Program-made: the position numbers and the translations under genes
In this document: positions 1 through 64,000 of the stretch, one piece after another
How positions within the stretch are numbered: position 1 is the stretch's first letter
Layout: each line of letters opens with the position of its first letter
Assembly: GCA_019057635.1 (NCBI GenBank)
Contig: DXJL01000156.1
Span: 32,001 to 96,000, forward strand
DNA length: 64,000 bases
Direction: 5' to 3'
Source of the DNA: Candidatus Heimdallarchaeota archaeon
Lineage (GTDB): Archaea; Asgardarchaeota; Heimdallarchaeia; Hodarchaeales; Hodarchaeaceae
The notes under the pieces: model-generated
Databases searched by the model: none
Told to the model about the DNA's origin: nothing
The model's input: only the letters and a program-made list of their open reading frames with translations

Positions 1-747
1 AGCAAACAGGCAAAGCTTAGGCATGAAATGATAAAAAAGAGGAGCAGAAAGGGCCAAGATGAAGCAGAAATTGAGTATTCCAATGATAATCTGTGGATTG
101 ACATTGCTGGATACCAAAAAGTAAAAAGAACTTTATATCCAACAGAAAATTCTGAAGTCTTATTAAAACGCATTATTGAAATTAGTACTTCAAAAAGTGA
201 TATTATTGCTGATTTTTTTGCTGGGTCAGGGACTACACTCGCTATGGCAGAACAACATAAACGGAAATGGTTGGGTATTGACATTGGAATGTTATCCATC
301 AATGAAATACGGAAAAGATTATTGAAGATAGAGGGAAGGAAACCATTTGCTTTTCATGAATTAATACTGAAACCTAATAACCGTAAATCCGACAAAAATA
401 GGAAATTTGGTTTTAATATAAACGTCAGCAAACATCCAGTTGCTCAAGGGACTGAAATAGTGTTAACATTAATAAATTTGCTGCACACCCCTCCATTGAG
501 TAAATTACAACATTATTCATATTTAAACTTGATCGATTATTGGGAAATTGATTGGTATTATAATAAATCAATGGCAAATATAGGATGGTATTCTTATAGG
601 CAAATAATAAGAAAGGAGGTAGAAAAGACCGTCGCAGTTTCCGCTTGTCATGAATATTCGCATTCTGGGGAATATAACATTTGGATAAATGTCATTGATA
701 TCTTTGGAAATTCTCATCATAAGACAATCAAAATTGATTTACTATAA
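1..747 (+). CDS. DNA methyltransferase (N4/N6, beta-type/Mod-like), C-terminal part, 5'-truncated by window edge
   Basis: Frame is open from base 1. Has YPTE..E.LLKRII and motif I DFFAGSGTT, plus a C-terminal DYWEIDW...HEY..SGEY.I...VIDIFGN domain typical of Mod-like MTases. Confidence 0.85.
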   Translation, partial: SKQAKLRHEMIKKRSRKGQDEAEIEYSNDNLWIDIAGYQKVKRTLYPTENSEVLLKRIIEISTSKSDIIADFFAGSGTTLAMAEQHKRKWLGIDIGMLSINEIRKRLLKIEGRKPFAFHELILKPNNRKSDKNRKFGFNINVSKHPVAQGTEIVLTLINLLHTPPLSKLQHYSYLNLIDYWEIDWYYNKSMANIGWYSYRQIIRKEVEKTVAVSACHEYSHSGEYNIWINVIDIFGNSHHKTIKIDLL

Positions 748-843
748 GCTAAATTAACAATAAAGATACACATAAGCAACCTAGATAGATATATGTATTT
801 AAGAATTCAAATCATAAGTAAAAGACTTTTGTAGGTTAAAATT

Positions 844-1263
844 ATGACCGTTATGCATTCAGAAATTGAGTTACCTAGAACTTACGAAACAGATATAATA
901 AACATTACTAATAAGGTGAAAACTGCCGTAAATCGATCTAAAATTAAGGAAGGAATTGTTTCTATTTTCAATGCAGGTTCTACTGGTGCAATCATCACTT
1001 TGGAGTTTGAACCAGGCCTCTTGAAAGATATTCCAGAGTTTCTTGAACGGATTATTCCTAAATCAATAACTTATCATCATGAACAAACGTGGCACGATAA
1101 TAATGGCCATAGTCATGTTCGTGCATCCCTAATGGGTCCATCTTTAACTGTGCCAATCCATGAAGGTAAATTAATTCATGGGACTTGGCAACAAATCGCT
1201 TTCCTTGAATTGGATGATAAACCTCGTGATAGGCATTTGATTGTAACAATAATTGGGGAATGA
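844..1263 (+). CDS. yjbQ: YjbQ/UPF0047 family protein
   Basis: Motifs E.EPGL..D, HH...WHDNNGHSH and GTWQQI..LELD. Confidence 0.92.
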   Translation: MTVMHSEIELPRTYETDIINITNKVKTAVNRSKIKEGIVSIFNAGSTGAIITLEFEPGLLKDIPEFLERIIPKSITYHHEQTWHDNNGHSHVRASLMGPSLTVPIHEGKLIHGTWQQIAFLELDDKPRDRHLIVTIIGE

Positions 1264-1383
1264 TCTATCAGCTTGAAAATTCTTAGTTAATCAACAGCCT
1301 TAAAAATATCCTAGATAACCACAATTAGGCAAGTAAAGGATTATTCGAGAAAACAAGAAAATCGTTTACGAGAATTTTTTGAA

Positions 1384-1839
1384 TTGAGATTAAGGATTGT
1401 TTATCGAGTGACTGTGTTTGAGGATGCTCATGGGTACTTAAATAGCTCTATTAGGGTTTACGTAAACGCAACCACTACACTTGATAAGTTATTTGCGGTT
1501 AAACTCGTGGTACTAAGCATGATCATCGCTGTTGATGCTTTGATGGAAGGTGTTGGCGCAAAATCAAATACTTCATTCCAAAGTCACTTTGAGGATTCCA
1601 ATTTCTTTTTACCACTGGCTGCATATGAACAACGTATCACAGAGTTGCAATTGCTTGAAGAACAAAATTCTCAAATCAAAGATTTATCATTAGCCATACG
1701 TTTACAACAATCCATTCACACGTTAAAGTTTGTATATGGCAAACATGGCTTTCGATCGCTGTTGTCCTTGAACATTAAAGATTTTATCAACAACGCCATG
1801 TTTTTTATTTTAGAAATAAAAGAATTGGTGGAGACATAA
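1384..1839 (+). CDS. Hypothetical protein (true start may be a downstream ATG near 1519)
   Basis: Only long ORF in the gap, convergent with tfb. No recognisable motif. Confidence 0.4.
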   Translation: MRLRIVYRVTVFEDAHGYLNSSIRVYVNATTTLDKLFAVKLVVLSMIIAVDALMEGVGAKSNTSFQSHFEDSNFFLPLAAYEQRITELQLLEEQNSQIKDLSLAIRLQQSIHTLKFVYGKHGFRSLLSLNIKDFINNAMFFILEIKELVET

Positions 1840-1870
1840 GCTTCACCTGTTGTGATCTAAACTGAAGAAT

Positions 1871-2869
1871 TTATGCGTTAGCTGATTTTCTTTTCTTGCG
1901 TACCCAAGCGGTGGGGTCTTGAATTATGACTGGTTTTGCAGCTGCCCCTCGTTTCACTTCAAATTTTTCCATCCCAAGCCCACGTGCAAGCTCTTTGAAG
2001 CGATTTCTGATAGTGACGGGAGTAGTTCTTGCTGGAATGGCAATTTGTTGCTGAGTACGACGCTCGCCAGTTTGAATGGATGCAATATAGATTGCTGCTG
2101 CTGCTAATGACATTGGTATTTTCCCTATGGTTAATTTTTTATCACGAGCTTCCACAAGGATATCAATAGCAATTTTACGAGTATACATTGTTAATCCGAG
2201 ATTTTCTCCAAGACGGTTAACCAGAGTTATCGGATCGGTAGTAGATTTGTTCATATTTACATTTTGGAGGAAGATTCGAATGCATCTACCTAATTCCTTA
2301 GAAGTTATATTAGCAACTTCAGAAGTATCTTTTAAAGTAATAGCGGTTCCTTTTTTACGACAAGCCAAATATATTGCCGCACTCATCATACCAATTACCG
2401 ATCGCCCTTTAATGAGATTTTTTTCGAGAGCTAATTTGTAGATATGGACAGCTGTTTCACATGTGTCATCAGATAAATTTAAATGCGATCTGATGCGTTT
2501 GAGTTCCATTAATGCGTTTTTTAAGTTCCGAGTAGTCCGATCTTGGATCCTTTCATCCATTACAGTTAAACGAGCGAATTTTGCTTGTGTTTCAGTGTTT
2601 AAGGATTTACCATAGGAATCCTTGGATTTTCCTCCAATAACGGTTCGTAACTCATTATTGTTTAACAAAGTCGAAGGTAATCCAACTCTGACTCTAGATT
2701 TTTCTTCTTGAGCATTATACGCTCGCCATTCAGGTTCATGGCTGAAAATCGCGCTATTAGCTACTAAACCACATTCTGCGCATATGATTTCACCACGTTG
2801 ATCGTCATAAACCATATCAGGACTCTTACATTCATTACAGCTCTCGTAAGCCAAATTAAAACTCTCCAA
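1871..2869 (-). CDS. tfb: Transcription initiation factor IIB
   Basis: Zn ribbon CNEC..CAECG, B-finger PEWRAY, two cyclin repeats (GRS..AA.IY.ACR; T.VTIRNRFKEL). Confidence 0.95.
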   Translation of the reverse strand: MESFNLAYESCNECKSPDMVYDDQRGEIICAECGLVANSAIFSHEPEWRAYNAQEEKSRVRVGLPSTLLNNNELRTVIGGKSKDSYGKSLNTETQAKFARLTVMDERIQDRTTRNLKNALMELKRIRSHLNLSDDTCETAVHIYKLALEKNLIKGRSVIGMMSAAIYLACRKKGTAITLKDTSEVANITSKELGRCIRIFLQNVNMNKSTTDPITLVNRLGENLGLTMYTRKIAIDILVEARDKKLTIGKIPMSLAAAAIYIASIQTGERRTQQQIAIPARTTPVTIRNRFKELARGLGMEKFEVKRGAAAKPVIIQDPTAWVRKKRKSANA

Positions 2870-3306
2870 AGGTATTAATCGATACGAAGTAATTCATCTG
2901 TATCACAATTGTCGGTGAATCATTCACGAAAAATAGCTTATTAAAAGATACCTAGAGAGAATATCCTTAATATACATAAATAATGTGTTAATTATGTGTA
3001 TATATAAATGAAATGTGAAATCCCCCTCGCTAGCAAAAAGAGTAGATGTCGATCTCCACCCTTTATCGTCTATATATTGATATTGAGGTGCATCAACTGG
3101 TAAAATTGAAGACGGATGGATCTATTCTCAATTAATATCCTTGGAAGTCGAATTACGATCTTTTTGAAGAAACGAAATTACATACAAAAAAATTGTTGAA
3201 TTTAAATTGTCTGACCTGGTTTCAATAAACAGAAGAGGTAAAAATAACTTCTTCTCTTATTTCTTAATCAGAAGTTGAGATACTCAAAAGGAAATAGATG
3301 ATTTTC

Positions 3307-3744
3307 CTATATTTCATCGTCTAAACAGATATTACAATTTTCGTGGGTAATTCCATATTGTCGGTGATATTTACACAAAAATTTGCCGTTATCTATAAAT
3401 TTTAGAATTCGTTGGACTTCACGTGGGGCGTAGCTATCTTCCTCTGCAATTCGGCGTGCAGACTCAAGAATTTCAGTCGTTACTTCTGGCTCAAAGGTAA
3501 CTTTGTTCCCACGGGTATTTTTTTTCCCCTCTTTATCCTTATATTGTGAGATAGCTGGTTCTGTGAGTCTGAATTTTTTAGCAATTTCTGTTTGAGGCAT
3601 GTGATGTTCATTAATAAGCGTATTTGTTAACACGCGACGGATGGCGGGAAGAACGTACCATACAATTACCTCTTGGGGTTGTACGAGTTTTTTCAACCGT
3701 TTGGGCCCTGTTTTAATATTAGTTTTAGTACCGGACATATCCAT
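3307..3744 (-). CDS. HTH transcriptional regulator (COG2522-like) with C-terminal Cys/His cluster
   Basis: P.E...WYVLPAIR, Q.EIA....LT..AISQY, terminal C..H....C..C. Confidence 0.8.
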   Translation of the reverse strand: MDMSGTKTNIKTGPKRLKKLVQPQEVIVWYVLPAIRRVLTNTLINEHHMPQTEIAKKFRLTEPAISQYKDKEGKKNTRGNKVTFEPEVTTEILESARRIAEEDSYAPREVQRILKFIDNGKFLCKYHRQYGITHENCNICLDDEI

Positions 3745-3911
3745 TCAAATCAAGAGGGATTTCCAAGAAAGATTAACAATCGTTATTCTGTGTTAGTCAA
3801 CTCAAGATCAGATTTAAAAACCTTTTTAGAAGAAGGCCGTCAGATATAGACTAAAAAAAGACAATACTTAAACAATGAACTGTAGAATCTCAAAATGTCA
3901 GAGATTCTTCT

Positions 3912-5267
3912 TTGAATGAATATTTGTCATCGGATGTGAGAATTTTACAACAAATGGAGTCAGAATTAATGGAACCAAGAGGGGAGTGTATTCTTATACT
4001 TCCATATCCGAATACAAAGAATGATCTGTTTCTAAATAATGAAATGCGACTACTAGTGAAGTCATCTAATTATAAAATTATGGAAGAGGTCCAATTACGG
4101 ATAAATAATCCCAAGTATCTATTTTCACCCAGTCAACTTGTCGATTTAAAATACAGGATTGGAGAGCAAGTAGATTCAATCATAATTGTAGGAGTGCATT
4201 TATCAGCGAAACAGCATATTAATCTGGAAGAAAAACTAGAATGTTTGATAATTGATAAATTTGAATTAGTTCTTGAGATTTTTGCACTCAGAGCCATGAT
4301 GGAAGAAGCTAAGATACAGATTCAATTAGCTCAGCTTAAATATGAAAGTCCTCGTCAAAGATTGAGGTTGATGAATCGTTTAAGCATAGGTGGGGCATGG
4401 CATACAGAACGTGCAGGCTTTCGAGGAACAGGAGAAAACCCGTTACATGAATTTGACGCAGGGACTAAAAAACGTGAGGCCCACCTAAAAGGAAAGCTTG
4501 CCACATTGAAGCAACAACGTGTAGAACGAAGATTGAATCGCAAGAGGTACCACCATGATAGTTTATATATGAGCATTGTTGGTTATACTTCTGCTGGAAA
4601 ATCAACTTTGTTAAATGCATTAACAAAAACCAATGAAGCAAGTGTTAGTTCTCGACTCTTTGAAACCCTAGATACCCGTATCAGAAGTTTTGTACTAGAT
4701 GATCTGAAAATCTTTGTTACAGATACTGTAGGATTCATAGAAGACTTGCCCACATTTTTAATTGATTCTTTTCGATCTACTCTTGAAGAAAGTTTAGCTG
4801 CAGATATAATATTGATAGTAATAGACGCTAGTGAATCATCGTTAGATTTAATTCTTCAAAAGTTAAACGTTACAATTAATACAATAAATGAGATCAACCC
4901 TCAAAATAATCGTGTGCTAGTCATCAATAAAATAGACTTATTAACAGAAAACGAACTTGAAACACGGGAAAATCTTCTAAAAAAACATTTTCCAGAATAT
5001 GAAATAGTTTGCATCTCAGCAAAGGAAAGAATTGAACCTTTAACAAGAGTAATTGAGAAATTTCGTCCTAAAAAGAGTTATTTAATTAAATACACACCCA
5101 GTTTTATTTTTCGATCCTTTTGTCATGAATTTGCTACCGTTGAAAAGGAAGTATTTGGCGATCACTGGTCAATGATCTTCTCCATTCGTAAGCCGACATA
5201 CGGTCTCGACTTTATAAAACGGAAAGCAGAGGCTCTTCAAGTTTCAATTGAAATCGAGGCTGCGTAG
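3912..5267 (+). CDS. hflX: GTPase HflX
   Basis: LEIFA.RA...EAK.Q..LAQL.Y, G1 GYTSAGKS, F.TLD, G3 DTVGF, G4 NKID. Confidence 0.93.
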   Translation: MNEYLSSDVRILQQMESELMEPRGECILILPYPNTKNDLFLNNEMRLLVKSSNYKIMEEVQLRINNPKYLFSPSQLVDLKYRIGEQVDSIIIVGVHLSAKQHINLEEKLECLIIDKFELVLEIFALRAMMEEAKIQIQLAQLKYESPRQRLRLMNRLSIGGAWHTERAGFRGTGENPLHEFDAGTKKREAHLKGKLATLKQQRVERRLNRKRYHHDSLYMSIVGYTSAGKSTLLNALTKTNEASVSSRLFETLDTRIRSFVLDDLKIFVTDTVGFIEDLPTFLIDSFRSTLEESLAADIILIVIDASESSLDLILQKLNVTINTINEINPQNNRVLVINKIDLLTENELETRENLLKKHFPEYEIVCISAKERIEPLTRVIEKFRPKKSYLIKYTPSFIFRSFCHEFATVEKEVFGDHWSMIFSIRKPTYGLDFIKRKAEALQVSIEIEAA

Positions 5268-6465
5268 AAGTATGAAGGATCGGTCTATAAGTGTAAATTT
5301 CTTTACTTCCATTTGGATACTAATTCTTGCTAGTTTTTTAATTCAACCTATATTCGTTTATACCTTGAGTACATCATATTATTGGAACCTGCAGGAAGTG
5401 GGTATACCGGATGCATGGATGTATTCCCAAGGATCTTCAGAGATTACAGTTGCTATAATTGATTCAGGCGTAGATTTTACTCACCCTGATTTACAAAACT
5501 CGAGGTGGGAGAATCCAGGAGAAATCCCAAATAATGGTTGGGACGATGATAAAAATGGATATATTGATGATTATGTGGGATGGGATTTTCAGGACAATGA
5601 TAATAATCCATCACCTCCTCTTCCCCCTGTGATCGGGAGTAAGCATGGAACGTTTATCGCAGGTTTAATAGCCGCAGATGATGATGATGATATCTTTGTA
5701 GGTGTTGCTCCTTCTGTCAAGATTATGTCGTTACGTTTTTTTCGTCCTGATCTTAGCTTTTTTGTATCAGATTGGCCAAAATTAGTAGGTGCTATTAATT
5801 ATGCAGTTGAACAAGGAGCATTAATCATTAATCTATCCCTACAAGCAAATGGGATCCCTCCAAATGAAGTTTATGAGGCTATCCAGAATGCATACCGAGC
5901 AGGGGTTATCATCGTAGGTGTAACAGGTAATAATAAAGATTATGTGACTTATCCAGGTAATTATAGTGAGGTAATCGCTGTTTCAGCAACAACAAGCTCC
6001 CAAGTCATTGCTGATTTTTCTGCTCCTGGGTCGCAAAATGAGATTTGTGCACCAGGAGATGACGTATATTCAATTACTGGATATAACTCATCCGTTGTTC
6101 TTGGTTCTGGAACTTCTTATGCTACTCCTCTAGTTTCGGGGTCAGTTGCTTTAATATTATCCTTAAATCCTTTATTAACAACGGAAGAAATACGAATGAT
6201 TTTACATGAATCGTGTGTTGATTTAGGAGAAGAAGGAAAAGATCTTGTATATGGCTATGGTTTATTAAATATTACTTCTGCATTAGAACGAGTTGTAACA
6301 GATTTCAATACTTCATCTGTCACTGTTAGTTCAACTAGTTCTTCAACTAATTCTTCTCCATTCAACAAAATGGAATCCGATTTAGTTGTATTAGGTATTG
6401 CATATGCTCTTTTATTGAGCATTGTCATACTTCTTGTTATTAAGAAAGAAATAATCAAATCGTGA
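5248..6465 (+). CDS. Secreted, membrane-anchored S8 subtilisin-like serine protease
   Basis: Signal peptide, catalytic IIDSG / HGT / GTSYATP, Ser/Thr linker and C-terminal TM helix. Confidence 0.92.
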   Translation: MKSRLRRSMKDRSISVNFFTSIWILILASFLIQPIFVYTLSTSYYWNLQEVGIPDAWMYSQGSSEITVAIIDSGVDFTHPDLQNSRWENPGEIPNNGWDDDKNGYIDDYVGWDFQDNDNNPSPPLPPVIGSKHGTFIAGLIAADDDDDIFVGVAPSVKIMSLRFFRPDLSFFVSDWPKLVGAINYAVEQGALIINLSLQANGIPPNEVYEAIQNAYRAGVIIVGVTGNNKDYVTYPGNYSEVIAVSATTSSQVIADFSAPGSQNEICAPGDDVYSITGYNSSVVLGSGTSYATPLVSGSVALILSLNPLLTTEEIRMILHESCVDLGEEGKDLVYGYGLLNITSALERVVTDFNTSSVTVSSTSSSTNSSPFNKMESDLVVLGIAYALLLSIVILLVIKKEIIKS

Positions 6466-6479
6466 AATTACATACCTGC

Positions 6480-7652
6480 TTATTTTTTACCACATTTAAC
6501 TTTGGTGATTAGATCTGCAACCTCTAAAAGATCAGATGTGAGTGGTACAAGCTTCTTCTGAGCTCCTTCAGTTAATGCGACTGATCCTATCTCAGTTCCG
6601 TTAAGGCATGCCATTTGTCCAAAGTTGTTTTCGATTACAAGTTTTACTGCTTGTACTCCTAATCGAAGTCCCAAAATTCTGTCAAAGGAATTAGGAGTTC
6701 CAGCTCGCATTGTGTGGCCAAGAGTAACCTCACGAATATCATACTCCGCATCTTTTCTTATGAAGTATTCCCGAAGTTCATTTTGATTGTTTAATTCCCT
6801 TACAAGGATTTTAGACATATTTAATTTTGCGAGTAGCGGGTTTCCAAAGTCATCCTTTGGTAATTCATCAATATCTTGGGGTGAAATTGTTGTAAAATCA
6901 CGTTCTAAAGATTCTTTTGTTGGAATAGCACCTTCACTGCAAGCAATAATGTGATATTTACGTCCAGAGTCAACACGATCTTTCAAAATCTTAATAATAT
7001 CATTTTGTAAATCAAATGGTTTCTCTGGAATTAATATGATATCTGTACCAGCAGAAATTCCGCTCACTAATGTTAACCACCCTGCATCACGGCCCATTAC
7101 TTCAACAATGAATATTCGTTGATGTGAGCGAGCTGTAGTCGTAATGTTGTCCATTGTGTTAGAAGCAAGTTGAATTGCAGACCAGAAACCGAATGTATAG
7201 TCAGTACTGGATAGGTCATTGTCAATCGTTTTTGGAACACCAATAACGTTTGCTCCAGCAAACTTATACATAGCTGCAGCAACTCCTAACGTGTCATCCC
7301 CGCCAATTGTAATGAGTGCGTCAAGTTTTAATTTTTTAACTTGAGAAGCCATCATTTCTGCTGTGTTTTTAATAGCCTTTTCTCGTTCAATGGGATTCTG
7401 AATATTTTTGCTCTTTTTGTACGGATTAGTGCGGGATGTGTAAATCAATGTGCCTCCAACAGTGTGCAGATCATCGAGAGTTGAAACATCTAATTCTCGC
7501 GTACGATTCTCTAAAAACCCCTTCCATCCCTTCTCAATACCAATAACGTTGTAACCAGCATCTGCAGCCTTTAAAAGGATACCATAAATCACACTGTTCA
7601 ATCCTGGACAATCTCCTCCACCAGTTAAAATACCTATAGTTTTTGACATCAT
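6480..7652 (-). CDS. pfkA: 6-phosphofructokinase PfkA family, PPi-type signature
   Basis: TGGGDCPGLN, GGDD, PKTIDND, EVMGR, LGH..R.G. Confidence 0.93.
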   Translation of the reverse strand: MMSKTIGILTGGGDCPGLNSVIYGILLKAADAGYNVIGIEKGWKGFLENRTRELDVSTLDDLHTVGGTLIYTSRTNPYKKSKNIQNPIEREKAIKNTAEMMASQVKKLKLDALITIGGDDTLGVAAAMYKFAGANVIGVPKTIDNDLSSTDYTFGFWSAIQLASNTMDNITTTARSHQRIFIVEVMGRDAGWLTLVSGISAGTDIILIPEKPFDLQNDIIKILKDRVDSGRKYHIIACSEGAIPTKESLERDFTTISPQDIDELPKDDFGNPLLAKLNMSKILVRELNNQNELREYFIRKDAEYDIREVTLGHTMRAGTPNSFDRILGLRLGVQAVKLVIENNFGQMACLNGTEIGSVALTEGAQKKLVPLTSDLLEVADLITKVKCGKK

Positions 7653-7783
7653 ACATCGATCCGCTGAGTACCTTCAACAGGATATGTAGATTTACCGTGC
7701 TGAAATTAATACTTCTCTCTACCATTACTGGTACTGGAAATTACAATTGAAAGAAAAAAAGGAGAAAGGGAGGTTTATTCCAC

Positions 7784-8614
7784 TTATCGTAGTTTCCCAT
7801 AACAATGTGGGCAAAAAAACGCGTTATTGGGTACTTGTTTTCCACAGAACTTACACCCAGCTTGGGCCCCTCCTTTAGGTACCGCCTTTTTCACAACAGT
7901 TCTTTTTTGTGTAGGTTGACCTTTTGTAGAGGAAATAGCCATCTTTGGTCGCTTCTTGTTTGTACTAGGTTTAGCTCCACCTGATCCACCACTCCATTGG
8001 AGTGTAGGTTCCCACTCACCTGCGGGAGCAGCTCTTTTTCTTTTAACTTTTGGTGCCTTGCCTTGTCTTAAACCAACCACGGTCACAATAACGCCACTTA
8101 AAGCAAGTAATACTGGCGTAAGAATCCCTAAAAATTGAACAATCACAACTCGGCGTGTAAAAATCCTAATTGGCGATGATCCTGTATTTGATACCCTGAT
8201 AAATACGTTTGCCTCCTCTCCTTGTGAAAGAGGATCAAAAAATGATAGAGAAATTTGTTTACTTGACGTTCCTTCTGGTTTATCATAACTTCTTGTGGTA
8301 CCAGCAAGAGATGCACCAGTCGGGAAACTATTAGTCTTGAATATAAGTGAAAATTCACAAGAGTAAGCAGCATCAGCGGAAAAGATGAAAATAACCTTTA
8401 AATTTAACATTAACGGCGATGCAGGTATCCTCCCGACTTCTACTTCACCTGCAAGGTTACCAGCAGATATTGTCACTTCGTTAGTTAAATCCGATGTTCT
8501 TCCCCCAAAAGGTGGAAAAACAATCCACGCAACATTAAATAATGAAAAGACTATAACTCCGATGATTACTAATCCAATTCCCAGAACACTTAATTTCGAC
8601 GCCATTTTTACCAC
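7784..8614 (-). CDS. Two-TM membrane protein with C-terminal zinc ribbon
   Basis: Two hydrophobic segments, basic linker, terminal CKFCG...FCPHC. Confidence 0.75.
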   Translation of the reverse strand: MVKMASKLSVLGIGLVIIGVIVFSLFNVAWIVFPPFGGRTSDLTNEVTISAGNLAGEVEVGRIPASPLMLNLKVIFIFSADAAYSCEFSLIFKTNSFPTGASLAGTTRSYDKPEGTSSKQISLSFFDPLSQGEEANVFIRVSNTGSSPIRIFTRRVVIVQFLGILTPVLLALSGVIVTVVGLRQGKAPKVKRKRAAPAGEWEPTLQWSGGSGGAKPSTNKKRPKMAISSTKGQPTQKRTVVKKAVPKGGAQAGCKFCGKQVPNNAFFCPHCYGKLR

Positions 8615-8783
8615 TCAAACATCGTTAAATCCGTGTATTTTTTTGACTTAAATACTTACTATTGGAATTTTACTTGGAGGTTAAATAAATATTTCGAATT
8701 TCACAAGTAATTTCCTCCTGAAATCGAAAGGCATAAATGATTCAAAAATGAAAATCTTTCAATAATCTTGATGAGGTTTTGCT

Positions 8784-9917
8784 ATGAAAAAACAAGTTGG
8801 AATTATGTTAATATTGTATTTCTTCATGCTTAGTGGTCAACCACTTACAGCAAATAATGCTACAATCAATGAACCCCTCCAAAAAATTGCCGTGATACTA
8901 GATTCACCCGAATTCTATCATTCTTCGTATACTGATGACGTTCTTAGGGGGTTTAGGTACATTAATCAGACATACCAGATTGATTTTGACGTATTTCAGC
9001 TCGAAAATTATACACGTAACAAGATAGCCCCATATGAAGTTACTTATACTTACAATGGATCAAGTACAAATCATACTCACCTTACTGAAACTCTGATACA
9101 GACTAATCAGTATGATTTGTTTGTACTTGTAGGATATGAATTAAGGAGAGCATTTAATGTTTCAGCTTATACTGAAACTAATTTCCTGTTTTATGATTTA
9201 GCGGGAGAGTTTCCAACTTTTACAGGTAGAAGTATTCCTGACAATCTATTTGTAGTGAGTTTTCAAGAAAATGAGACAGCCTTCATTGCTGGATCATTAA
9301 CAGTTGCAGAATTTTATCCTTTACCTCCTAAGATTGGAATAGTTGGTTCTTGGAAAGGAGACGCAAGGACTCGTCAATTGATTGCAGGGTTTCAAAGTGC
9401 TATATTTAGAAATACTACAGATATAGATATTTCGATATCTTACATCGATACATATATTGATCAAGAAAAAGTCCAGACTATTGGTTCTGAGTTTTCTAAT
9501 CAGAATATCGAACTAGTTTTTACCGCTCTTCAAGCTAATAACACCTTAACTATGCTAAACTCAGTTACAAGCGGAGATGTGGTTTGTGTGGATTTGAATC
9601 AATCCATGAGTGTGATGAAAAATAATACACGTGCGTTAACCGAAATTTTCAAATCTTTTAACGATACTCAAGGATTTTTCGGAGGTATCGCGGCCAGTTT
9701 TGGAATATCTGATGACATATTCTATGCTAATGGATGGTCTGATCCTTCGGTCGTCAATAAGACCATGGTTGAATTGTACGAGGAAGTTTTAGCTGGGGAC
9801 CTGATTATCCCAACCGATGTGAAGTACGCTTCAAATACTCCAAATATTTCTTTGTTAATGGTTATCTTGGTTATTTTACCAATCCTATCAACGAGAAAAA
9901 GAAGATCGAACCGATAA
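8784..9917 (+). CDS. BMP-family (PnrA-like) substrate-binding protein with C-terminal membrane anchor
   Basis: F.ENE.AF.AG, KIG.VG and GF..A motifs; N-terminal signal peptide; C-terminal TP + hydrophobic helix + RKRR. Confidence 0.75.
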   Translation: MKKQVGIMLILYFFMLSGQPLTANNATINEPLQKIAVILDSPEFYHSSYTDDVLRGFRYINQTYQIDFDVFQLENYTRNKIAPYEVTYTYNGSSTNHTHLTETLIQTNQYDLFVLVGYELRRAFNVSAYTETNFLFYDLAGEFPTFTGRSIPDNLFVVSFQENETAFIAGSLTVAEFYPLPPKIGIVGSWKGDARTRQLIAGFQSAIFRNTTDIDISISYIDTYIDQEKVQTIGSEFSNQNIELVFTALQANNTLTMLNSVTSGDVVCVDLNQSMSVMKNNTRALTEIFKSFNDTQGFFGGIAASFGISDDIFYANGWSDPSVVNKTMVELYEEVLAGDLIIPTDVKYASNTPNISLLMVILVILPILSTRKRRSNR

Positions 9918-9942
9918 TCCGTAAGCAGGAGTAAAAAATTAA

Positions 9943-10740
9943 ATGAAAGAGGCGCTTTGTATCATTGGTGGATCTGGATTCTATGATTTTTTACCCTCTC
10001 CATCAGAAAAACTTGTGGAAACTCCATTTAGCTCAGAACCCGTAGGGATTTATTATTCCGAAGTTAAAAATAGAGATTTGTATTTTTTACCTCGTCATGG
10101 TAAGGGCCATTCGATTCCACCCCATCGTATTAATTTCAGAGCGAATATTTATGCCTTACATCACCTTTCAATCTCTAGAGTGCTATCGACAAGTGCAGTA
10201 GGTAGTGCCCAGACTGAAATCAAACCTGGAACTTATGTGCTCTTAGATCAATTTATTGATTTTATTCGTCCAATTACATTCTTTGAAGACGGTTTCAGTA
10301 TTAAATTTTCTGATGGACATGAATTATCAGGTGTTGTACATACCGATATGACTCAACCTTATTGTCCAGATCTACGTCACCATATTTCTGAAGTACTCTC
10401 ACAAATTCCTCATTCCCGACTTCATGGGACGTATTGTTGTGCGGCAGGTCCAAGATTTGAGACCCCTGCAGAAATAAAAGCTTTCCAATCCATGGGTGGA
10501 GATGTTGTTGGTATGACCAATTCCTCCGAAGCAATACTCTGTCGTGAACTGGGGATATGTTACAGTTCAATTGCTGTAGTAACCAACTTCGCTGCAGGAC
10601 TTCAGCAACAGGTGAATCATCAGGAAGTTATCGATTTATTTAACCAACGAGCGTCTGAGCTAAAGAATATTCTAAATGATGTAATAGAACTCATCCCCCC
10701 AAACAAAACGTGTTCATGCAGGAGTCATCTCTCTGAATAA
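9943..10740 (+). CDS. mtnP: 5'-methylthioadenosine/purine nucleoside phosphorylase (MTAP family)
   Basis: IIGGSG, LPRHG..H..PPH..N.RAN, GPRFETPAE, VGMT...EA.L.RE. Confidence 0.9.
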   Translation: MKEALCIIGGSGFYDFLPSPSEKLVETPFSSEPVGIYYSEVKNRDLYFLPRHGKGHSIPPHRINFRANIYALHHLSISRVLSTSAVGSAQTEIKPGTYVLLDQFIDFIRPITFFEDGFSIKFSDGHELSGVVHTDMTQPYCPDLRHHISEVLSQIPHSRLHGTYCCAAGPRFETPAEIKAFQSMGGDVVGMTNSSEAILCRELGICYSSIAVVTNFAAGLQQQVNHQEVIDLFNQRASELKNILNDVIELIPPNKTCSCRSHLSE

Positions 10741-10896
10741 AATCAAGTCTGAAGTCGGAAAGTGATATTTTCGCTGTTTCACTTAGAGGTAAATCATTTT
10801 GGTAAGAATTACTTCATACTCTTCGTTGAGCTTCTCGAGATAAACATCACTACACTTAAGTAAAAATTCTATTATTGTATGTCCTAGTGAGTAATC

Positions 10897-10936
10897 CACA
10901 TTCCAGCAAGGAAAACTTGAAATTGCTGGAACATGG
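10897..10936 (+). promoter_or_regulatory. Stem-loop in metK leader overlapping the putative ribosome-binding site
   Basis: TTCCAGCAA/TTGCTGGAA 9-bp inverted repeat extended by CCA/TGG; 3' arm runs into GGAAGGT shortly before the ATG at 10949. Confidence 0.4.
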
Positions 10937-10948
10937 AAGGTTGATAAT

Positions 10949-12112
10949 ATGGTTCAAACAGAACATCTTTTTACTTCTGAATCAGTAACCGAAGGACATC
11001 CAGATAAAATGGCTGATGCAATATCGGATAGTATCCTTGATGCGATACTGATAAAAGACCCTGAGGCACATGTTGCATGCGAAACTTACCTTACAACTGG
11101 TATGGCGCTTGTTGGCGGTGAAATTTCAACTAATACATATGTAGACATTCAAAAAGTGGTTCGGCAAAAAATCAAAGAAATTGGTTACGTAAATTCAGAT
11201 ATGGGTTTTGATTATAAGAGCGTAGCAGTACTTAATGCTATTCATGAACAAAGTTCTGATATAGCCCAAGGAGTTAAACGGCCAACACCCGAAGAACAAG
11301 GAGCTGGAGATCAAGGAATGATGTTCGGATATGCGTGCTCAGAAACGGATTCTTTTATGCCCTTACCAATTACGCTTGCCCACAGCTTAACTAGTAGGCT
11401 GGCAGAAGTACGTAAGAATGGAAAACTTCATTGGTTACGACCCGATGGGAAATCTCAGGTAACGGTTCAATACAAAGGTGATGTGCCCTCTAAAGTTCTA
11501 TCTGTGGTCATTGCAGCACAGCATTCATCAGAAGTGACCCATTCGCAAATCAAAGAGGAGATCATTGAAAATGTTATCAATCCTGTTATACCATCGATGT
11601 ATCTAGCCGAAAATACTGAATTCTTTGTAAATGAAACAGGACGATTTGTAATTGGAGGTCCTCACGGCGATACTGGGCTTACTGGCAGAAAAATAATTGT
11701 AGATACTTATGGTGGTGTAGGTTCACATGGTGGTGGGTGTTTTTCTGGAAAAGATCCTTCTAAAGTTGATCGTTCAGGATCTTACGCTGCACGCTGGGCC
11801 GCAAAAAATGTTGTTGCTGCGGGATTAGCGAAAAAGTGTGAGATACAAATCGCATATGCGATAGGAGTTTCAAAACCATTATCCATTTATCTCGAGACAA
11901 AAAGAACTAATAAAATCCCAGAGAAAATTATTCTTGACCTTATCAAAACATATTTTGATTTCCGACCTGGAATGATCATTCAGAGGTTGAATCTCAAGCG
12001 TCCAATTTTTGCTAAAACAGCTGCTTATGGTCACTTTGGAAGAGAAGATCCTGATTTTACATGGGAAAAGACTGATATTGCTCCTATCTTAAAAGAAAAC
12101 GCTGGTCTTTGA
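10949..12112 (+). CDS. metK: Methionine adenosyltransferase, bacterial/eukaryotic type
   Basis: [47 protein letters not shown]. Confidence 0.97.
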
Positions 12113-12151
12113 TCTTCATAACGGATTTCATTTCAGAATCAATTAATGATC

Positions 12152-12775
12152 CTAAAGAATCTCTCTCTTCTCTCTCCATTTTGTATAGTTTCGTAAGCAG
12201 ATAGGACAACAAAAATAATGGCGTGTGTCTTTGATTTTTATAGTTTCATAATCTTCAGAGATTTTTTTCCCACAGTATTCGCATTTCAGATTAATAACCG
12301 TCCCATGTTGAGGGATGCGATGTGCTTTTGAAAAAACTTCTTTGATTAATATCTGAATACGGACTTGTTTAATTGATTGATGAGCTTGGAGATTCTAGAA
12401 GAGCATTTGAATCATGGTGATTGGTTGAAATTGTGTTATTATGAGGAGATTGTAGGTATATAAAACTTTATAAGATGATTTGATTTCGTCTAAGGATTGT
12501 AAATGGTCAACAAATGATTGAACATCGTCTTTCATAACCTGAAAATGTAGAATCGCTGAAAGATCTCCTGTTAATGTATGAGGATTCAAGTAAATTCCGA
12601 AATGATCAATGACGCCTATTTTAATTAACTTATCGATCCGAGCTTGAACAGTGGGAACAGTAAGCATCAGTTCCTCTGCTAGTTCGGAATACGTAGCACG
12701 TCCTTTCTCATATAGTCGATTCAAAATTGTTAAATAAGAAGAATCTAAATCTATTAGGGAATTAGTTCACTTCAT
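12152..12775 (-). pseudogene. CopT/CopR-type Lrp-HTH + TRASH regulator interrupted by in-frame stops (TAG 12395-12397; TGA 12767-12769)
   Basis: ORF 12395-12724 is an Lrp HTH. The same frame continues 80 codons past the TAG into CEYCGKKI...HYFCCPIC (TRASH), ending at TAG 12152-12154. Divergent from copA. Confidence 0.85.
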
Positions 12776-13123
12776 CTGAATAACTTGTTTTGTCTAGAAA
12801 GATCAATCGATAAGTAATTACTTAAAATATTAAAGCTCTACCTAAATTGACTACCTTTCTATTGGAAACGGGAATTTCCAAAAATGAATTTCCTCTTTTG
12901 TTTCAACGAAATTAACCCTTTTAACTTGTATCTTATTATAATCTGAATCCTTTAATTTTTAAGTGCATGATCCTATAAGCGAAATTTTGTAGAGGGTAAA
13001 ATAAGTGAAAAGAACAACTATAGGATTTTTTAGGATTTAGCCCCTAATCATTACTTTATTCGGACTAATTTACCTTTAAATCCACGTTCTTTAAAAATTA
13101 TGGTAAAATAAGGTGATAAAAAG

Positions 13124-15931
13124 ATGTCACAAATCCTTAAATGCGCAATTTGCGATTATACAGAACCTGTTCCAATGCATTGTAGACAATCCATGCATTT
13201 AGAATTAATTGATGGTAAAGAGCAATTAGTCTGCTGGATGGGTCCTTCTTGTGGTGTACAAGACATTCCAACTCATTGTGGAAAACCTATGACACTCGAG
13301 GAAGGAGATTCTCCTGAACGAGTCGATTCTCCTGAATTAGAAGATGGAGGAAAATCCTCTTCCTTTAAAGAAAAAGAAGATCCATTAAGTGGATCCTCTT
13401 CCTTGAAAAATGTTAATTTATCGATAACTGGTATGACTTGTGCCTCTTGTGTAGCTTCTGTAGAGAAAAAGTTAAGCAAAGTGAGTGGGGTACACAAGGT
13501 TAATGTAAACTTAATGACAGAAAAAGCCAATATAGTATTTGATCCCGAAAATGTTTCCATAAAGAAATTAATTACCGATGTGGAAAGCATTGGTTACGGA
13601 GCCGAGAATCTAGAGGTGAAGGCGGGAGCTGCAAATCAGCTTGATTTAAAAATTGAGGGTATGACTTGTGCAAGTTGTGTGAGCTCTATCGAAAAATCTC
13701 TTACAAATGTTGCTGGAGTAACAAATATTACAGTAAACTTAACAACAGAAAAAGCCCACGTAAAATTCGATCCTTCAGTCATCAGTGAAACTGAGGTAAT
13801 AAAGCGAATTGAAAACGTTGGATATGGGGCTACACCAATTATTTCAGATATGAGGACTGAAGATCGAGAAAAGTTAGCACGAGAACGGGAGTACAAACGT
13901 CAAAAAATGAAATTTTTTTCTGCGATAATTTTTACAATTCCTGTGTTTTTATACAGTCTTGGTTATGTGTTGGGTTTAAGAATACCCTTACTATTACCAG
14001 ACCCCTTTATTCTAGGTATTAATACGAGACAATTCGTAGTTATGTTATTCACTATGCCAGTTGTGTTTATTGCTGGCTGGCAATTTCATAGGGGTGCAAT
14101 AAAAGTACTTCGTCATCGTCAGTTCAATATGGATGTTCTCATCTTTATTGGGACTAATGCGGCATTTTGGTATTCCGTTGTATCATTGTTTATCCTAAAG
14201 GGCGAAGTTTTCTTTGAAACAGCAGCATTCTTGATCACATTTCTGCTCTTAGGGAAATTTTTAGAGGCTCGTGCAAAAGGTCAGACCTCACAGGCTATTC
14301 GGAAATTAATTGATCTGCAAGCGAAAGAAGCAACCGTATTGGTGGAGGGTCAAGAGACAAAAATTCCTATTGAAGATGTAACTGTAGGTATGGTAGTACT
14401 GGTTCGTCCAGGTGAGAAAATACCAGTTGATGGTTCCATCCTTGAAGGAAAATCTACAGTTGATGAATCAATGATCACTGGAGAATCTATGCCTGTTAAA
14501 AAATCTGTAGGTGACAAAGTCTTAGGTGCGACAATTAATAATAATGGCCTTTTGAAAGTACAGACAAGTAAAATTGGTGCGGATTCAGCGTTAGCTCAAA
14601 TTGTTAAACTAGTTGAGGATGCGCAAGCATCTAAAGCTCCAATTCAGCGACTTGCGGATATTGTCTCTGGCAGATTTGTCCCATCTGTAATATTAATCTC
14701 CCTAATTACCTTTTTAATATGGTTTAGTCTCTTTACATTTGGTATTCTACCTACATCACTGATTACTGATCTGAATATGAGCCCCTTTGTCTTTTCTTTA
14801 AAATTAATGATAGCAGTGCTAGTGATTGCCTGTCCTTGCGCTTTAGGATTAGCTACTCCAACTGCAATTATGGTTGGTACAGGAAAGGGGGCTGAGAAAG
14901 GAATTTTGATTAAAAATGCCGAATCATTAGAGGCTGCACAAAAAATCGACGCTTTAATATTTGATAAGACTGGCACCTTAACTAAAGGGAAACCTCGTGT
15001 AACAGATATAACTGTATTAAAAAAAGACTTGACTGAAGACGATGTATTAAAGTGGGTCGCCTCTGCCGAACGAGGTTCCGAGCATCCATTAGCTCAGGCA
15101 ATTTTAGAAACAGCTACTGAAAGAAAAATTTCATTATGGGAGCCTAAAGATTTTGAAGCAATTCCAGGTAAAGGAGTTCGTGTACGTGTCGATGGTACGA
15201 TTGTCACTGTAGGCAATAGAAAATTGCATGAAGTAGATGGTTTAATTACAGATTCTATAGAAGCTCTAATGCAAAAATTGGAGAGCCAGGCAAAGACAGT
15301 AGTATTGATTTCTCTAAACAAAGAGCTGATAGGCCTTTTGGGAATTTCAGATCCAATCAAAGAAACGAGTAAAATCACTATTCAACTTCTTAAGGAGATG
15401 GGAATTCAAACTTACATGGTTACTGGCGATAATAATCGTACAGCTGAAGCTATTGCAAGGGAGTTAGGTATTATTGAAGTATTTGCAGAAGTTCTTCCTC
15501 AAAATAAGGCTCAGATAGTTAAAAATTTACAACAAGAAGGTAAATTCGTGGGTATGGTGGGTGATGGGATTAATGACGCTCCTGCTTTAGCACAGGCTGA
15601 TGTAGGGTTTGCGATAGGAAGTGGTACCGACATTGCTATTGAAACTGGAGATATTGTCCTTATTAAGGAAGATCTTCGGGATGTAGTAGCAAGTATTCAA
15701 TTAAGTAGTAAAACTCTTTCAAAAATAAAGCAGAATCTCTTCTGGGCATTTATTTATAATGTTCTCGGCATTCCCTTAGCAGCAGGTGTTTTATTCCTTC
15801 CATTCGGCGTATTACTCGTTCCTGAGATAGCTGCTGCAGCAATGGCCTTCAGCTCGGTATCTGTAGTTTCAAATAGCCTCTTACTCCGATATTACTCTCC
15901 TAGTGCTCAGAATACTAAGATCCTCGCCTAG
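13124..15931 (+). CDS. copA: Cu+-exporting P1B-type ATPase
   Basis: Two GMTCASC HMA domains, [29 protein letters not shown] and MAFSS. Confidence 0.96.
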
Positions 15932-15983
15932 GACATTAATTCTAATTTCTTTTCTTTCGACCAAATTCCTCAATCTGAGTAAA

Positions 15984-16012
15984 TTTCTCTAATTTTTCTG
16001 AAATTAGAGAAA
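15984..16012. terminator. Perfect 12-bp inverted repeat downstream of copA (terminator or operator)
   Basis: TTTCTCTAATTT-ttctg-AAATTAGAGAAA. Confidence 0.35.
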
Positions 16013-16150
16013 GACGATAGAAATTTAAACACCTAAGTCATAAAAACAACTACTTGAAAGGAGTGTGGAAAGTACCTTTCACTAGAACTTACTTCCATTC
16101 ATCCTCAAATCTAAACAAAAAACTACTTCTCCAATGCTTCGGAAACAGGG

Positions 16151-17170
16151 ATGAGTTGTCAAATGTACGAGTTGGCGCCAATTCGCAAATTATCTGAGGT
16201 AGATTATGCTCGAGCTGATACATTTGGCGATAGAGCATGTTCCCTCTCACGCTTAATGGCACGAGGGTATCACGTTCCTAAGGGTATTGTAATATCTACA
16301 AAGGTTTTCAAACGATATCTTAATACCGCTCCAGGGACGAAACGAATTGATCAGTTAATTGAGCAAGTTTCCCCTGCAACGATTAACGAAACTGCGCAAG
16401 AAATTCAGGATTTAATTAATTTTAGTCCTGTCCCAATGCAGATGGCAAATCAAATAGCTAATGCAATAACTTCACTTTTAGAAAATTCTCCTTCTCAGGC
16501 ATTAATTGTTCGGACTTCGGCTAATGTAGAAGGGTCATCGCGACATGTTTGTTCTGGAAGGGGAGTACATTTCAATATGAATGATATCAGCCAAATTATT
16601 CGTGTCGTAAAGAATTGTTGGGCATCAGCGTATACAGCTGATGTACTGAAAGATTTGATAAATGTGGGTCTTGCCCCTGATAGCGTTTGGGTGGCTGTTA
16701 TTGTCGAAAAAATGGTGCAGGCTAATATCAGTGGGATAATGTATATCGAAAAAGGTAATAAGGAAGAGAAAATCCACATTGAAGCCAATTGGGGAGCTCA
16801 AGTTCACCATTCTGAGGATGGAATTTTCCCTGACCATGTCATCATAGATCCATCCGAGACAAAAATTGGAGAACCTATCGAAACATTTAATGCGTACAAA
16901 GGAAAAATTTTTCAAATATCTCCCGAAAATCATCAATTGGAAATTATCGAAAACGATCCAGCGAAAAGAAATGTACTTTCGCTAGATCAAGCAAAAATTT
17001 CAACTCTAGCTCAATTAGCTAAAAAAATTCATGATGATTTTGAGGTAGGCTATATGATTGAGTTTGTATTTGATGAAACTGACACCTTGTGGTTATTGGA
17101 CGCTGTACCACTTTCGGTCCATAAGAATCTCCACAAAATAGGTCAATCCTCGGTGGTTAAAACGACCTAG
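16151..17170 (+). CDS. Stand-alone PEP-synthase/PPDK N-terminal (ATP-grasp) domain protein
   Basis: VPKG.VI, L.VRTSA..E, VK.CWAS, AVIV..MV.A..SG, IEA.WG, IEF. No phosphohistidine swivel domain. Confidence 0.8.
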   Translation: MSCQMYELAPIRKLSEVDYARADTFGDRACSLSRLMARGYHVPKGIVISTKVFKRYLNTAPGTKRIDQLIEQVSPATINETAQEIQDLINFSPVPMQMANQIANAITSLLENSPSQALIVRTSANVEGSSRHVCSGRGVHFNMNDISQIIRVVKNCWASAYTADVLKDLINVGLAPDSVWVAVIVEKMVQANISGIMYIEKGNKEEKIHIEANWGAQVHHSEDGIFPDHVIIDPSETKIGEPIETFNAYKGKIFQISPENHQLEIIENDPAKRNVLSLDQAKISTLAQLAKKIHDDFEVGYMIEFVFDETDTLWLLDAVPLSVHKNLHKIGQSSVVKTT

Positions 17171-17182
17171 AATTAATTATCA

Positions 17183-18373
17183 TTATTCAAAGAACAAAAG
17201 CTCTAATGTTTCTTTCATAGGGGAGGAAAGACGGTAGTAAACTTCTCTACCTTCCTTGAAATAGGAAATGATTCCCGCTTTCAAAAGGGTCTGACATTGA
17301 TACGTTAAGGAAGAATCTTTAATTCCTGACCTCTCCTGGAGCTCTGATCGCTGAATTGAACCCTCTAAATAATCAAGAAAGATCATCTCCTCTAAAATTT
17401 CCTTCTTAGGAAGTGCGTTCTTTTTTATACGAGTTAAAGAACGGGTAAATGATGGAGAAATGGCTTTTAATGGATCTATTATAGGCCAGAACTCTCCTCC
17501 AGATTCATCTTTTTCTTCTTGAACGATTCGAGCATTATTATCGATAATGAGTCTTAGAGCTTTCTCGAAACTCAATCTGGATACTACACTTTGAAAATCA
17601 TCGAGAGTAATTTTTTGGACCTTGTTTCGATCAATAACTTTGAGGGGGATATTTCTAATTATCCAAAGAGCAAGTCCTGGAAGACCCAATGATAGAATAC
17701 CTGCATAGCGCAATATATTCATAGGTAGGAATTGTGTACTTTCAAGGAAATCCATCCTTTCCTTTAATATTTGGACGATTTCGGTATGACTAGGCTTTTT
17801 ATAATGGAAGAAGAGTGGTTTATGGTCAAATAATACTAACTCCTCACTTTTTGACCGTCTTCTTAACCAATGATCTTCAATTGAATTTAATAATGTCACA
17901 ATAACTATTTTATCATGGCTAGAGCGTCGGAGAAGATCCTGGAAGGAAGTAAATGATAAATCATCCCAAATTGGAAAGATATCATCCAAGAAGAATATCT
18001 GCGTCGAGGAAAAATCTGTCTCTTCCCACCACTCCCAAAATTTATGATCGTACTGAACATAACGAGAATAGTTAGGACCGACGATACTATTAATTTCCTG
18101 CGAAATAAAACGTGCAGCAGAAGATTTTCCGATTCTTCGTGGCCCCAAAAGTGTTAAGGAAAGGATTTCATTTGGTAAAGGCGTAGCATTTACCATTTGT
18201 CCAAGTAAATGGCTTAATCTCTGAATTTCAGAAGTATTGATATAACACTGAGGAAAAGAAATAGGGAAGTCATCCTGAAAAACATTATTAAGCATCTGAC
18301 TAAAATTTAATTGCTCACGCCAATGCCGCGAGTGTTTTTTACCTTCTAGAAATAATTTTCCAGGAGAATCCAA
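17183..18373 (-). CDS. P-loop ATPase with C-terminal winged-helix (ArsR-like) domain
   Basis: Walker A GPRRIGKS, Walker B FFLDD, G.PG motif, C-terminal SELQERSGIKDSSLTY...EGREVYYRL. Confidence 0.75.
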   Translation of the reverse strand: MDSPGKLFLEGKKHSRHWREQLNFSQMLNNVFQDDFPISFPQCYINTSEIQRLSHLLGQMVNATPLPNEILSLTLLGPRRIGKSSAARFISQEINSIVGPNYSRYVQYDHKFWEWWEETDFSSTQIFFLDDIFPIWDDLSFTSFQDLLRRSSHDKIVIVTLLNSIEDHWLRRRSKSEELVLFDHKPLFFHYKKPSHTEIVQILKERMDFLESTQFLPMNILRYAGILSLGLPGLALWIIRNIPLKVIDRNKVQKITLDDFQSVVSRLSFEKALRLIIDNNARIVQEEKDESGGEFWPIIDPLKAISPSFTRSLTRIKKNALPKKEILEEMIFLDYLEGSIQRSELQERSGIKDSSLTYQCQTLLKAGIISYFKEGREVYYRLSSPMKETLELLFFE

Positions 18374-18848
18374 CTAAGAAGCCTCTAGTGATGTAATATA
18401 TATTCGAACTATTTAAATTATTTGAATTTTCTTTGTATATTAGAAAAACCGACTTAAAATAGAAATATCTATTTAATTATTATGTTAATATTTATTTTAC
18501 ATCTACCGCACTTTATGAGAATCATGTCCTCAATATCCTAATTTATTATGATGATTGCACATTTCATTTGATTTAGTCCAGCTATAGTGTTATTCATTCA
18601 TTTCTTAATCCGAAATCTCATTTTACAGTCCTCTTACCAAATATAGTCTTATTCAACGAATATTGACAACAAATGGAGTAGCTGGAATTATCTAGGTAGG
18701 TAAAAGATAAGGTTATCGTTGGAAAAATGATTTTAGATCTTTTAACACTTATGTGGGGTCTTGACAATAGCAATAACTGATAAAAATAAGAAAAGATTTA
18801 CATCTAGATGGAATTTGTTTTTTCTAAACCATTTGTGAGTGATGTATA

Positions 18849-20030
18849 ATGGTAGCCCTATTGCTTGAAAGTGTGAATAAGGGTAGAAAATCTATTAAGG
18901 CCTTTTTACACGATTTAGGGTCTCTGAAATACATATTCTTTTTTCTAATTTCTCTCCACTTAGTTTTGGGGGTATTCTTCCTTCCATTATTCTCGAGTGA
19001 TTTTGAAAGGAACCTTTTTTATGGGGAAGCCTTTTGGAAACATGGTTTTCAGGTTTATGATATGACGCCACTCGAGATCGATCCTAATTACTCGATTGGT
19101 GATCCCACCTCGGGGATTCTATCATATCCAAATACAACTTTTGATTATCCAACTCTCCAGTTATTATTTTGGGTTGGAATTGCGGCCCTGCCCTTTCCTC
19201 AAATCACAGCGAAATGGATTTTGTCAATCTTTGATATATTTAATACGATCTTGATTTTTGAGCTATTGAAGCGGTTTTCGCCTAATGAAAATGGTAGTGA
19301 GAAATCTGAATTATTTGAAAAAGGATTTACTCTCTCCTATCTCTTATTTGCTATTCCCTTCTCTGCTATTGAAGGACAATCTACTTCTATTACCATTTTT
19401 TTCTTTTTAATTTCGATAGCATTGTATTCTCGTAATAATCAAGCGAGTTATTTGGCCGTTGGCCTTGGTTTCCACTGGAAATATGTAACATTGCTTATTC
19501 TTCCGTATTTACTTGTGAAGGATATCGGTTCGGTGAAAAAAATGTTGAGTGGCCTTGGTTATCTTGTTGGTTGTTTAATTTTATTGTCCTTCCCACTATT
19601 CTTTTCCCAGTTTATATTGTCATACTTTAGTTTTTTTGGGAACTTATCTCTATACTCTGGGCAAATCCCCTCTAATCCTTTGTTGATATCGAAATTGTAT
19701 ATATCATCGATTCTATCAACTGGAATGCTACTATTGGGTATTTTTATTTGGTTAAAACCAGTTTTAGAAAATAGAAAGATCTCATTCGATATCCAAGGAA
19801 TAATAGGTAGGGGATATTGGATTCCTTTACTCTTACTCCTTTTATTCTTAAAAATATATGCAACAGCATTTCCTTGGTACTGGATGTGGTTTTATGCGTT
19901 AATTGTCATTTTTCCAAGGAAAGACCGACGCTTATTTACTAAATTATTCGCGATTACGTTCGCGTTTGGTTTAGTCGACTTTGTAGATATGACTGTGGGG
20001 TTTGAGACTTTTTTCGGTTTTTTTTCTTAA
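18849..20030 (+). CDS. Multi-pass membrane protein, probable GT-C glycosyltransferase (GT87/PIG-M-like)
   Basis: Many TM helices, SSD after TM1, F.YP, EGQ, K(Y), FPWY..W. Confidence 0.6.
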   Translation: MVALLLESVNKGRKSIKAFLHDLGSLKYIFFFLISLHLVLGVFFLPLFSSDFERNLFYGEAFWKHGFQVYDMTPLEIDPNYSIGDPTSGILSYPNTTFDYPTLQLLFWVGIAALPFPQITAKWILSIFDIFNTILIFELLKRFSPNENGSEKSELFEKGFTLSYLLFAIPFSAIEGQSTSITIFFFLISIALYSRNNQASYLAVGLGFHWKYVTLLILPYLLVKDIGSVKKMLSGLGYLVGCLILLSFPLFFSQFILSYFSFFGNLSLYSGQIPSNPLLISKLYISSILSTGMLLLGIFIWLKPVLENRKISFDIQGIIGRGYWIPLLLLLLFLKIYATAFPWYWMWFYALIVIFPRKDRRLFTKLFAITFAFGLVDFVDMTVGFETFFGFFS

Positions 20031-20065
20031 GTATGTAAACCTAGAGATCCTCTTACCTATTATTA

Positions 20066-21436
20066 CTACTGTCCAAGATACAGGCTACGTCCACGCGAGG
20101 GGAGTATCAACGGAATGTCAACAATATCTTTATACTTTTCTGGATGTTCACTATGAATAGGGATTAAGATTTCTGGGGCAATTTCTTCAACGATATGCTT
20201 TAAATCCTTGCGAGGGGCATGCCCTGAAGCATGAAATTGATGGAAATCAAGCTTAAAAGCTTCAACCCATTCCATCATTCGTTTATAGTCAATTAATCCC
20301 TCTTCAGAGAAAGGATCTCCATGTGAATAGAAATAAGTAGCTGATTTTGGTTTAATATCAATTAAATCCGTTAGGTTCCAAAAATCACAATGGAAAATAT
20401 ATTCTTCTTGAGCAAAATTAGGATTATCAATAATTGTGATGGAAGGATCGTTAATAATTTCCTGTTCCCAGCGATAGTATCGTCCTTTTGGTCGTTGATA
20501 AACCTCGATATTAGGGTCTTCAAAGGATGGGATATCCAAATGTACATCTTTTTGCAATAATTTCAGCAAGTGTGCCTGTTTCAAATTAATCATGAGTTTT
20601 CGTGAGTTTTTTGTGGCAGCAAAATAGAAACTTCTAAACCTGTCTATGTCTCTTAAAGTGTAATTTGCAATTGCCAAACCTTCGGTCATTTGAATAGTTT
20701 CTGATACATCTTGTTGTACCTGTGGCTCATTTAATTCAAAATCCTCATCAACATTGGTACCTTCCATTAATAAGATCTTTACCCCTTTCTTCTTAGCGAT
20801 ATTAATGAAGTCAGTTGTAAGATCTTTTCGCCATCCATGTAATCTCACATCACCTGAATAACCTATCACTAAATCTTCTTTACGATCTTCAATTATAAAA
20901 CCATAAGCTCCTGGGATAGAATGATCTACATGTACTGGGGTAATGGTTAATCCCGAAATCTGGATTGTATCTCCAGTACGAAATGTTCGCACATTAGATG
21001 AAGTATTATCAGACGGGGGTCGAATAAACGGTCTTCCAAATCTAGGTCGTGAGGTTTCCTGTACAGAGGTTAGTATAGTTTTTGCAGTTTCCCCCATATA
21101 GACAGGAATATCTTCTGATAGGAGATGAATGTTGCCGTAGTGATCCATATGAGCATGTGATAAGAAACAACCATGAATGTTCTTAATATCTCCCGGAAAA
21201 CTTACATTGAAGTCATCGGAGTATAATCCATTCATTTTAGGCAAAATATTAAATTCCAGGAAATCGGTTAACCCTTGGCTTGTACGTGGTTGTAAATATC
21301 CTGCGTAATAAATCCCTTCATTTTTAAAAGAACGACCAAAATCTAAAAGGATACTGGCATTTTCTTCCTCAAGAAGGAAACAATTACCCCCAATTTCATC
21401 AATACCACCATACGGTGTTAGTTTCATATTATTCAT
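20066..21436 (-). CDS. Metallo-beta-lactamase/beta-CASP nuclease, RNase J family
   Basis: GG..EIGGN, SHAHMDH, VDHSIPG, YSGD.R, HASGH, PIH.E. Confidence 0.88.
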   Translation of the reverse strand: MNNMKLTPYGGIDEIGGNCFLLEEENASILLDFGRSFKNEGIYYAGYLQPRTSQGLTDFLEFNILPKMNGLYSDDFNVSFPGDIKNIHGCFLSHAHMDHYGNIHLLSEDIPVYMGETAKTILTSVQETSRPRFGRPFIRPPSDNTSSNVRTFRTGDTIQISGLTITPVHVDHSIPGAYGFIIEDRKEDLVIGYSGDVRLHGWRKDLTTDFINIAKKKGVKILLMEGTNVDEDFELNEPQVQQDVSETIQMTEGLAIANYTLRDIDRFRSFYFAATKNSRKLMINLKQAHLLKLLQKDVHLDIPSFEDPNIEVYQRPKGRYYRWEQEIINDPSITIIDNPNFAQEEYIFHCDFWNLTDLIDIKPKSATYFYSHGDPFSEEGLIDYKRMMEWVEAFKLDFHQFHASGHAPRKDLKHIVEEIAPEILIPIHSEHPEKYKDIVDIPLILPSRGRSLYLGQ

Positions 21437-21460
21437 TCCTAGTTTTTCTTGTTGCTTTTC

Positions 21461-22276
21461 TTACTTCCGTTTCTTCAATATTAAAGCATAATGGTGATGG
21501 ATATTGGAAACAAAACTATATGGATAGCCATACGGTCTCAAATTTTTCTGATTTTGTAACCAAATTCGTTCTCCCAAAAAGGAATACCATTTTGTTAGAC
21601 GTAGGGGGAGTTCGAAGGCGAGAGGTATCATTTCTCCCTTATCCCTGACATTTTGGATAAATACAATTAGATGGGCTTGGGGAAGTAATAGTTCATGAAT
21701 TTTAGTGAATATATCTACCAATTCATTTAGGAACTCTTCTTTTTCTTCTATCATTCCTAAATCAAGAGGATTTTGCCCATATTGGAGGTCGAGACCTTTT
21801 TCTAAGCGTTCTTGTTGATTATAATCTTTTTTTTTCTTTAATATTCGCCAATATGGAGGAGAGGTGATGCAAAGAGAAAAAGATTGTTTTTCTAAAGTGG
21901 GTAGAAGTATTCGGACATCACCTTCAAGAACAGGGAACTTTGTTCTAGATTTTGCAGTTTTAAAATACTTAGGATAAAGTTCTATACCGATACCCTTTCT
22001 TGCTGTGTTTTCACAGGCAACTAAAGTCGACCCTGTCCCCAAAAATGGATCTAGTACTATTTCACCAGGTTTCGTGAAAAATTCGATGAATTCTTCTATC
22101 ATAGAGGGAGGAAATGACGCAGGATGTAAATCAATCTCATGTGAAATGTCACTTGGTCTACCATCGGCTATAAACCAAGATTTTGTAAAACGAATCCACT
22201 CTTTCCCCGAGAGTGCGTTTAGCTTATTCCGAGGATCAATCTTTCCTGAATCTTTCATCACTATCCACTCTCTCAA
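21461..22276 (-). CDS. DNA methyltransferase (motif I before SPPY; probable m4C)
   Basis: HPA.FP, DPFLGTGST, ITSPPYW. Confidence 0.85.
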   Translation of the reverse strand: MREWIVMKDSGKIDPRNKLNALSGKEWIRFTKSWFIADGRPSDISHEIDLHPASFPPSMIEEFIEFFTKPGEIVLDPFLGTGSTLVACENTARKGIGIELYPKYFKTAKSRTKFPVLEGDVRILLPTLEKQSFSLCITSPPYWRILKKKKDYNQQERLEKGLDLQYGQNPLDLGMIEEKEEFLNELVDIFTKIHELLLPQAHLIVFIQNVRDKGEMIPLAFELPLRLTKWYSFLGERIWLQNQKNLRPYGYPYSFVSNIHHHYALILKKRK

Positions 22277-22326
22277 TCCATTTTTCTAAGTTAAAAATAT
22301 ATAATAAAAAGGTACGGTGAGGAATC

Positions 22327-22441
22327 ATGACTAAAATTGTCAGACAACTCTTGAAAACGAGTTCTGGACAGGATGAGTCACACATCCGCTATCCGGCAGG
22401 TTAGTAACACTAGAATGGATACTATCCGTTGGGACTACTTG
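22327..22441 (-). ncRNA. Predicted TnpB omegaRNA scaffold overlapping tnpB 3' end (guide about 22307-22326)
   Basis: GGAUG/CAUCC stem whose loop GUGACU can pair with terminal AGUCAU (pseudoknot). 34 nt are identical to 41269-41302. Confidence 0.75.
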
Positions 22442-23611
22442 GGAGTCTGTAGGATAACGTTGAAGAATATTCCGAGCCGCGTTATAATCGGCATTCAGAT
22501 GAACCCCGCACCTCTGACAACAAAAGGAACCTCGCGATGTTCGATTCCGCTTATCTACATGGCCACACTTACTACATTGTTGGGAGGTATACGCTTCGTC
22601 TACCCGTACTACGGTCATTCCAACAAGTTTAGCCTTGTATTCAAGCATTTGAACCAATTGGGAGAAGGGAAGTTGAATAAACGACTGATTTATCCGTTTT
22701 CCTAAGTTGCAGTGCTGTTTCCATCCCGCATTATAACCAATGACTAAGGTCTTTATCTTCTGCTCTAAACAGTAGTTGATTATTCGACGGGAGATTTGAT
22801 GGAAGATATCGTGGAGCTTATTAATCCGTCTACGATGTAGGCGTTGTATACGACGAGTAGTATACTGATGATTACAGATGGTGGCTAAGGATCGATAATG
22901 CGCAAGTTGCTTGTTATACCACTGATTAATGGTCTTAACTACCCCGCCTTTGACGAGTAAGCCGTCTGACGTAGTTACGAGATTGGTAAGACCGAGATCT
23001 ATTCCCATAGTTCGGGATGGAAAATCAGAGGAAGGAAATGGTTGCGCTTGTACTTCATAGAGTAATTCTACCACAAAGCGATCATAAAATGGCACTAACC
23101 GCGCCCCAACACATGCTTCCGCTGTCAATGGAAGAGAATCCAGGGGAAAGGTCGGAAACCCTCGTGCCATGAGATTTCGAGTAAATAGAATTTGGCTATT
23201 ACGGATTCGAACTCTGCGCCGGGGAAAGCTCAGCATATACATTCCGTTCTTGGGTTTATATCTAGGGGTTCGGGGGCGGGTTCGAAACCGGCCAGGATCC
23301 TTTTTCCAAACTTTCAGCGCGTTAAAAAAGCTGCGCCAAGTTTGTTCTACCTGTCGTAGGACCTGTTGGGGTAAATAGCTATCAGACATGTCTTTTAATG
23401 CTAGATACACTGGTTCGTGCTTGAGGCGATGATATAGGTTGGTATATTGGATCCATTTCCCTGTACTGAAAAATTCTTGTCGTACCTCATATGTCGCTCG
23501 ATTATAGAGATTTTTGGCACAGGTGCACAAATCGGTGAAAATTGGCCTAGGTTTCATTTGCATTCGGATAGCTAATTGGGGTTGAGGGTTTTTCTTGATA
23601 CGCATTCCCAT
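22340..23611 (-). CDS. tnpB: RNA-guided endonuclease TnpB with rearranged RuvC-II site
   Basis: AKNLYN, RuvC-I GIDLG, VIGYN..WKQ in place of the canonical Glu, VDEAYTSQQCSKCG, C..CG, NADYNAARNI. Confidence 0.95.
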   Translation of the reverse strand: MGMRIKKNPQPQLAIRMQMKPRPIFTDLCTCAKNLYNRATYEVRQEFFSTGKWIQYTNLYHRLKHEPVYLALKDMSDSYLPQQVLRQVEQTWRSFFNALKVWKKDPGRFRTRPRTPRYKPKNGMYMLSFPRRRVRIRNSQILFTRNLMARGFPTFPLDSLPLTAEACVGARLVPFYDRFVVELLYEVQAQPFPSSDFPSRTMGIDLGLTNLVTTSDGLLVKGGVVKTINQWYNKQLAHYRSLATICNHQYTTRRIQRLHRRRINKLHDIFHQISRRIINYCLEQKIKTLVIGYNAGWKQHCNLGKRINQSFIQLPFSQLVQMLEYKAKLVGMTVVRVDEAYTSQQCSKCGHVDKRNRTSRGSFCCQRCGVHLNADYNAARNILQRYPTDSQVVPTDSIHSSVTNLPDSGCVTHPVQNSFSRVV

Positions 23612-23630
23612 TCCTTTTTGGAATTTTCAC

Positions 23631-23645
23631 TCTTATAAACTTGAG
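23631..23645 (-). promoter_or_regulatory. Putative TATA box for tnpB
   Basis: TTTATAA (23633-23639, minus strand) about 25 nt upstream of ATG 23611, matching archaeal leaderless spacing. Confidence 0.5.
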
Positions 23646-23743
23646 ACAAAGAGAGAGCGGTGAAATTGATGAATGTGATGAAATTGAACCCTTTTTCTTC
23701 CCGACCAGTACTGATAAAAACTAGTGTTCTGACAAATTTGATC

Positions 23744-24391
23744 ATGCCTAAGATTCAGTGTATCATATTCGATGTGGATGGGACATTACTTGACAATACA
23801 AATTTTATAGTATCCCTATTTCAGGATACTGTAATAAAATATCTTGGACCAGCAAAAAGTATGTCTAGGAATGAAGTTTTGTCATTATGGGGTCCACCTG
23901 GAGATGAAATCTTTAGAAAAGTATTTCCACCCGAGGTAGTTGACGAAGCTTGGTCAGAATTTCTCATTAAGTATCGTAACACTCATACAAAAACGGGTTT
24001 TTTTTCTCGTGTGGAATTGAATGACTTTCGGAAATATGTTCAATATCTAGTAATTTTTACTGGTAAATCGCGTTATACTAATACCATCTCTTTGGAAGAA
24101 TTGGATATTACTGATTGTTTCGACCTTATCTATACTGGAAGTGATGTGGAAAATTCAAAACCCCATCCTGATGCACTGTTCCTTATATTAGAAGATTTAG
24201 ATCTGAATCCGGATAAAGTAATCTTTATTGGGGATAGCCATCTTGATATCATTGCAGGAAAGGCTGCAGGTATTCCAACCGCTGGGGCCGAATGGGGAGC
24301 AGTTGAGTTGGAAAAGCTCCTCCAAAGCAAGCCTGATCATGTTTTTAAGACCCCAAATGACTTTATCAAGTTCATAGAAAGCGCTTCATGA
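23744..24391 (+). CDS. HAD-superfamily hydrolase (phosphoglycolate phosphatase/PpaX-like)
   Basis: FDVDGTL, TGK, KPHP, IGDS..DI.AG. Start moved to ATG 23744 because the upstream extension lies inside the tnpB element. Confidence 0.9.
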   Translation: MPKIQCIIFDVDGTLLDNTNFIVSLFQDTVIKYLGPAKSMSRNEVLSLWGPPGDEIFRKVFPPEVVDEAWSEFLIKYRNTHTKTGFFSRVELNDFRKYVQYLVIFTGKSRYTNTISLEELDITDCFDLIYTGSDVENSKPHPDALFLILEDLDLNPDKVIFIGDSHLDIIAGKAAGIPTAGAEWGAVELEKLLQSKPDHVFKTPNDFIKFIESAS

Positions 24392-24406
24392 TTTGGTCTT
24401 GATTTT

Positions 24407-26551
24407 ATGACTAAAAAAATGATTGAAACCACTTTTCCAATCATTGAAATAAGTCAACTCGCCATACCTGAACGCAGCAGCTATAAACCTATTTATCAGA
24501 TTTCTAAATGGTTTGCCCGACGATCTTCGGCTATTTTTAGGGCCATTCTCCTTAGCTGTACTCTTAATTCATCAGAGAATTTCATGGACGAATTTTATAA
24601 TGCTAAGGATAGTTTCAAAGATATAACTATTCTTGATCCATTTATGGGAGGAGGAACAACAATTATAGAAGCTTTAAGGCTTGGTATGCAATGTATCGGA
24701 GTTGATATTAATCCAGTTGCATGGTTTATCACTAAAACTGAGAGTGCTATGGTCGATATAGAAGAACTTCAAGGTTTAATCACAAAATGTGAAGAAAACC
24801 TTGAAAATGATGTGAAAAAATGGTATAAAACCTCCTGTCCAGTATGTGAGAATCCCGCTGATATAATTTACACTCATTGGGTCAAATGCTTACCCTGTCC
24901 GACATGTAATTCACTCATCCCTATGTTTCGTAATTTTCTTGTCGGTTATTTGGCTAATGAGGCAATCCTTCTCTGTCCCTCATGTTATGCAGTATTTCCT
25001 TCAAATAAACCGATCACATCAGATAATAGATGTCCTGAATGTACTCAAAAATTCAAACCGAGTGCGGGTTTTAGAAAGGGTAGAAAATTGCTCGAATGTC
25101 CAGATTGTGGAAATTCTGTCAATATCTTAAACTCTATTCGTTCGATTAAGACTCCTCTCGCTTGCAAACCGTTTGCCATTGAAGGATATTGTTGTCACTG
25201 TGCAAATGAGAAAGATCCTGATTCAGACCTTGCAAAATCTAGATATAAATTTATCAAAAGAGTTTCACAAACAGACAGAGATCTTTATAAAAAGGCTGAA
25301 GATCACTGGAAGAATTATTCAGGCATCTTTCTTTGGCCAAAAGAAGATATCCCGATTGGCATGACAACAAAGGTTTTATTAAATCATAACTATACTAAAT
25401 GGGCTGACCTATTTACATACCGTCAATTATTAACTTTGAGTTTAATTTTAAACTTCATTAAAGACATTGAAGAAGAACATCTCCAAGAGATGTTTTTAGC
25501 GGCATTTCTAAACCTCTTAAATCACAACAATTCGTTTACAAGGTATTCTCCTAAAGGGCAAAAAGTCGAGGGGATATTTTCTCGCCATGATTTTCACCCT
25601 TTGTCTACATTTGCAGAAAATAATGTGTGGGGGACGAGATATGGACGTGGAACTTGGATCAAATGCCTCAAAAGATTACTAGAAGGGAAGAAGTACAACC
25701 TTGAACCCTATAATTTTACGTCTATAAATTCCAAAGAAAAGATCTCTAAGCGTCGAAGAATCGTATCTGGTAAAATTGATGGAAAAGTATACAATGGAGA
25801 AATTGAGCATTTTCCTGATGAAAAAAGTAATTTACTTCTTCTCTGTCAAGACTCTGAAAAACTTCCCTTGTTTACAAATGGCGTTGACCTTTTGATCTCT
25901 GATCCCCCGTATGCTGATAATGTAAATTATTCAGAACTATCTGATTTCTTATATGTTTGGATTCGATTAATATTACAGGAAAAATATCCCTTCTTTATTC
26001 CAGTTGAGACTCCAAAATTGGGAGAGGCAATTGAAACAAAAAATAGAGGTACTGATTACTATTCCAAACTCTTTAATATTTTTAGAAGCTGTAAGAAACA
26101 GCTCATCCCAGGTGGGTTGTTTGTATTTACATTTCATCATGGTAATCCTGATACTTGGTTTAAACTTGCTGAAGTAATTGAATCGTCTGGTTTTAGCGTG
26201 GTTAAAACGCATGTTTTGCAGAGTGAAGCCTTGAATGTTCTGAATATCCAAAATAAGAAAGCCGTGTCTTATGATTTAATTCTTGTCTGCCAGCAGAATC
26301 AACAAAAAAGGAAAAAACCCCATAATTTATCAGAATTTGTAGAACGGTTAAGCAAGAATTATGATAAGAAATTTACCTATTATACTGAGATAGGTCTCAC
26401 AATACATACAAATAATGTGATAGTTGTATTCTTTGGTGAATATTTGGAGCTTATTTCAAAGGTACAACCAGTAAACTGGTCAGACTCAATTGCTAAATCT
26501 GATCTAAGAAAAAGTTGTAAAGACCTTTACTCGAGTAAAATTATTGCCTGA
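24407..26551 (+). CDS. DUF1156-type adenine DNA methyltransferase with Zn-finger insertions
   Basis: KWFARR, DPFMGGGT, several CxxC pairs, SDPPY..N..Y.ELSDF, FTFHH. Confidence 0.88.
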   Translation: MTKKMIETTFPIIEISQLAIPERSSYKPIYQISKWFARRSSAIFRAILLSCTLNSSENFMDEFYNAKDSFKDITILDPFMGGGTTIIEALRLGMQCIGVDINPVAWFITKTESAMVDIEELQGLITKCEENLENDVKKWYKTSCPVCENPADIIYTHWVKCLPCPTCNSLIPMFRNFLVGYLANEAILLCPSCYAVFPSNKPITSDNRCPECTQKFKPSAGFRKGRKLLECPDCGNSVNILNSIRSIKTPLACKPFAIEGYCCHCANEKDPDSDLAKSRYKFIKRVSQTDRDLYKKAEDHWKNYSGIFLWPKEDIPIGMTTKVLLNHNYTKWADLFTYRQLLTLSLILNFIKDIEEEHLQEMFLAAFLNLLNHNNSFTRYSPKGQKVEGIFSRHDFHPLSTFAENNVWGTRYGRGTWIKCLKRLLEGKKYNLEPYNFTSINSKEKISKRRRIVSGKIDGKVYNGEIEHFPDEKSNLLLLCQDSEKLPLFTNGVDLLISDPPYADNVNYSELSDFLYVWIRLILQEKYPFFIPVETPKLGEAIETKNRGTDYYSKLFNIFRSCKKQLIPGGLFVFTFHHGNPDTWFKLAEVIESSGFSVVKTHVLQSEALNVLNIQNKKAVSYDLILVCQQNQQKRKKPHNLSEFVERLSKNYDKKFTYYTEIGLTIHTNNVIVVFFGEYLELISKVQPVNWSDSIAKSDLRKSCKDLYSSKIIA

Positions 26552-26557
26552 TATTGA

Positions 26558-27340
26558 GTGTATAGCATGAGCGACGAATCCAAATACAAACTAGTAATAG
26601 GAGATGTTAACCATGCTCTACCTAATATGGCAAAAAAACGTTTGTTTGATTTAATCATTGCTGACCCTCCATTTGGAATTTCCTTCAGCAAATCTTCTCA
26701 TGAATATGGAGCAGACGAATATCACCTATATAATGACGATTATACTACTGATAATTATTACGAATTTTCAAAAAAATGGATTTTAAATTGTTATAATGCG
26801 CTTAGTCCAACTGGAAGTCTTTATATTATATCTGGATGGACTAATCTTCAATACATTTTAAATGCACTTGAAACCACAGATTTTCATATGCTAAATCATG
26901 CGATTTGGCATTTTTCATGGGGGGTCTACACGAAACGTCGCTTTGTTACAAGTCATTACCATATTTTATTGCTTGTAAAAAATCGTAAGAAATATCAGTT
27001 CTATAAACAAAAGCATTATGATGAAGATGTTTTCTTTTGGCAGGAATACAATAGAGGGAATGACCCTCATCGTATTAAGGGACATCCTTGCCAACTTCCC
27101 ATAGTTCTCCTAGAAAAATTAATTCTAACCTCAAGTTCTGTAGGTGATCTAGTAGGAGATGTATTTTCTGGATCTGGAGGGACGATTCTAGCAGCGCGTA
27201 AGACTGAACGGGATGTAATAGGATTCGAACTTAGAGAAGAATATAAACCCATTATCGAAAAGAAAGCGTTGTTTGGGAAATCTCTATACAAATATAATCA
27301 GAAGAATACACTAGATTCTTACTTAGAAACACAAGAATGA
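26558..27340 (+). CDS. DNA methyltransferase, beta class (N4/N6)
   Basis: ADPPF precedes HPCQLP and D.FSGSG. Confidence 0.88.
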   Translation: MYSMSDESKYKLVIGDVNHALPNMAKKRLFDLIIADPPFGISFSKSSHEYGADEYHLYNDDYTTDNYYEFSKKWILNCYNALSPTGSLYIISGWTNLQYILNALETTDFHMLNHAIWHFSWGVYTKRRFVTSHYHILLLVKNRKKYQFYKQKHYDEDVFFWQEYNRGNDPHRIKGHPCQLPIVLLEKLILTSSSVGDLVGDVFSGSGGTILAARKTERDVIGFELREEYKPIIEKKALFGKSLYKYNQKNTLDSYLETQE

Positions 27341-27357
27341 GAGTATCGTCTCTCAAG

Positions 27358-29103
27358 TTAGTCTGAAACCAACAGTAGTTCTTTATACGAAGAACATTCA
27401 TATAGTTCTAATATTAAATCGTCGATTTCGTCTTTCTGCATAATTCGAGGCTGTGTTGATGGGTGAGAATTCTTGAATTGAGTTTCAATTGTCCCGAGAA
27501 TCTTTTCATTATCCTCTGGAGGTCGAATTGGAAGACGTTTCAGATTTTTGATTGAAATTGCATTTGTATATTTTGATCCAAGGTTGAATTGATTTTCATA
27601 ATACCAATGCATAAGACTAGAATTCAGTATTGCTAAAATGTAGTAAAGATAAATTGGTTTTCTTCGCCATTGTTCCTTTAACCGTATATTGTAAACATTC
27701 TGAGTTGTAAGAGTGTTATTTAAATCAATTGCAGCACAGGGAAATTGCTTTATTTTCTGTAACACAATTTTTGGTGATTTGTAGACATTTCGATTCTTTT
27801 TAGATTTAAATTCTATTGTGTCATTAAAAAAATGAGTAGATTTAATATAATAATGGTTAAAATCATCACCCGTAAGTATTGGTGTAATATGCTCTGACGA
27901 TTTACTGGGATTTATTAGGAATTGGATCAATAATTGACTTTTATCTAGAATCTCATGACATTGAGGACATTCAACTCTAGGTTTTCTACTTGATAATGGT
28001 ACCCACGATGTACAGAAATTACAGTACATTACTCCTCCTTTTTTACTTAGCTCTTCACCCCGCTGTATTGTTACATATTCTTCTAATCCTTTTGCATTTT
28101 TCTTAATTTGATCTAATACTTGGAAAGATGTTTTATCAGTTATGTTCGTAAATATATAATCAGTATTGGTCATGTAGACAGTTTGCAGAATTCTTTCCTC
28201 ATTATCTACAAGAATTTCATTCTTGGATTTGATTTTGTCAGTGAAGAGAGCTACAATTGATATGAATTCCTGTGTTACATGTTCAAATAAATCGTGAAAA
28301 AACAGAGATTTAATCCGATAGTTATGGAGAATGAATTTTCGCAGATTTGCATATTGATTAGACCGTGTTAAGTTTTTTGGGAGATATAATGCCAAGTAAC
28401 CACTATTTGATCTTAGTAAATATGTGCTTTGATATACAAATAGTTCAAACGAGTTCAAATTTCGTCTTGAACCTGATAGTTTAAATTTTTTGAAATAATG
28501 AGCTCTTTCCTCTTTTGTTAATTGACTTCCCCAAGGTGGATTTCCGATAATGAGGTCGAATCCAGGAAAATTCTCAGGTATCTTTTTCCAAGAAGTGAAA
28601 TCACTTTCTAGAAAATTCCCTCTCACTAGATTATTCTTCATCCACTTTGGAATAATTTCTTTGTCTATATCCCAGGAATGCCCTTTTAAAATTTCTTGGC
28701 ATCCAAGCAGAGTTCTAGAATTTATTTCCATGCCATACAGGTTGTTTAATATTTTCCTTCGATAATTTTTTGTCTTATTTATTCCTAATTCGGCAAGTCG
28801 TTGAGTTATAGAATCAGAAACTCCAAGTAATAAATGATAGGACGTTATTATAAATTCTCCTTGTCCTACTGAACCGTCAAGGATCGTAAAGCTTAGTATG
28901 TACGACAATAGTTCTTGTAAGACTTTGGTATTGCCTGAATTGATAATATTTTCAACAGATGAATGTGAAACATTAAACCTACGTCGCATTTGAAATATAA
29001 TTGCTTGTTGAATGGCTCGATTCGTCAATTCAAATGCGAGTGAACTTGGAGTGTTAAATGCACCGAAGGATTTTTTGAATTCACTATTCTTCATTGGATC
29101 CAA
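27358..29103 (-). CDS. N6-adenine DNA methyltransferase, gamma class (TaqI/Eco57I-like) with TRD
   Basis: G.F.TP, ILDGSVGQGEF, IIGNPPW, LR..IL, C-terminal YILAILNS and LP. Confidence 0.85.
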   Translation of the reverse strand: MDPMKNSEFKKSFGAFNTPSSLAFELTNRAIQQAIIFQMRRRFNVSHSSVENIINSGNTKVLQELLSYILSFTILDGSVGQGEFIITSYHLLLGVSDSITQRLAELGINKTKNYRRKILNNLYGMEINSRTLLGCQEILKGHSWDIDKEIIPKWMKNNLVRGNFLESDFTSWKKIPENFPGFDLIIGNPPWGSQLTKEERAHYFKKFKLSGSRRNLNSFELFVYQSTYLLRSNSGYLALYLPKNLTRSNQYANLRKFILHNYRIKSLFFHDLFEHVTQEFISIVALFTDKIKSKNEILVDNEERILQTVYMTNTDYIFTNITDKTSFQVLDQIKKNAKGLEEYVTIQRGEELSKKGGVMYCNFCTSWVPLSSRKPRVECPQCHEILDKSQLLIQFLINPSKSSEHITPILTGDDFNHYYIKSTHFFNDTIEFKSKKNRNVYKSPKIVLQKIKQFPCAAIDLNNTLTTQNVYNIRLKEQWRRKPIYLYYILAILNSSLMHWYYENQFNLGSKYTNAISIKNLKRLPIRPPEDNEKILGTIETQFKNSHPSTQPRIMQKDEIDDLILELYECSSYKELLLVSD

Positions 29104-29263
29104 TATTATTCTACCTAAATGTTATATCTTCTTTTGAGAGCTGAATAGTGTTTTACAGGTCACACTGCAGAAGATAGGATTTAAACTCTGCGATCAAAAA
29201 TATTGTATTCCATAATATGAGAAGAGAGAAATTTTTATACTCTCACAATTTATGTGAAGTTAA

Positions 29264-29716
29264 ATGAAAGGTCTAACTCATGTCTTCTTCGGAGTAGGAC
29301 TTGTTAGTGCTGTTTTAGCTTACTTACAGATATCCCTAGGTCTATGGGGAATCGGAACATTTATAATAGCACCAATATTTTCTCGTCTACCCGATTTTGA
29401 TCAAAAAATTGCGAAAATTACTTTTAATCAGGTTATTCCCCATCGAGGTATTCTTTCACACAATTTACTATATGGAGTTCCAATATTTTTGTGTTTCTAT
29501 GTATCTGATTCCCCAATATTCCTGGTAGCTATTATCTCGGTATTTGGAGCTCTTTTTATTCACGTTTTCGTTGATGCATTTAATTCAGGAGGTGTTTGGA
29601 TGGGACTCTTTCATCTATCATTTGCCAATTTTGGATGGGACTCGTTTTTAGGGAATTTAATTTTTAAGCTCGTAGGGATAGGATTACTAGGAATATCAAT
29701 TTTCGTCTATTTATAA
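29264..29716 (+). CDS. YdjM-family membrane-bound metal-dependent hydrolase
   Basis: M...TH, LPD.D, HRG..H, H...D.FN..G. Confidence 0.85.
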   Translation: MKGLTHVFFGVGLVSAVLAYLQISLGLWGIGTFIIAPIFSRLPDFDQKIAKITFNQVIPHRGILSHNLLYGVPIFLCFYVSDSPIFLVAIISVFGALFIHVFVDAFNSGGVWMGLFHLSFANFGWDSFLGNLIFKLVGIGLLGISIFVYL

Positions 29717-29752
29717 TCTAAATAGAATTCACTGTCTGGAAAGCGATTCAAA

Positions 29753-30463
29753 ATGGTCGAAACAATATATCTTACCGATATGTACCAAAAAGAGTTTGAA
29801 GCGGAAGTTATTTCTGTAACTGATGATAAATTCATTGTACTTGATCAAACAGCCTTTTATCCTAAGTCGGGAGGAGTTGCTAATGATGAAGGCCACCTTA
29901 TCCGTGACAATGATGAGTTTAATGTTGTTTATGTAGGCAAATTTAGTGGTAAAATTTCTCATGAAGTAGATAAGCCAGGTTTAAAAGTGGGTGATAAAAT
30001 AATTGGAAAATTAGATTGGGATCGCCGTTACACATTGATGCGATATCACACAGCTGCCCATGTAATATCTGGCGCTTTTTATCATAATTTAAATGCTAAA
30101 ATAACTGGGAATGAGATTTCAATTGACCAAGGAAGAGTGGATTTTAATTTGGAAAACTTTGACCGAGCACTTATCGAAAAAGAAGTTAACAATTCGAACA
30201 TAATAATTTCCAAAGATCATTCTGTTGAAGTGTATTCTCTTGATAGGAAGGATGTTGAGTCAGATCCTGATCTAACGAAACTAGCAATGGGTTTACCTAA
30301 AAATATTCAAAAATTAAGAATTGTTGATATCAAAAATTTTGACAGACAACCTGATGGCGGGTGTCATGTCAGATCGCTAAAGGAAATAGGTAATATAAAG
30401 ATTAAAAAACTTGTGAATAAAGGAAAAAATAATAGACGTTTATATTTCACAATCGAATCTTAA
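29753..30463 (+). CDS. alaXM: Alanyl-tRNA editing protein AlaX-M
   Basis: LDQTAFYP..GG, MRYHTAAH, D.QPDGGCHV. Confidence 0.92.
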   Translation: MVETIYLTDMYQKEFEAEVISVTDDKFIVLDQTAFYPKSGGVANDEGHLIRDNDEFNVVYVGKFSGKISHEVDKPGLKVGDKIIGKLDWDRRYTLMRYHTAAHVISGAFYHNLNAKITGNEISIDQGRVDFNLENFDRALIEKEVNNSNIIISKDHSVEVYSLDRKDVESDPDLTKLAMGLPKNIQKLRIVDIKNFDRQPDGGCHVRSLKEIGNIKIKKLVNKGKNNRRLYFTIES

Positions 30464-30475
30464 AGGTGAAAAAAA

Positions 30476-31831
30476 ATGGAAATAGTAGTCATAGGAGGAA
30501 ATGCTGCTGGCTTAAGTGCAGCTAGTGCTATCAGGAGAATACACCACGATTGGCAGATCGATGTATATGAAAAAGATCAATATATCTCATTCGGTTCGTG
30601 CGGTATCCCGTACTATGTTTCAGAAACCGTTGAAAATCTTCATAGTTTAATCACTCTCACGCCTGAAATAGTTGAGAAGAAAAGAAAAATACCCGTTCAT
30701 TTGATGAACGAGGTAATTGATGTTGATTTTAACTCAAAAACCTTAACAATTTTAGATAAGAATACAAAATCTCAGTATAATCGTTCTTATAAAATACTAA
30801 TTATCGCTACTGGAGCACACGCAACCTCCTCCCCAGAATTAAATCTTGAACATGAACGAATATTTTTCGTACATAATCTTAGTCATGCTGAAAAATTAAG
30901 AACTTTCTTGAAGACCCCTAACCATAAAATTCAATCTGTGGCCATAATCGGAGCAGGATACATAGGATTAGAGATGTTGGAAGCATATAAAGCACAAGGC
31001 ATTAATGATATTACGATTATTGGGCCTCGTCTTGTTTTTCGATCACAAAGCCAAGAATATTTACTTAAAGAGCTGAAATCTCATGAGATTAAGGCTATCC
31101 TTGGGAAAAGAGTAAGTCAACTAGAAGGTCTATCAAAGGACAGAATTAAAATTTATCTTGATGATCATTCCTCAATAGAAACAGATTTATTACAAATTTC
31201 CATAGGTGTTTCACCTGCAACTGACATCTTTATGAATAAAGGGTTACACATGCTGTCAAATGGGGCAATCTTAACAGATGAATATATGAAAACTAATATT
31301 TCTGATGTTTATGCAGCTGGTGATTGTATTGCATCATACCACCAAATTTTGAAACAACATGTATATTATCCTTTAGCGCCTGCTGCAAATAAACAGGGAC
31401 GTTTAGCTGGATCAATAATTGCTGGGAAAGAAGTTAGCCCTTATCCGGGTATCGTCGGAACTTCAATCTTTAAAGTTCTTGATCTTTATTGCGCGAGAAC
31501 TGGAATTTCATTAGAACAGGCTGTAGAAATGGGTTTTGATGCAGAATCTATACTGATTGAAAATAATGAGATTGCTCATTATATGGGTACAAAGAAGATG
31601 TCAGTCTTTTTGGTTTTCGACCCTAAAAGTCATCTTCTATTGGGAGCGGAAATAACTGCTCCTACTGCGCTTGGTGCAAAAAAAATTGATACCTTGGCCA
31701 CAGCTTTGTCTGCAAAGATGAAAATTGAGGATGTTCAGTCATTAGATTTGGCTTATGCTCCTCCATTCGCCCCAGTTTGGGATCCAATTTTAGTAGCCGC
31801 TAATATCGCAAGTAAGAAGCTAGCAAAATGA
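30476..31831 (+). CDS. CoA-disulfide reductase/NADH oxidase family flavoprotein
   Basis: IGG.AAG.SAA, SFGSCG.PY, GAGYIGLE, AAGD, LDLAYAPPF. Confidence 0.9.
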   Translation: MEIVVIGGNAAGLSAASAIRRIHHDWQIDVYEKDQYISFGSCGIPYYVSETVENLHSLITLTPEIVEKKRKIPVHLMNEVIDVDFNSKTLTILDKNTKSQYNRSYKILIIATGAHATSSPELNLEHERIFFVHNLSHAEKLRTFLKTPNHKIQSVAIIGAGYIGLEMLEAYKAQGINDITIIGPRLVFRSQSQEYLLKELKSHEIKAILGKRVSQLEGLSKDRIKIYLDDHSSIETDLLQISIGVSPATDIFMNKGLHMLSNGAILTDEYMKTNISDVYAAGDCIASYHQILKQHVYYPLAPAANKQGRLAGSIIAGKEVSPYPGIVGTSIFKVLDLYCARTGISLEQAVEMGFDAESILIENNEIAHYMGTKKMSVFLVFDPKSHLLLGAEITAPTALGAKKIDTLATALSAKMKIEDVQSLDLAYAPPFAPVWDPILVAANIASKKLAK

Positions 31832-32155
31832 GAATATTATAATCTTAGATAAATAATTAAGTTTCTTAGTCAGGAATTCATTCACAGTAACATTTGAAGA
31901 CAAGATCAGTTTTTTAATTTGCCACAATCATTTTACTTAAGAATGCTAATGTTTAAGGAAGTACATAATTCATTTTATGGGTCCACCTGAATCGATTGTT
32001 GATTATTCTCGCGTAAGAGTAACAATAATGATTCACCTCTAGTACACAAAGCGGGAATGACTTGCCAGTCCAGCAAATCATTCCCAATTCTCCATAAATC
32101 CTTTTTATTATAAATTTAAAAATAAATTAGCTGGATTACACTTCAGGAAAATCAA

Positions 32156-32512
32156 TCAACGCATAGCAATAACGTCTATCATTAATCCTGCATTTAAAGG
32201 TAGCGCAGCTGCTTGTAAAGTTGATCGAGTTGGAGGGTCACTTGGGAATGATTTTGCATATTCCTCATTAACTTGTTTGAAATCCTCAATATTTGTGAGA
32301 TATATTGTAGTTTTGACCACATCGCTCATAAAAGCACCCGCATTCTTTAATAAATTTTCTATCTTCTTCATTATTTGTTGTGTTTGAACTATAATGTTTG
32401 CATCTAGGTCAGTGGCAATTTGTCCTGAAAGAAAGATAAAATTTGTTCCTGAAGCAACTATCGCTGGAGAATATGGTCCAACAATCTTTCCTGTTTGAAT
32501 TATTTGTCGCAT
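32156..32512 (-). CDS. ridA: RidA/YjgF family imine deaminase
   Basis: GPYS.A, SGQ, VVKTT, N..Y...F....PTRST, LP. Confidence 0.9.
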   Translation of the reverse strand: MRQIIQTGKIVGPYSPAIVASGTNFIFLSGQIATDLDANIIVQTQQIMKKIENLLKNAGAFMSDVVKTTIYLTNIEDFKQVNEEYAKSFPSDPPTRSTLQAAALPLNAGLMIDVIAMR

Positions 32513-32530
32513 ATTATTTCATCTCAATAT

Positions 32531-32959
32531 TCACATTTTTTCTGGAAGCGATAGGAGTTTCAAGTTTGTTTCGGAATCTAATTCACGAATAACTTTAGGT
32601 TTGAATACCATGACAGAAAGCTCACAGGTAACCGAAATAATACACCCTGGTAAAATATGCCCCCCCACACAAGTTCCATCGACTCTACCAAAAATTCCAT
32701 GAAGATGAACAATTTGGTTCTCTGCAATATTACCAATTATCGACAGTACTTCAAGATTTTCTTCCAAAATAGTTTCTAGATATTTTTCTCCGTTAAAAAA
32801 CCCATATATTGCTTGTGATACAGCCCCTATCCCATAAATCGACCCAGCTCCAATATCTGGATGTTTCTCACAAAACTTTTCTAATGATAGAAGTAGATCT
32901 TCACCTTTTAATAATCGTATTAAGAAGCTATATTGGTGTGTTTGTCGCATAAATTCCAT
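32531..32959 (-). CDS. DUF296/PPC domain protein
   Basis: RL..GEDL, GIGA, E..S..GNI, HLH, GGH. Confidence 0.9.
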   Translation of the reverse strand: MEFMRQTHQYSFLIRLLKGEDLLLSLEKFCEKHPDIGAGSIYGIGAVSQAIYGFFNGEKYLETILEENLEVLSIIGNIAENQIVHLHGIFGRVDGTCVGGHILPGCIISVTCELSVMVFKPKVIRELDSETNLKLLSLPEKM

Positions 32960-33201
32960 AATTTATCAACGCTACGTGATGTCTATATTCGGGAAGAATA
33001 TTTGCGAAATTATAAATTTATTCTGTAAATAAAAAGAGTTTTACACCTCAGAGATTTAATTAAAGAGTAATCCTTGTGCAAAGTATCAATTGAGTATAAT
33101 TTGAACCACAAAATTTTTAAATAATAGATCGTAGAAGTTCCTAGTAGTGGGAGAATTAAGAAATAACCCTTCTTCCGAGATTTCGCTCAGGTGCTAGAAC
33201 C

Positions 33202-34179
33202 ATGAAGATTCATTGTGATAGTGATTGCCGACCATGTGTCTTTGAAGGGGGGCCAAGTCGTGATATTTCAGATCAATTCGAAGCTAATTATTGCCCTACC
33301 TGCAGGAAAGCTTTTTTCTGTGATGTAGGAGTAATTCAACACTTCTCTGCCGCTAGTAGCGTTTCCTATTCTTGTGTGGATTGCAATACTCCTCTACTGA
33401 CAAAATCTCTTGAAGAAATTAGTATGCTTCAAGCTCGTTTCTCCTTGAAGAATCAATCACATTCTAGTCGTCTCTCTTATAAACAAAAATTTATTCCCAA
33501 AAAGGATTTAGCGTCTCTTAAATCGCTTTCAATGTTATACGATATTAAATCTGTAAGTACTTATCACCGCTCACTGATTGATGAAATCCGTCATATTTCA
33601 GGGTTATCACCACAGGTTATCAGAAATTTTGCCCGGGAGTATGGGATTAGCGAGACGATTATTTCTAACCTATCTGGAGAACGAGAAGAAATTCTTCTCA
33701 CACTTGCCAGCTTACAACCAAAATTCATTGAAATACTGTATGCAATAATAATTGGTCGCGATCCTTCTATCGAAGGAGGAATAGCGTTAAGATTCACTGT
33801 TTACTCTGAAAATATTGGAGATATTGTTTTTATTCAGCCATCTGGGGCATTAATAGAAAGCGGTCCATTTGACCTAATCGCTTATGATCATCAAGGTATG
33901 ATGATTTGGATTTTTTGCATACAAGAAACTGTCGATATTGACGATATAAGTAAAATCGTAAGCCCAATATTAAATCAAACATTAGATGAATTTAAGGGTA
34001 TTTCAAGTATTTATATTGTCGCTCAAGCATTTTCGTGGGTATCTAAACAAATTTTAAAGAAATATCAAGGTATTATTATCAGAGAGGGAGAAAAAACACG
34101 AACTATTCCTTTCAAGTTATGGACTGAGGAAAAAAAATCAGATCAAGCTCAAATCTTATTTAAATCGGAAATCCTCTGA
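33202..34179 (+). CDS. Hypothetical protein with Cys-rich (RING-like) N-terminus and degenerate PD-(D/E)XK-like C-terminus
   Basis: C..C..C, CPTC....FC, H, CVDC; C-terminal GPFDLIAYD....IWIFC. Confidence 0.55.
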   Translation: MKIHCDSDCRPCVFEGGPSRDISDQFEANYCPTCRKAFFCDVGVIQHFSAASSVSYSCVDCNTPLLTKSLEEISMLQARFSLKNQSHSSRLSYKQKFIPKKDLASLKSLSMLYDIKSVSTYHRSLIDEIRHISGLSPQVIRNFAREYGISETIISNLSGEREEILLTLASLQPKFIEILYAIIIGRDPSIEGGIALRFTVYSENIGDIVFIQPSGALIESGPFDLIAYDHQGMMIWIFCIQETVDIDDISKIVSPILNQTLDEFKGISSIYIVAQAFSWVSKQILKKYQGIIIREGEKTRTIPFKLWTEEKKSDQAQILFKSEIL

Positions 34180-34195
34180 AGGCGTGTGAGTTTTT

Positions 34196-34726
34196 TTGTC
34201 TTCCCCGACACAAGTAAATGGTTTTCATCCGTATTATAAAATAGTATTCCTTGGAAAACAAGGAGTTGGGAAAACCTCAATTATAAGAAGACTAGTTGCT
34301 TCAAATGTTGATACAGAATATGTACCTACTCTTGGAATTTACTATTATAATTTAGAATTAGAGTATCAGAAACACAATTACTATCTCCAATTCTGGGATA
34401 TATCTAATAGCTTGGATTATCAAATAAAGAACTTCTTGCAGAATGCAGCAGTCGTCGTATTGATTTTTGACTTTGCTGATAGGGAATCCCACATCTATGT
34501 AAATCAGGTTTTTGAGACTATTAAAGAAGCAAACCCCTTCATGAAATTCCTTCTTGTTGGAAATCGATCAAAAGGGGAAAAAGAAAAACCTCCCAAGAAT
34601 TTGAATAATTTAGTGAATGAACACAATTTAACAATATACCCTATGTCCCCTCAAAATAACTCGGGGATGTCTTTGCTATTACAAGCAATTGTACATGATC
34701 TACCTCGTCCTACCGAGAGAGATTAG
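34196..34726 (+). CDS. Degenerate Rab-like small GTPase
   Basis: G1 GKQGVGKT and G2 PTLG intact; G3 is WDISN and G4 is GNRSK. Confidence 0.85.
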   Translation: MSSPTQVNGFHPYYKIVFLGKQGVGKTSIIRRLVASNVDTEYVPTLGIYYYNLELEYQKHNYYLQFWDISNSLDYQIKNFLQNAAVVVLIFDFADRESHIYVNQVFETIKEANPFMKFLLVGNRSKGEKEKPPKNLNNLVNEHNLTIYPMSPQNNSGMSLLLQAIVHDLPRPTERD

Positions 34727-34732
34727 ATCCTC

Positions 34733-35134
34733 TTATTTCCATTCCTCTTCATCATTTGGTAAGCAAGAGGCTTGGACAATTTCACACTCCCACCAGCGTG
34801 TACCAACTTCAAATGGGCAGCTATCATCCGTGATTTGGCACTTTCTCTCCTCTGTTAAGTATAAACAAAAACTTGACATTGTTAGACGTAGATTCATTTT
34901 CCCTGGTGCTTCTCCCATCTCATACTTCTTTGATATGGTTTCCTTTATTTCTTGATAATTCTGAATCTGTAAGGTGGTGATAATACTTCCAGTTTTAAAA
35001 GTAATTCCCCCAGCAAGAGAATCATCGAATTCAAGAAATTTAAATAACTGTCTTTGCAGATTATCAAGAATTTCGTCATCGATATCCATTACGCCCATGA
35101 GTTGTAGCATTTCGCGCAATTTCTTTCTAAACAT
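34733..35134 (-). CDS. Hypothetical protein with C-terminal Cys cluster
   Basis: CLYL....KC.I....CP........C motif; ORF fills the gap. Confidence 0.6.
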   Translation of the reverse strand: MFRKKLREMLQLMGVMDIDDEILDNLQRQLFKFLEFDDSLAGGITFKTGSIITTLQIQNYQEIKETISKKYEMGEAPGKMNLRLTMSSFCLYLTEERKCQITDDSCPFEVGTRWWECEIVQASCLPNDEEEWK

Positions 35135-35303
35135 CCAACTTTACACCAGATATTTTATGGGGGAGGGAGTAAAATAATCATAAATCCCATTTTCTACGTA
35201 TGTATCATGTACGAGATTATATTTATAATATTGCTAACGGATTCGGTACAAGAATTTTTGTCTTTCTCGAAAACTTTTTCGATTCTCTAAAGGTGTTACA
35301 ATT

Positions 35304-38171
35304 TTGACAGACCATGATTTTCAACCAGTTGCATGGGTTTCACTCGCCTCTCTATCAGGATTAAGCCTGGTGTCTTTAGGACAACCAGGATTAAAATCTG
35401 TGGACGAACAAGTATATACAGGTGGTTTAACAGCTGTACAACAGATGTTGGGTGGAGAAATTGGTGGAGATACGAGCCGTTTTGTTGGGGGCAGTCATAA
35501 CAATAAAACTGGGAGATTTCTTGTAAAAACACCTGATTATGAACTTGTTGGCCAGTTTTTATTAATTTCTCGTCAGCATATTGCCGTAGCGCCTGTTCTT
35601 GTCGAGTTTTATGAGCAATTGGTTACATTCTTTGCTGAGGAGACCCTAAAAACTGATCTTGTTGAACGTGCAGAGAAGGAATTTACTGCGTTTGGAATCT
35701 CGGATGTTTTAGATTTCTTTCTGAGTAGTATAAAGAAAGCCAGGAAAAAAGTATCAATCCCTCATAATGATAATCTTTTCAGTCAATCACTTGAAGAAAG
35801 CCTTGAAAAATCAATCAGTGATTATGAATACTCTGCTTCCTTGGTTAAAATTTCAAATCTAAAAGGAAAGTTTCATGAAATTGTTCCAACGATCCAAGCT
35901 GAAAGAAAAGATCTACTAGAAAAATTTACACATGAATTAATGGAATTCCTGGCAAGTGAATATCCTCACTCGGTTGTAATGTATTCTAAAGCGAGTTCGC
36001 TTCTAAAAGAAGTAAGAAAGTATGTTGAAAGAAACCTGGGTACTTTCAAATTTGATGCTGCATTGCAAGAAGTGATCCGTGAGTTCGAAGAGAACGATCT
36101 TCGAATGTTTCTTGAAGATATTTCCTTACATGAAGTTACTAAGAAAAACCTTCGTTCTCGTATTGAAGATGCGATTTTTCGTAAATATCTCAAAGAGTTT
36201 CCCCTTTATTTTTTAGCAAACCCAGAAATAACCTCCTTTAACACCGAAGTAGGTCATTTAACGACACGAATAAACGAAAATTATGATATTGGGGGTACAC
36301 TATCGCGAATTGCAGAAAAAATGATCGAAGATAAGATTTTTGCTAATTTACTAATACCTTACATAAGATATTTTTGTGAAGAATTTTCTGCAGGATTAAC
36401 TCCTTCTGCATGGAAGTATATGCAAATCGTTTTTAAATTAATAAGTAATGAAACAAAAATTGATATCTTAGATGTATTACCCGCGATGAAAGATGAAATT
36501 CCTCCTTCTCATTTCAGTACTATCGAAAAAATGATGACTAAATTCAAGTTGACCGGAACCAAATTATCTCCGCTTTCTTTCACAGTAAAAAAAGCCAGTG
36601 ATGTACTTCCTTTTTATCGTGCTCTTTTTTCGTCTCTTGCTTTCGGTGTAAATGCAGTTATCTCGGAATTAGCATTCAGTGAGGAGAACCCAAATAATCT
36701 GCTTGAAACATTGAATAAAAATCTTGATCTTTTAGCTCGTGATCTTCACCAATCTCATGGAATTTTCAAAGTATATTCCTATTTAGAGAGCGTCCAGTCA
36801 AAAGTCTCATTTTCTTTTGCATTCCCCGATGACAAGATTACTTCGGAAAAAATCTTGAGTAATCAGCTTACAATCGATGAGTTGATGCAATCGGTGATTG
36901 ATGCAAATGTGAAGAGCTTGTCAGAAGAAGGACAGCTTATTAAAAAGAAAATTACAGCGTTTCGTTCAGAATTCGATGATGAGATTAAGAATATTCTAAG
37001 ATATTTATCTCAAAAACCGCAGGATATTTCTAAAGGGTACCAACTCAAGATTGCTAAGCGACACTCGTTAAAATTTACTATAAGGCCCATATCCGAAGTA
37101 AATTCAAACATAACGAAAAATCTTTCTGAATTTGATAAATTAATGACAGACCTGCAAGAAAATCTTAAGAAATCGAAAAATGCTTCAAAAGAATTTGTAA
37201 ATGGAAAATTAAAAGAGCAGGAACTTAAAAAAGTTTTGAAGAACCAAGGATTTATCAAAGACACTGAGAAAGAATTCCGAAAAATTACTGAAAAAATGGA
37301 ATCAGCCGTAACAAAAAGTTACAGCAATGTATTATCTCTGGTAGAAAAGCAAGTAAAGGGTGTGTCAAAAGAAGCCTCAAAAACGTTTATGCAAGCCTGC
37401 AATTTCTTAAATATAAACAGAAAAAATCTTGCTAATCAAGATAGTAAATTAATTTCGGCCTCCTCTGCGTCAATGAAAAGCATTCAAAAATCTATCACAG
37501 AAAGTTTCGAAAAAGACCCATTCTTTGAATTTAAGAACGTAGGACGATATTATTTTTATGCAATATACAGATCTTTACCTAATAATTTACAGTCAGAAGT
37601 TTTAGACGCTCTTGTTACCAAAAAGAGTTATCCTTTTTTGAAAGAATCGATTACTAAAGTTACATCGTCATCCGATATATTCCGTAGTTATGCTAAAGTA
37701 TTAGAAACGCATGCTTATGAGCTCTTATCGAATGTGTTTAGTTCTTCTGGGAAACTTGTCGGAAAAAACGTATTTAAATCTGATCCAGAAGTTAAAATAG
37801 TAATTCAAAATAATATCCCTGTTCCAACACTTGAAGTGGGTTATCTTACAAATGAAAGGGCAGTTAAATCGTTAAAATCCCTTTATGGAACACGAATTGT
37901 TGTTGAAACAGAAAAATCAGAGAATAATGCCATTTATAGAATTTTACTTGTTGTTCCAAGTTTTAAAAGTGATTATAGTACAATGAAACATTTCTGGGAA
38001 ACCAAGGATTGGACCCTGAAAAAGACTGTAATTACTCTGAGTTGGTTTTCCTTATTAGCACAGAACAAATTCTATTTGGACCTTCTTCGTTTCTCATCAG
38101 ATTTGTATTCTTCAAGAGTCAGAGGATCACTTGAAGAAATATTTGATCAAATTGGAAAAGGAATGGTTTGA
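35304..38171 (+). CDS. Large alpha-helical protein with N-terminal longin/roadblock-like domain
   Basis: N-terminal SGLSL...DEQVYTGGLTAVQQML.GEI resembles the Asgard longin pattern; long helical and coiled-coil body. Confidence 0.6.
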   Translation: MTDHDFQPVAWVSLASLSGLSLVSLGQPGLKSVDEQVYTGGLTAVQQMLGGEIGGDTSRFVGGSHNNKTGRFLVKTPDYELVGQFLLISRQHIAVAPVLVEFYEQLVTFFAEETLKTDLVERAEKEFTAFGISDVLDFFLSSIKKARKKVSIPHNDNLFSQSLEESLEKSISDYEYSASLVKISNLKGKFHEIVPTIQAERKDLLEKFTHELMEFLASEYPHSVVMYSKASSLLKEVRKYVERNLGTFKFDAALQEVIREFEENDLRMFLEDISLHEVTKKNLRSRIEDAIFRKYLKEFPLYFLANPEITSFNTEVGHLTTRINENYDIGGTLSRIAEKMIEDKIFANLLIPYIRYFCEEFSAGLTPSAWKYMQIVFKLISNETKIDILDVLPAMKDEIPPSHFSTIEKMMTKFKLTGTKLSPLSFTVKKASDVLPFYRALFSSLAFGVNAVISELAFSEENPNNLLETLNKNLDLLARDLHQSHGIFKVYSYLESVQSKVSFSFAFPDDKITSEKILSNQLTIDELMQSVIDANVKSLSEEGQLIKKKITAFRSEFDDEIKNILRYLSQKPQDISKGYQLKIAKRHSLKFTIRPISEVNSNITKNLSEFDKLMTDLQENLKKSKNASKEFVNGKLKEQELKKVLKNQGFIKDTEKEFRKITEKMESAVTKSYSNVLSLVEKQVKGVSKEASKTFMQACNFLNINRKNLANQDSKLISASSASMKSIQKSITESFEKDPFFEFKNVGRYYFYAIYRSLPNNLQSEVLDALVTKKSYPFLKESITKVTSSSDIFRSYAKVLETHAYELLSNVFSSSGKLVGKNVFKSDPEVKIVIQNNIPVPTLEVGYLTNERAVKSLKSLYGTRIVVETEKSENNAIYRILLVVPSFKSDYSTMKHFWETKDWTLKKTVITLSWFSLLAQNKFYLDLLRFSSDLYSSRVRGSLEEIFDQIGKGMV

Positions 38172-38220
38172 CTAGAAGAAAAGAAAAGCTTCCTTCAGAA
38201 ATAGGAATGGCAAGTAGCTA

Positions 38221-38850
38221 ATGAAATGGCGAGAAAAATTCTCTGTAAGATCAAAACCTGAAGTATATCCTCCAAGTGAGGATACTTGGTTCCTTACAGA
38301 ATTCTTATCGGATTTTCTCTCCAGATATAAAATCGAGAAGGGTCTGTCGGGAATAATTTGTGAAGTAGGGATTGGAACGGGATATATTTTGATATGCCTG
38401 TATCTGGCATATCCCTATTTACGATTTTTTGGAACCGATATTTCTCCAATGGCGGTTTCATTGAGTATCGAAAATATCAAAGAATGGATTCCTGATAGTA
38501 ATGCTTATTTCTGCTGTGCAAGATATCTTGATTGTTTTAATCCTCAAAATTTTTCCCCAGATATCATATATTTTAATCCACCATATGTACGAACATCTTT
38601 TGACGAATACATTCAATCAGATTCTCCAATAGTTAGGACTTGGGCGGGTGGGCCAAGTGGAGTTATACCAGTCACCAAGTTTTTAGATGGACTTCATAGA
38701 TTCAAATTCAAGTACGCCTTTTTTCTCTCGTCATCATTAAATGACAACAGCGATATCATGAGGTACACTCAATTTCATATAGTGGAAATGGCGAGGAAAA
38801 AAATAGAGGGTGAGCAGTTAATATGCTATCAAGCGACCCCTCGCTCGTAG
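38221..38850 (+). CDS. HemK2/Mtq2 protein-glutamine N5 methyltransferase
   Basis: VYPPSEDT, EVGIGTG, FNPPY, WAGG..G. Confidence 0.88.
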   Translation: MKWREKFSVRSKPEVYPPSEDTWFLTEFLSDFLSRYKIEKGLSGIICEVGIGTGYILICLYLAYPYLRFFGTDISPMAVSLSIENIKEWIPDSNAYFCCARYLDCFNPQNFSPDIIYFNPPYVRTSFDEYIQSDSPIVRTWAGGPSGVIPVTKFLDGLHRFKFKYAFFLSSSLNDNSDIMRYTQFHIVEMARKKIEGEQLICYQATPRS

Positions 38851-38863
38851 TAACAGTACAATG

Positions 38864-39577
38864 TCAATTTTTTGTTAAAAAGTCCACTAGATTTTTCAAA
38901 GATTCTTGAGAATCCTCCAAATATAACAGTAATCGATCTTTTTCTTGGAATGGAAGTTCTATTGGTAGAAGTTTTTTCTTATACTCCTCTCTCAAGATTC
39001 GTAGAATGCGTACTTTAGGGATATTTACATGAATTAGAGAGGAGTTAATTAATTTTGGAGGAACGGGGATAGATATGATTGGAGGTCTACTTAGAGGTAA
39101 GTCCATTTTAGCATATAACTCATTTACTATTTGAAAAATATTATTTACAATGAGTATCTGGCCAGGTTTCTGACCTGATAAATATTTAACAAATGGTGGA
39201 GCGAATTGGGATAATAATATGACCTGTAAATCGCTACCTGTGACAAAAGACATTATATTTTGAATTATTACAGGATCTTCGTGAAGAATAATGACTTTTT
39301 TTGCATTTTGAAAACCCAGAGTTTCGTACAAATTTCTTTTTGCATATTCTTCCGTTTTTTCTTCATATAGCACATTTATCTGCGATTTTACTTCTTCTAT
39401 CCAGTTTAGTTTGATATCAGAAATTAAAGAAACTTTACTTTCAGCACCGATCTGGAGTAATTGATCGATAAAGGCCTCTGTAAAATTGTTGCTACCGAAA
39501 ACATAAAAATCACTTTGTTGTTCCACAGCTTTCTCAGCGAACTTACGGACTCTTCTTTTCTTAAAAAAACCCATCAT
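38864..39577 (-). CDS. Soluble RCK/TrkA-like domain protein (paralog of the adjacent gene's C-terminus)
   Basis: YVFGSN, NLYETLGFQNAKKVIIL and ILLSQFAP align with NLYEIIGFKNATRVMIL and ILLSQYAP of the next ORF. Confidence 0.65.
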   Translation of the reverse strand: MMGFFKKRRVRKFAEKAVEQQSDFYVFGSNNFTEAFIDQLLQIGAESKVSLISDIKLNWIEEVKSQINVLYEEKTEEYAKRNLYETLGFQNAKKVIILHEDPVIIQNIMSFVTGSDLQVILLSQFAPPFVKYLSGQKPGQILIVNNIFQIVNELYAKMDLPLSRPPIISIPVPPKLINSSLIHVNIPKVRILRILREEYKKKLLPIELPFQEKDRLLLYLEDSQESLKNLVDFLTKN

Positions 39578-40815
39578 AAATCCTCCTTTTCTACAGTATT
39601 CGCTTGGTTTAAACTGCTTTCCTCAGATTGACTTTTATCTTCATCTGACCCTTCAAGATTGATAATTTCGTGTGTATCCACTACTTTACTTTTTTTTACT
39701 TTTTTCTTCTTTTTTTTGTAAGGTAATTCCGTTACGACTCTATTAGTGCGTTTCATATCGAAATTACTGTAGTAATATACAATAATTCTATCATCAGGAC
39801 GCATTGATTCATGGGAGGGAAGAAGTTCATCTCCCCTGCGTATTAAAATAACTTCTAATTTGGGAATATCGGAGCTCATCGTATCTCCAGTTTTTCCGAT
39901 ATAAGTTCTAGGAATGTCTATCTCTGCTGTTTGGGGAAAGTCAAAATCTAAACTTAATGACAAAACAAGGCCTTGTACAGTAACGTCTAGATCTTCGATT
40001 AACGATAAGTTCTCATCATTGACTAAGTCACTAAAGACAAAATTAGGTGCATATTGTGATAGTAAGATTATCTCCACATCAGGTCTGACTTGTCTAATGT
40101 TTGTTAAGATGTTTTGATTTAGTTCTATACTTTCTGTTAGAATCATGACACGAGTGGCATTTTTAAATCCGATAATTTCATATAAATTTGGTTTTTCAAA
40201 TTCCTTCATGTCCTCAACCACGTATACATCAATTTGAGTCTTCAATTTCCGAATCCATAATAAATCCGAGTCAGCGATTAAAGAGACACGTTCTTCATAT
40301 CCATATCTGTGAACCATTTCAAAAAGAAACTGTTCGGCTGGTTTAGAGCTTCCAAAGATGTATGTGACATCTTTTCGGGCGTTGACCTTACCACGGTATT
40401 TATTTATCGGAGATTTTATCATCATCCTGATCAAAATTGTTACAATTCCAATAATAGCAGCAGCCCAACGAATGACTTCAGGACTAGTTAAAGAATCAAT
40501 CATCCACGACTGATACGCGCTTACATCAGTGGAACTATCAAGGATAACCATTAATAATGGTACAAAAATGAGGAAAAAAAGGAGAACAAGTATTATAAGA
40601 CCAAGCACTATTGAGAGAAGAATAAAGAGATCTGTCATTGGAATGAAATACTTTATTTCTCTATACACGACTCTTCGAATATATTTCAGATCTGCACGAA
40701 CAGCAGTTAAATTGAATTTCAGTTGACGTAAATTATCTAATAATGATCTTTTTTTTGTTGGAAGGGGTGTAGATTTTACATCAGTTTGAGTAGCAGTCAT
40801 TGTTTCACCTAACAT
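39574..40815 (-). CDS. Two-TM membrane protein with RCK-N/RCK-C domains (K+-channel-like, no TxGYG)
   Basis: Two TM helices, then YIFGSS Rossmann start and TrkA-C-like VILIRRGDELLP...MRPDDRI. Confidence 0.65.
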   Translation of the reverse strand: MLGETMTATQTDVKSTPLPTKKRSLLDNLRQLKFNLTAVRADLKYIRRVVYREIKYFIPMTDLFILLSIVLGLIILVLLFFLIFVPLLMVILDSSTDVSAYQSWMIDSLTSPEVIRWAAAIIGIVTILIRMMIKSPINKYRGKVNARKDVTYIFGSSKPAEQFLFEMVHRYGYEERVSLIADSDLLWIRKLKTQIDVYVVEDMKEFEKPNLYEIIGFKNATRVMILTESIELNQNILTNIRQVRPDVEIILLSQYAPNFVFSDLVNDENLSLIEDLDVTVQGLVLSLSLDFDFPQTAEIDIPRTYIGKTGDTMSSDIPKLEVILIRRGDELLPSHESMRPDDRIIVYYYSNFDMKRTNRVVTELPYKKKKKKVKKSKVVDTHEIINLEGSDEDKSQSEESSLNQANTVEKEDL

Positions 40816-40819
40816 TGAT

Positions 40820-41047
40820 TTAATCGTCTTTTTTTAAGGATGAGGGTGGTTTACCATCTCTCCATTCGAGCTCGTGCTTGAGGAGATCTCGAATAGCCAT
40901 GCGTATTGCTTCAGATCGGGAGCTATAAACCCCTCCTCTAACTAATTCATCTAAATCCTCCAGAAAAGATTTAGGAGCTTTAAAACTAATTAACTTCACA
41001 AACTTCACATCTGTATTAGTTATTAATTGCATTGAATCAGTTAGCAC
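40820..41047 (-). CDS. Ribbon-helix-helix (CopG/Arc/MetJ) regulator
   Basis: ISFKAP....EDLDELV..G.YSSRSEAIRMAIRDLL. Confidence 0.9.
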   Translation of the reverse strand: MLTDSMQLITNTDVKFVKLISFKAPKSFLEDLDELVRGGVYSSRSEAIRMAIRDLLKHELEWRDGKPPSSLKKDD

Positions 41048-41232
41048 TCATTATTTGTGGAGTTAACCACTCTGAATTAATTAATAAACAAGAACTAAAC
41101 CCGATTCGAGTAATAAAAATCGCGAATATGGAGGTTAATATTGTTAGCTCAAATATCGTTGATATCATGAAAGGTCATTTTCACAACAATAGCAAACTTG
41201 TTTGTGTTTTTGGATTAGGTTGATATTTCATT

Positions 41233-41595
41233 CATGACTATATTTGTCAGACAACGCAGTAGAACCACGTTCTGGACAGGATGAGTCACACATCCGCTAT
41301 CCAGAAAAAACCAATTCAGCTGGTGAATTCGTTTTCGAGGGACTACTTGTTACAATCGGGTTGGCATTCTCTCTTGATTCCTCGAATTTCAAAAACTACT
41401 GGCCTTACCCCCCTCACCTTTGACGGGTAACTCGTCTAACGTAGTTACGAGGGAGGTACTCCAAAAATTTTGAGTACTTTTCTGTTCATCACCTCCGATT
41501 CTTAAGACTTCAAGGGGAGGAAGTCCTTTTAAGGCTTTCAGAGACAGAGTGAGGTGAAAATGAGCTTGTAAATTTGTCTGATAAATTGGATCATG
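41233..41595 (-). mobile_element. MITE-like deletion derivative of the tnpB element (355 bp between CATG repeats)
   Basis: Both ends match the 22326-23746 element (left end 18/20). Also a 34-nt identical omegaRNA core and a 31/35 match (41417-41451) to tnpB CDS 22947-22981. Confidence 0.85.
41234..41349 (-). ncRNA. Second omegaRNA scaffold within the MITE (guide about 41214-41233)
   Basis: Conserved CAAGUAGUCCC, GGAUG/CAUCC stem and AGUCAU end; the variable stem differs in sequence but still pairs. Confidence 0.7.
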
Positions 41596-41702
41596 CGCAT
41601 ATATAATATGCTCTTGAGTGGTATTTCTGTCTAATAGTGAAAGGAAAAATTGAAAAGTACTGAAATTTTATATTATGTACTTCAATACAATCTAACCCCA
41701 AG

Positions 41703-42113
41703 GTGTATGATATGGCCAATTCATTTGACGAAGTGAACACAGAAGTAAACGCGATTAAAGCAAATGTTCAACAAGCCTTTAAAAAAATAGAACCTTTGAT
41801 TTCTCAATTAGATACACTAATTAAGGAAAAAAATGTTTTCAAACAACAGGTCGATGAGATACAAAGAAAATATGACGATTTGGGCAAGGAATTGTCTGAA
41901 CTACAAAAGAAGTTTAGCGAGCAAAAAGTGGAATTTGAATCCCAGAAACAGACAAATGAAAATCGTCTCGTTTCATTACAACGTGAGGTCGATCTTTTAA
42001 CCTTGGATAAGAAGAAGCTTTCAGAAAAAACAAAGACGCAAGATGAAAAAATAACCACGCTGGAATCTCAGAAAGAGGAATTACTTCAATCTCTCCGTGA
42101 TCGTAGCAGCTAA
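41703..42113 (+). CDS. Coiled-coil protein
   Basis: Continuous heptad pattern rich in E/K/Q/L. Confidence 0.75.
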   Translation: MYDMANSFDEVNTEVNAIKANVQQAFKKIEPLISQLDTLIKEKNVFKQQVDEIQRKYDDLGKELSELQKKFSEQKVEFESQKQTNENRLVSLQREVDLLTLDKKKLSEKTKTQDEKITTLESQKEELLQSLRDRSS

Positions 42114-42143
42114 ATTAGATCTGACTTATCTGAGTCAAATACG

Positions 42144-42881
42144 TTGAAAATAGCTATAATTTCTGATATTCACGGAAATTTGGAAGCTCTAAATTCCGTT
42201 ATCAACAATTTTAAAATCCATGGTAATATGGATCACGTTGTGTGTCTCGGAGATATCGTGGGCTATTATGCAAATCCCGTAGAATGTATTGATATCATCA
42301 AAAAACGATGCGACATTATAATTCAAGGTAATCATGATTCAGCTATAACTGCTATAAATTTTGAGAAGAGAATAAAAGGGTTCAATGACACGGCGGCCAG
42401 TTCGCTAAGGTGGACTCGGAAACAATTATTACAAGAAGATAATAAAGATCAGTATCAATTCTTGAGAAAATTAAGAGGGAAAAAATCACTTTTGATTAAT
42501 AAAAATGAATTTCTGTTCGTGCATGGAACTCCTGACAAGAAATGGGAATATTTTTTGTTTCCTTATTGGAATAATGAACCCTTGGATGAACAAAAGGTCA
42601 AATTAGACAAGTGGCTTGATCAATGGAATCTAGTAGCAATGGGACATACACACTGGGCTTTCCAATATGAAAAAAATAACCGTTATGTGATTAACCCTGG
42701 TAGTGTAGGCCAACCTAGAGATGAAAATCCTAACGCAAGTTATTATATAGTAGAAGTCTCAGAAACACGGTTAAAAGTTGAGAACTTCCGAGTAAAATAT
42801 GAAGTCGAAAAGACGTGTGAAGCGTTGAAACTGGCAAATCTTGATGAATCCTTGTGTAGTCGGCTATTTCTTGGACAATAA
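42144..42881 (+). CDS. Metallophosphoesterase (YfcE/MJ0912-like)
   Basis: SDIHGN, GDIVGY, GNHD, HG, GHTH, NPGSVGQPRD. Confidence 0.92.
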   Translation: MKIAIISDIHGNLEALNSVINNFKIHGNMDHVVCLGDIVGYYANPVECIDIIKKRCDIIIQGNHDSAITAINFEKRIKGFNDTAASSLRWTRKQLLQEDNKDQYQFLRKLRGKKSLLINKNEFLFVHGTPDKKWEYFLFPYWNNEPLDEQKVKLDKWLDQWNLVAMGHTHWAFQYEKNNRYVINPGSVGQPRDENPNASYYIVEVSETRLKVENFRVKYEVEKTCEALKLANLDESLCSRLFLGQ

Positions 42882-43132
42882 TCTGTTGATTTTCTTCTAT
42901 AATCAGTAAATAATAGCACCTATGGATTATAATCATGTAAATAAGTAAAATTTGTTTTGAAAATATTTCTACGGATTAATTTGCCATAGAAAGGGATGAA
43001 TTCTAATAAGAAGATTTAAATAGGGAGCTCTTCAAAGAATAATTGAGTTAAATTTAATTTTTACTCATTACAATAACAATACACAATGATTTTGTGTATC
43101 GTTTCATTTTTCGGGACCATCGGTGTTAAATT

Positions 43133-45154
43133 TTGTCAAGTGAATATGATGCAAGTAGTATACAGGTTTTAGAAGGCCTTGAAGCGGTTCGTCGCCGTCC
43201 TGCTATGTATATTGGAAGTATAGATGAAAATGGGCTCCATCATCTGGTTTGGGAAATTGTTGACAATTCAGTAGACGAAGCCATGGCTGATTATTGTGAT
43301 CAGATAAATGTGATATTAAGTCAAACAGAGCATGGACAAGAATCGATAACCATCCAGGATAATGGTAGGGGAATTCCCACTGAAATTCATCCATATTATA
43401 ATATATCTTCTTTAGAACTAGTGACTACTCGATTACATTCTGGGGGGAAATTTGACCATAAGTCATACAAAGTTAGCGGTGGACTTCATGGGGTCGGGAT
43501 TGCTGTTGTGAACGCATTATCTCGGTGGATGCAAGTAAAAGTAAAAAGAAATAACCTGGTACAAATGCAAGAGTATGTTAGGGGTGAAACAATATCCCAT
43601 GGAGTGATTACTGTTGAGGAGGAATGGGACCATGAGAGTGGAACCTATATTACTTTTATCCCAGATCCTGAAATCTTCGAAGTAACTAGTGTAGATGTTG
43701 TTACTATCCGAAATCGCTTACGGGAATTAGCTTTCTTAAATAAAGGTCTTACAATTACGCTTATAGACGAAAGAAAACCTGAAATTCCTATTTTTGAGTC
43801 ACAGAGCGATTTAGGAGAAAATGAATCCCATACACAGTCTGAATCTGCAGAAGATTTGGGTAGTGAATTGCCAGTTAACAAATGGATTTTTCATTTCGAT
43901 GGAGGGATAAAAGCATATGTCGATCAACTTGCAGCAACTCGTATTCATGATGATATCCCCTATTTTGATGTGAACGTAGAGAAAATGCAAGTAGAAGTAG
44001 CACTTGTTTATGACCGTTCCGAAAGAGATTTGATTAATACCTTTACCAATAATATTAATACAAGACACGGGGGAACACATTTATCAGGTTTCAAATCCGG
44101 ATTAACACGAGCTTTAAATGCCTATGTTTTGAAAAATGAGCAATTAATCCGTAATCCACATTTGAAGAAGGGACTAAAAGAAAAAAGATCAATTTTTACT
44201 GGAAACGATGTCCGTGAAGGCCTAGTCGCGGTGGTTTCTGTGAAAATCATGAACCCTCAATTTGAAGGGCAAACTAAAAGTAAATTAGGAAATAGTGAGG
44301 TAAAGGGAGTGGTAGAGAGCTGTGTGTATGAAAATGTACTCAAATTTCTTGATGAACACCCTGAAAGTTCTCGGAGTATCATAGAAAAATGTGAAGCGGC
44401 CGCTACCCTGCGTATGAAGTTTCGGCAAATTCGAGAGGCAGTTAGAAAAACGCAAGGAAAGGGTTCGGGAAAATTAGTAGATTGTGCTGTTTCAGATCCT
44501 GCGAAACGGGAAATCTTTTTGGTTGAAGGAGATTCCGCTGGTGGAAGTGCTATTGAAGGTCGCTTTAGTGAATTTCAAGCAATTCTACCTTTACGTGGCA
44601 AGGTTATTAACGTAGAAAAGGCTCGATTAGAGAAAGCAATGAAAAATAAGGAAATACTTGAGATTATACGAGCAATCGGAGCAGGTTATAAAGAAAATTT
44701 CCGGATTGAGAAAGTTCGTTATCATAAAATTGTTTTATTAATGGATGCAGATATTGATGGTCATCATATCGTATGTCTTCTTCTAACATTCTTCTTCAGA
44801 TATATGCCTGAACTAATTGATGAGGGATATCTTTATATTGCGCAACCTCCTTTATTTCGGGTTAAAAAGGGAAATAAGGAAACATACGTTGTTTCGGAAC
44901 AAGAAAGAGATGAAATTATACAATCGTGGGGAGGAAAGGTGGAAATAAGCCGATTTAAAGGCCTTGGAGAGATGAACCCAATTCAACTTCGTGAAACCGT
45001 AATGGATCCAGAGAAAAGAACTCTGCTTCAGGTAACTCGGAAGAATCTCATTGATGCTGAACGAATGTTCGTCACACTGATGGGTGAAGAAGTGGCGCCT
45101 AGACGTGAGTTCATTGAAGCTCATGCTTTAGAAGTGGAGAATTTAGATATATAG
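43133..45154 (+). CDS. gyrB: DNA gyrase subunit B
   Basis: EIVDNSVDE, DNGRG, SGGLHGVG, EGDSAGG, PLRGK, DADIDG, RFKGLGEM. Confidence 0.97.
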   Translation: MSSEYDASSIQVLEGLEAVRRRPAMYIGSIDENGLHHLVWEIVDNSVDEAMADYCDQINVILSQTEHGQESITIQDNGRGIPTEIHPYYNISSLELVTTRLHSGGKFDHKSYKVSGGLHGVGIAVVNALSRWMQVKVKRNNLVQMQEYVRGETISHGVITVEEEWDHESGTYITFIPDPEIFEVTSVDVVTIRNRLRELAFLNKGLTITLIDERKPEIPIFESQSDLGENESHTQSESAEDLGSELPVNKWIFHFDGGIKAYVDQLAATRIHDDIPYFDVNVEKMQVEVALVYDRSERDLINTFTNNINTRHGGTHLSGFKSGLTRALNAYVLKNEQLIRNPHLKKGLKEKRSIFTGNDVREGLVAVVSVKIMNPQFEGQTKSKLGNSEVKGVVESCVYENVLKFLDEHPESSRSIIEKCEAAATLRMKFRQIREAVRKTQGKGSGKLVDCAVSDPAKREIFLVEGDSAGGSAIEGRFSEFQAILPLRGKVINVEKARLEKAMKNKEILEIIRAIGAGYKENFRIEKVRYHKIVLLMDADIDGHHIVCLLLTFFFRYMPELIDEGYLYIAQPPLFRVKKGNKETYVVSEQERDEIIQSWGGKVEISRFKGLGEMNPIQLRETVMDPEKRTLLQVTRKNLIDAERMFVTLMGEEVAPRREFIEAHALEVENLDI

Positions 45155-45176
45155 CATATAAAGTGATGAATTTAAG

Positions 45177-47684
45177 ATGAGTAGTAATATTAGGATTACT
45201 CCTATTGAAAAAACCATGGCCAAGAGTTATTTGGAGTATTCGATGTCTGTTATAACAAGCAGAGCGCTTCCCCACGTGAGAGATGGTTTGAAACCTGTTC
45301 ATAGGCGAATTTTATGGGCAATGTATAATTTGGGTTTGACTCATAACCGACCACCGAGGAAATGTGCTCGAACAATTGGAGAAACAAGTGCAAAATATCA
45401 TCCACACGGAGGAAATTCGGTTTATGATGCACTGGTTCGAATGGCCCAACCTTTTTCTCTCAGATATCCCTTAATTCAGGGTCAAGGTAACTTTGGAAGT
45501 ATGGATGGACAACCCGCTGCAGCTATGCGTTATACTGAAGCCAGAATGGCTGAGATTTCCAATGAAATTCTTATGGACATCAATAAAAACACTGTTGATC
45601 TCATAGACAATTTTGATGGGTTAGATAAAGAACCAGTTATTCTTCCTGCTAAGATTCCTAATCTTCTAATTAATGGAGTAATGGGGATAGCTGTTGGAAT
45701 GGCTACCTCAATGCCCCCTCACAATTTAGGGGAAGTTTTAGATGGAGTTAAAGCCGTTATTGAAAACCCAGAAATTTCCATAATAGATTTAATGAATTAT
45801 ATTCCAGGCCCCGATTTTCCCACGGGAGGAGTTATTTTCGGCACCAAGGGGATAAAGCGAGCTTATCACACAGGAACAGGTAATGTAGTACTTAGGGCAA
45901 AATATGAATTTGAAGAGAAAAAAAATAAAACTAGTATTGTTATAACAGAAGTTCCTTATCTCGTAAAACGACAGGATACAATAGAACATCGCGGTTTAGT
46001 TGATATAATTGAGGGAATGAAAGAAGCAGGTAAATTCCCAGAAATCGGTAGTGTTAAGAATGAGTCCAACATCATTCGGGGTACAAGAATTGTTATCAAT
46101 CTGAAGCACTCAGCCAACATCGAAGTTGTGCTGAATCGCTTGTTTAAATTCACTCCTATGCAAATCTCGTTTTCCATCAGAAATATGGTTCTTGTAGATG
46201 CAAAGGTGGGTGATGAGGTCAAAATTCGTCCGAAAAATTTAAACTTAAAAGAACTCCTAACTCAATTCATTGATCACAGACATGAGATAGTCGTACGTAG
46301 AACAGAATTTGATCTAAAAAAAGCCCGTGAGAGAGCTCATATATTAGAAGGAAGAAAAATTGTTGTTGAAAATCTTGATGAAGTAATTAAAATCATTAGA
46401 GGGTCAAGTAATGGATCTGAAGCGCAAACTGCTTTGATTAGTAAGTTTTTGTTTTCCGAGATCCAAGCAAAAGACATTCTCGCATTACCACTTAGGAGCT
46501 TAACACGATTTGATAGAGACAAAATACTCCAAGAGTATAAGGAAACACTAGAAGCAATTAAGGATTATGAAGACATATTGGGGAGTGAACAACGCATCAT
46601 AGACATAATAGTTAATGAAATTGATGAAATTAAATCCAAATATGGAGACCCAAGAAGAAGTAAAATTGTCCTTGATGACTCAGATAGCTATGAAAATTGG
46701 ACTGACAAAACAGAAGAAGATTTCATCACGAAAGAAGATATTGTTATCACTTTAACATCTAATGGTTATATTAAGTCGATATCCACCGATATGTACAATT
46801 CCCAACATCGTGGGGGTAAAGGTATTAAGTCAATGGATTTAGGAAAAGACGATTTCTTGCAGGAAATGATCGTTGCCTCTACTCACGACACAATTTTGTT
46901 CTTCACTGTTCATGGTACTGTCTATCGTTTTCGCGGATTTCAGATTCCGATGTCTAAACAACGGGTTACAAAAGGAGTGAATATTGTAAATCTTCTCAAG
47001 ATGGATAGAAGTGATAAAATCGTTGCCATCATCCGTGTTACTGAATTCAATCCAGATCACTATCTGGTTTTAGCAACTAAAAATGGAATAATTAAGAAGT
47101 CTTCTTTGTCTGAATATGAAAATATTCGTTCTACTGGGATTATTGCACAAAAACTACGCGAGAATGATATGATAATTGGAGCTAAAGTTACTGATGGCAC
47201 TAAAGGTATCATCCTTGCCACGAAAAAGGGAAAAGCGATTCGATTCAAAGAATCTGATGTACGAGTTGTGGGTAGGAGTAGTATCGGGGTAATGGGAATA
47301 CGACTCAATTCGGACGATTCTGTTATAGATTTAGCTATTGTGGATGAAAATAGGACTCTTTTGACCATATGTGAGAATGGCTATGGTAAACGATCTTCAT
47401 TTGATAAATATCGAATTACAAGGCGAAATGGAAAAGGAGTTATTAATATCAAAGCAACTAAACGAAATGGCGATGTGATTGCTGTAAAAAGTGTAAACGA
47501 AAAGGATTTACTTTTAATGGTTGCGAATGATGGGAAATTAATTCAAATACCACTAGAAGATATACGGGCGATTGGTCGTGCAACTTCTGGAGTAACTTTG
47601 ATGCGTTTAGAGAAAGATAGTGGGGTGAAAATTTCATCTGTTGCAATAATTGCAGGTGGTAATTCTAACCAGGGAGTTGATTGA
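45177..47684 (+). CDS. gyrA: DNA gyrase subunit A
   Basis: RDGLKPV, HPHG, catalytic AAMRY, GyrA-box QHRGGKG, beta-pinwheel repeats. Confidence 0.97.
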   Translation: MSSNIRITPIEKTMAKSYLEYSMSVITSRALPHVRDGLKPVHRRILWAMYNLGLTHNRPPRKCARTIGETSAKYHPHGGNSVYDALVRMAQPFSLRYPLIQGQGNFGSMDGQPAAAMRYTEARMAEISNEILMDINKNTVDLIDNFDGLDKEPVILPAKIPNLLINGVMGIAVGMATSMPPHNLGEVLDGVKAVIENPEISIIDLMNYIPGPDFPTGGVIFGTKGIKRAYHTGTGNVVLRAKYEFEEKKNKTSIVITEVPYLVKRQDTIEHRGLVDIIEGMKEAGKFPEIGSVKNESNIIRGTRIVINLKHSANIEVVLNRLFKFTPMQISFSIRNMVLVDAKVGDEVKIRPKNLNLKELLTQFIDHRHEIVVRRTEFDLKKARERAHILEGRKIVVENLDEVIKIIRGSSNGSEAQTALISKFLFSEIQAKDILALPLRSLTRFDRDKILQEYKETLEAIKDYEDILGSEQRIIDIIVNEIDEIKSKYGDPRRSKIVLDDSDSYENWTDKTEEDFITKEDIVITLTSNGYIKSISTDMYNSQHRGGKGIKSMDLGKDDFLQEMIVASTHDTILFFTVHGTVYRFRGFQIPMSKQRVTKGVNIVNLLKMDRSDKIVAIIRVTEFNPDHYLVLATKNGIIKKSSLSEYENIRSTGIIAQKLRENDMIIGAKVTDGTKGIILATKKGKAIRFKESDVRVVGRSSIGVMGIRLNSDDSVIDLAIVDENRTLLTICENGYGKRSSFDKYRITRRNGKGVINIKATKRNGDVIAVKSVNEKDLLLMVANDGKLIQIPLEDIRAIGRATSGVTLMRLEKDSGVKISSVAIIAGGNSNQGVD

Positions 47685-50600
47685 ATGTCGCCTGCTTCAA
47701 AACCGTCTAAAAAAACTATTACTAGTGAAAAGGTTGTAAGAAGATCCGCAGCGGATTTTTTCCAAGATAATAAAGCTATAGCGGGTTTCGATAATAGTAT
47801 GAGGGTTGTTTTTACCAGTGTTCGTGAATTAGTAGAAAACGGTCTGGATGCAGCAGAACGAATGGGTCATTTGCCAGAACTCCATGTAACCATCAAGAAA
47901 TTGCAGAAAGAAGAAATTGCTAGATTGTTAAACGTTAAGTCGTTTGAATCTTCAGAAAAACTCGATTTTCTACGTTTAACAGTAAGAGATAATGGGAGTG
48001 GGATACAGTGTGAATTTATACCACCTCTATTTGGTCGTGTTTTAACTGGCAGTAATTATGGGTCTCGACAATCTCGTGGACGATTTGGCCTTGGGGCGAA
48101 AATGGTATTGTTAAACGCAATGTCTTCTGTGGACTTACCCTTGATAATCAAATCTAAATATATCAATGAAGATTTTACAAGTTATCACGAATTAATGATT
48201 AATCTAGCTGAAAATGAACCAATAATTCTCGCTCAACGAGAAATCCCCCAAAATACAGCAGAAGCAATTTTTGAGTCGGGTACAGAGGTTTCTGTTACTT
48301 TTACTGGAGCTTGGAACCTTGCTTCCCGATATATTTATGAGTATTTCTTCCAATTAGCAATGATCACCCCATATGCGAGTTTTTTTATCCAATATCCCGA
48401 TTCAGAGGCACCAATTGCGTTAGAACGAGTAGTTGAGGAGATGCCAACATATCCTCGTATTGCTAAAGTCCATCCATGGGGGACCGATATAACTCAATTC
48501 AAAAGAGAACTGAGTGTTACTAACAGTGAAACCATGGAAGTATTTCTCCAAGAACATTTCCAAGGTATGGGTCCTAAAATAGCACGTGATTTCCTCGACT
48601 TTGTTAAAATCGATTATCTGTTAAATCCCAAAAAACTTAGTGCCACTGCAATTCGGAGAATTATCCATGAAGGCTTTGCAGTACCCGACCGGGACAAAAC
48701 CAAGAGAAAAGACCAAAAATACTTTCCATTCAAACGACCTAGTGGAGATTCATTATCGCCTCTTAGCTGGGAATTACTAGAGAAGGGTATTAGCAAAGAA
48801 TTATCCCCTCAATTTGCAAAAGCAACCTCTGGAGATGTTTCAGCACATAGTGGACATCCTTTTATAGTAGAGGCTGCATTAGCATATGGTGGTCCAAACC
48901 TTTCAAAAGATGAAGGTTCTAGAGGAGCTAATCCTAAGATTTATCGTTTTGCAAACCGAATTCCCTTACTTTTTGGTGCAGGAAATGATATTATATCGAA
49001 ATGCGTTCAAAAGATGAACTGGAAGAATTATAAAATTAATATTAATAAAGCACCAATAGCAATTGTTGTTTCGGTTGTATCTTCTAAAATTCCTTTCCCC
49101 GAGACTAGTAAGGAATATATTGCTGATGTTGATGAATTAAGAGACGAAATTTACAGAGTTTTGAAGAAATTAGCAAGAGGATTAAGTCAACATCTGGGGC
49201 GAGCTGAACGAGAAAGAAGAGAGAACCAACGACAATCACGATTTGAAAGCGCAGCTCCAAAAGTCATTCAAAATCTTTCACAAATTCTGATTTCAGAAAA
49301 CTCACCATATCTCTTAACATCAGCAGAAGAGATATCCAAATTACAAAAGGCACTCGCCTCTGCTATTCCACGGTTAGTAAGAAGAGCTTATCCTCCTAGT
49401 CCACAGATTTCTACGATCGGCGAATGGCTTCCAATGGATATTCACCTGAAGCTTGTTGAAAATAATATCCAGACTATATATCAATTTTTACGAACACCTG
49501 TTCCTGAATTAAACCGCATTACAGGTATGTCTGTAGAAAGAATAGATGCTATTGTTAGGAAGACTGTTACAAAACAAGAACAAACTTATCGCTCTCCAAT
49601 TATTAGGGAGTTTGAATTCTTTTCTAAGGAAATTGAAAGGGATTTTTCGAAGTATAGAAACAGTAATACCATCCATAAGTCATTGAATAAACGATGGATT
49701 GTAAATGCCTTTGATTTTTTCTCTACTCCTGCTTCTCAGCTACGAGAAGTAGATGAATTTCCCGAGAAACTTGTTTATGAAACTAAAATAAAGACGATAA
49801 GTGAATTTTCAGAATCTACTTCCGATGACACATTTAGCCTAGAATTACTTCCTTGGATAACTGGAGATATTGAGAAGGGATTTAACAGTGCGAAAATCAA
49901 AAATATATTGGAATATCTTGTCACATTCCCAGAAAAACTTTCCTCTATTCCAAAATTGGCGATCCGTCTAATTGAGAATGCAAAAGAAGAAATTCGAGAA
50001 GGTGTGAAAGAAGGATATATTGATCCAGAAAAAGTTATCGGAGCTTCAACCTTTGATTGGATGGATTATCATGTAACACCAAAATTAAGAGGAAGGAAAA
50101 TTTCCAAGATTATTGAGTTCCTTAATACACCCTCAGAAAAGTTAGCTGAATTGAATGAATTAATTGACAACTTGATAATTAAATCCAAACATAAGTTGAA
50201 GGAAGCTTTTCATTCGTATAATGACAAAACTTCATTATTCAGAATACCTGGCATTCATGAATCGATGCTATCCGATTTGGATAGATTAAATGTTCAGGGT
50301 TTTATAGATTTTCTCTTGATAAATGAGAAGGACTTACTTATCGTCCGTGGACTAATAGATGCTCTAATACTCATCAAACAGGATGAAATTCTTGACGAGA
50401 TAAATTCTACGTTTGACCCTGTTCCAATTAAGAAAGCATATTGGCTTGATTTAGAATTAGAGAAGATCCTCCTGAAGAAAGGCATCTCAACGATTTTTGA
50501 TTTTATTAGTTATCCAACTACGGAATTACGGAAAATAAAAGGGATGGATTCCATGGTTTTAGAGACAATAAAGAAGACTTATGGAACTCCCATTACATTA

Positions 50601-53600
50601 CTTGATAGTGCTGCTGTAGGGAAATTGGAATCATTAGAAATTTTATGTCTTGAAGAGCTGATTTCTGTCCTTTCACGGAATAAAATCAAACCTAAACCAT
50701 TATCTGATAAAGTTAAAGGAATATTGGAACAGTTAAAAGTACCAATATGTTATTTACCAATCCCTAGTAAATATTATGCCTTACTTCATCATCTAGGAAT
50801 ATCAAAAGTAATAAATTTTCTTATCTGGCCAGATCATGATTTACATAGAAAGTCGGGAATTTCTTATAAAATAATTGAAGACATTAAGAGTAAGATTACC
50901 TTAGAGAGTATTCAAAAGCAGATCTTACTAAAGAAACGACCAATTTCAATACTGGCAAATAACCTGGAAGGAAAATATTGGGCAAAACTTCTCAATTCAG
51001 ATTTAAGTGTCCAAGAACTTTATTATAATCTACCGTATAATGAGAGCTCAATTCAAAAGCTTCAACTAACTCAAAAAGAAACCAATATGTTGATAGACCT
51101 ATTTAATACACCCATTACTCGATTATCGCACATTCGACCAAGATGGGTAGATAGTTTAAGAAGTGGGGGAATAAAATCATTCATCGATTTTATTTCATGG
51201 TCCCCTGATGAAATAGCAGGAATAATAGGCCGAGATACAGAATATGTTTCAGAATTAACAAAGAATATCCCTAAATTTTCTGATGGAATGGCTTTGATAG
51301 ATCTTGGGGTATTTACAGCAGCTGAAATGAAAACATTAAAGACTCGTGGATATTCCACGGTTGAAAGTGTCTATTTCTGCGCAGATAAACAAACTTTTGG
51401 AATAATGGGCGTTAAATGGAAAAAGATTGAGAGATATCAAAGAATTCTTGAAACCCCAATTGCAATGATTCAATTACAAGCGAGCAGTGATGAATCCCAA
51501 ATCAGATTTTCTCATGATGGTTTGGAAGGCCTTGCAAACAATGGAATAGACCAAATTATCAAACTGATCTATTGGCCACCAAATGAACTTAAATCAATAC
51601 TAAACATATCTCAAAAGCGAATAGATGAATTAAAACAGGCTGTTGCAATCAAAGAACATGGAATGCCCTTGGAACAAGTCGCTGGGTATAATCGCAAAAC
51701 AATTTCCACATTAACTAATTATGGTATTGAAACCGTCGAAGATTTATATTTTAGTGCTAATGAAGATATGCTAGATGAAGAAGATGACTTAGATTTTTCG
51801 TATGTGAATAAAAGTATCGAAGCTCTTGATCTTCCAATAACTTATCTAAATGGAATTATCCCTACTAAATATGTTGAAAAACTTGTCAACTATAGACTTG
51901 ACACAATTTTACGATTTTTAATTTCTTCTCCAAATGAATTATCAACTGTTTTGGAGACTCCACCGGAAAATGTTGAGAACCTCCGTAATAAAATAAACCT
52001 TATGCGTCTACGGGAATCAACAGAGACTTCTGTTTCAATAATCGAGGGATTAACTAGACAACAAACCCGTGCATTGGCTGAAGAAAACATTTTATCGATT
52101 TATAAATTTTTAACTACACCAGATGAACAGATTGCTAATATAATTGAGATAGAGCCGGAATTTCTTAAAACAATGAAGCTAGAATTAAATTTCGCGGGCA
52201 TTAAAACAATTAAGGAAGAAAAAATGATTCCTCTAACAAAAATATCATTGTTCGATAAAAATACCGTTAAAAAATTCGCCCGATATGGAATCGAAAGCTT
52301 AGCTGACCTTTATTATGTCGCTACTCCCAAATCAATTGAGGAAAGTGATTTGGAATGGCAAACTATATTAGACACCAGACTAGTGCTGGAAATGCCCATT
52401 GAGACGAGTACTATAATTACTAAGTCTGAACTCAAGGCCTTTCACCAAAAGAAAATTTATTCTATATTCGATTTAATGATAGATTCATGGGAGGAGCTGA
52501 ATAAGAAAACTGGGATTGAAATCGAAAGAATTAAGAAGATCCAAGATTCTATTCGCATTAATGAAATAATTAACTTACTAAAAAATCTTTCAATTGAAAG
52601 AATCGATTTTCCACTCGATTATTTACAAAAGATAAATGCAAAGAATTTAACCACGGTTTATAATCTACTTATCTCCACGGAAGAAGATCTATTTCTGAAA
52701 AAGCATAAGGAAAAGAAAATCCGTGTAACAACTGAATTGTGGACTGAATTATTTACAATTTTAGCAATTCCACTTTACCTAATACTAGGATCTGATAATG
52801 AGGACGTCAAAAAATTAAAGCAGAAGAAAGTTGATACGATTCGGCATGTGTACTCTATTGATTCTGAAAAACTTACAAATATTTTAGGCCAACCTGCAGA
52901 AACTCTCTATTCTGAGTTAAGTAATCTCGACACTAAGGAACTTAATCAACTATTAGCTATACCAATTAGTTTTATCCCCTCTCTGCCAATAGAATGGTTT
53001 TTCTCATTACGAAATGATTCTATTCTTCGAGTAGGTGATTTTATTAGGCTTAACCATCGAGATTTGGTATCATTGGTATCAGCGTCTTTTCCTAAGATTC
53101 GATCTGTATTCAATGATATCAATTTCGCTTCTTTAATGAAAAAATTAGAGGAAGAGGCTATTGAAGTAACCAAATTATCAGGTGTTTTACCTCCCCAAAC
53201 TATTAAAAAACTATCAACGAAAGGAATAACTTCTTTGCAAGCGTTAATTCTATTTAGTTCCGATGAATCGAAACTGGATGGAGTCGATGACTTTTTGCGA
53301 ATACTGGATGGTCCAATTAATAGATTATCTGAGGAGTTTCAAGTAGCTGATTTACGTAAAATGTCTAATTCTGGCATTACTACCCTTGCTTCATGGTTTT
53401 CTGCTCCTAACGACGGCTTATCAACAATTTTGAGAATGAGATGTAAAGAAATAAATGATTTAAAACAGAATTTTAATTTCGAATTGGCTGGAAAGGCCGT
53501 TGATTCTGAAATAACGGTGTCTAGTATTATTGAATCTGGTTTTATTGATTTTAGTGAATTATCTTCACATAAAGTCAACACTCTTGAAGATCTTTTATTC

Positions 53601-54641
53601 ATTGAAATTGAGAGGATTGACGCATCTGATCAGTTTAAATCTCGATTAAATGGCCTACGTGATGCTCTAAACTCTTCCCTTGCATACTATTCTTTAGTTC
53701 CCTCCGCTTATATAGTACCGCTTGCATTTAATGGAATTACATCTGTTTACAATCTAATTCAAACAGAATTTTCCCAATTAGAAGATCCTACTGGGGTAAT
53801 AACAGAGGAATCTTATAACTTCGCTAGAAATTCAGTAAATTTAGTAGACATCTTAACTCACAAGAAAACAGAGTCTGAATTCCGAGTGAAGCTTTCTTCT
53901 TTACGAGCTTTTACTCCTAATCAACTTACAAAGATACAGGAACTCGGTGTTGATAACATAATTGATTTATACTTTCGATTAGACTCCGAAAGGTGTCCAA
54001 AATCCTTGATACCAGCGATAGATGGTGTTAAGCGAGTTCTTGAGAAACCTGTTGCAGTTTTACCTCTTGTTAAGGAAACATTCCCCGAAAAAATTCCTTT
54101 GCTGTATAATGTTGGTCTAACCTCAATTATAGAATTCTTGTTCTGGAATAAGGATGAACTGGCTGAAATTCTTGAGGTGAAAAGATATGAAATTTCCAAA
54201 TATCGAAAAGTCAATCTCTCTGAGTTGAAACGGAAGAAGAATTTGGGAACTCCTATCCAGAATTTTGTTCGGCTTTCAGAGAAATATTATGAACCACTAC
54301 ATGAATTTGGCATTGACAATATTGAAGATCTGTATTTTAATGGTAAACGGTATGCTAAATTAATACCTGATGAGCTAGTTCCTCAAAAAGTATTGAATGC
54401 CTGCATATCTGACTTAGAAATGCCAGTAGTAAAACTAGCTGAACTACCCATACCATCTGCTCAGGAGTTAGTAAAGAAAAGAATCACGAGAATTATTGAT
54501 TTTATTTATTGGCCTGATGAGGATTTGAAGAAAACCCGTGGTCTTTCTGCTGCAAAAATAAAGAAGATAAGATCTAATGTTAGATTACGAAGGAAAACTG
54601 ATGTTTTAGGTCAATTGGACTCCTATATGGGAGGAAATTAA
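47685..54641 (+). CDS. top6B: DNA topoisomerase VI subunit B with about 1750-aa C-terminal array of HhH repeats
   Basis: GHKL motifs RELVENGLDA, DNGSG, RGRFGLGAK, GTEV; transducer RFANRIPL and SKE; then about 28 repeats of L...GI.TI.(D/E)(F/L). Confidence 0.93.
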   Translation: MSPASKPSKKTITSEKVVRRSAADFFQDNKAIAGFDNSMRVVFTSVRELVENGLDAAERMGHLPELHVTIKKLQKEEIARLLNVKSFESSEKLDFLRLTVRDNGSGIQCEFIPPLFGRVLTGSNYGSRQSRGRFGLGAKMVLLNAMSSVDLPLIIKSKYINEDFTSYHELMINLAENEPIILAQREIPQNTAEAIFESGTEVSVTFTGAWNLASRYIYEYFFQLAMITPYASFFIQYPDSEAPIALERVVEEMPTYPRIAKVHPWGTDITQFKRELSVTNSETMEVFLQEHFQGMGPKIARDFLDFVKIDYLLNPKKLSATAIRRIIHEGFAVPDRDKTKRKDQKYFPFKRPSGDSLSPLSWELLEKGISKELSPQFAKATSGDVSAHSGHPFIVEAALAYGGPNLSKDEGSRGANPKIYRFANRIPLLFGAGNDIISKCVQKMNWKNYKININKAPIAIVVSVVSSKIPFPETSKEYIADVDELRDEIYRVLKKLARGLSQHLGRAERERRENQRQSRFESAAPKVIQNLSQILISENSPYLLTSAEEISKLQKALASAIPRLVRRAYPPSPQISTIGEWLPMDIHLKLVENNIQTIYQFLRTPVPELNRITGMSVERIDAIVRKTVTKQEQTYRSPIIREFEFFSKEIERDFSKYRNSNTIHKSLNKRWIVNAFDFFSTPASQLREVDEFPEKLVYETKIKTISEFSESTSDDTFSLELLPWITGDIEKGFNSAKIKNILEYLVTFPEKLSSIPKLAIRLIENAKEEIREGVKEGYIDPEKVIGASTFDWMDYHVTPKLRGRKISKIIEFLNTPSEKLAELNELIDNLIIKSKHKLKEAFHSYNDKTSLFRIPGIHESMLSDLDRLNVQGFIDFLLINEKDLLIVRGLIDALILIKQDEILDEINSTFDPVPIKKAYWLDLELEKILLKKGISTIFDFISYPTTELRKIKGMDSMVLETIKKTYGTPITLLDSAAVGKLESLEILCLEELISVLSRNKIKPKPLSDKVKGILEQLKVPICYLPIPSKYYALLHHLGISKVINFLIWPDHDLHRKSGISYKIIEDIKSKITLESIQKQILLKKRPISILANNLEGKYWAKLLNSDLSVQELYYNLPYNESSIQKLQLTQKETNMLIDLFNTPITRLSHIRPRWVDSLRSGGIKSFIDFISWSPDEIAGIIGRDTEYVSELTKNIPKFSDGMALIDLGVFTAAEMKTLKTRGYSTVESVYFCADKQTFGIMGVKWKKIERYQRILETPIAMIQLQASSDESQIRFSHDGLEGLANNGIDQIIKLIYWPPNELKSILNISQKRIDELKQAVAIKEHGMPLEQVAGYNRKTISTLTNYGIETVEDLYFSANEDMLDEEDDLDFSYVNKSIEALDLPITYLNGIIPTKYVEKLVNYRLDTILRFLISSPNELSTVLETPPENVENLRNKINLMRLRESTETSVSIIEGLTRQQTRALAEENILSIYKFLTTPDEQIANIIEIEPEFLKTMKLELNFAGIKTIKEEKMIPLTKISLFDKNTVKKFARYGIESLADLYYVATPKSIEESDLEWQTILDTRLVLEMPIETSTIITKSELKAFHQKKIYSIFDLMIDSWEELNKKTGIEIERIKKIQDSIRINEIINLLKNLSIERIDFPLDYLQKINAKNLTTVYNLLISTEEDLFLKKHKEKKIRVTTELWTELFTILAIPLYLILGSDNEDVKKLKQKKVDTIRHVYSIDSEKLTNILGQPAETLYSELSNLDTKELNQLLAIPISFIPSLPIEWFFSLRNDSILRVGDFIRLNHRDLVSLVSASFPKIRSVFNDINFASLMKKLEEEAIEVTKLSGVLPPQTIKKLSTKGITSLQALILFSSDESKLDGVDDFLRILDGPINRLSEEFQVADLRKMSNSGITTLASWFSAPNDGLSTILRMRCKEINDLKQNFNFELAGKAVDSEITVSSIIESGFIDFSELSSHKVNTLEDLLFIEIERIDASDQFKSRLNGLRDALNSSLAYYSLVPSAYIVPLAFNGITSVYNLIQTEFSQLEDPTGVITEESYNFARNSVNLVDILTHKKTESEFRVKLSSLRAFTPNQLTKIQELGVDNIIDLYFRLDSERCPKSLIPAIDGVKRVLEKPVAVLPLVKETFPEKIPLLYNVGLTSIIEFLFWNKDELAEILEVKRYEISKYRKVNLSELKRKKNLGTPIQNFVRLSEKYYEPLHEFGIDNIEDLYFNGKRYAKLIPDELVPQKVLNACISDLEMPVVKLAELPIPSAQELVKKRITRIIDFIYWPDEDLKKTRGLSAAKIKKIRSNVRLRRKTDVLGQLDSYMGGN

Positions 54642-54643
54642 GC

Positions 54644-56053
54644 GTGTCTGAAAAAAAACAACAAACAATAGTTTTGGAAGATTATTCTTTCAAGAATAAA
54701 GTAATTAAAGTGAAAATGGAACAAAATGATACGGTTCAAGGAGTTATTGGTCTGATAAAGACTGCTCTTGGACTTAAAAAAGAAAAAATTCATATTTTAT
54801 TTGGATTGAAGAAATCAAAATCCTTTGAAGTTTTAACAAAAAAGAGTCTCTCAAAATTATGGGAAATGACTGATCAAGGAGATGTTGTACTCCAGGTTCG
54901 TCGGAAAGTAAGCTTAACTGGATTAAAAAAAATAAGAGATACTGTCCGTGATTCAGATATTGATCTTCCAGTATCCATCTTGAAAGTTGATAATGTTTCT
55001 GCTGAAGAAACAAAATCTCGCTTAAATAGAGTCGCTTTAGAATTTCTGGATGAAATTGCAGAGGATCCACGGAATGCAGCTTTTCGGATTCCCTCCCGAA
55101 GTTCTGAAAATGTCGGTTATGATAATAATTCTAGAATGGTTCTTCTAGGGAGTAATGTTGTTGACAGACAATTCCGTCATTTAAGTAGTGTTCAAAGCGT
55201 CGTCCAATTAACTGGTTTAATGCGATATGTTACTGAAATTCTTGCAACTGAAAAACATGCAACAAAAAGACATTTATTTTATCGTGATGTGAACCTTTTC
55301 GGAAATCAAAGAGTTTCTGATGGATTGATCGAGGATCTTGGAGCCTTACTACGTGTATCGAGAAATTCGTTAAACGTTATTGCTTCTGCGAAAGGAAAAG
55401 TTATTGGAAGGCTTTCTTTCACCGAAGGTGGTGATCATATTGATTGTACGAAAGGATTGGGTGGGCACGCAATTACACCTATGCTTGATCAGGTGGAGAA
55501 CTTTGATAGTGATGCAGAATTCATGTTAATAATTGAGAAAGATGCAGTTTTCCAAGATTTAGCGGAGGATAAATTCTTTAATTATCTCCCCTGCATACTA
55601 ATAACTGCCTCAGGACAACCTGACATGGCTACTCGGTTATTTATAAAAAAGGCATATCAAGAATTAAAAATTCCTATTTTAGGGTTTTTAGATGCTGATC
55701 CTTATGGATTAGACATTTTGAGAGTATATTCAATAGGTAGTAAAGCTTTGAGTTTTGAAAGTGTTGAGTTGGCTGTACCTGATATTCGATGGTTGGGTTT
55801 ATTACCTTCTGATATTGAGGAATATCAAATTCCAAAATCGGTTTTAATTAAAATGACAGAAAATGACAATAAACGGGCTGATGACTTGTTGAAAGAAGAT
55901 TTTGTCAAATCACGTCCTGAGTGGGAAAAACAGATACTTATTATGAAAAATACAGGCAATAAAGCTGAAATACAGGCGTTAGCAAGTAAGAATTGGCGGT
56001 ATATGACTGGAACATATCTTCCGACAAAGATTGATTCAGCAGACTGGGTATAG
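54644..56053 (+). CDS. top6A: DNA topoisomerase VI subunit A (Spo11 homolog) with N-terminal extension
   Basis: TKRHLFY (catalytic Tyr), IEKDAVF, G.PD.ATR, D.DPYG, KAEIQAL. Confidence 0.95.
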   Translation: MSEKKQQTIVLEDYSFKNKVIKVKMEQNDTVQGVIGLIKTALGLKKEKIHILFGLKKSKSFEVLTKKSLSKLWEMTDQGDVVLQVRRKVSLTGLKKIRDTVRDSDIDLPVSILKVDNVSAEETKSRLNRVALEFLDEIAEDPRNAAFRIPSRSSENVGYDNNSRMVLLGSNVVDRQFRHLSSVQSVVQLTGLMRYVTEILATEKHATKRHLFYRDVNLFGNQRVSDGLIEDLGALLRVSRNSLNVIASAKGKVIGRLSFTEGGDHIDCTKGLGGHAITPMLDQVENFDSDAEFMLIIEKDAVFQDLAEDKFFNYLPCILITASGQPDMATRLFIKKAYQELKIPILGFLDADPYGLDILRVYSIGSKALSFESVELAVPDIRWLGLLPSDIEEYQIPKSVLIKMTENDNKRADDLLKEDFVKSRPEWEKQILIMKNTGNKAEIQALASKNWRYMTGTYLPTKIDSADWV

Positions 56054-56065
56054 GTCTTTGGATAT

Positions 56066-56734
56066 ATGTGTCCTCTTACATTCAGCATTTTTCCTGAATT
56101 TAAGGAGAATTATTCCTATTATGCCCTCCAAAAAAATCTTGAATTAGTTGAAAGCGTTGTCCACTTCTCTAGAGGCCAATTCATGGGTCCAGAGAAAATT
56201 GAACTAATCAAAGAAAAACTCGGAAAAAAGTTGAAAGGGACCCGTTTTTACCCAGGAGGATCTAGTGTTCTTTTTGGATGGAGTTTTCCGTCTGAACAAG
56301 TAGGAAGGTTGATGTACAAACCATATTATAAACGGCATTTGACTCAATTGCTTATCCATTATTTTTGTATTGGTGAATTCGTAACTTCACTTAAAGAAAT
56401 TGATCTAGAACCTGATATGCAAAAAATTCATTTTATGACCCCAAAAGTAATTGGGATAGCAAAAATAGAGGCTTTTGAAAAAGAATTTCCAACTCTCATT
56501 GTTGAAGAAGTCCAAGGTGAAACTATTAAAAAGGATCTGCATTTAGTGAAAGCTATTAGTCATATAACGAAAAATCTAGGCTTGAAGGGACTTATATGCG
56601 ACCCATATCCTGCTAATTGGAAGTATTACTCCGACCAAGACAAAAAACATATTTCTTACATTGATCTCTTTAGTTCAAACACGCTTAAAGATATTAATGC
56701 ACGCATTGCAAAATTGATTAATCAGTTACAATGA
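56066..56734 (+). CDS. Atypical protein-kinase-like protein
   Basis: GGSS, YK, IVEEVQGE, catalytic-loop-like CDPYPAN, DFG-like YIDL. Confidence 0.55.
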   Translation: MCPLTFSIFPEFKENYSYYALQKNLELVESVVHFSRGQFMGPEKIELIKEKLGKKLKGTRFYPGGSSVLFGWSFPSEQVGRLMYKPYYKRHLTQLLIHYFCIGEFVTSLKEIDLEPDMQKIHFMTPKVIGIAKIEAFEKEFPTLIVEEVQGETIKKDLHLVKAISHITKNLGLKGLICDPYPANWKYYSDQDKKHISYIDLFSSNTLKDINARIAKLINQLQ

Positions 56735-56748
56735 GTTGAGAATGAATA

Positions 56749-57315
56749 TCAACTCTGGTCACGATACGATACAGCGCGTCTAATAGCAGATGCAAATGCA
56801 GAAATAACACCAATGTTCTTAACTGCTGAAGTGGGAAAATATTGAGCATGCATTTTGTCTGCAAATCTCTGTCCGATATCGTCACTCACTTCCCTGTCAG
56901 CCTCTAAATCTACTTTATTACCAATTAGAACAGCTGGACTCTCTGGAATTACCTTTTTTGCTTCTTTAAACCAACTGGGAAGAGATAAAACTGTGAATTC
57001 CCTTGAGATATCAAAAACATAGATTATTGCGTGAGCACCTTCGTAAAAGAGCGGTCGAACTTTATGAAAGGCGGGTTGGCCTGAGAGATCCCAAAAAATA
57101 GCAGTGGTTGTACTTTTTCCTTCACTAGGGCTTTTGAGTTTAATAAAGGAGATATCTGCGCCAGCTGTAGGTTTATGTTCAAAATTACGTTTAGTAAAGA
57201 CGGAAACAAGTTGTGTTTTTCCAACTAATGCATCGCCTGCTACAACAATTTTATATTGACTATAATGAGGGATTTCAAATAGTATATCATTAGGTGCGGA
57301 CAAGATAAGAACCAC
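56749..57315 (-). CDS. Rab-like small GTPase
   Basis: GDALVGKT, PTAG, WDLSGQ, GNKVD, TSA; no C-terminal prenylation Cys. Confidence 0.93.
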   Translation of the reverse strand: MVLILSAPNDILFEIPHYSQYKIVVAGDALVGKTQLVSVFTKRNFEHKPTAGADISFIKLKSPSEGKSTTTAIFWDLSGQPAFHKVRPLFYEGAHAIIYVFDISREFTVLSLPSWFKEAKKVIPESPAVLIGNKVDLEADREVSDDIGQRFADKMHAQYFPTSAVKNIGVISAFASAIRRAVSYRDQS

Positions 57316-57560
57316 TCATACATTTAATCTTGAAAATAAGTTTTTTTTCTTTGAATTGATGATCATATGATAATCCAACTTGAAGTTTATAAGAAACTTT
57401 GCTTATTCAGATATCTTTGGTGAAAGGGAATTATTTTTTTCTTCTTGAAGGAATTCTTCTAAGTGCTTAACACAGAAATACATATTTTTATAGCTTGCAT
57501 ACAAAGGTTCTTGGCACCTAGAGCAAATTTTTTTATCATTCATGGATACATCACACTTAA

Positions 57561-58760
57561 CTACGTTTTCTTGTACTTTTTTAAAGCTGAAACGATTTTT
57601 TTCATACCAAGATTTAATTGTTCTTTGTTAGCGGTGAAACAGATTCTAAAGTATTGATTATGCCCTTCTATCTGTTCCATAGAGAAGTAGGAGCCTGGAA
57701 CTATAGTAACTCCATAATTATACTTCAACCATTTGCAGAAAATTGTCATATCAAGATTTGCTACCTTTGGAAAAAGGTAAAATGCACCTCGTGGTTTAGA
57801 GATCGAAAAGGTATCTGATTTCATGAGAATTTCCAGACACAAATCTCGACGATCCTGATACGTTTTGACCAGCTCTGAAATCGAACGTTTTAATTGAATT
57901 CTATCTTCTAATGCTTTGTAAGCAGCATATTGGGCGAGACTATTCGCACATATGTTCATGGTATGATGAATTACCTTGATTTGATCAATTATGGGAGAAG
58001 GAGCTAATATGTAACCAATTCGGAATCCACACATCGACAACATCTTGCTAAAGCTTTGAATTATAATTGTTCGTTCCCATGCCTCTGGAAAGGAAGCTAT
58101 GGATTGATACGCAAGATCATCAAAAACAATATCACTGTAAATCTCATCAGAAATGATCAAAAAGTTAAATTCGATTGAAAAATCAACTATTTCCTGTAAA
58201 ATTTTCTTAGGAATAATTGTACCTGTTGGATTACCAGGACTAATTAATAATAGTGCTTTAACTGGCTCATTTTCCAGAATTGACCTTAATCTTCCAGCAT
58301 CAATGTTAAAATTATCATTCACCATAGTCTCAAGTGAGAGAATCTTTGCATCGTTATACTTGATGGCATTAATATAGGGGGGATAACTTGGGAAGGGAAT
58401 AATTATATTATCATTAGGGGATAAAATGGCCTTCAATACTGCAAATATCGCGCTCTGTCCTCCAGCGGTGACTAAAACTTCTCTAGGCGAATATGTAAGG
58501 TTATGAAAAGCTTGTTGAAATGCCACAATTGCTTTTCGGAGATATTCTTCACCCATTAGATCTGTATATCTGGTTAAATTCTTATTGAGAGCGTCCACAA
58601 CGGCTTCCTTAATATAAGCGGGAGTGGAAAGATCTGGTTGTCCTATATTCAAATGAATTTGTTCTCTCAGAGGTATCTTTGATTCCCATGAATTAACAAG
58701 ACGAATTCCCGAGATGGGAGTATCAAGCACAACAGGGTTCATGAATTGGTCGTAAAACAA
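57561..58760 (-). CDS. PLP-dependent aminotransferase class I/II
   Basis: IGQPD, P.NPTG, SDEIY, SFSK..M.GFRIG, GAFY. Confidence 0.92.
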   Translation of the reverse strand: MFYDQFMNPVVLDTPISGIRLVNSWESKIPLREQIHLNIGQPDLSTPAYIKEAVVDALNKNLTRYTDLMGEEYLRKAIVAFQQAFHNLTYSPREVLVTAGGQSAIFAVLKAILSPNDNIIIPFPSYPPYINAIKYNDAKILSLETMVNDNFNIDAGRLRSILENEPVKALLLISPGNPTGTIIPKKILQEIVDFSIEFNFLIISDEIYSDIVFDDLAYQSIASFPEAWERTIIIQSFSKMLSMCGFRIGYILAPSPIIDQIKVIHHTMNICANSLAQYAAYKALEDRIQLKRSISELVKTYQDRRDLCLEILMKSDTFSISKPRGAFYLFPKVANLDMTIFCKWLKYNYGVTIVPGSYFSMEQIEGHNQYFRICFTANKEQLNLGMKKIVSALKKYKKT

Positions 58761-58859
58761 TGTACATAATCCACGAGAAAAATGTAAATTAAGGTTTGTT
58801 CTAAATATCCAAAGGTAATTTTTGAGATGGAGTCATTATTGATTGAGAGAGAAATGAGA

Positions 58860-59531
58860 TTAATCCCACACTATTGAGTCAAGGACTTTTGAGGCAATAT
58901 TCACTCCTAAATCGCCTAGAAATGATAAGTCTGAACTATCTTTTTGAGTACCTAATCTTATACACCTATCCTCAGTTGCGATTGTAATTCCATCATGTGG
59001 ATCGACCTGGACAAGTGAGTTTTCTCCCTTTCGCACTGATATCTTCTTTTTATGGATTAAAACAAAGTTATCAGTTGATCCAAGTAGAAATAAATTACTC
59101 TTACCGAAAATAATGTATTTTACATCAGAGTCATTATCAATCTGAATCTTGGTTTCTTTTTTTGTTAAAGATTTTCTGAGCTTGTAAATTAGTTTGTTTG
59201 CTTCGCTCCATATACCTTCTGTCTCATTTGAATCACCATTAACCTTGTATAAAGATTCTTGGACATCTGCTAGTTCTAATCCGAGAATAGCTAAACTTGA
59301 TCCTATAAACTCAGTTGTTTCACCTATAGCTCCATGAGAACGTGTATAAATGACTGAATCCACAATAACACTAATTTTTCCAATCAAAACAACCCCATTC
59401 AGTTCAGAATTACTTTGAAGTTCAACAAAATGCAATTTATCGAGATTTCTTACTTTGAAGTATTTTTCATCAAGAATCTCAGGAGAGCCTCTCCAGGAAT
59501 ATAACTCATCCCCTAGTTCGAGTCTGATCAA
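58860..59531 (-). CDS. Hypothetical protein
   Basis: 223-aa ORF starting 5 nt after the stop of the upstream regulator gene. Confidence 0.65.
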   Translation of the reverse strand: MIRLELGDELYSWRGSPEILDEKYFKVRNLDKLHFVELQSNSELNGVVLIGKISVIVDSVIYTRSHGAIGETTEFIGSSLAILGLELADVQESLYKVNGDSNETEGIWSEANKLIYKLRKSLTKKETKIQIDNDSDVKYIIFGKSNLFLLGSTDNFVLIHKKKISVRKGENSLVQVDPHDGITIATEDRCIRLGTQKDSSDLSFLGDLGVNIASKVLDSIVWD

Positions 59532-59536
59532 TATAT

Positions 59537-60328
59537 TTATTCCTCCTCTTCATATTTAGAGTCTGATTCCTCTTCATCAATAATAATTGGAACGCTTACT
59601 GGTTTTTTTGCTCTATGATAAAGAAATTCTGCTAGCTTTAATGCTTCACGTCCTGCAAAGGTTAACATGTATCTTTCTCTAACTCCTTCTTGATGGACCA
59701 ACCCTTCATCTTTGAGGATTGTAATATGGTGTTTGAAGTTACCACCCCGAATATTTGTCTTTTCAGATAGATCAGATTGACGCAAAGGTTCTTTTTCTAA
59801 CTCTTTCAACATTTGTAATCGTTTTTGATCCGATAATGCACTTAGAAGTTCAGCGCCTCGTTGATAAAATTGATCTAATTCTTCTTCAGGAATTGAAATG
59901 TAAATGTCATTTTTATCACGTTTACTCCTTCTTGTGCGAGGAGTTGCCGAGGAATGGAATAAAGTTCCAACAGATTGATCTATTGAATCCCAAACGGATT
60001 CTAATATACTTCCAATGTATCGTTCCAGTGATGATCCAATATTTTCGCCCCAATCTTTCCAATCTTCTTCATCCCGTGATCTGCGATGTGGGCGTCTCCG
60101 ACTTCGGGTTTTTTTCCCTGTCTTTATTTCTGAATCCTTTACATGTTCGATTTCTTCTCGGATATCATGAAATTCATCTCGAATTTCCCTTTTTAGGTCG
60201 GCGAAGAGATTCTTTATTTCATCAAAGTCCCCAGAATTTCTCTTGGATGAAAATTCATCCTCATCTTTTTCAAATTTATCTGTCAATAATTGATCCTCCA
60301 GAAAGCAATCTAAATTTTCACTCAACAT
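59537..60328 (-). CDS. ArsR-type winged-helix regulator with long charged N-terminal region
   Basis: ALSD.KRL.ML..L...P....DL......GG...HH...L...GLV....ERY.LT..G. Confidence 0.8.
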   Translation of the reverse strand: MLSENLDCFLEDQLLTDKFEKDEDEFSSKRNSGDFDEIKNLFADLKREIRDEFHDIREEIEHVKDSEIKTGKKTRSRRRPHRRSRDEEDWKDWGENIGSSLERYIGSILESVWDSIDQSVGTLFHSSATPRTRRSKRDKNDIYISIPEEELDQFYQRGAELLSALSDQKRLQMLKELEKEPLRQSDLSEKTNIRGGNFKHHITILKDEGLVHQEGVRERYMLTFAGREALKLAEFLYHRAKKPVSVPIIIDEEESDSKYEEEE

Positions 60329-60504
60329 ATGTATGAAGATTGCAATTTACATGAATGTGTAAAAGTCTTACTATTTCCTTTATATACTCTCCTCTTTTGG
60401 CAAAAAATTAGAACTGAAGTCTTACCTGAATTAGTTAAAACATTAGAAATACTGAAATTCTGTCAGAAAATATCAATAAGTGAGATAGTCTGCAGGAAAT
60501 GAGA

Positions 60505-61845
60505 TTAAATAACTGTTGATAGCAGTAATAACCAAATTGTTCCAAGAAACAAATGTATAAGACCTAAAAGACCACCTATTTTCATAAATAGCATGAATGA
60601 GATGGGTGAACCTTCTCTATTTGATAAATTGATGGCTAGAATATTAGCAGGGCTTCCAATAGGTAGAATATTACTTCCTATGTTAACGGCAATTACCAAA
60701 GCCCACCATTGAATAGGGCCTATAATTTGGTCCTCTTGAAGATCAAAGAAAACTGGTGCAAGAGCTGCTGAAATTGGTATATTATCGACAACGGCTGATA
60801 TTATTCCGATTCCAAATGAAATAAATGGTAGAGAGAAGATTAGGGGTAGTTCTAGAAACGGTGTTAGGATTTCTCCCAAAATCTTTAAGAGGCCCAGAAG
60901 TTCTATCGATCCTACAAGAATAAATAACCCCATAATGAAATAAATCGAAATCCATTCAACATCTTCAAATACTTCTTTTGGGTGCATTCCTGAAAAAAGT
61001 AATAAACATGCAGCAATGAGAAGCGCGATTTCTGCCGCTTTCAAATTGATTATACTTCCAAATATAAAGCCTATTACTAAAGTAATCAATCCAATAATTA
61101 CTACGAAGAAAGTTCTTCGGTCTTCAACTAATATGTTGGGGTCAAGGAGAAATATGTCCTCTACTAGGATTTTCGGAGGATCTACGAAAGAGCTGCGGGC
61201 AAAAAGATAATAAACTGGGATTGCAGTGATAAAAAGTATTATACTTAACGGACCCATTACTACAACAAAGTCAAGGAAACTAGCACCGCTTTTTTCCGCA
61301 AGCACTATATTTGGGATACTACCGACAAGAGAGGATATCGAAGCAAAATTCGCCGTTATTGCTTCAATAATAAGCATTGGTCGGAAATCAAATTCTAAAA
61401 TCTTGTAAATCTCCACTGTTAAGGGTGCGATTATTAACATCGTGGTTATTACATCAAAAACGAAGCTAATGACAAATGTTAAAAGGGATAATGATAGTAA
61501 GAGTGTTCTTGGATTGCCTCTAGTAAACCTTACAATTAAAATTGAAATATATTGAAATAATCCTGATTTACTGGAGATAATAGTGATAATCATCATTGCC
61601 GTTATAAAAATTATAGTATTCCATTCTACTTTGGCAACAATTGTATGAAATTCTATTGGATGACCTTCAAACGGCCATTGGCTTACGATAAGCAGGATGG
61701 ATAATGCACTTGCCCCTAGAAGTGCCGAAATTGGTCGATGTAGTTTTTCGCTCGAAATTAGAATGTAAGTTGCTATGAAGATTAAAAGGCCGATAAGTTG
61801 CACTGTTTGATCTTCCATTAAGAACCACTTCATATATTCTCGCAA
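60505..61845 (-). CDS. ArsB/NhaD/P-protein family ion permease
   Basis: About 12 TM helices, W.TI.F, G..PN, VDNIP, PIGSPAN. Confidence 0.88.
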   Translation of the reverse strand: MREYMKWFLMEDQTVQLIGLLIFIATYILISSEKLHRPISALLGASALSILLIVSQWPFEGHPIEFHTIVAKVEWNTIIFITAMMIITIISSKSGLFQYISILIVRFTRGNPRTLLLSLSLLTFVISFVFDVITTMLIIAPLTVEIYKILEFDFRPMLIIEAITANFASISSLVGSIPNIVLAEKSGASFLDFVVVMGPLSIILFITAIPVYYLFARSSFVDPPKILVEDIFLLDPNILVEDRRTFFVVIIGLITLVIGFIFGSIINLKAAEIALLIAACLLLFSGMHPKEVFEDVEWISIYFIMGLFILVGSIELLGLLKILGEILTPFLELPLIFSLPFISFGIGIISAVVDNIPISAALAPVFFDLQEDQIIGPIQWWALVIAVNIGSNILPIGSPANILAINLSNREGSPISFMLFMKIGGLLGLIHLFLGTIWLLLLSTVI

Positions 61846-62145
61846 TTCAGATTTGAAATTTGATCGTATTTCCTAGCTAAAAAGAATTTTGGTAGGATGA
61901 CATGGGGAGGGAAATAAAATAATTTTTTATATCTAATGTTTGAAGTAATCGAAATACGGGTTGTGTAGGAATTCAGGAGTGAATTCTTGTTATGATACAC
62001 GGATTAAACACTAAAGGTTTTGAATTAGCCCTCTAATTACTGACATTGAATTTAGAATATTCTGTTTTAAATCTGGGAATTCCATTAGTTTTTGTTACAA
62101 CAGGTTAGACAACTAATCGTGAAGTGAATGGTCGATTTATTCGCT

Positions 62146-63555
62146 TCATTGATGAATAGGTCTGCCGAGGGCACATAGAACAGCTTCCTTAAGTGATTCA
62201 TAAACCACAGGATGTGCATGTTGTACTTTGATCAAATCTTCTGCTTTCATTCGATTGGCTACTGCTAATGCTCCTTCTGAAATTATTTCAGTTGCGTAAG
62301 GACCAATAATATGAACACCAACAATCTCTGTAGTTTTTGCATCTAATATAACTTTTACAAATCCTCGGTTGTGTCCAGCAATAATTGCTCTACCATTACC
62401 TTGAAATGGAAATTTCCCAACTAGAATGTCGCCAAAAATTTCACGTGCTTTCTCCTCGGAATGTCCCACAGAGGAAACTTCGGGATTCGTGAAAATTGTG
62501 CTTGGAATGGCGTGGTAACTCATTTCGACATCATGACCGAGTGCATTTTCAACAGCTACCTCACCTTCTTGAGAAGCGGTATAAGCAAGCATTGGTGAGG
62601 GAACTCCCTGTACCACGTCACCAGCAGCATAGATATCAGGGACATTTGTTTCCATTCGTCCATTTACGAAAATACCCCGATCATATTTAATTCCAGCGGC
62701 CCTCAGATTTAATCCATCTATACATGGAATTCGGCCTATAGATACTAAAACAAATTCAGCTTCAATATTATTTTCCTTCCCTTCTTCATCAGTAAACGTT
62801 ACTCGCTTATTTCCTGCAGGTGTATCTGAAATACGAGTCACACGAGAACTTGTGTGAACCCCAATACCAATTTTTTCGAATGAAGCTTTTAATTCCTCAC
62901 CTAGGTCAGCATCTTCCATAGGGAGTAAGCGGGGAAGCATTTCGACTACTGTGACTTCTGTTTCTTCAAAACATCTAAATACACAGGCGAACTCACCTCC
63001 CACTACTCCTCCTCCAATTACGATTAGACTTTGTGGTAGGGCACCGATTTCCAGCATTTCCTTACTAGTTAATACTTTAGCACCATCAATTCCAGGAATT
63101 GGAACAAAGAATGGTTTGCTACCTGATGCAATCACCGTTTTTTTAGTAGTTACTTTGTAATTTGTTTCTAACGATGAAACTGAGATGGTATGCGCATCCA
63201 AAAATCTTCCTTCACCATTTAGTACCCGAATGTTATTCTTCTTCATCAGAAAATTTACCCCCCTAACCAGTCGCTTAACAATCATTGTTTTTCTTTTCAG
63301 AATACTCGGAAAATCCACTCCTATATATTCTGATTTAAGACCAAATCTTGCCATTTCTCGTAATGATTTACAGTGTTTTGCAGATTGTACAAAAACTTTT
63401 GTTGGAATACAACCTCGATTGAGACAGGTACCCCCAATTTGTCCTTTTTCAACTATAACAACATTTGCTCCTAGTTGAGCGGCACGAATAGCGGCAACAT
63501 AACCAGCAGGGCCACCACCAATGATTGTAATATCAGTAGCGATTGATTCTTCCAT
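62146..63555 (-). CDS. lpdA: Dihydrolipoyl dehydrogenase
   Basis: GGGPAG, GGTCLNRGCIP, GGGV.G.E, AAGD, HAHP..YE. Confidence 0.93.
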   Translation of the reverse strand: MEESIATDITIIGGGPAGYVAAIRAAQLGANVVIVEKGQIGGTCLNRGCIPTKVFVQSAKHCKSLREMARFGLKSEYIGVDFPSILKRKTMIVKRLVRGVNFLMKKNNIRVLNGEGRFLDAHTISVSSLETNYKVTTKKTVIASGSKPFFVPIPGIDGAKVLTSKEMLEIGALPQSLIVIGGGVVGGEFACVFRCFEETEVTVVEMLPRLLPMEDADLGEELKASFEKIGIGVHTSSRVTRISDTPAGNKRVTFTDEEGKENNIEAEFVLVSIGRIPCIDGLNLRAAGIKYDRGIFVNGRMETNVPDIYAAGDVVQGVPSPMLAYTASQEGEVAVENALGHDVEMSYHAIPSTIFTNPEVSSVGHSEEKAREIFGDILVGKFPFQGNGRAIIAGHNRGFVKVILDAKTTEIVGVHIIGPYATEIISEGALAVANRMKAEDLIKVQHAHPVVYESLKEAVLCALGRPIHQ

Positions 63556-63789
63556 TTAATAACAACTCTGTACTTAGTAATGTTCGATAATACCTATTGG
63601 TATTCCTTTAAATTAATTCTTAAGTTGCATTGTAGCAAATGCCTCTAACAAGATATTCGTAATAAAAATCTAAAAAGTATATTGAGGAATCAATGTAAGG
63701 AAGTATTTTACCCTGATTCTCAATTTAAATATTCACCAGTTAATCTACTGTTGGATAAGTGATTTTTATTCAGTCCAACCTCATGAGGA

Positions 63790-63999
63790 TTATTTCCTTT
63801 TCTTTGTTTTTCTTTGAACCAGTTTTGGTACTTTTTTCGTTTCAGGGCTTTCTAAAGTCAGAATCATATCCCGTATCTCTGCAGCTTTCTCAAATTCAAG
63901 ATTTTTCGCTGCAAGCTGCATTTCATCTTTTAATGCTTTAAGATACTCCGGTAAGTCTTCTTTTGGAATTTTCTCTCTTTTAATGTCCGTAAAACTCGT
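63790..63999 (-). CDS. uvrB: C-terminal UVR domain, probably UvrB (partial; not in ORF track)
   Basis: Hand translation gives ...LKDEMQLAAKNLEFEKAAEIRDMILTLE...KKRK* with stop at 63790-63792; frame runs off the window end. Confidence 0.75.
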   Translation of the reverse strand, partial: TSFTDIKREKIPKEDLPEYLKALKDEMQLAAKNLEFEKAAEIRDMILTLESPETKKVPKLVQRKTKKRK

Positions 64000-64000
64000 T

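Follow-up and report, generated by a model that had tools for sequence, protein, structure and literature searches.

Cas12 and the eukaryotic Fanzors both descend from TnpB, and the Asgard archaea are the archaeal group closest to eukaryotes. Elements with tnpB as their only gene are typical of IS200/IS605, which has no terminal inverted repeats and whose two ends each carry subterminal hairpins, all on one strand. The IS607 family is described, in the sections cited here, as having no terminal inverted repeats and mostly GG ends (PMC6188088, PMC13565253). For one member, CboIStron, the part of the report used here gives TGGG as target and TAM and TCGG as the right end, a difference that leads to self/non-self discrimination (10.1101/2023.11.20.567912). 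Elements with inverted ends that hold a prokaryotic TnpB have already been published, and the same portion of that study describes DDE-linked TnpBs whose solo tnpB copies are mobilized in trans (PMC10691335). Pro-Fanzors and Fanzors are defined, in the text that we draw on, by the RuvC-I motif DPG along with a RuvC-II glutamate shifted C-terminally (10.1101/2023.08.09.552727). The family reported here does not constitute a new class of system. We did not find this Asgard family described in the literature searched; the transposon-end alignments in the supplement of PMC10691335 lie outside that search.

The window element and its family

We find that the window (the whole 64,000-nucleotide stretch of Heimdallarchaeota DNA that was analyzed) contains a non-autonomous insertion sequence whose cargo is only tnpB and a predicted omega-RNA, as well as a gene-less short copy (Table 1). 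In the sense of tnpB, the long copy has its left end at 23746 and its right end at 22326, and its ends read CATG + ACTAAAATTGTCAGA ... TCTGACAAATTTGAT + CATG. The terminal inverted repeats of the family are 19 to 24 bp long, truly terminal and at equal distance from the junction. Their arms match at 16 of 19 positions in the long copy, CATG included, and at 14 of 19 (17 of 24) in the short one; a repeat search of the window recovered the short copy's arms (22 nt, 77%) and not the long copy's terminal pair. Within the right-end repeat lies a near-palindrome, TTGTCnGACAA, and 12 aligned left ends share no conserved hairpin (consensus energy, -0.14 kcal/mol). The ATG of the left-end CATG doubles as the start codon of a downstream HAD-hydrolase gene.

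Table 1. Features of the long and short copies, in positions of the window.
Feature	Positions	Strand	Size	Basis or remark
tnpB-only element, both terminal CATG counted	22326..23746	-	1421 bp (1.42 kb)	
Left-end terminal inverted repeat and junction CATG (23743-23746)	23723..23746	-		
tnpB, RNA-guided RuvC nuclease (predicted)	22340..23611	-	423 aa	Pfam, NCBIfam, structure-chain alignment
Predicted omega-RNA scaffold	22330..22440	-	~110 nt	Covariation
Right-end terminal inverted repeat and junction CATG (22326-22329)	22326..22349	-		
Predicted guide segment, host flank just 3' of right end	22310..22325	-	16 nt	Analogy
Gene-less derivative (MITE/PATE-like)	41233..41595	-	363 bp	Same end architecture as 22326-23746

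By curated models, the predicted protein is a TnpB/OMEGA-type nuclease, RuvC-like and with a zinc-ribbon TNB domain. Two Pfam models match it above their cut-offs (OrfB_IS605, E = 6.6e-21; Cas12f1-like_TNB, E = 4.1e-25), the NCBIfam model guided_TnpB scores 235 bits against a cut-off of 100, and solved Cas12f/TnpB chains match with E values down to 3e-21. The RuvC-I motif is IDLG and the RuvC-III motif NADYNAARN. At the canonical RuvC-II position glutamate has given way to another residue (VIGYNAGW); a shifted one lies within RVDEAYTSQQC, six residues ahead of the zinc finger. A Fanzor-like arrangement had been proposed from the letters of the window; the shifted glutamate agrees with it, but DLG replaces DPG, and we rejected a pro-Fanzor identity on that ground. 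The closest TnpB with a linked transposase belongs to an IS607 element of the same genome (contig C54; 38% identity), whose TnpA scores 168.5 bits on the NCBIfam model 'IS607 family transposase' (cut-off, 110). A Resolvase-domain gene likewise adjoins the best bacterial relative (35%).

A 20-nt terminus pattern, allowing up to two mismatches, occurs 31 + 31 = 62 times in this genome, and the same pattern reversed, used as a control, occurs 0 + 0 times. The motif was found in 12 of the 22 genomes of the genus, with 67 termini in relative G002 and 28 in G020, and as far as searched the family is confined to Heimdall/Hodarchaeota-type Asgard archaea. Its members fall into size classes of 1.4 kb, ~360 bp, 146 bp and 33 bp. 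In this genome we located 15 paired short copies like that of the window, the nearest paralogue being 79 to 92% identical; the window's own has a right-end-type terminus with the omega-RNA scaffold at 41233 and a left-end-type terminus at 41595. Among the 39 right-end copies listed, similarity ends directly after the terminal tetranucleotide. One subfamily has three left-end copies, at contig ends, that are 98 to 100% identical.

Both window sites are empty in G002 (flanks 95 to 97% identical), with a single tetranucleotide each. The long copy's site there reads ...AATCATGCCT..., with one CATG, and the short copy's (C23) reads ...CATTCACGCT..., with a substitution in the tetranucleotide. The long-copy site is also empty in G020, G004 and G018, and an assembled contig of run X1 connects 22323 directly to 23741, skipping 1417 bases. 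Insertion polymorphism against the 95 to 97% identical relative runs both ways. The family is real and has moved: this follows from the 62 termini against none in the control, the polymorphism relative to a close relative and the near-identical subfamily copies.

Much of what the sequence-only reading had described is borne out by these results, namely real terminal inverted repeats with CATG at both ends, and the same ends on the short copy. It had also set the element apart from textbook IS200/IS605 and GG-ended IS607, and the terminal inverted repeats, the CATG/AT junction and the lack of a left-end hairpin agree. Its remark that the window holds no transposase stands as well, for none of the transposase families searched occurs on the window's contig.

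Junctions, target site and predicted guide RNA

Junction statistics were drawn from 141 de-duplicated termini, 62 left-type and 79 right-type. The outermost base of CATG is not C in 10 left-type and 12 right-type termini (22 of 141), and the inner positions of the terminal tetranucleotide deviate in just one to four. Three loci have a host site other than CATG; at each of them the ends are unlike one another, and the host's odd base appears on its own side only. Host TATG is occupied as TATG...CATG at locus C69 and as TATT...CATG at C152, and host CTTA as CATG...CATA at the C31 short copy. The base adjoining the left end at C69, a copy with odd ends, is the element's and not the host's. Six further variant-terminus elements of G002 (L145, L150, L152, L155, L160 and L161) lie at loci that are occupied in both genomes, rearranged or diverged, and the element at variant-terminus locus C70 is present in G002 too.

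In the sense of tnpB, the target is a non-T, then YATR (usually CATG), then often A; the host contributes the outer Y and R, and the element supplies the inner G at its left end and the inner C at its right. The TCATGC target suggested earlier keeps its CATG, and its flanking consensus gives way to this description. On the three empty-site comparisons and the pattern of variation over the 141 termini, target and both junctions have at most the central AT in common. Such an overlap is compatible with either an IS607-like serine-recombinase crossover or a 2-bp duplication, which leave identical junctions.

The 4-bp CATG duplication by a DDE enzyme that the sequence-only reading had put forward would suit the CATG at both ends of most copies and its single occurrence in empty sites. 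We now give it almost no credence, because the ends differ at each of the three variant loci, the outermost base varies across the termini, and an outer T at one end is not mirrored by an inner A at the other (of the 62 left-type termini 1 has A at the inner position, and of the 79 right-type termini 2 do).

The same junctions bear on a classical IS200/IS605 element (IS1341-group), in which a Y1 HUH TnpA acting in trans would insert single-stranded DNA 3' of CATG and the element would end in its own CATG. An empty site with one tetranucleotide and an asymmetric flank preference are as expected of it, and at C152 and C31, two of the three variant loci, the left tetranucleotide fits the host and the right one the element. 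But the last base of the right end, which should then be element-encoded, varies as often as the outer base of the left end, and C69, odd ends and all, has the element's base where the host's is expected. The left end has no conserved hairpin, and Y1_Tnp has 0 matches in this genome (91.6% complete); it occurs in 2 of the 22 genomes of the genus, neither time beside the family, and is not found in copy-rich G002 or G020. We consider this origin very unlikely.

A T lies directly outside CATG in 43 of the 79 right ends and in 4 of the 62 left ends (Fisher P = 7e-10), an asymmetry reminiscent of the TAM rule by which an IS607 element tells self from non-self. By that analogy, TnpB with its omega-RNA would cut the vacated site after excision, reading it as non-T, CATG and a guide match, and homologous repair of the cut would restore the element. 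The occupied copy would be shielded by the T standing ahead of CATG within the right end. This T also belongs to a predicted RNA helix.

The predicted scaffold, which has two covarying hairpins, overlaps both the right-end repeat and the tnpB 3' end; its predicted closing helix, GUGACU/AGUCAU, uses the repeat tip and the CAU of CATG. In an alignment of 53 sequences (A1), pairing holds in 95.0% of cells versus 84.8% in shuffled alignments, and covariation is 0.303 versus 0.139, with 0 of 500 shuffles as high. An Rfam search over the whole window gave no match. The host flank just beyond the right end probably acts as the guide, as suggested by analogy with IS605/IS607 TnpBs in the cited part of their description (10.1101/2023.11.20.567912) and by copy similarity that ends exactly there.

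Candidate enzymes for movement

The reading that we favor, at about an even chance, is an IS607-like crossover with the transposase supplied in trans. IS607 transposases are serine enzymes that have a MerR-type DNA-binding domain and a resolvase catalytic domain. A serine recombinase would cross over at the 2-bp AT through a circular intermediate, and joining of the ends would create a palindromic crossover site. We favor it because the overlap is AT only, the flanks are asymmetric, the TnpB kin are IS607-linked, and Y1 transposases are scarce while the left end lacks a hairpin. The sequence-only reading had proposed a mover in trans, either a DDE enzyme or a site-specific recombinase; the recombinase fits best, and the DDE enzyme with its 4-bp duplication falls away.

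Several observations count against a serine recombinase. The repeats are long and symmetric, a palindromic AT core offers such an enzyme no polarity, and no serine transposase lies within or beside any family copy. This genome has two IS607-family TnpA genes (C54 and C56), neither within or beside family copies, and its two IS607-type families with mapped ends have different, asymmetric ends; a GG-ended tnpB-only family coexists in this genome. G002 and G020 show no IS607 TnpA despite their many termini, and the sole Resolvase match of G002 is an ordinary resolvase/invertase. None of 16 distinct Resolvase loci in the genus has a convincing terminus copy. A survey of IS607 TnpA over 83 genomes of the class, which took 30 of about 77 matches and fetched and scanned 29 loci, gave only weak 5-mismatch look-alikes of the terminus. 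Nucleotide comparison of the C54 IS607 element with other serine-recombinase loci gave no match. An apparent terminus beside a serine recombinase in L054 is in fact inside a tnpB coding region.

Long symmetric terminal repeats are the hallmark of DDE elements, and IS630/Tc1-mariner elements duplicate TA within CTAG-like sites; we know of no DDE family that duplicates AT. A DDE transposase in trans that recognizes the inverted ends, works by cut-and-paste and duplicates only the central AT of YATR would leave the very junctions expected of a serine recombinase. A 2-bp duplication would likewise give the order host Y, AT, element G ... element C, AT, host R, and the long, symmetric, truly terminal repeats and the family of short derivatives speak for such an enzyme, as do the six DDE-linked TnpB branches with inverted ends in the sections of PMC10691335 cited here. 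We nevertheless hold it to be rather unlikely, for these ends neither enclose nor adjoin a DDE gene, and the strong left/right flank asymmetry is unexpected of a symmetric transpososome unless selection by TnpB adds it. The profile search for DDE enzymes, which covered DDE_3 and DDE_Tnp_1, gave 0 and 3 matches, respectively, all three without the terminus motif. One DDE_Tnp_1 gene (C22) was rejected as a partner, being part of a separate insertion sequence inserted into a short copy. Open reading frames in multi-copy DNA encode only transporters, dehydrogenases and one IS4/IS5-like DDE enzyme, with no further transposase.

The autonomous partner that the earlier reading hoped to reach through the family's termini did not emerge: we found no transposase carrying these ends among the 22 genomes of the genus. 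Pairing of termini in this genome and in G002 gave solely tnpB-sized, ~360-bp, 146-bp and 33-bp elements, and the pattern matched one uninformative metagenome contig and no viral contig in public collections.

A mover outside the three usual partners, be it an Asgard Cas1-type integrase, another unrecognized enzyme or TnpB itself, is improbable in our estimate. In its favor, the copy-richest genomes show no known partner, yet one subfamily has near-identical copies. The genomes, however, are draft bins, 70 to 99% complete, from which a high-copy autonomous element can drop out. We know of no demonstration that TnpB transposes DNA. Of 21 relatives, 3 have a Cas1 that scores above the Pfam cut-off, and G000, G002 and G020 have none that does, although a divergent aCas1 could escape the model; the Cas1 loci fetched contain neither a TnpB relative nor a terminus copy. 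Repeat-flanked aCas1-linked TnpB loci are described in Asgard archaea, in the portion of PMC10691335 at hand, but the motif reported downstream of their tnpB does not match the sequence here, and this tnpB has no Cas1 homologue beside it.

As a long shot, the lineage may have swapped asymmetric IS605/IS607 ends for long inverted repeats that serve at the same time as the guide RNA's 3' part, and it may be moved by an enzyme other than the known TnpB partners, either a new transposase or TnpB itself with its rearranged active site. If true, this would account for copy-rich genomes without a partner gene.

Relation to described systems

The family resembles the IS607 group (IS607, IS1535, ISC1904/ISC1926, CboIStron and tnpB-only derivatives) in a 2-bp core common to junctions and target with nothing longer duplicated, a target motif that extends on the left side only, a right end bearing a near-copy of the target motif with one upstream base different, and TnpB with a (here predicted) omega-RNA at the right end; its closest TnpA-linked TnpB kin are also IS607-type. 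It differs in that the core is AT inside CATG and not GG, and no copy has a tnpA. Its repeats are truly terminal, whereas those of IS607, as given in the cited section, are subterminal and unequally placed, with short direct motifs (PMC6188088).

With the DDE-linked prokaryotic TnpBs, as far as the cited sections of Altae-Tran et al. (2023) describe them, it has in common symmetric inverted ends and a TnpB 3' end near the transposon end, but no DDE gene is linked here and the overlap is a 2-bp AT (PMC10691335); this compares the elements without placing the present TnpB in their branches. The haloarchaeal PATEs and IS1341-type elements are similar in their many tnpB-only and gene-less short copies, in terminal-only forms of a few tens of base pairs and in mobility without a visible intact transposase; they have near-terminal palindromes and no terminal inverted repeats (Dyall-Smith et al., 2011; PMC3119063), whereas the ends of this family are inverted repeats, with no conserved hairpin on the left. 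From IS200/IS605 the family departs by its real terminal inverted repeats, the lack of a Y1 transposase and the varying last base of its right end.

Fanzor2 and pro-Fanzors, in the part of Yoon et al. used here, have the RuvC-II glutamate shifted in the same way, and there are non-autonomous Fanzor2 elements that are likewise bounded by terminal inverted repeats, with the repeat tip folded into the guide-RNA scaffold, as predicted here (10.1101/2023.08.09.552727). The present family differs in DLG versus DPG, in its prokaryotic host and in having no longer target duplication.

How TnpB passed from hairpin-ended or asymmetric bacterial elements to eukaryotic transposons bounded by terminal inverted repeats is the question on which this family bears. 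A compact putative nuclease with a likely CATG-type TAM may also be of practical value. The family unites IS607-like junctions with inverted ends that are truly terminal, a catalytic glutamate in shifted position and a predicted guide RNA into which the repeat tip is drawn. It is a concrete system for asking whether a serine transposase can use symmetric ends and an AT core, and whether one base beside CATG gives TnpB self/non-self discrimination.

The CATG-TIR family and its copies

The product of tnpB, the single open frame of the window element, scores 235 bits against the NCBIfam entry 'RNA-guided endonuclease TnpB family' (cut-off, 100). In a protein search, relatives at 67 to 82% identity were found only in records titled Heimdallarchaeota or Hodarchaeota, and the next-ranking ones, at 24 to 39% identity, were bacterial, chiefly from Bacillota and Cyanobacteria. 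Read directly from the DNA, the end sequences of both window copies are as the sequence-only reading gave them, and the terminal arms of the window element match at 16 of 19 positions, CATG included.

The window corresponds to C133:32001-96000 of its genome (3.19 Mb, 214 contigs, 91.6% complete), in which the element has 49 matching places: five long copies at 76 to 81% identity, one of them 5'-truncated, one 70% subfamily, and otherwise short copies and right-end fragments. Similarity between copies ends exactly at the outer edge of the tetranucleotide, which in every terminus is followed inward by AyyAAATTTGTCnGAC and then AA(C). A 20-nt terminus pattern (≤2 mismatches) matched 31 + 31 times in this genome (reversed-pattern control, 0 + 0) and occurred in 12 of 22 genomes of the genus, including the relatives G002 (35 + 32) and G020 (21 + 7). 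Fifteen paired short copies of ~360 bp were located in the source genome, with nearest paralogues 79 to 92% identical. Smaller forms comprise one of 146 bp in G002 and micro-elements of 33 bp (three in G002, one in the source genome), in which the two terminal repeats alone are fused at their common GTCnGAC with the tetranucleotide on either side; these resemble the terminal-only PATEs of Haloquadratum. Because three left ends of the C35-type subfamily, all at contig ends, are 98 to 100% identical, the family has moved recently.

Short copies also keep a second conserved stretch of ~50 nt, whose homologue in tnpB is the segment encoding RuvC-I, ~650 nt away from the right end; the summed contig depth of this stretch is very high in four metagenome runs. 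The window element sits in a CATG containing the start codon of a HAD-hydrolase gene. The ATG is retained, but the Shine-Dalgarno-like GGTGAGG is separated from it and now lies past the right end; in the empty site of G002, the two are 4 nt apart.

Coordinates of the elements and neighboring features (first seven rows, window positions; G000 is the source genome)
Feature	Location	Strand	Remarks
Window element	22326-23746		Left end at 23746, right end at 22326 (tnpB sense)
tnpB	22340-23611	-	423 aa; OrfB_IS605 and Cas12f1-like TNB matches
Short copy	41233-41595		363 bp, gene-less; same ends as window element
Second conserved stretch	41397-41451		Corresponds to 22927-22981 in tnpB
HAD-hydrolase start and insertion site	23743-23760; 22310-22329		Gene from 23744 on
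DNA-methyltransferase-like ORF	21461-22276	-	SPPY motif; directly adjoins insertion site
DNA-methyltransferase-like ORF	24407-26551	+	DPPY motif; other side, past HAD-hydrolase gene
Long copy	G000 C69:5445-6856		tnpB broken by stop codon; right-end repeat type (ACT...) at both ends
Short copy (L130)	G000 C22:23762-24660		Interrupted near left end by IS4/IS5-like DDE insertion sequence
33-bp micro-elements	G002 C8:64499-64531, C35:1462-1494, C50:11147-11179; G000 C84:3071-3103		
IS607-type element (L031)	G000 C54:5738-7670		Complete; TnpA 195 aa, TnpB 402 aa; borders from empty site in G002:C14
1.66-kb GG-ended family	G000 C104:14209-15871, C139:3638-5298, C152:3625-5286; C82:48169-48653		About 20 more
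Resolvase/invertase locus (L045)	G002 C2:5629-7439		

Empty sites and junction overlap

Both window copies are absent from G002, where the site of the long copy reads ...AATCATGCCT..., with CATG once, and that of the short copy ...CATTCACGCT..., with one tetranucleotide, which carries a substitution. The relatives G020, G004 and G018 likewise lack the long copy at its site; in the reverse direction, three short copies of G002 (L146, L157 and L159) have single-CATG empty sites in the source genome. In one metagenome run (X1), which is probably the source sample, one contig joins 22323 to 23741, and other contigs span the occupied junction. The empty-site contig most likely represents a co-occurring strain and not an excision product, because it carries 6 differences in 106 bases on one side.

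One of the two options of the sequence-only reading, a DDE transposase that duplicates the 4 bp, is contradicted by three loci with non-CATG host sites and by the pattern of variation among termini. We pooled termini from the source genome, fetched G002 regions and other Asgard loci, with look-alike flanks removed. The outermost base differed from CATG in 10 of 62 left-type and 12 of 79 right-type termini, and each of the three inner bases in 2 of 62 and 1 to 4 of 79. Duplication of YATG would carry the variant base over to the opposite end, at its inner position; this was not seen. Host sites reading TATG in G002 are occupied as TATG...CATG (C69) and TATT...CATG (C152, with intact tnpB), and one reading CTTA is occupied by a short copy as CATG...CATA (C31). 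In all three, the host's odd outer base is found at its own end alone, the element supplying the inner C or G; therefore, target and both junctions have at most the central AT in common. Single-base changes do occur after insertion (a G002 right end reads CAGG where its empty site reads CATG, and G002 has TCTG where the source genome has TATG), so no single locus carries much weight, and it is the overall pattern that supports the argument. Such an overlap is the outcome of a serine-recombinase crossover and, equally, of a 2-bp duplication; the two are not distinguishable by sequence alone.

Candidate movers

No Y1 transposase was found in the source genome, and only 2 of 22 genus genomes have one. 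The source genome does have two genes for IS607-family TnpA, on C54 and C56, and after each of them lies a separate tnpB; no IS607 TnpA was found in G002 or G020. The C54 TnpB is the transposase-linked TnpB closest to that of the window (38% identity). The best-ranked bacterial relative (35%) adjoins a Resolvase-domain gene, and a cyanobacterial one (30%) has a Y1 gene. The ends of the C54 element are asymmetric and without GG, with a junction overlap of 1 to 2 nt (T or TA). In contrast to the CATG-TIR family, a second tnpB-only family of the same genome (1.66 kb; TnpB of 430 to 439 aa) is textbook IS607-type: it begins and ends in GG, carries subterminal direct repeats and has gene-less derivatives of 475 bp (90 to 93% identity).

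The sequence-only reading envisaged an autonomous transposase sharing the CATG-TIR ends, and none emerged from Y1, Resolvase/IS607 TnpA, Cas1 or DDE searches. There was no convincing copy of the terminus among 16 distinct Resolvase loci of the genus or among 29 IS607-TnpA loci fetched from the class (30 of about 77 matches). Cas1 exceeded the cut-off in 3 of 21 relatives, with no TnpB at those loci, and searches for DDE_3, DDE_Tnp_1 and ORFs in multi-copy DNA found no transposase bearing these ends. This absence is weak evidence because all genomes searched are draft bins. At one G002 locus (L045), an ordinary resolvase/invertase gene converges tail to tail with an ORF of 416 aa whose YADD motif resembles that of reverse transcriptases; this may be a retron or a different kind of defence locus.

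Predicted guide RNA, TnpB and relation to described systems

When 53 right ends of 128 nt were aligned and compared with shuffles and slid registers, two hairpins with many compensatory changes emerged. Paired cells amounted to 95.0% versus 84.8% when shuffled, and covariation was 0.303 versus 0.139 (0 of 500 shuffles as high; slid registers all far lower). The G-U pairs formed on this strand are more consistent with an RNA read in the tnpB sense. Twelve aligned left ends showed no conserved hairpin. A predicted closing helix pairs GUGACU with AGUCAU, the repeat tip plus the CAU of CATG, and is unproven because it is invariant among copies.

Directly outside the left-end tetranucleotide, the base is A in 31 cases, C in 16, G in 11 and T in 4 (n = 62), a shortage of T (p = 1e-6 against the genome T content of 32%); among the four T-flanked ends, three belong to degenerate or nested copies. 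At the right end, the adjoining outside base, read on the other strand, is T in 43 of 79 cases (Fisher p = 7e-10). No such difference between the two sides would be expected of a symmetric enzyme acting on a palindromic site. Within the element, the right-end CATG is preceded by AGT (...AGT + CATG), so that an occupied site and a vacated one are distinguished at precisely the position where T is avoided. For the IS607 CboIStron, 10.1101/2023.11.20.567912 gives TGGG as both TnpA target and TnpB TAM and TCGG at the right end, which its authors interpreted as self/non-self discrimination. By analogy, we infer the same logic for the CATG-TIR family, with non-T + CATG as putative TAM. The T before the right-end CATG also belongs to the predicted RNA helix.

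In an alignment with solved chains of Cas12f and TnpB, the window TnpB has its canonical RuvC-II glutamate replaced (VIGYNAGW) and a glutamate six residues ahead of the zinc finger (DEAYTSQQC); RuvC-I reads IDLG and RuvC-III NADYNAARN. In Yoon et al., pro-Fanzors and Fanzors are defined by DPG and a shifted glutamate, of which the window TnpB has only the latter.

Published accounts describe IS607 elements as without terminal inverted repeats or duplications, mostly GG-ended, with short direct motifs and subterminal inverted repeats at unequal distances (PMC6188088, PMC13565253). Boocock and Rice (PMC4058570) note that joined ends should make a crossover site in which two inverted half-sites flank the overlap dinucleotide, a symmetry that the CATG-TIR family displays in full. 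Both DDE-linked TnpBs that have inverted ends and Asgard TnpBs linked to aCas1 have been described (PMC10691335), and inverted ends are reported to be lacking from the tnpB-only elements of haloarchaea and from their short derivatives, the PATEs (PMC3119063). Our literature search found no paper describing the CATG-TIR family. The finding is real and well bounded, and is a variant of an already known kind of system: the element looks IS607-like in its junction chemistry and DDE-like in its ends.

Follow-up and report, generated by a model that had tools for sequence, protein, structure and literature searches.

Within the OMEGA systems, stand-alone omegaRNAs have been described that are mobilised, lack an effector and work in trans (Altae-Tran et al. 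2021, summarised in PMC10691335). For Geobacillus stearothermophilus, a preprint notes minimal, PATE-like elements in which an omegaRNA is often encoded (Meers et al. 2023, PMC10055086), and the PATEs of Haloquadratum are reported to arise from the TnpB-only element ISHwa23 by repeat-mediated deletion of its core (PMC3119063). The guide scaffold of ISDra2 comprises 116 nt and has a pseudoknot that involves the bases just 5' of its guide (PMC10097598). A link to IS630-type DDE transposases has furthermore been described for TnpB elements whose ends are symmetrical (PMC10691335).

We analysed a 64,000-nt stretch of contig DXJL01000156.1 of a Candidatus Heimdallarchaeota archaeon (hereafter the window), in which positions 41233..41595 hold a short element that we read, with a probability of roughly 0.6, as a MITE/PATE-type derivative of a TnpB-only insertion sequence that would supply a flank-derived guide to TnpB in trans. 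Like the stand-alone omegaRNAs of the OMEGA summary, it is a guide locus without effector or transposase in a genome that also holds effector-bearing copies; unlike them, it belongs to an Asgard host, keeps the promoter region of its parent, possesses a second conserved hairpin and is known here from sequence alone. It shares with the G. stearothermophilus PATEs, as the preprint presents them, the lack of a protein, the ends of a tnpB element and a proposed need for TnpB in trans. However, those PATEs belong to the IS200/IS605 group, in which the Y1 TnpA has been identified and the ends are asymmetric, whereas here we find a 22-nt inverted repeat, a palindromic CATG and no Y1 TnpA. As in the published Haloquadratum case, an archaeal TnpB-only element has been shortened, and 33-nt mini-elements with fused ends in our genome look like products of the same process; in contrast with such fused ends, the 355-nt element retains four separate internal pieces.

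The resemblance to ISDra2 as described lies in a scaffold of ~116 nt that overlaps the 3' end of tnpB, contains several stems and would place pseudoknot bases next to the guide, and the layout of the MITE scaffold thus fits the family. The pseudoknot partner would differ, being a hairpin loop ~50 nt upstream in our element and a segment near the 5' end in ISDra2, and the two RNAs share no sequence similarity. Judged by these accounts, the use of a stand-alone omegaRNA in trans is an idea already in print, so the value of the present case is that of a well-characterised example rather than of a discovery. What is less ordinary is the combination of symmetrical ends and a CATG target without a visible transposase, together with a frozen central hairpin. 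We found no description of elements of this kind in Asgard archaea in the literature searched.

Anatomy of the element and its parent

The element runs from CATG (41592-41595) to CATG (41233-41236) on the minus strand, which is the sense strand for both omegaRNA and tnpB, and measures 363 nt including the CATGs and 355 nt between them. Its edges coincide exactly with the breakpoint of an empty site in a sister genome (G002:C23). The first-pass annotation had described a 355-bp element with both ends but no tnpB ORF, and the CATG bounds, the list of open reading frames and the Pfam search all bear this out: the sole ORF of at least 50 aa inside the element is an antisense frame of 59 aa (41244..41423) without a Pfam match. 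Scans of the window with Rfam (at gathering thresholds) and for tRNAs returned nothing.

The window also contains a full-length, parent-type element of 1421 nt, again running from CATG to CATG on the minus strand (22326..23746). Its tnpB gene, 22340..23611(-), encodes a 423-aa TnpB with matches to PF01385 (OrfB_IS605, E 6.6e-21) and PF07282 (Cas12f1-like TNB, E 4.1e-25) and to solved structures of TnpB and Cas12f, including ISDra2 TnpB (8exa/8h1j, E 7e-11). The protein carries GIDLG, VDEAYTS and NADYNAA, which we take to be the RuvC catalytic motifs, and its close relatives (67-82% identity) come from MAGs that bear the titles Heimdallarchaeota B3_Heim and Hodarchaeota. The ORFs that flank this full element, at 21461-22276(-) and 24407-26551(+), contain SPPY and DPPY motifs, presumably those typical of DNA methyltransferases.

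Aligned to full copies, the short element consists of several retained parts, all on the minus strand. The left-end terminal repeat CATGATCCAATTTATCAGACAA (41574..41595), which is inverted relative to that of the right end, is followed by a 44-nt gap relative to the full copies. Next come the tnpB promoter region, with a TATA-like CTTAAAAGG at 41525..41533 that corresponds in the alignment to the CTTATAAGAG box lying ~29 nt ahead of the ATG of tnpB in full copies, and the start-codon region, in which GGAGGTGATGA aligns to GGAATGGGAATGCGT. A piece of the tnpB centre includes a 45-nt block whose conserved hairpin (41411..41453) is homologous to tnpB codons ~210-228 (window 22927-22981), and the final ~116 nt extend from CAAGUAGUCCC to the right repeat. 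In BLAST against the full copy, the right end scored E 1.5e-18 and the central piece E 3e-8 (80% identity), a similarity far beyond chance. By these alignments, 41233-41595 is a protein-less deletion derivative of a TnpB-only insertion sequence.

The annotation had also read a BRE/TATA-like GAAAGCCTTAAAAG at 41526-41539 of the minus strand. This sequence is present, and its TATA-like part is almost invariant across both MITE subfamilies described below, but the purine-rich BRE is not conserved between them. We take CTTAAAAGG to be part of a putative promoter.

The genome (3.19 Mb in 214 contigs, 91.6% complete) has a gene for TBP, as expected of an archaeon, and holds 38 copies of the right end. 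At least 100 residues of TnpB lie upstream in 10 of these, and the other 28 are preceded by a remnant of at most 45 residues. Complete protein-less copies number 16, are 353-363 nt long and form two subfamilies, A, to which the window copy belongs, and B, which are homologous over their full length yet only 33-59% identical over most of it. The congener G002 has at least six subfamily A copies, six of which were aligned. A covariance model of the copies, as the annotation had proposed, was built from 48 of them and found 42 matches in this genome (one of which, G000:C133:73232-73366, scores 135.5 bits), 37 in G002, 20 in G031, 11 in G018, 6 in G004 and one each in three other genomes, so that 8 of the 22 genomes of the genus contain matches. 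Four stop-free tnpB genes of the clade are present in our genome (on C133, C152, C72 and C35), in addition to two with stops and one that is truncated. These counts support the presence of intact-looking genes whose product could act in trans.

Small proteins encoded on the sense strand were considered and rejected. Frames of up to 105 codons exist in some subfamily B copies, and some subfamily A copies are open for 68-80 codons; no start codon lies in frame with them and other copies interrupt them, and we regard them as non-coding. In two subfamily B MITEs, L088 (C89) and L071 (C30), the sense frames cross remnants of the middle and C-terminus of TnpB. An ATG after the GGAGGTGAT block opens just 9-14 codons and is not conserved in the alignment, and it was likewise read as non-coding.

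Ends, target site and search for a transposase

MITEs and full copies alike carry the 22-nt repeat CATGA[TC/CT]AAATTTGTCNGACAA at both ends, and the motif occurs 96 times in the genome at up to 4 mismatches. TTGTCNGACAA palindromes lie within both ends, and CATG is present at 31 of 38 right ends and at 18 of 22 left flanks. In G002, whose flanks are 95-97% identical to those of the window element, the element is absent and a single CACG stands in place of CATG-element-CATG; since this site is empty in the sister genome, the window insertion is recent. A comparison within the assembly gave the same picture, with C199 empty and holding one CATG and C194 filled and holding a CATG on each side. 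These filled and empty patterns could equally result from a duplication of 2 or 4 bp, from a crossover core located within CATG, or from a CATG target combined with an element that itself ends in CATG. Three further filled/empty comparisons with G002 involve sites too rearranged to fix the ends.

Two copies are common to this genome and G002, indicating that they predate the split of the two. At one site, the copy present here (L126:1500-1870) is a subfamily A MITE and the one in G002 (L151, C8:18880-19245) belongs to subfamily B and points the other way, with both elements located between CAT(G/A) and CATG; this arrangement reflects either independent insertions at one CATG or a replacement. 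In four metagenome runs, one of them possibly that from which the assembly was made, contigs span either the one or the other junction of the window insertion, and no contig in these four runs joins across the empty window site. The 33-nt mini-elements, in which the end repeats are ~30 nt apart and overlap at TTGTCNGACAA, were seen at G000:C84:3071-3103, C104:23050-23082, C152:1633-1665 and C13:2402-2451. The protein-less elements are short and non-coding, share inverted repeats with a longer parent, are present in many copies and are polymorphic for insertion, which are traits of MITEs.

No gene for a matching transposase was found. The genome, at 91.6% completeness, yielded no match to a Y1 transposase; the genes located between matching ends anywhere in the genome are tnpB alone; and the full copies of the CATG family contain no TnpA. 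Y1 genes are present in 2 of the 22 genomes of the genus, where they lie beside unrelated TnpBs (28% and 43% identical) and without these ends. IS607 elements have a serine-recombinase TnpA upstream of tnpB and ends that share a crossover dinucleotide. Two pairs of an IS607-type serine TnpA with a TnpB exist in our genome (C54 and C56), and their ends are unlike those of the CATG family. Of the IS607-type pairs at L153:793-2585 and L152:1185-3286, one has an unusually long TnpB of 532 aa, and the TnpB of the other (402 aa) has a second copy on C163 without a recombinase. When the flanks of 29 loci of TnpB relatives (25 more distant, 4 close Asgard) were inspected, we saw one resolvase and two Y1 genes, all three at the 25 more distant loci, with the rest being solo.

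Elements of the IS200/IS605 family insert 3' of a short target without duplicating it and have subterminal hairpins and no inverted terminal repeats. The palindromes near both ends, and empty sites that fit a CATG target plus an element-borne CATG, are compatible with this pattern; the 22-nt inverted repeat at the ends is not. IS630 elements target TA. The element resembles the IS630-linked TnpB elements, as these are summarised in the literature, in having inverted-repeat ends around tnpB and a palindromic tetranucleotide target; it differs from them in that DDE_3 was not found in this genome and in that its flanks are CATG rather than TA.

Structure and covariation of the guide scaffold

The putative omegaRNA scaffold of ~113-116 nt (41237..41349, minus strand) was delimited by alignment, pair counts and the covariance model. 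It comprises, in order, CAAGUAGUCCC, a mid stem, a GGAUG/CAUCC hairpin, a variable right-end stem and AGUCAU. A 34-nt core at 41269..41302, containing the hairpin GGAUG-UGUGACU-CAUCC with its loop GUGACU (41284-41289), is identical to the full copy on the minus strand, as the annotation had stated and the alignment confirms. The variable right-end stem-loop AACGUGG-UUCUA-CUGCGUU occupies 41253..41271, and AGUCAU, the complement of the loop GUGACU, lies at 41234..41239 as a proposed pseudoknot strand directly 5' of the guide.

We assessed a structure model of six helices, one being the proposed pseudoknot, on the alignment of 48 copies. Pairing was possible in 92.0% of 1760 cells. Shifting the partners by 1-3 columns reduced this to 32-45%, and column shuffles gave 82.2%, with 0/500 of them reaching the observed value. 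Changes on both sides of a pair were found in 191 cells, compared with 80 +/- 7 in shuffles (0/500 reaching the observed number) and 37-81 in slid registers, although the copies are related by ancestry and these cell counts therefore exceed the number of independent events. Double changes occurred in 16 of 37 pairs, namely in all 7 of the mid stem, in both (2/2) of the GC/AU extension and in the right-end stem, where the four inner pairs (columns 130-134 with 141-144) showed 12-20 double changes per pair among the 48 copies. Compensatory changes are thus seen in three scaffold stems, and G-U pairs are confined to the sense strand. The mid stem of the MITE, AAUUCA/UGAAUU, differs in sequence from AGUAAC/GUUACU in the tnpB copies yet keeps its register with no coding constraint left, and the right-end stem reads AACGUGG/CUGCGUU in the MITE versus AACUC/GAGUU in the full copy. 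Both versions of this stem, and the wider claim of a structure conserved through compensatory change, had been put forward in the annotation and hold up in the 48-copy counts.

The annotation had further proposed a pseudoknot between the loop and the end of the scaffold. GUGACU and AGUCAU are indeed present in both MITE and full copy, and 98.6% of their cells are paired, but within the family the changes are one-sided and wobble-compatible, with zero double changes. The GGAUG/CAUCC hairpin behaves in a similar manner (97.1% paired), its changes being one-sided only and always to wobble. Thus, both hairpin and pseudoknot are compatible with the model rather than proven by covariation. In an IS607-type element of this genome with a TnpB of 38-41% identity, the hairpin reads GGAUG-UAGGGUUA-CAUCC, and its pre-flank bases UAACCUA again match its loop, as judged by eye on two copies; this single by-eye comparison is the sole covariation support for the pseudoknot.

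Conservation is concentrated in the same region. Between subfamilies A and B, identity reaches 0.89 in the scaffold core and 0.91 at the right end, compared with 0.33-0.59 for most of the remainder. In full copies, the scaffold overlaps tnpB codons ~385-423, the stop codon lying 19 nt before the element end, and third-position identity in the overlapping codons is 0.96-1.0 versus 0.56-0.85 over most of tnpB. Since subfamily A has lost the coding sequence and kept the structure, these data argue for a constraint on the nucleic acid itself.

Such a constraint might act on DNA, with the right end being conserved solely as a cis substrate for a transposase, through binding sites or single-strand hairpins, and with no functional RNA being made. 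The ends are after all the best-conserved parts, both contain TTGTCNGACAA palindromes, and compensatory stems would also be expected of DNA hairpins of the IS200/IS605 type. However, conservation and covariation extend ~116 nt inward, far past the 22-nt repeat, and the stem sequences vary freely among copies that must all rely on one transposase, unlike a hairpin that is read by a protein. Moreover, the invariant core GGAUAG.GGAUG-loop-CAUCC resembles that of the IS607-type element with the 38-41% identical TnpB, the promoter and start region have been kept as well, and no Y1 was found in the genome. The lack of per-locus constraint in the orthologous pair described next would suit a cis-DNA role, but with these points combined we consider this explanation unlikely.

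Constraint at an individual locus was gauged on one orthologous pair. Between C82 and G002 L119, the scaffold differs at 13/126 positions and the remainder at 29/239, and one change breaks a stem pair, so this single pair gives no clear per-locus constraint on the scaffold. An inserted copy therefore seems to drift, which fits selection on a spreading element rather than on a host function.

Two further observations weigh against the model. Folded as a single sequence, the MITE scaffold pairs alternatively, and the z scores are modest (-2.4, and -1.1 for the full copy). In addition, six to seven consecutive Ts separate the mid stem from GGAUAG within the subfamily A scaffold. At window 41303-41310, this U6-7 run replaces AACCUGCC of the parent and pairs with an upstream GAAAA. 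Such a run could end archaeal transcription ahead of the guide; a T5 also lies in the right-end loop of full copies.

Guide, neighbouring genes and possible use in trans

The 20 nt readable as the guide (41213..41232, minus strand) adjoin the right end, and the flank reads as the second guide that the annotation had proposed. No two copies have the same guide flank, and each flank occurs once in the genome save for contig duplicates and one paralogous empty site. The search suggested for the window guide did not reveal another target: at up to 2 mismatches, it matched its own flank only in the genome, and it had no exact match in the viral contigs. Compared with the empty G002 site, the guide is the same apart from one inserted base.

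In the reading that we favour, two or three internal deletions would have removed the tnpB frame and left the ends, the promoter/start region, the 45-nt hairpin and the full scaffold in place. The retained promoter would then give rise to a transcript through the scaffold into the flank, the guide of the resulting omegaRNA would be the DNA adjoining the right end, and TnpB from a stop-free full copy would bind this MITE omegaRNA in trans. According to the published homing model, excision would leave CATG plus the right flank, and the complex may cut this CATG-adjacent empty site after excision or, alternatively, an element-free homologue. Repair from an element-holding copy would restore the element, such that the MITE would borrow the retention mechanism of its parent. 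The sequence data establish the anatomy of the element, its homology to the parent, the conserved structure, the copy numbers, the recent insertion and the CATG target, and transcription, TnpB loading, the TAM, cleavage and the choice of mobilising enzyme are the inferred parts of this scheme. Because a kept promoter and scaffold would let a MITE use the TnpB of another copy, guide supply in trans would explain which parts have been retained in the lineages that spread.

The orphan scaffolds could instead serve as decoys or regulators that sequester TnpB or direct it to sites where it does no harm, thereby limiting damage by the nuclease, and their excess over stop-free tnpB genes (~7:1 in this genome) is what one would look for in that case. 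Yet each guide matches its own flank only, as expected of by-products of insertion, and we regard a decoy role as extremely improbable.

The element sits in a divergent intergenic region between genes at 41047(-) and 41703(+), 186 nt from the start of the RHH gene; a coiled-coil ORF begins ~107 nt away on the opposite strand. The annotation had placed it about 190 nt upstream of an RHH-RCK operon on the same strand. The distance (186 nt from 41047) and the orientation stand, but the RCK label is weak, since the TrkA_C match scores 21.1 bits, under the Pfam cut-off of 27. An effect of the MITE on the RHH operon is possible, as suggested by position alone.

A stronger version of this idea is that the insertion matters mainly as a mobile promoter or insulator, either because transcription from the retained tnpB promoter passes the right end and enters the RHH operon or because the insertion splits a divergent promoter region. 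Besides the location upstream of the RHH start and between divergent genes, the conserved TATA-like box and the junctions bridged in four metagenome runs, which suggest that the insertion is kept in populations, would be in keeping with such a role. The sister genome, however, has the operon and the 186 nt upstream of it without the element, indicating that the operon needs no element, and the fact that the scaffold is the most conserved part would be left unexplained. We therefore hold this explanation to be very doubtful, while noting that it is compatible with guide supply in trans and does not exclude it.

Both MITE subfamilies also retain the 45-nt central block. Here A and B reach an identity of 0.81, versus 0.33-0.59 in most of the remainder. 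Ten tnpB genes with 75-81% identity elsewhere hardly vary in this block, with a third-position identity of 0.98 in tnpB codons 217-228. Among 40 distinct sequences, two outer pairs of its hairpin switch, one between CG (26) and UA (12) and the other between CG (22) and AU (13), and these switches split the tnpB genes, subfamily A and subfamily B. Roughly 0.9 of the outer-stem cells are paired, versus 0.54-0.67 in slid registers. With two covarying pairs and only three lineages, the evidence for this hairpin is suggestive.

The symmetrical 22-nt ends, the use of CATG in either orientation, the occupation of one site by different subfamilies and the dozens of copies for which no matching transposase was found lead us to a further, decidedly speculative and rather improbable proposal, namely that the frozen central hairpin may be a cis-acting or RNA module for omegaRNA biogenesis or for an unrecognised movement of TnpB-only elements. 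In that case, describing the family as a passenger of TnpB that carries orphan guides would fall short.

Our analysis shows that Heimdall-group Asgard archaea, too, contain protein-less elements with orphan TnpB guide scaffolds and that these spread there, being several-fold more numerous than the nuclease genes. Exact ends, a CATG target and empty sites are now given for a TnpB-only family, and the central hairpin, frozen at synonymous sites and present in all MITE lineages, provides a concrete, testable lead.
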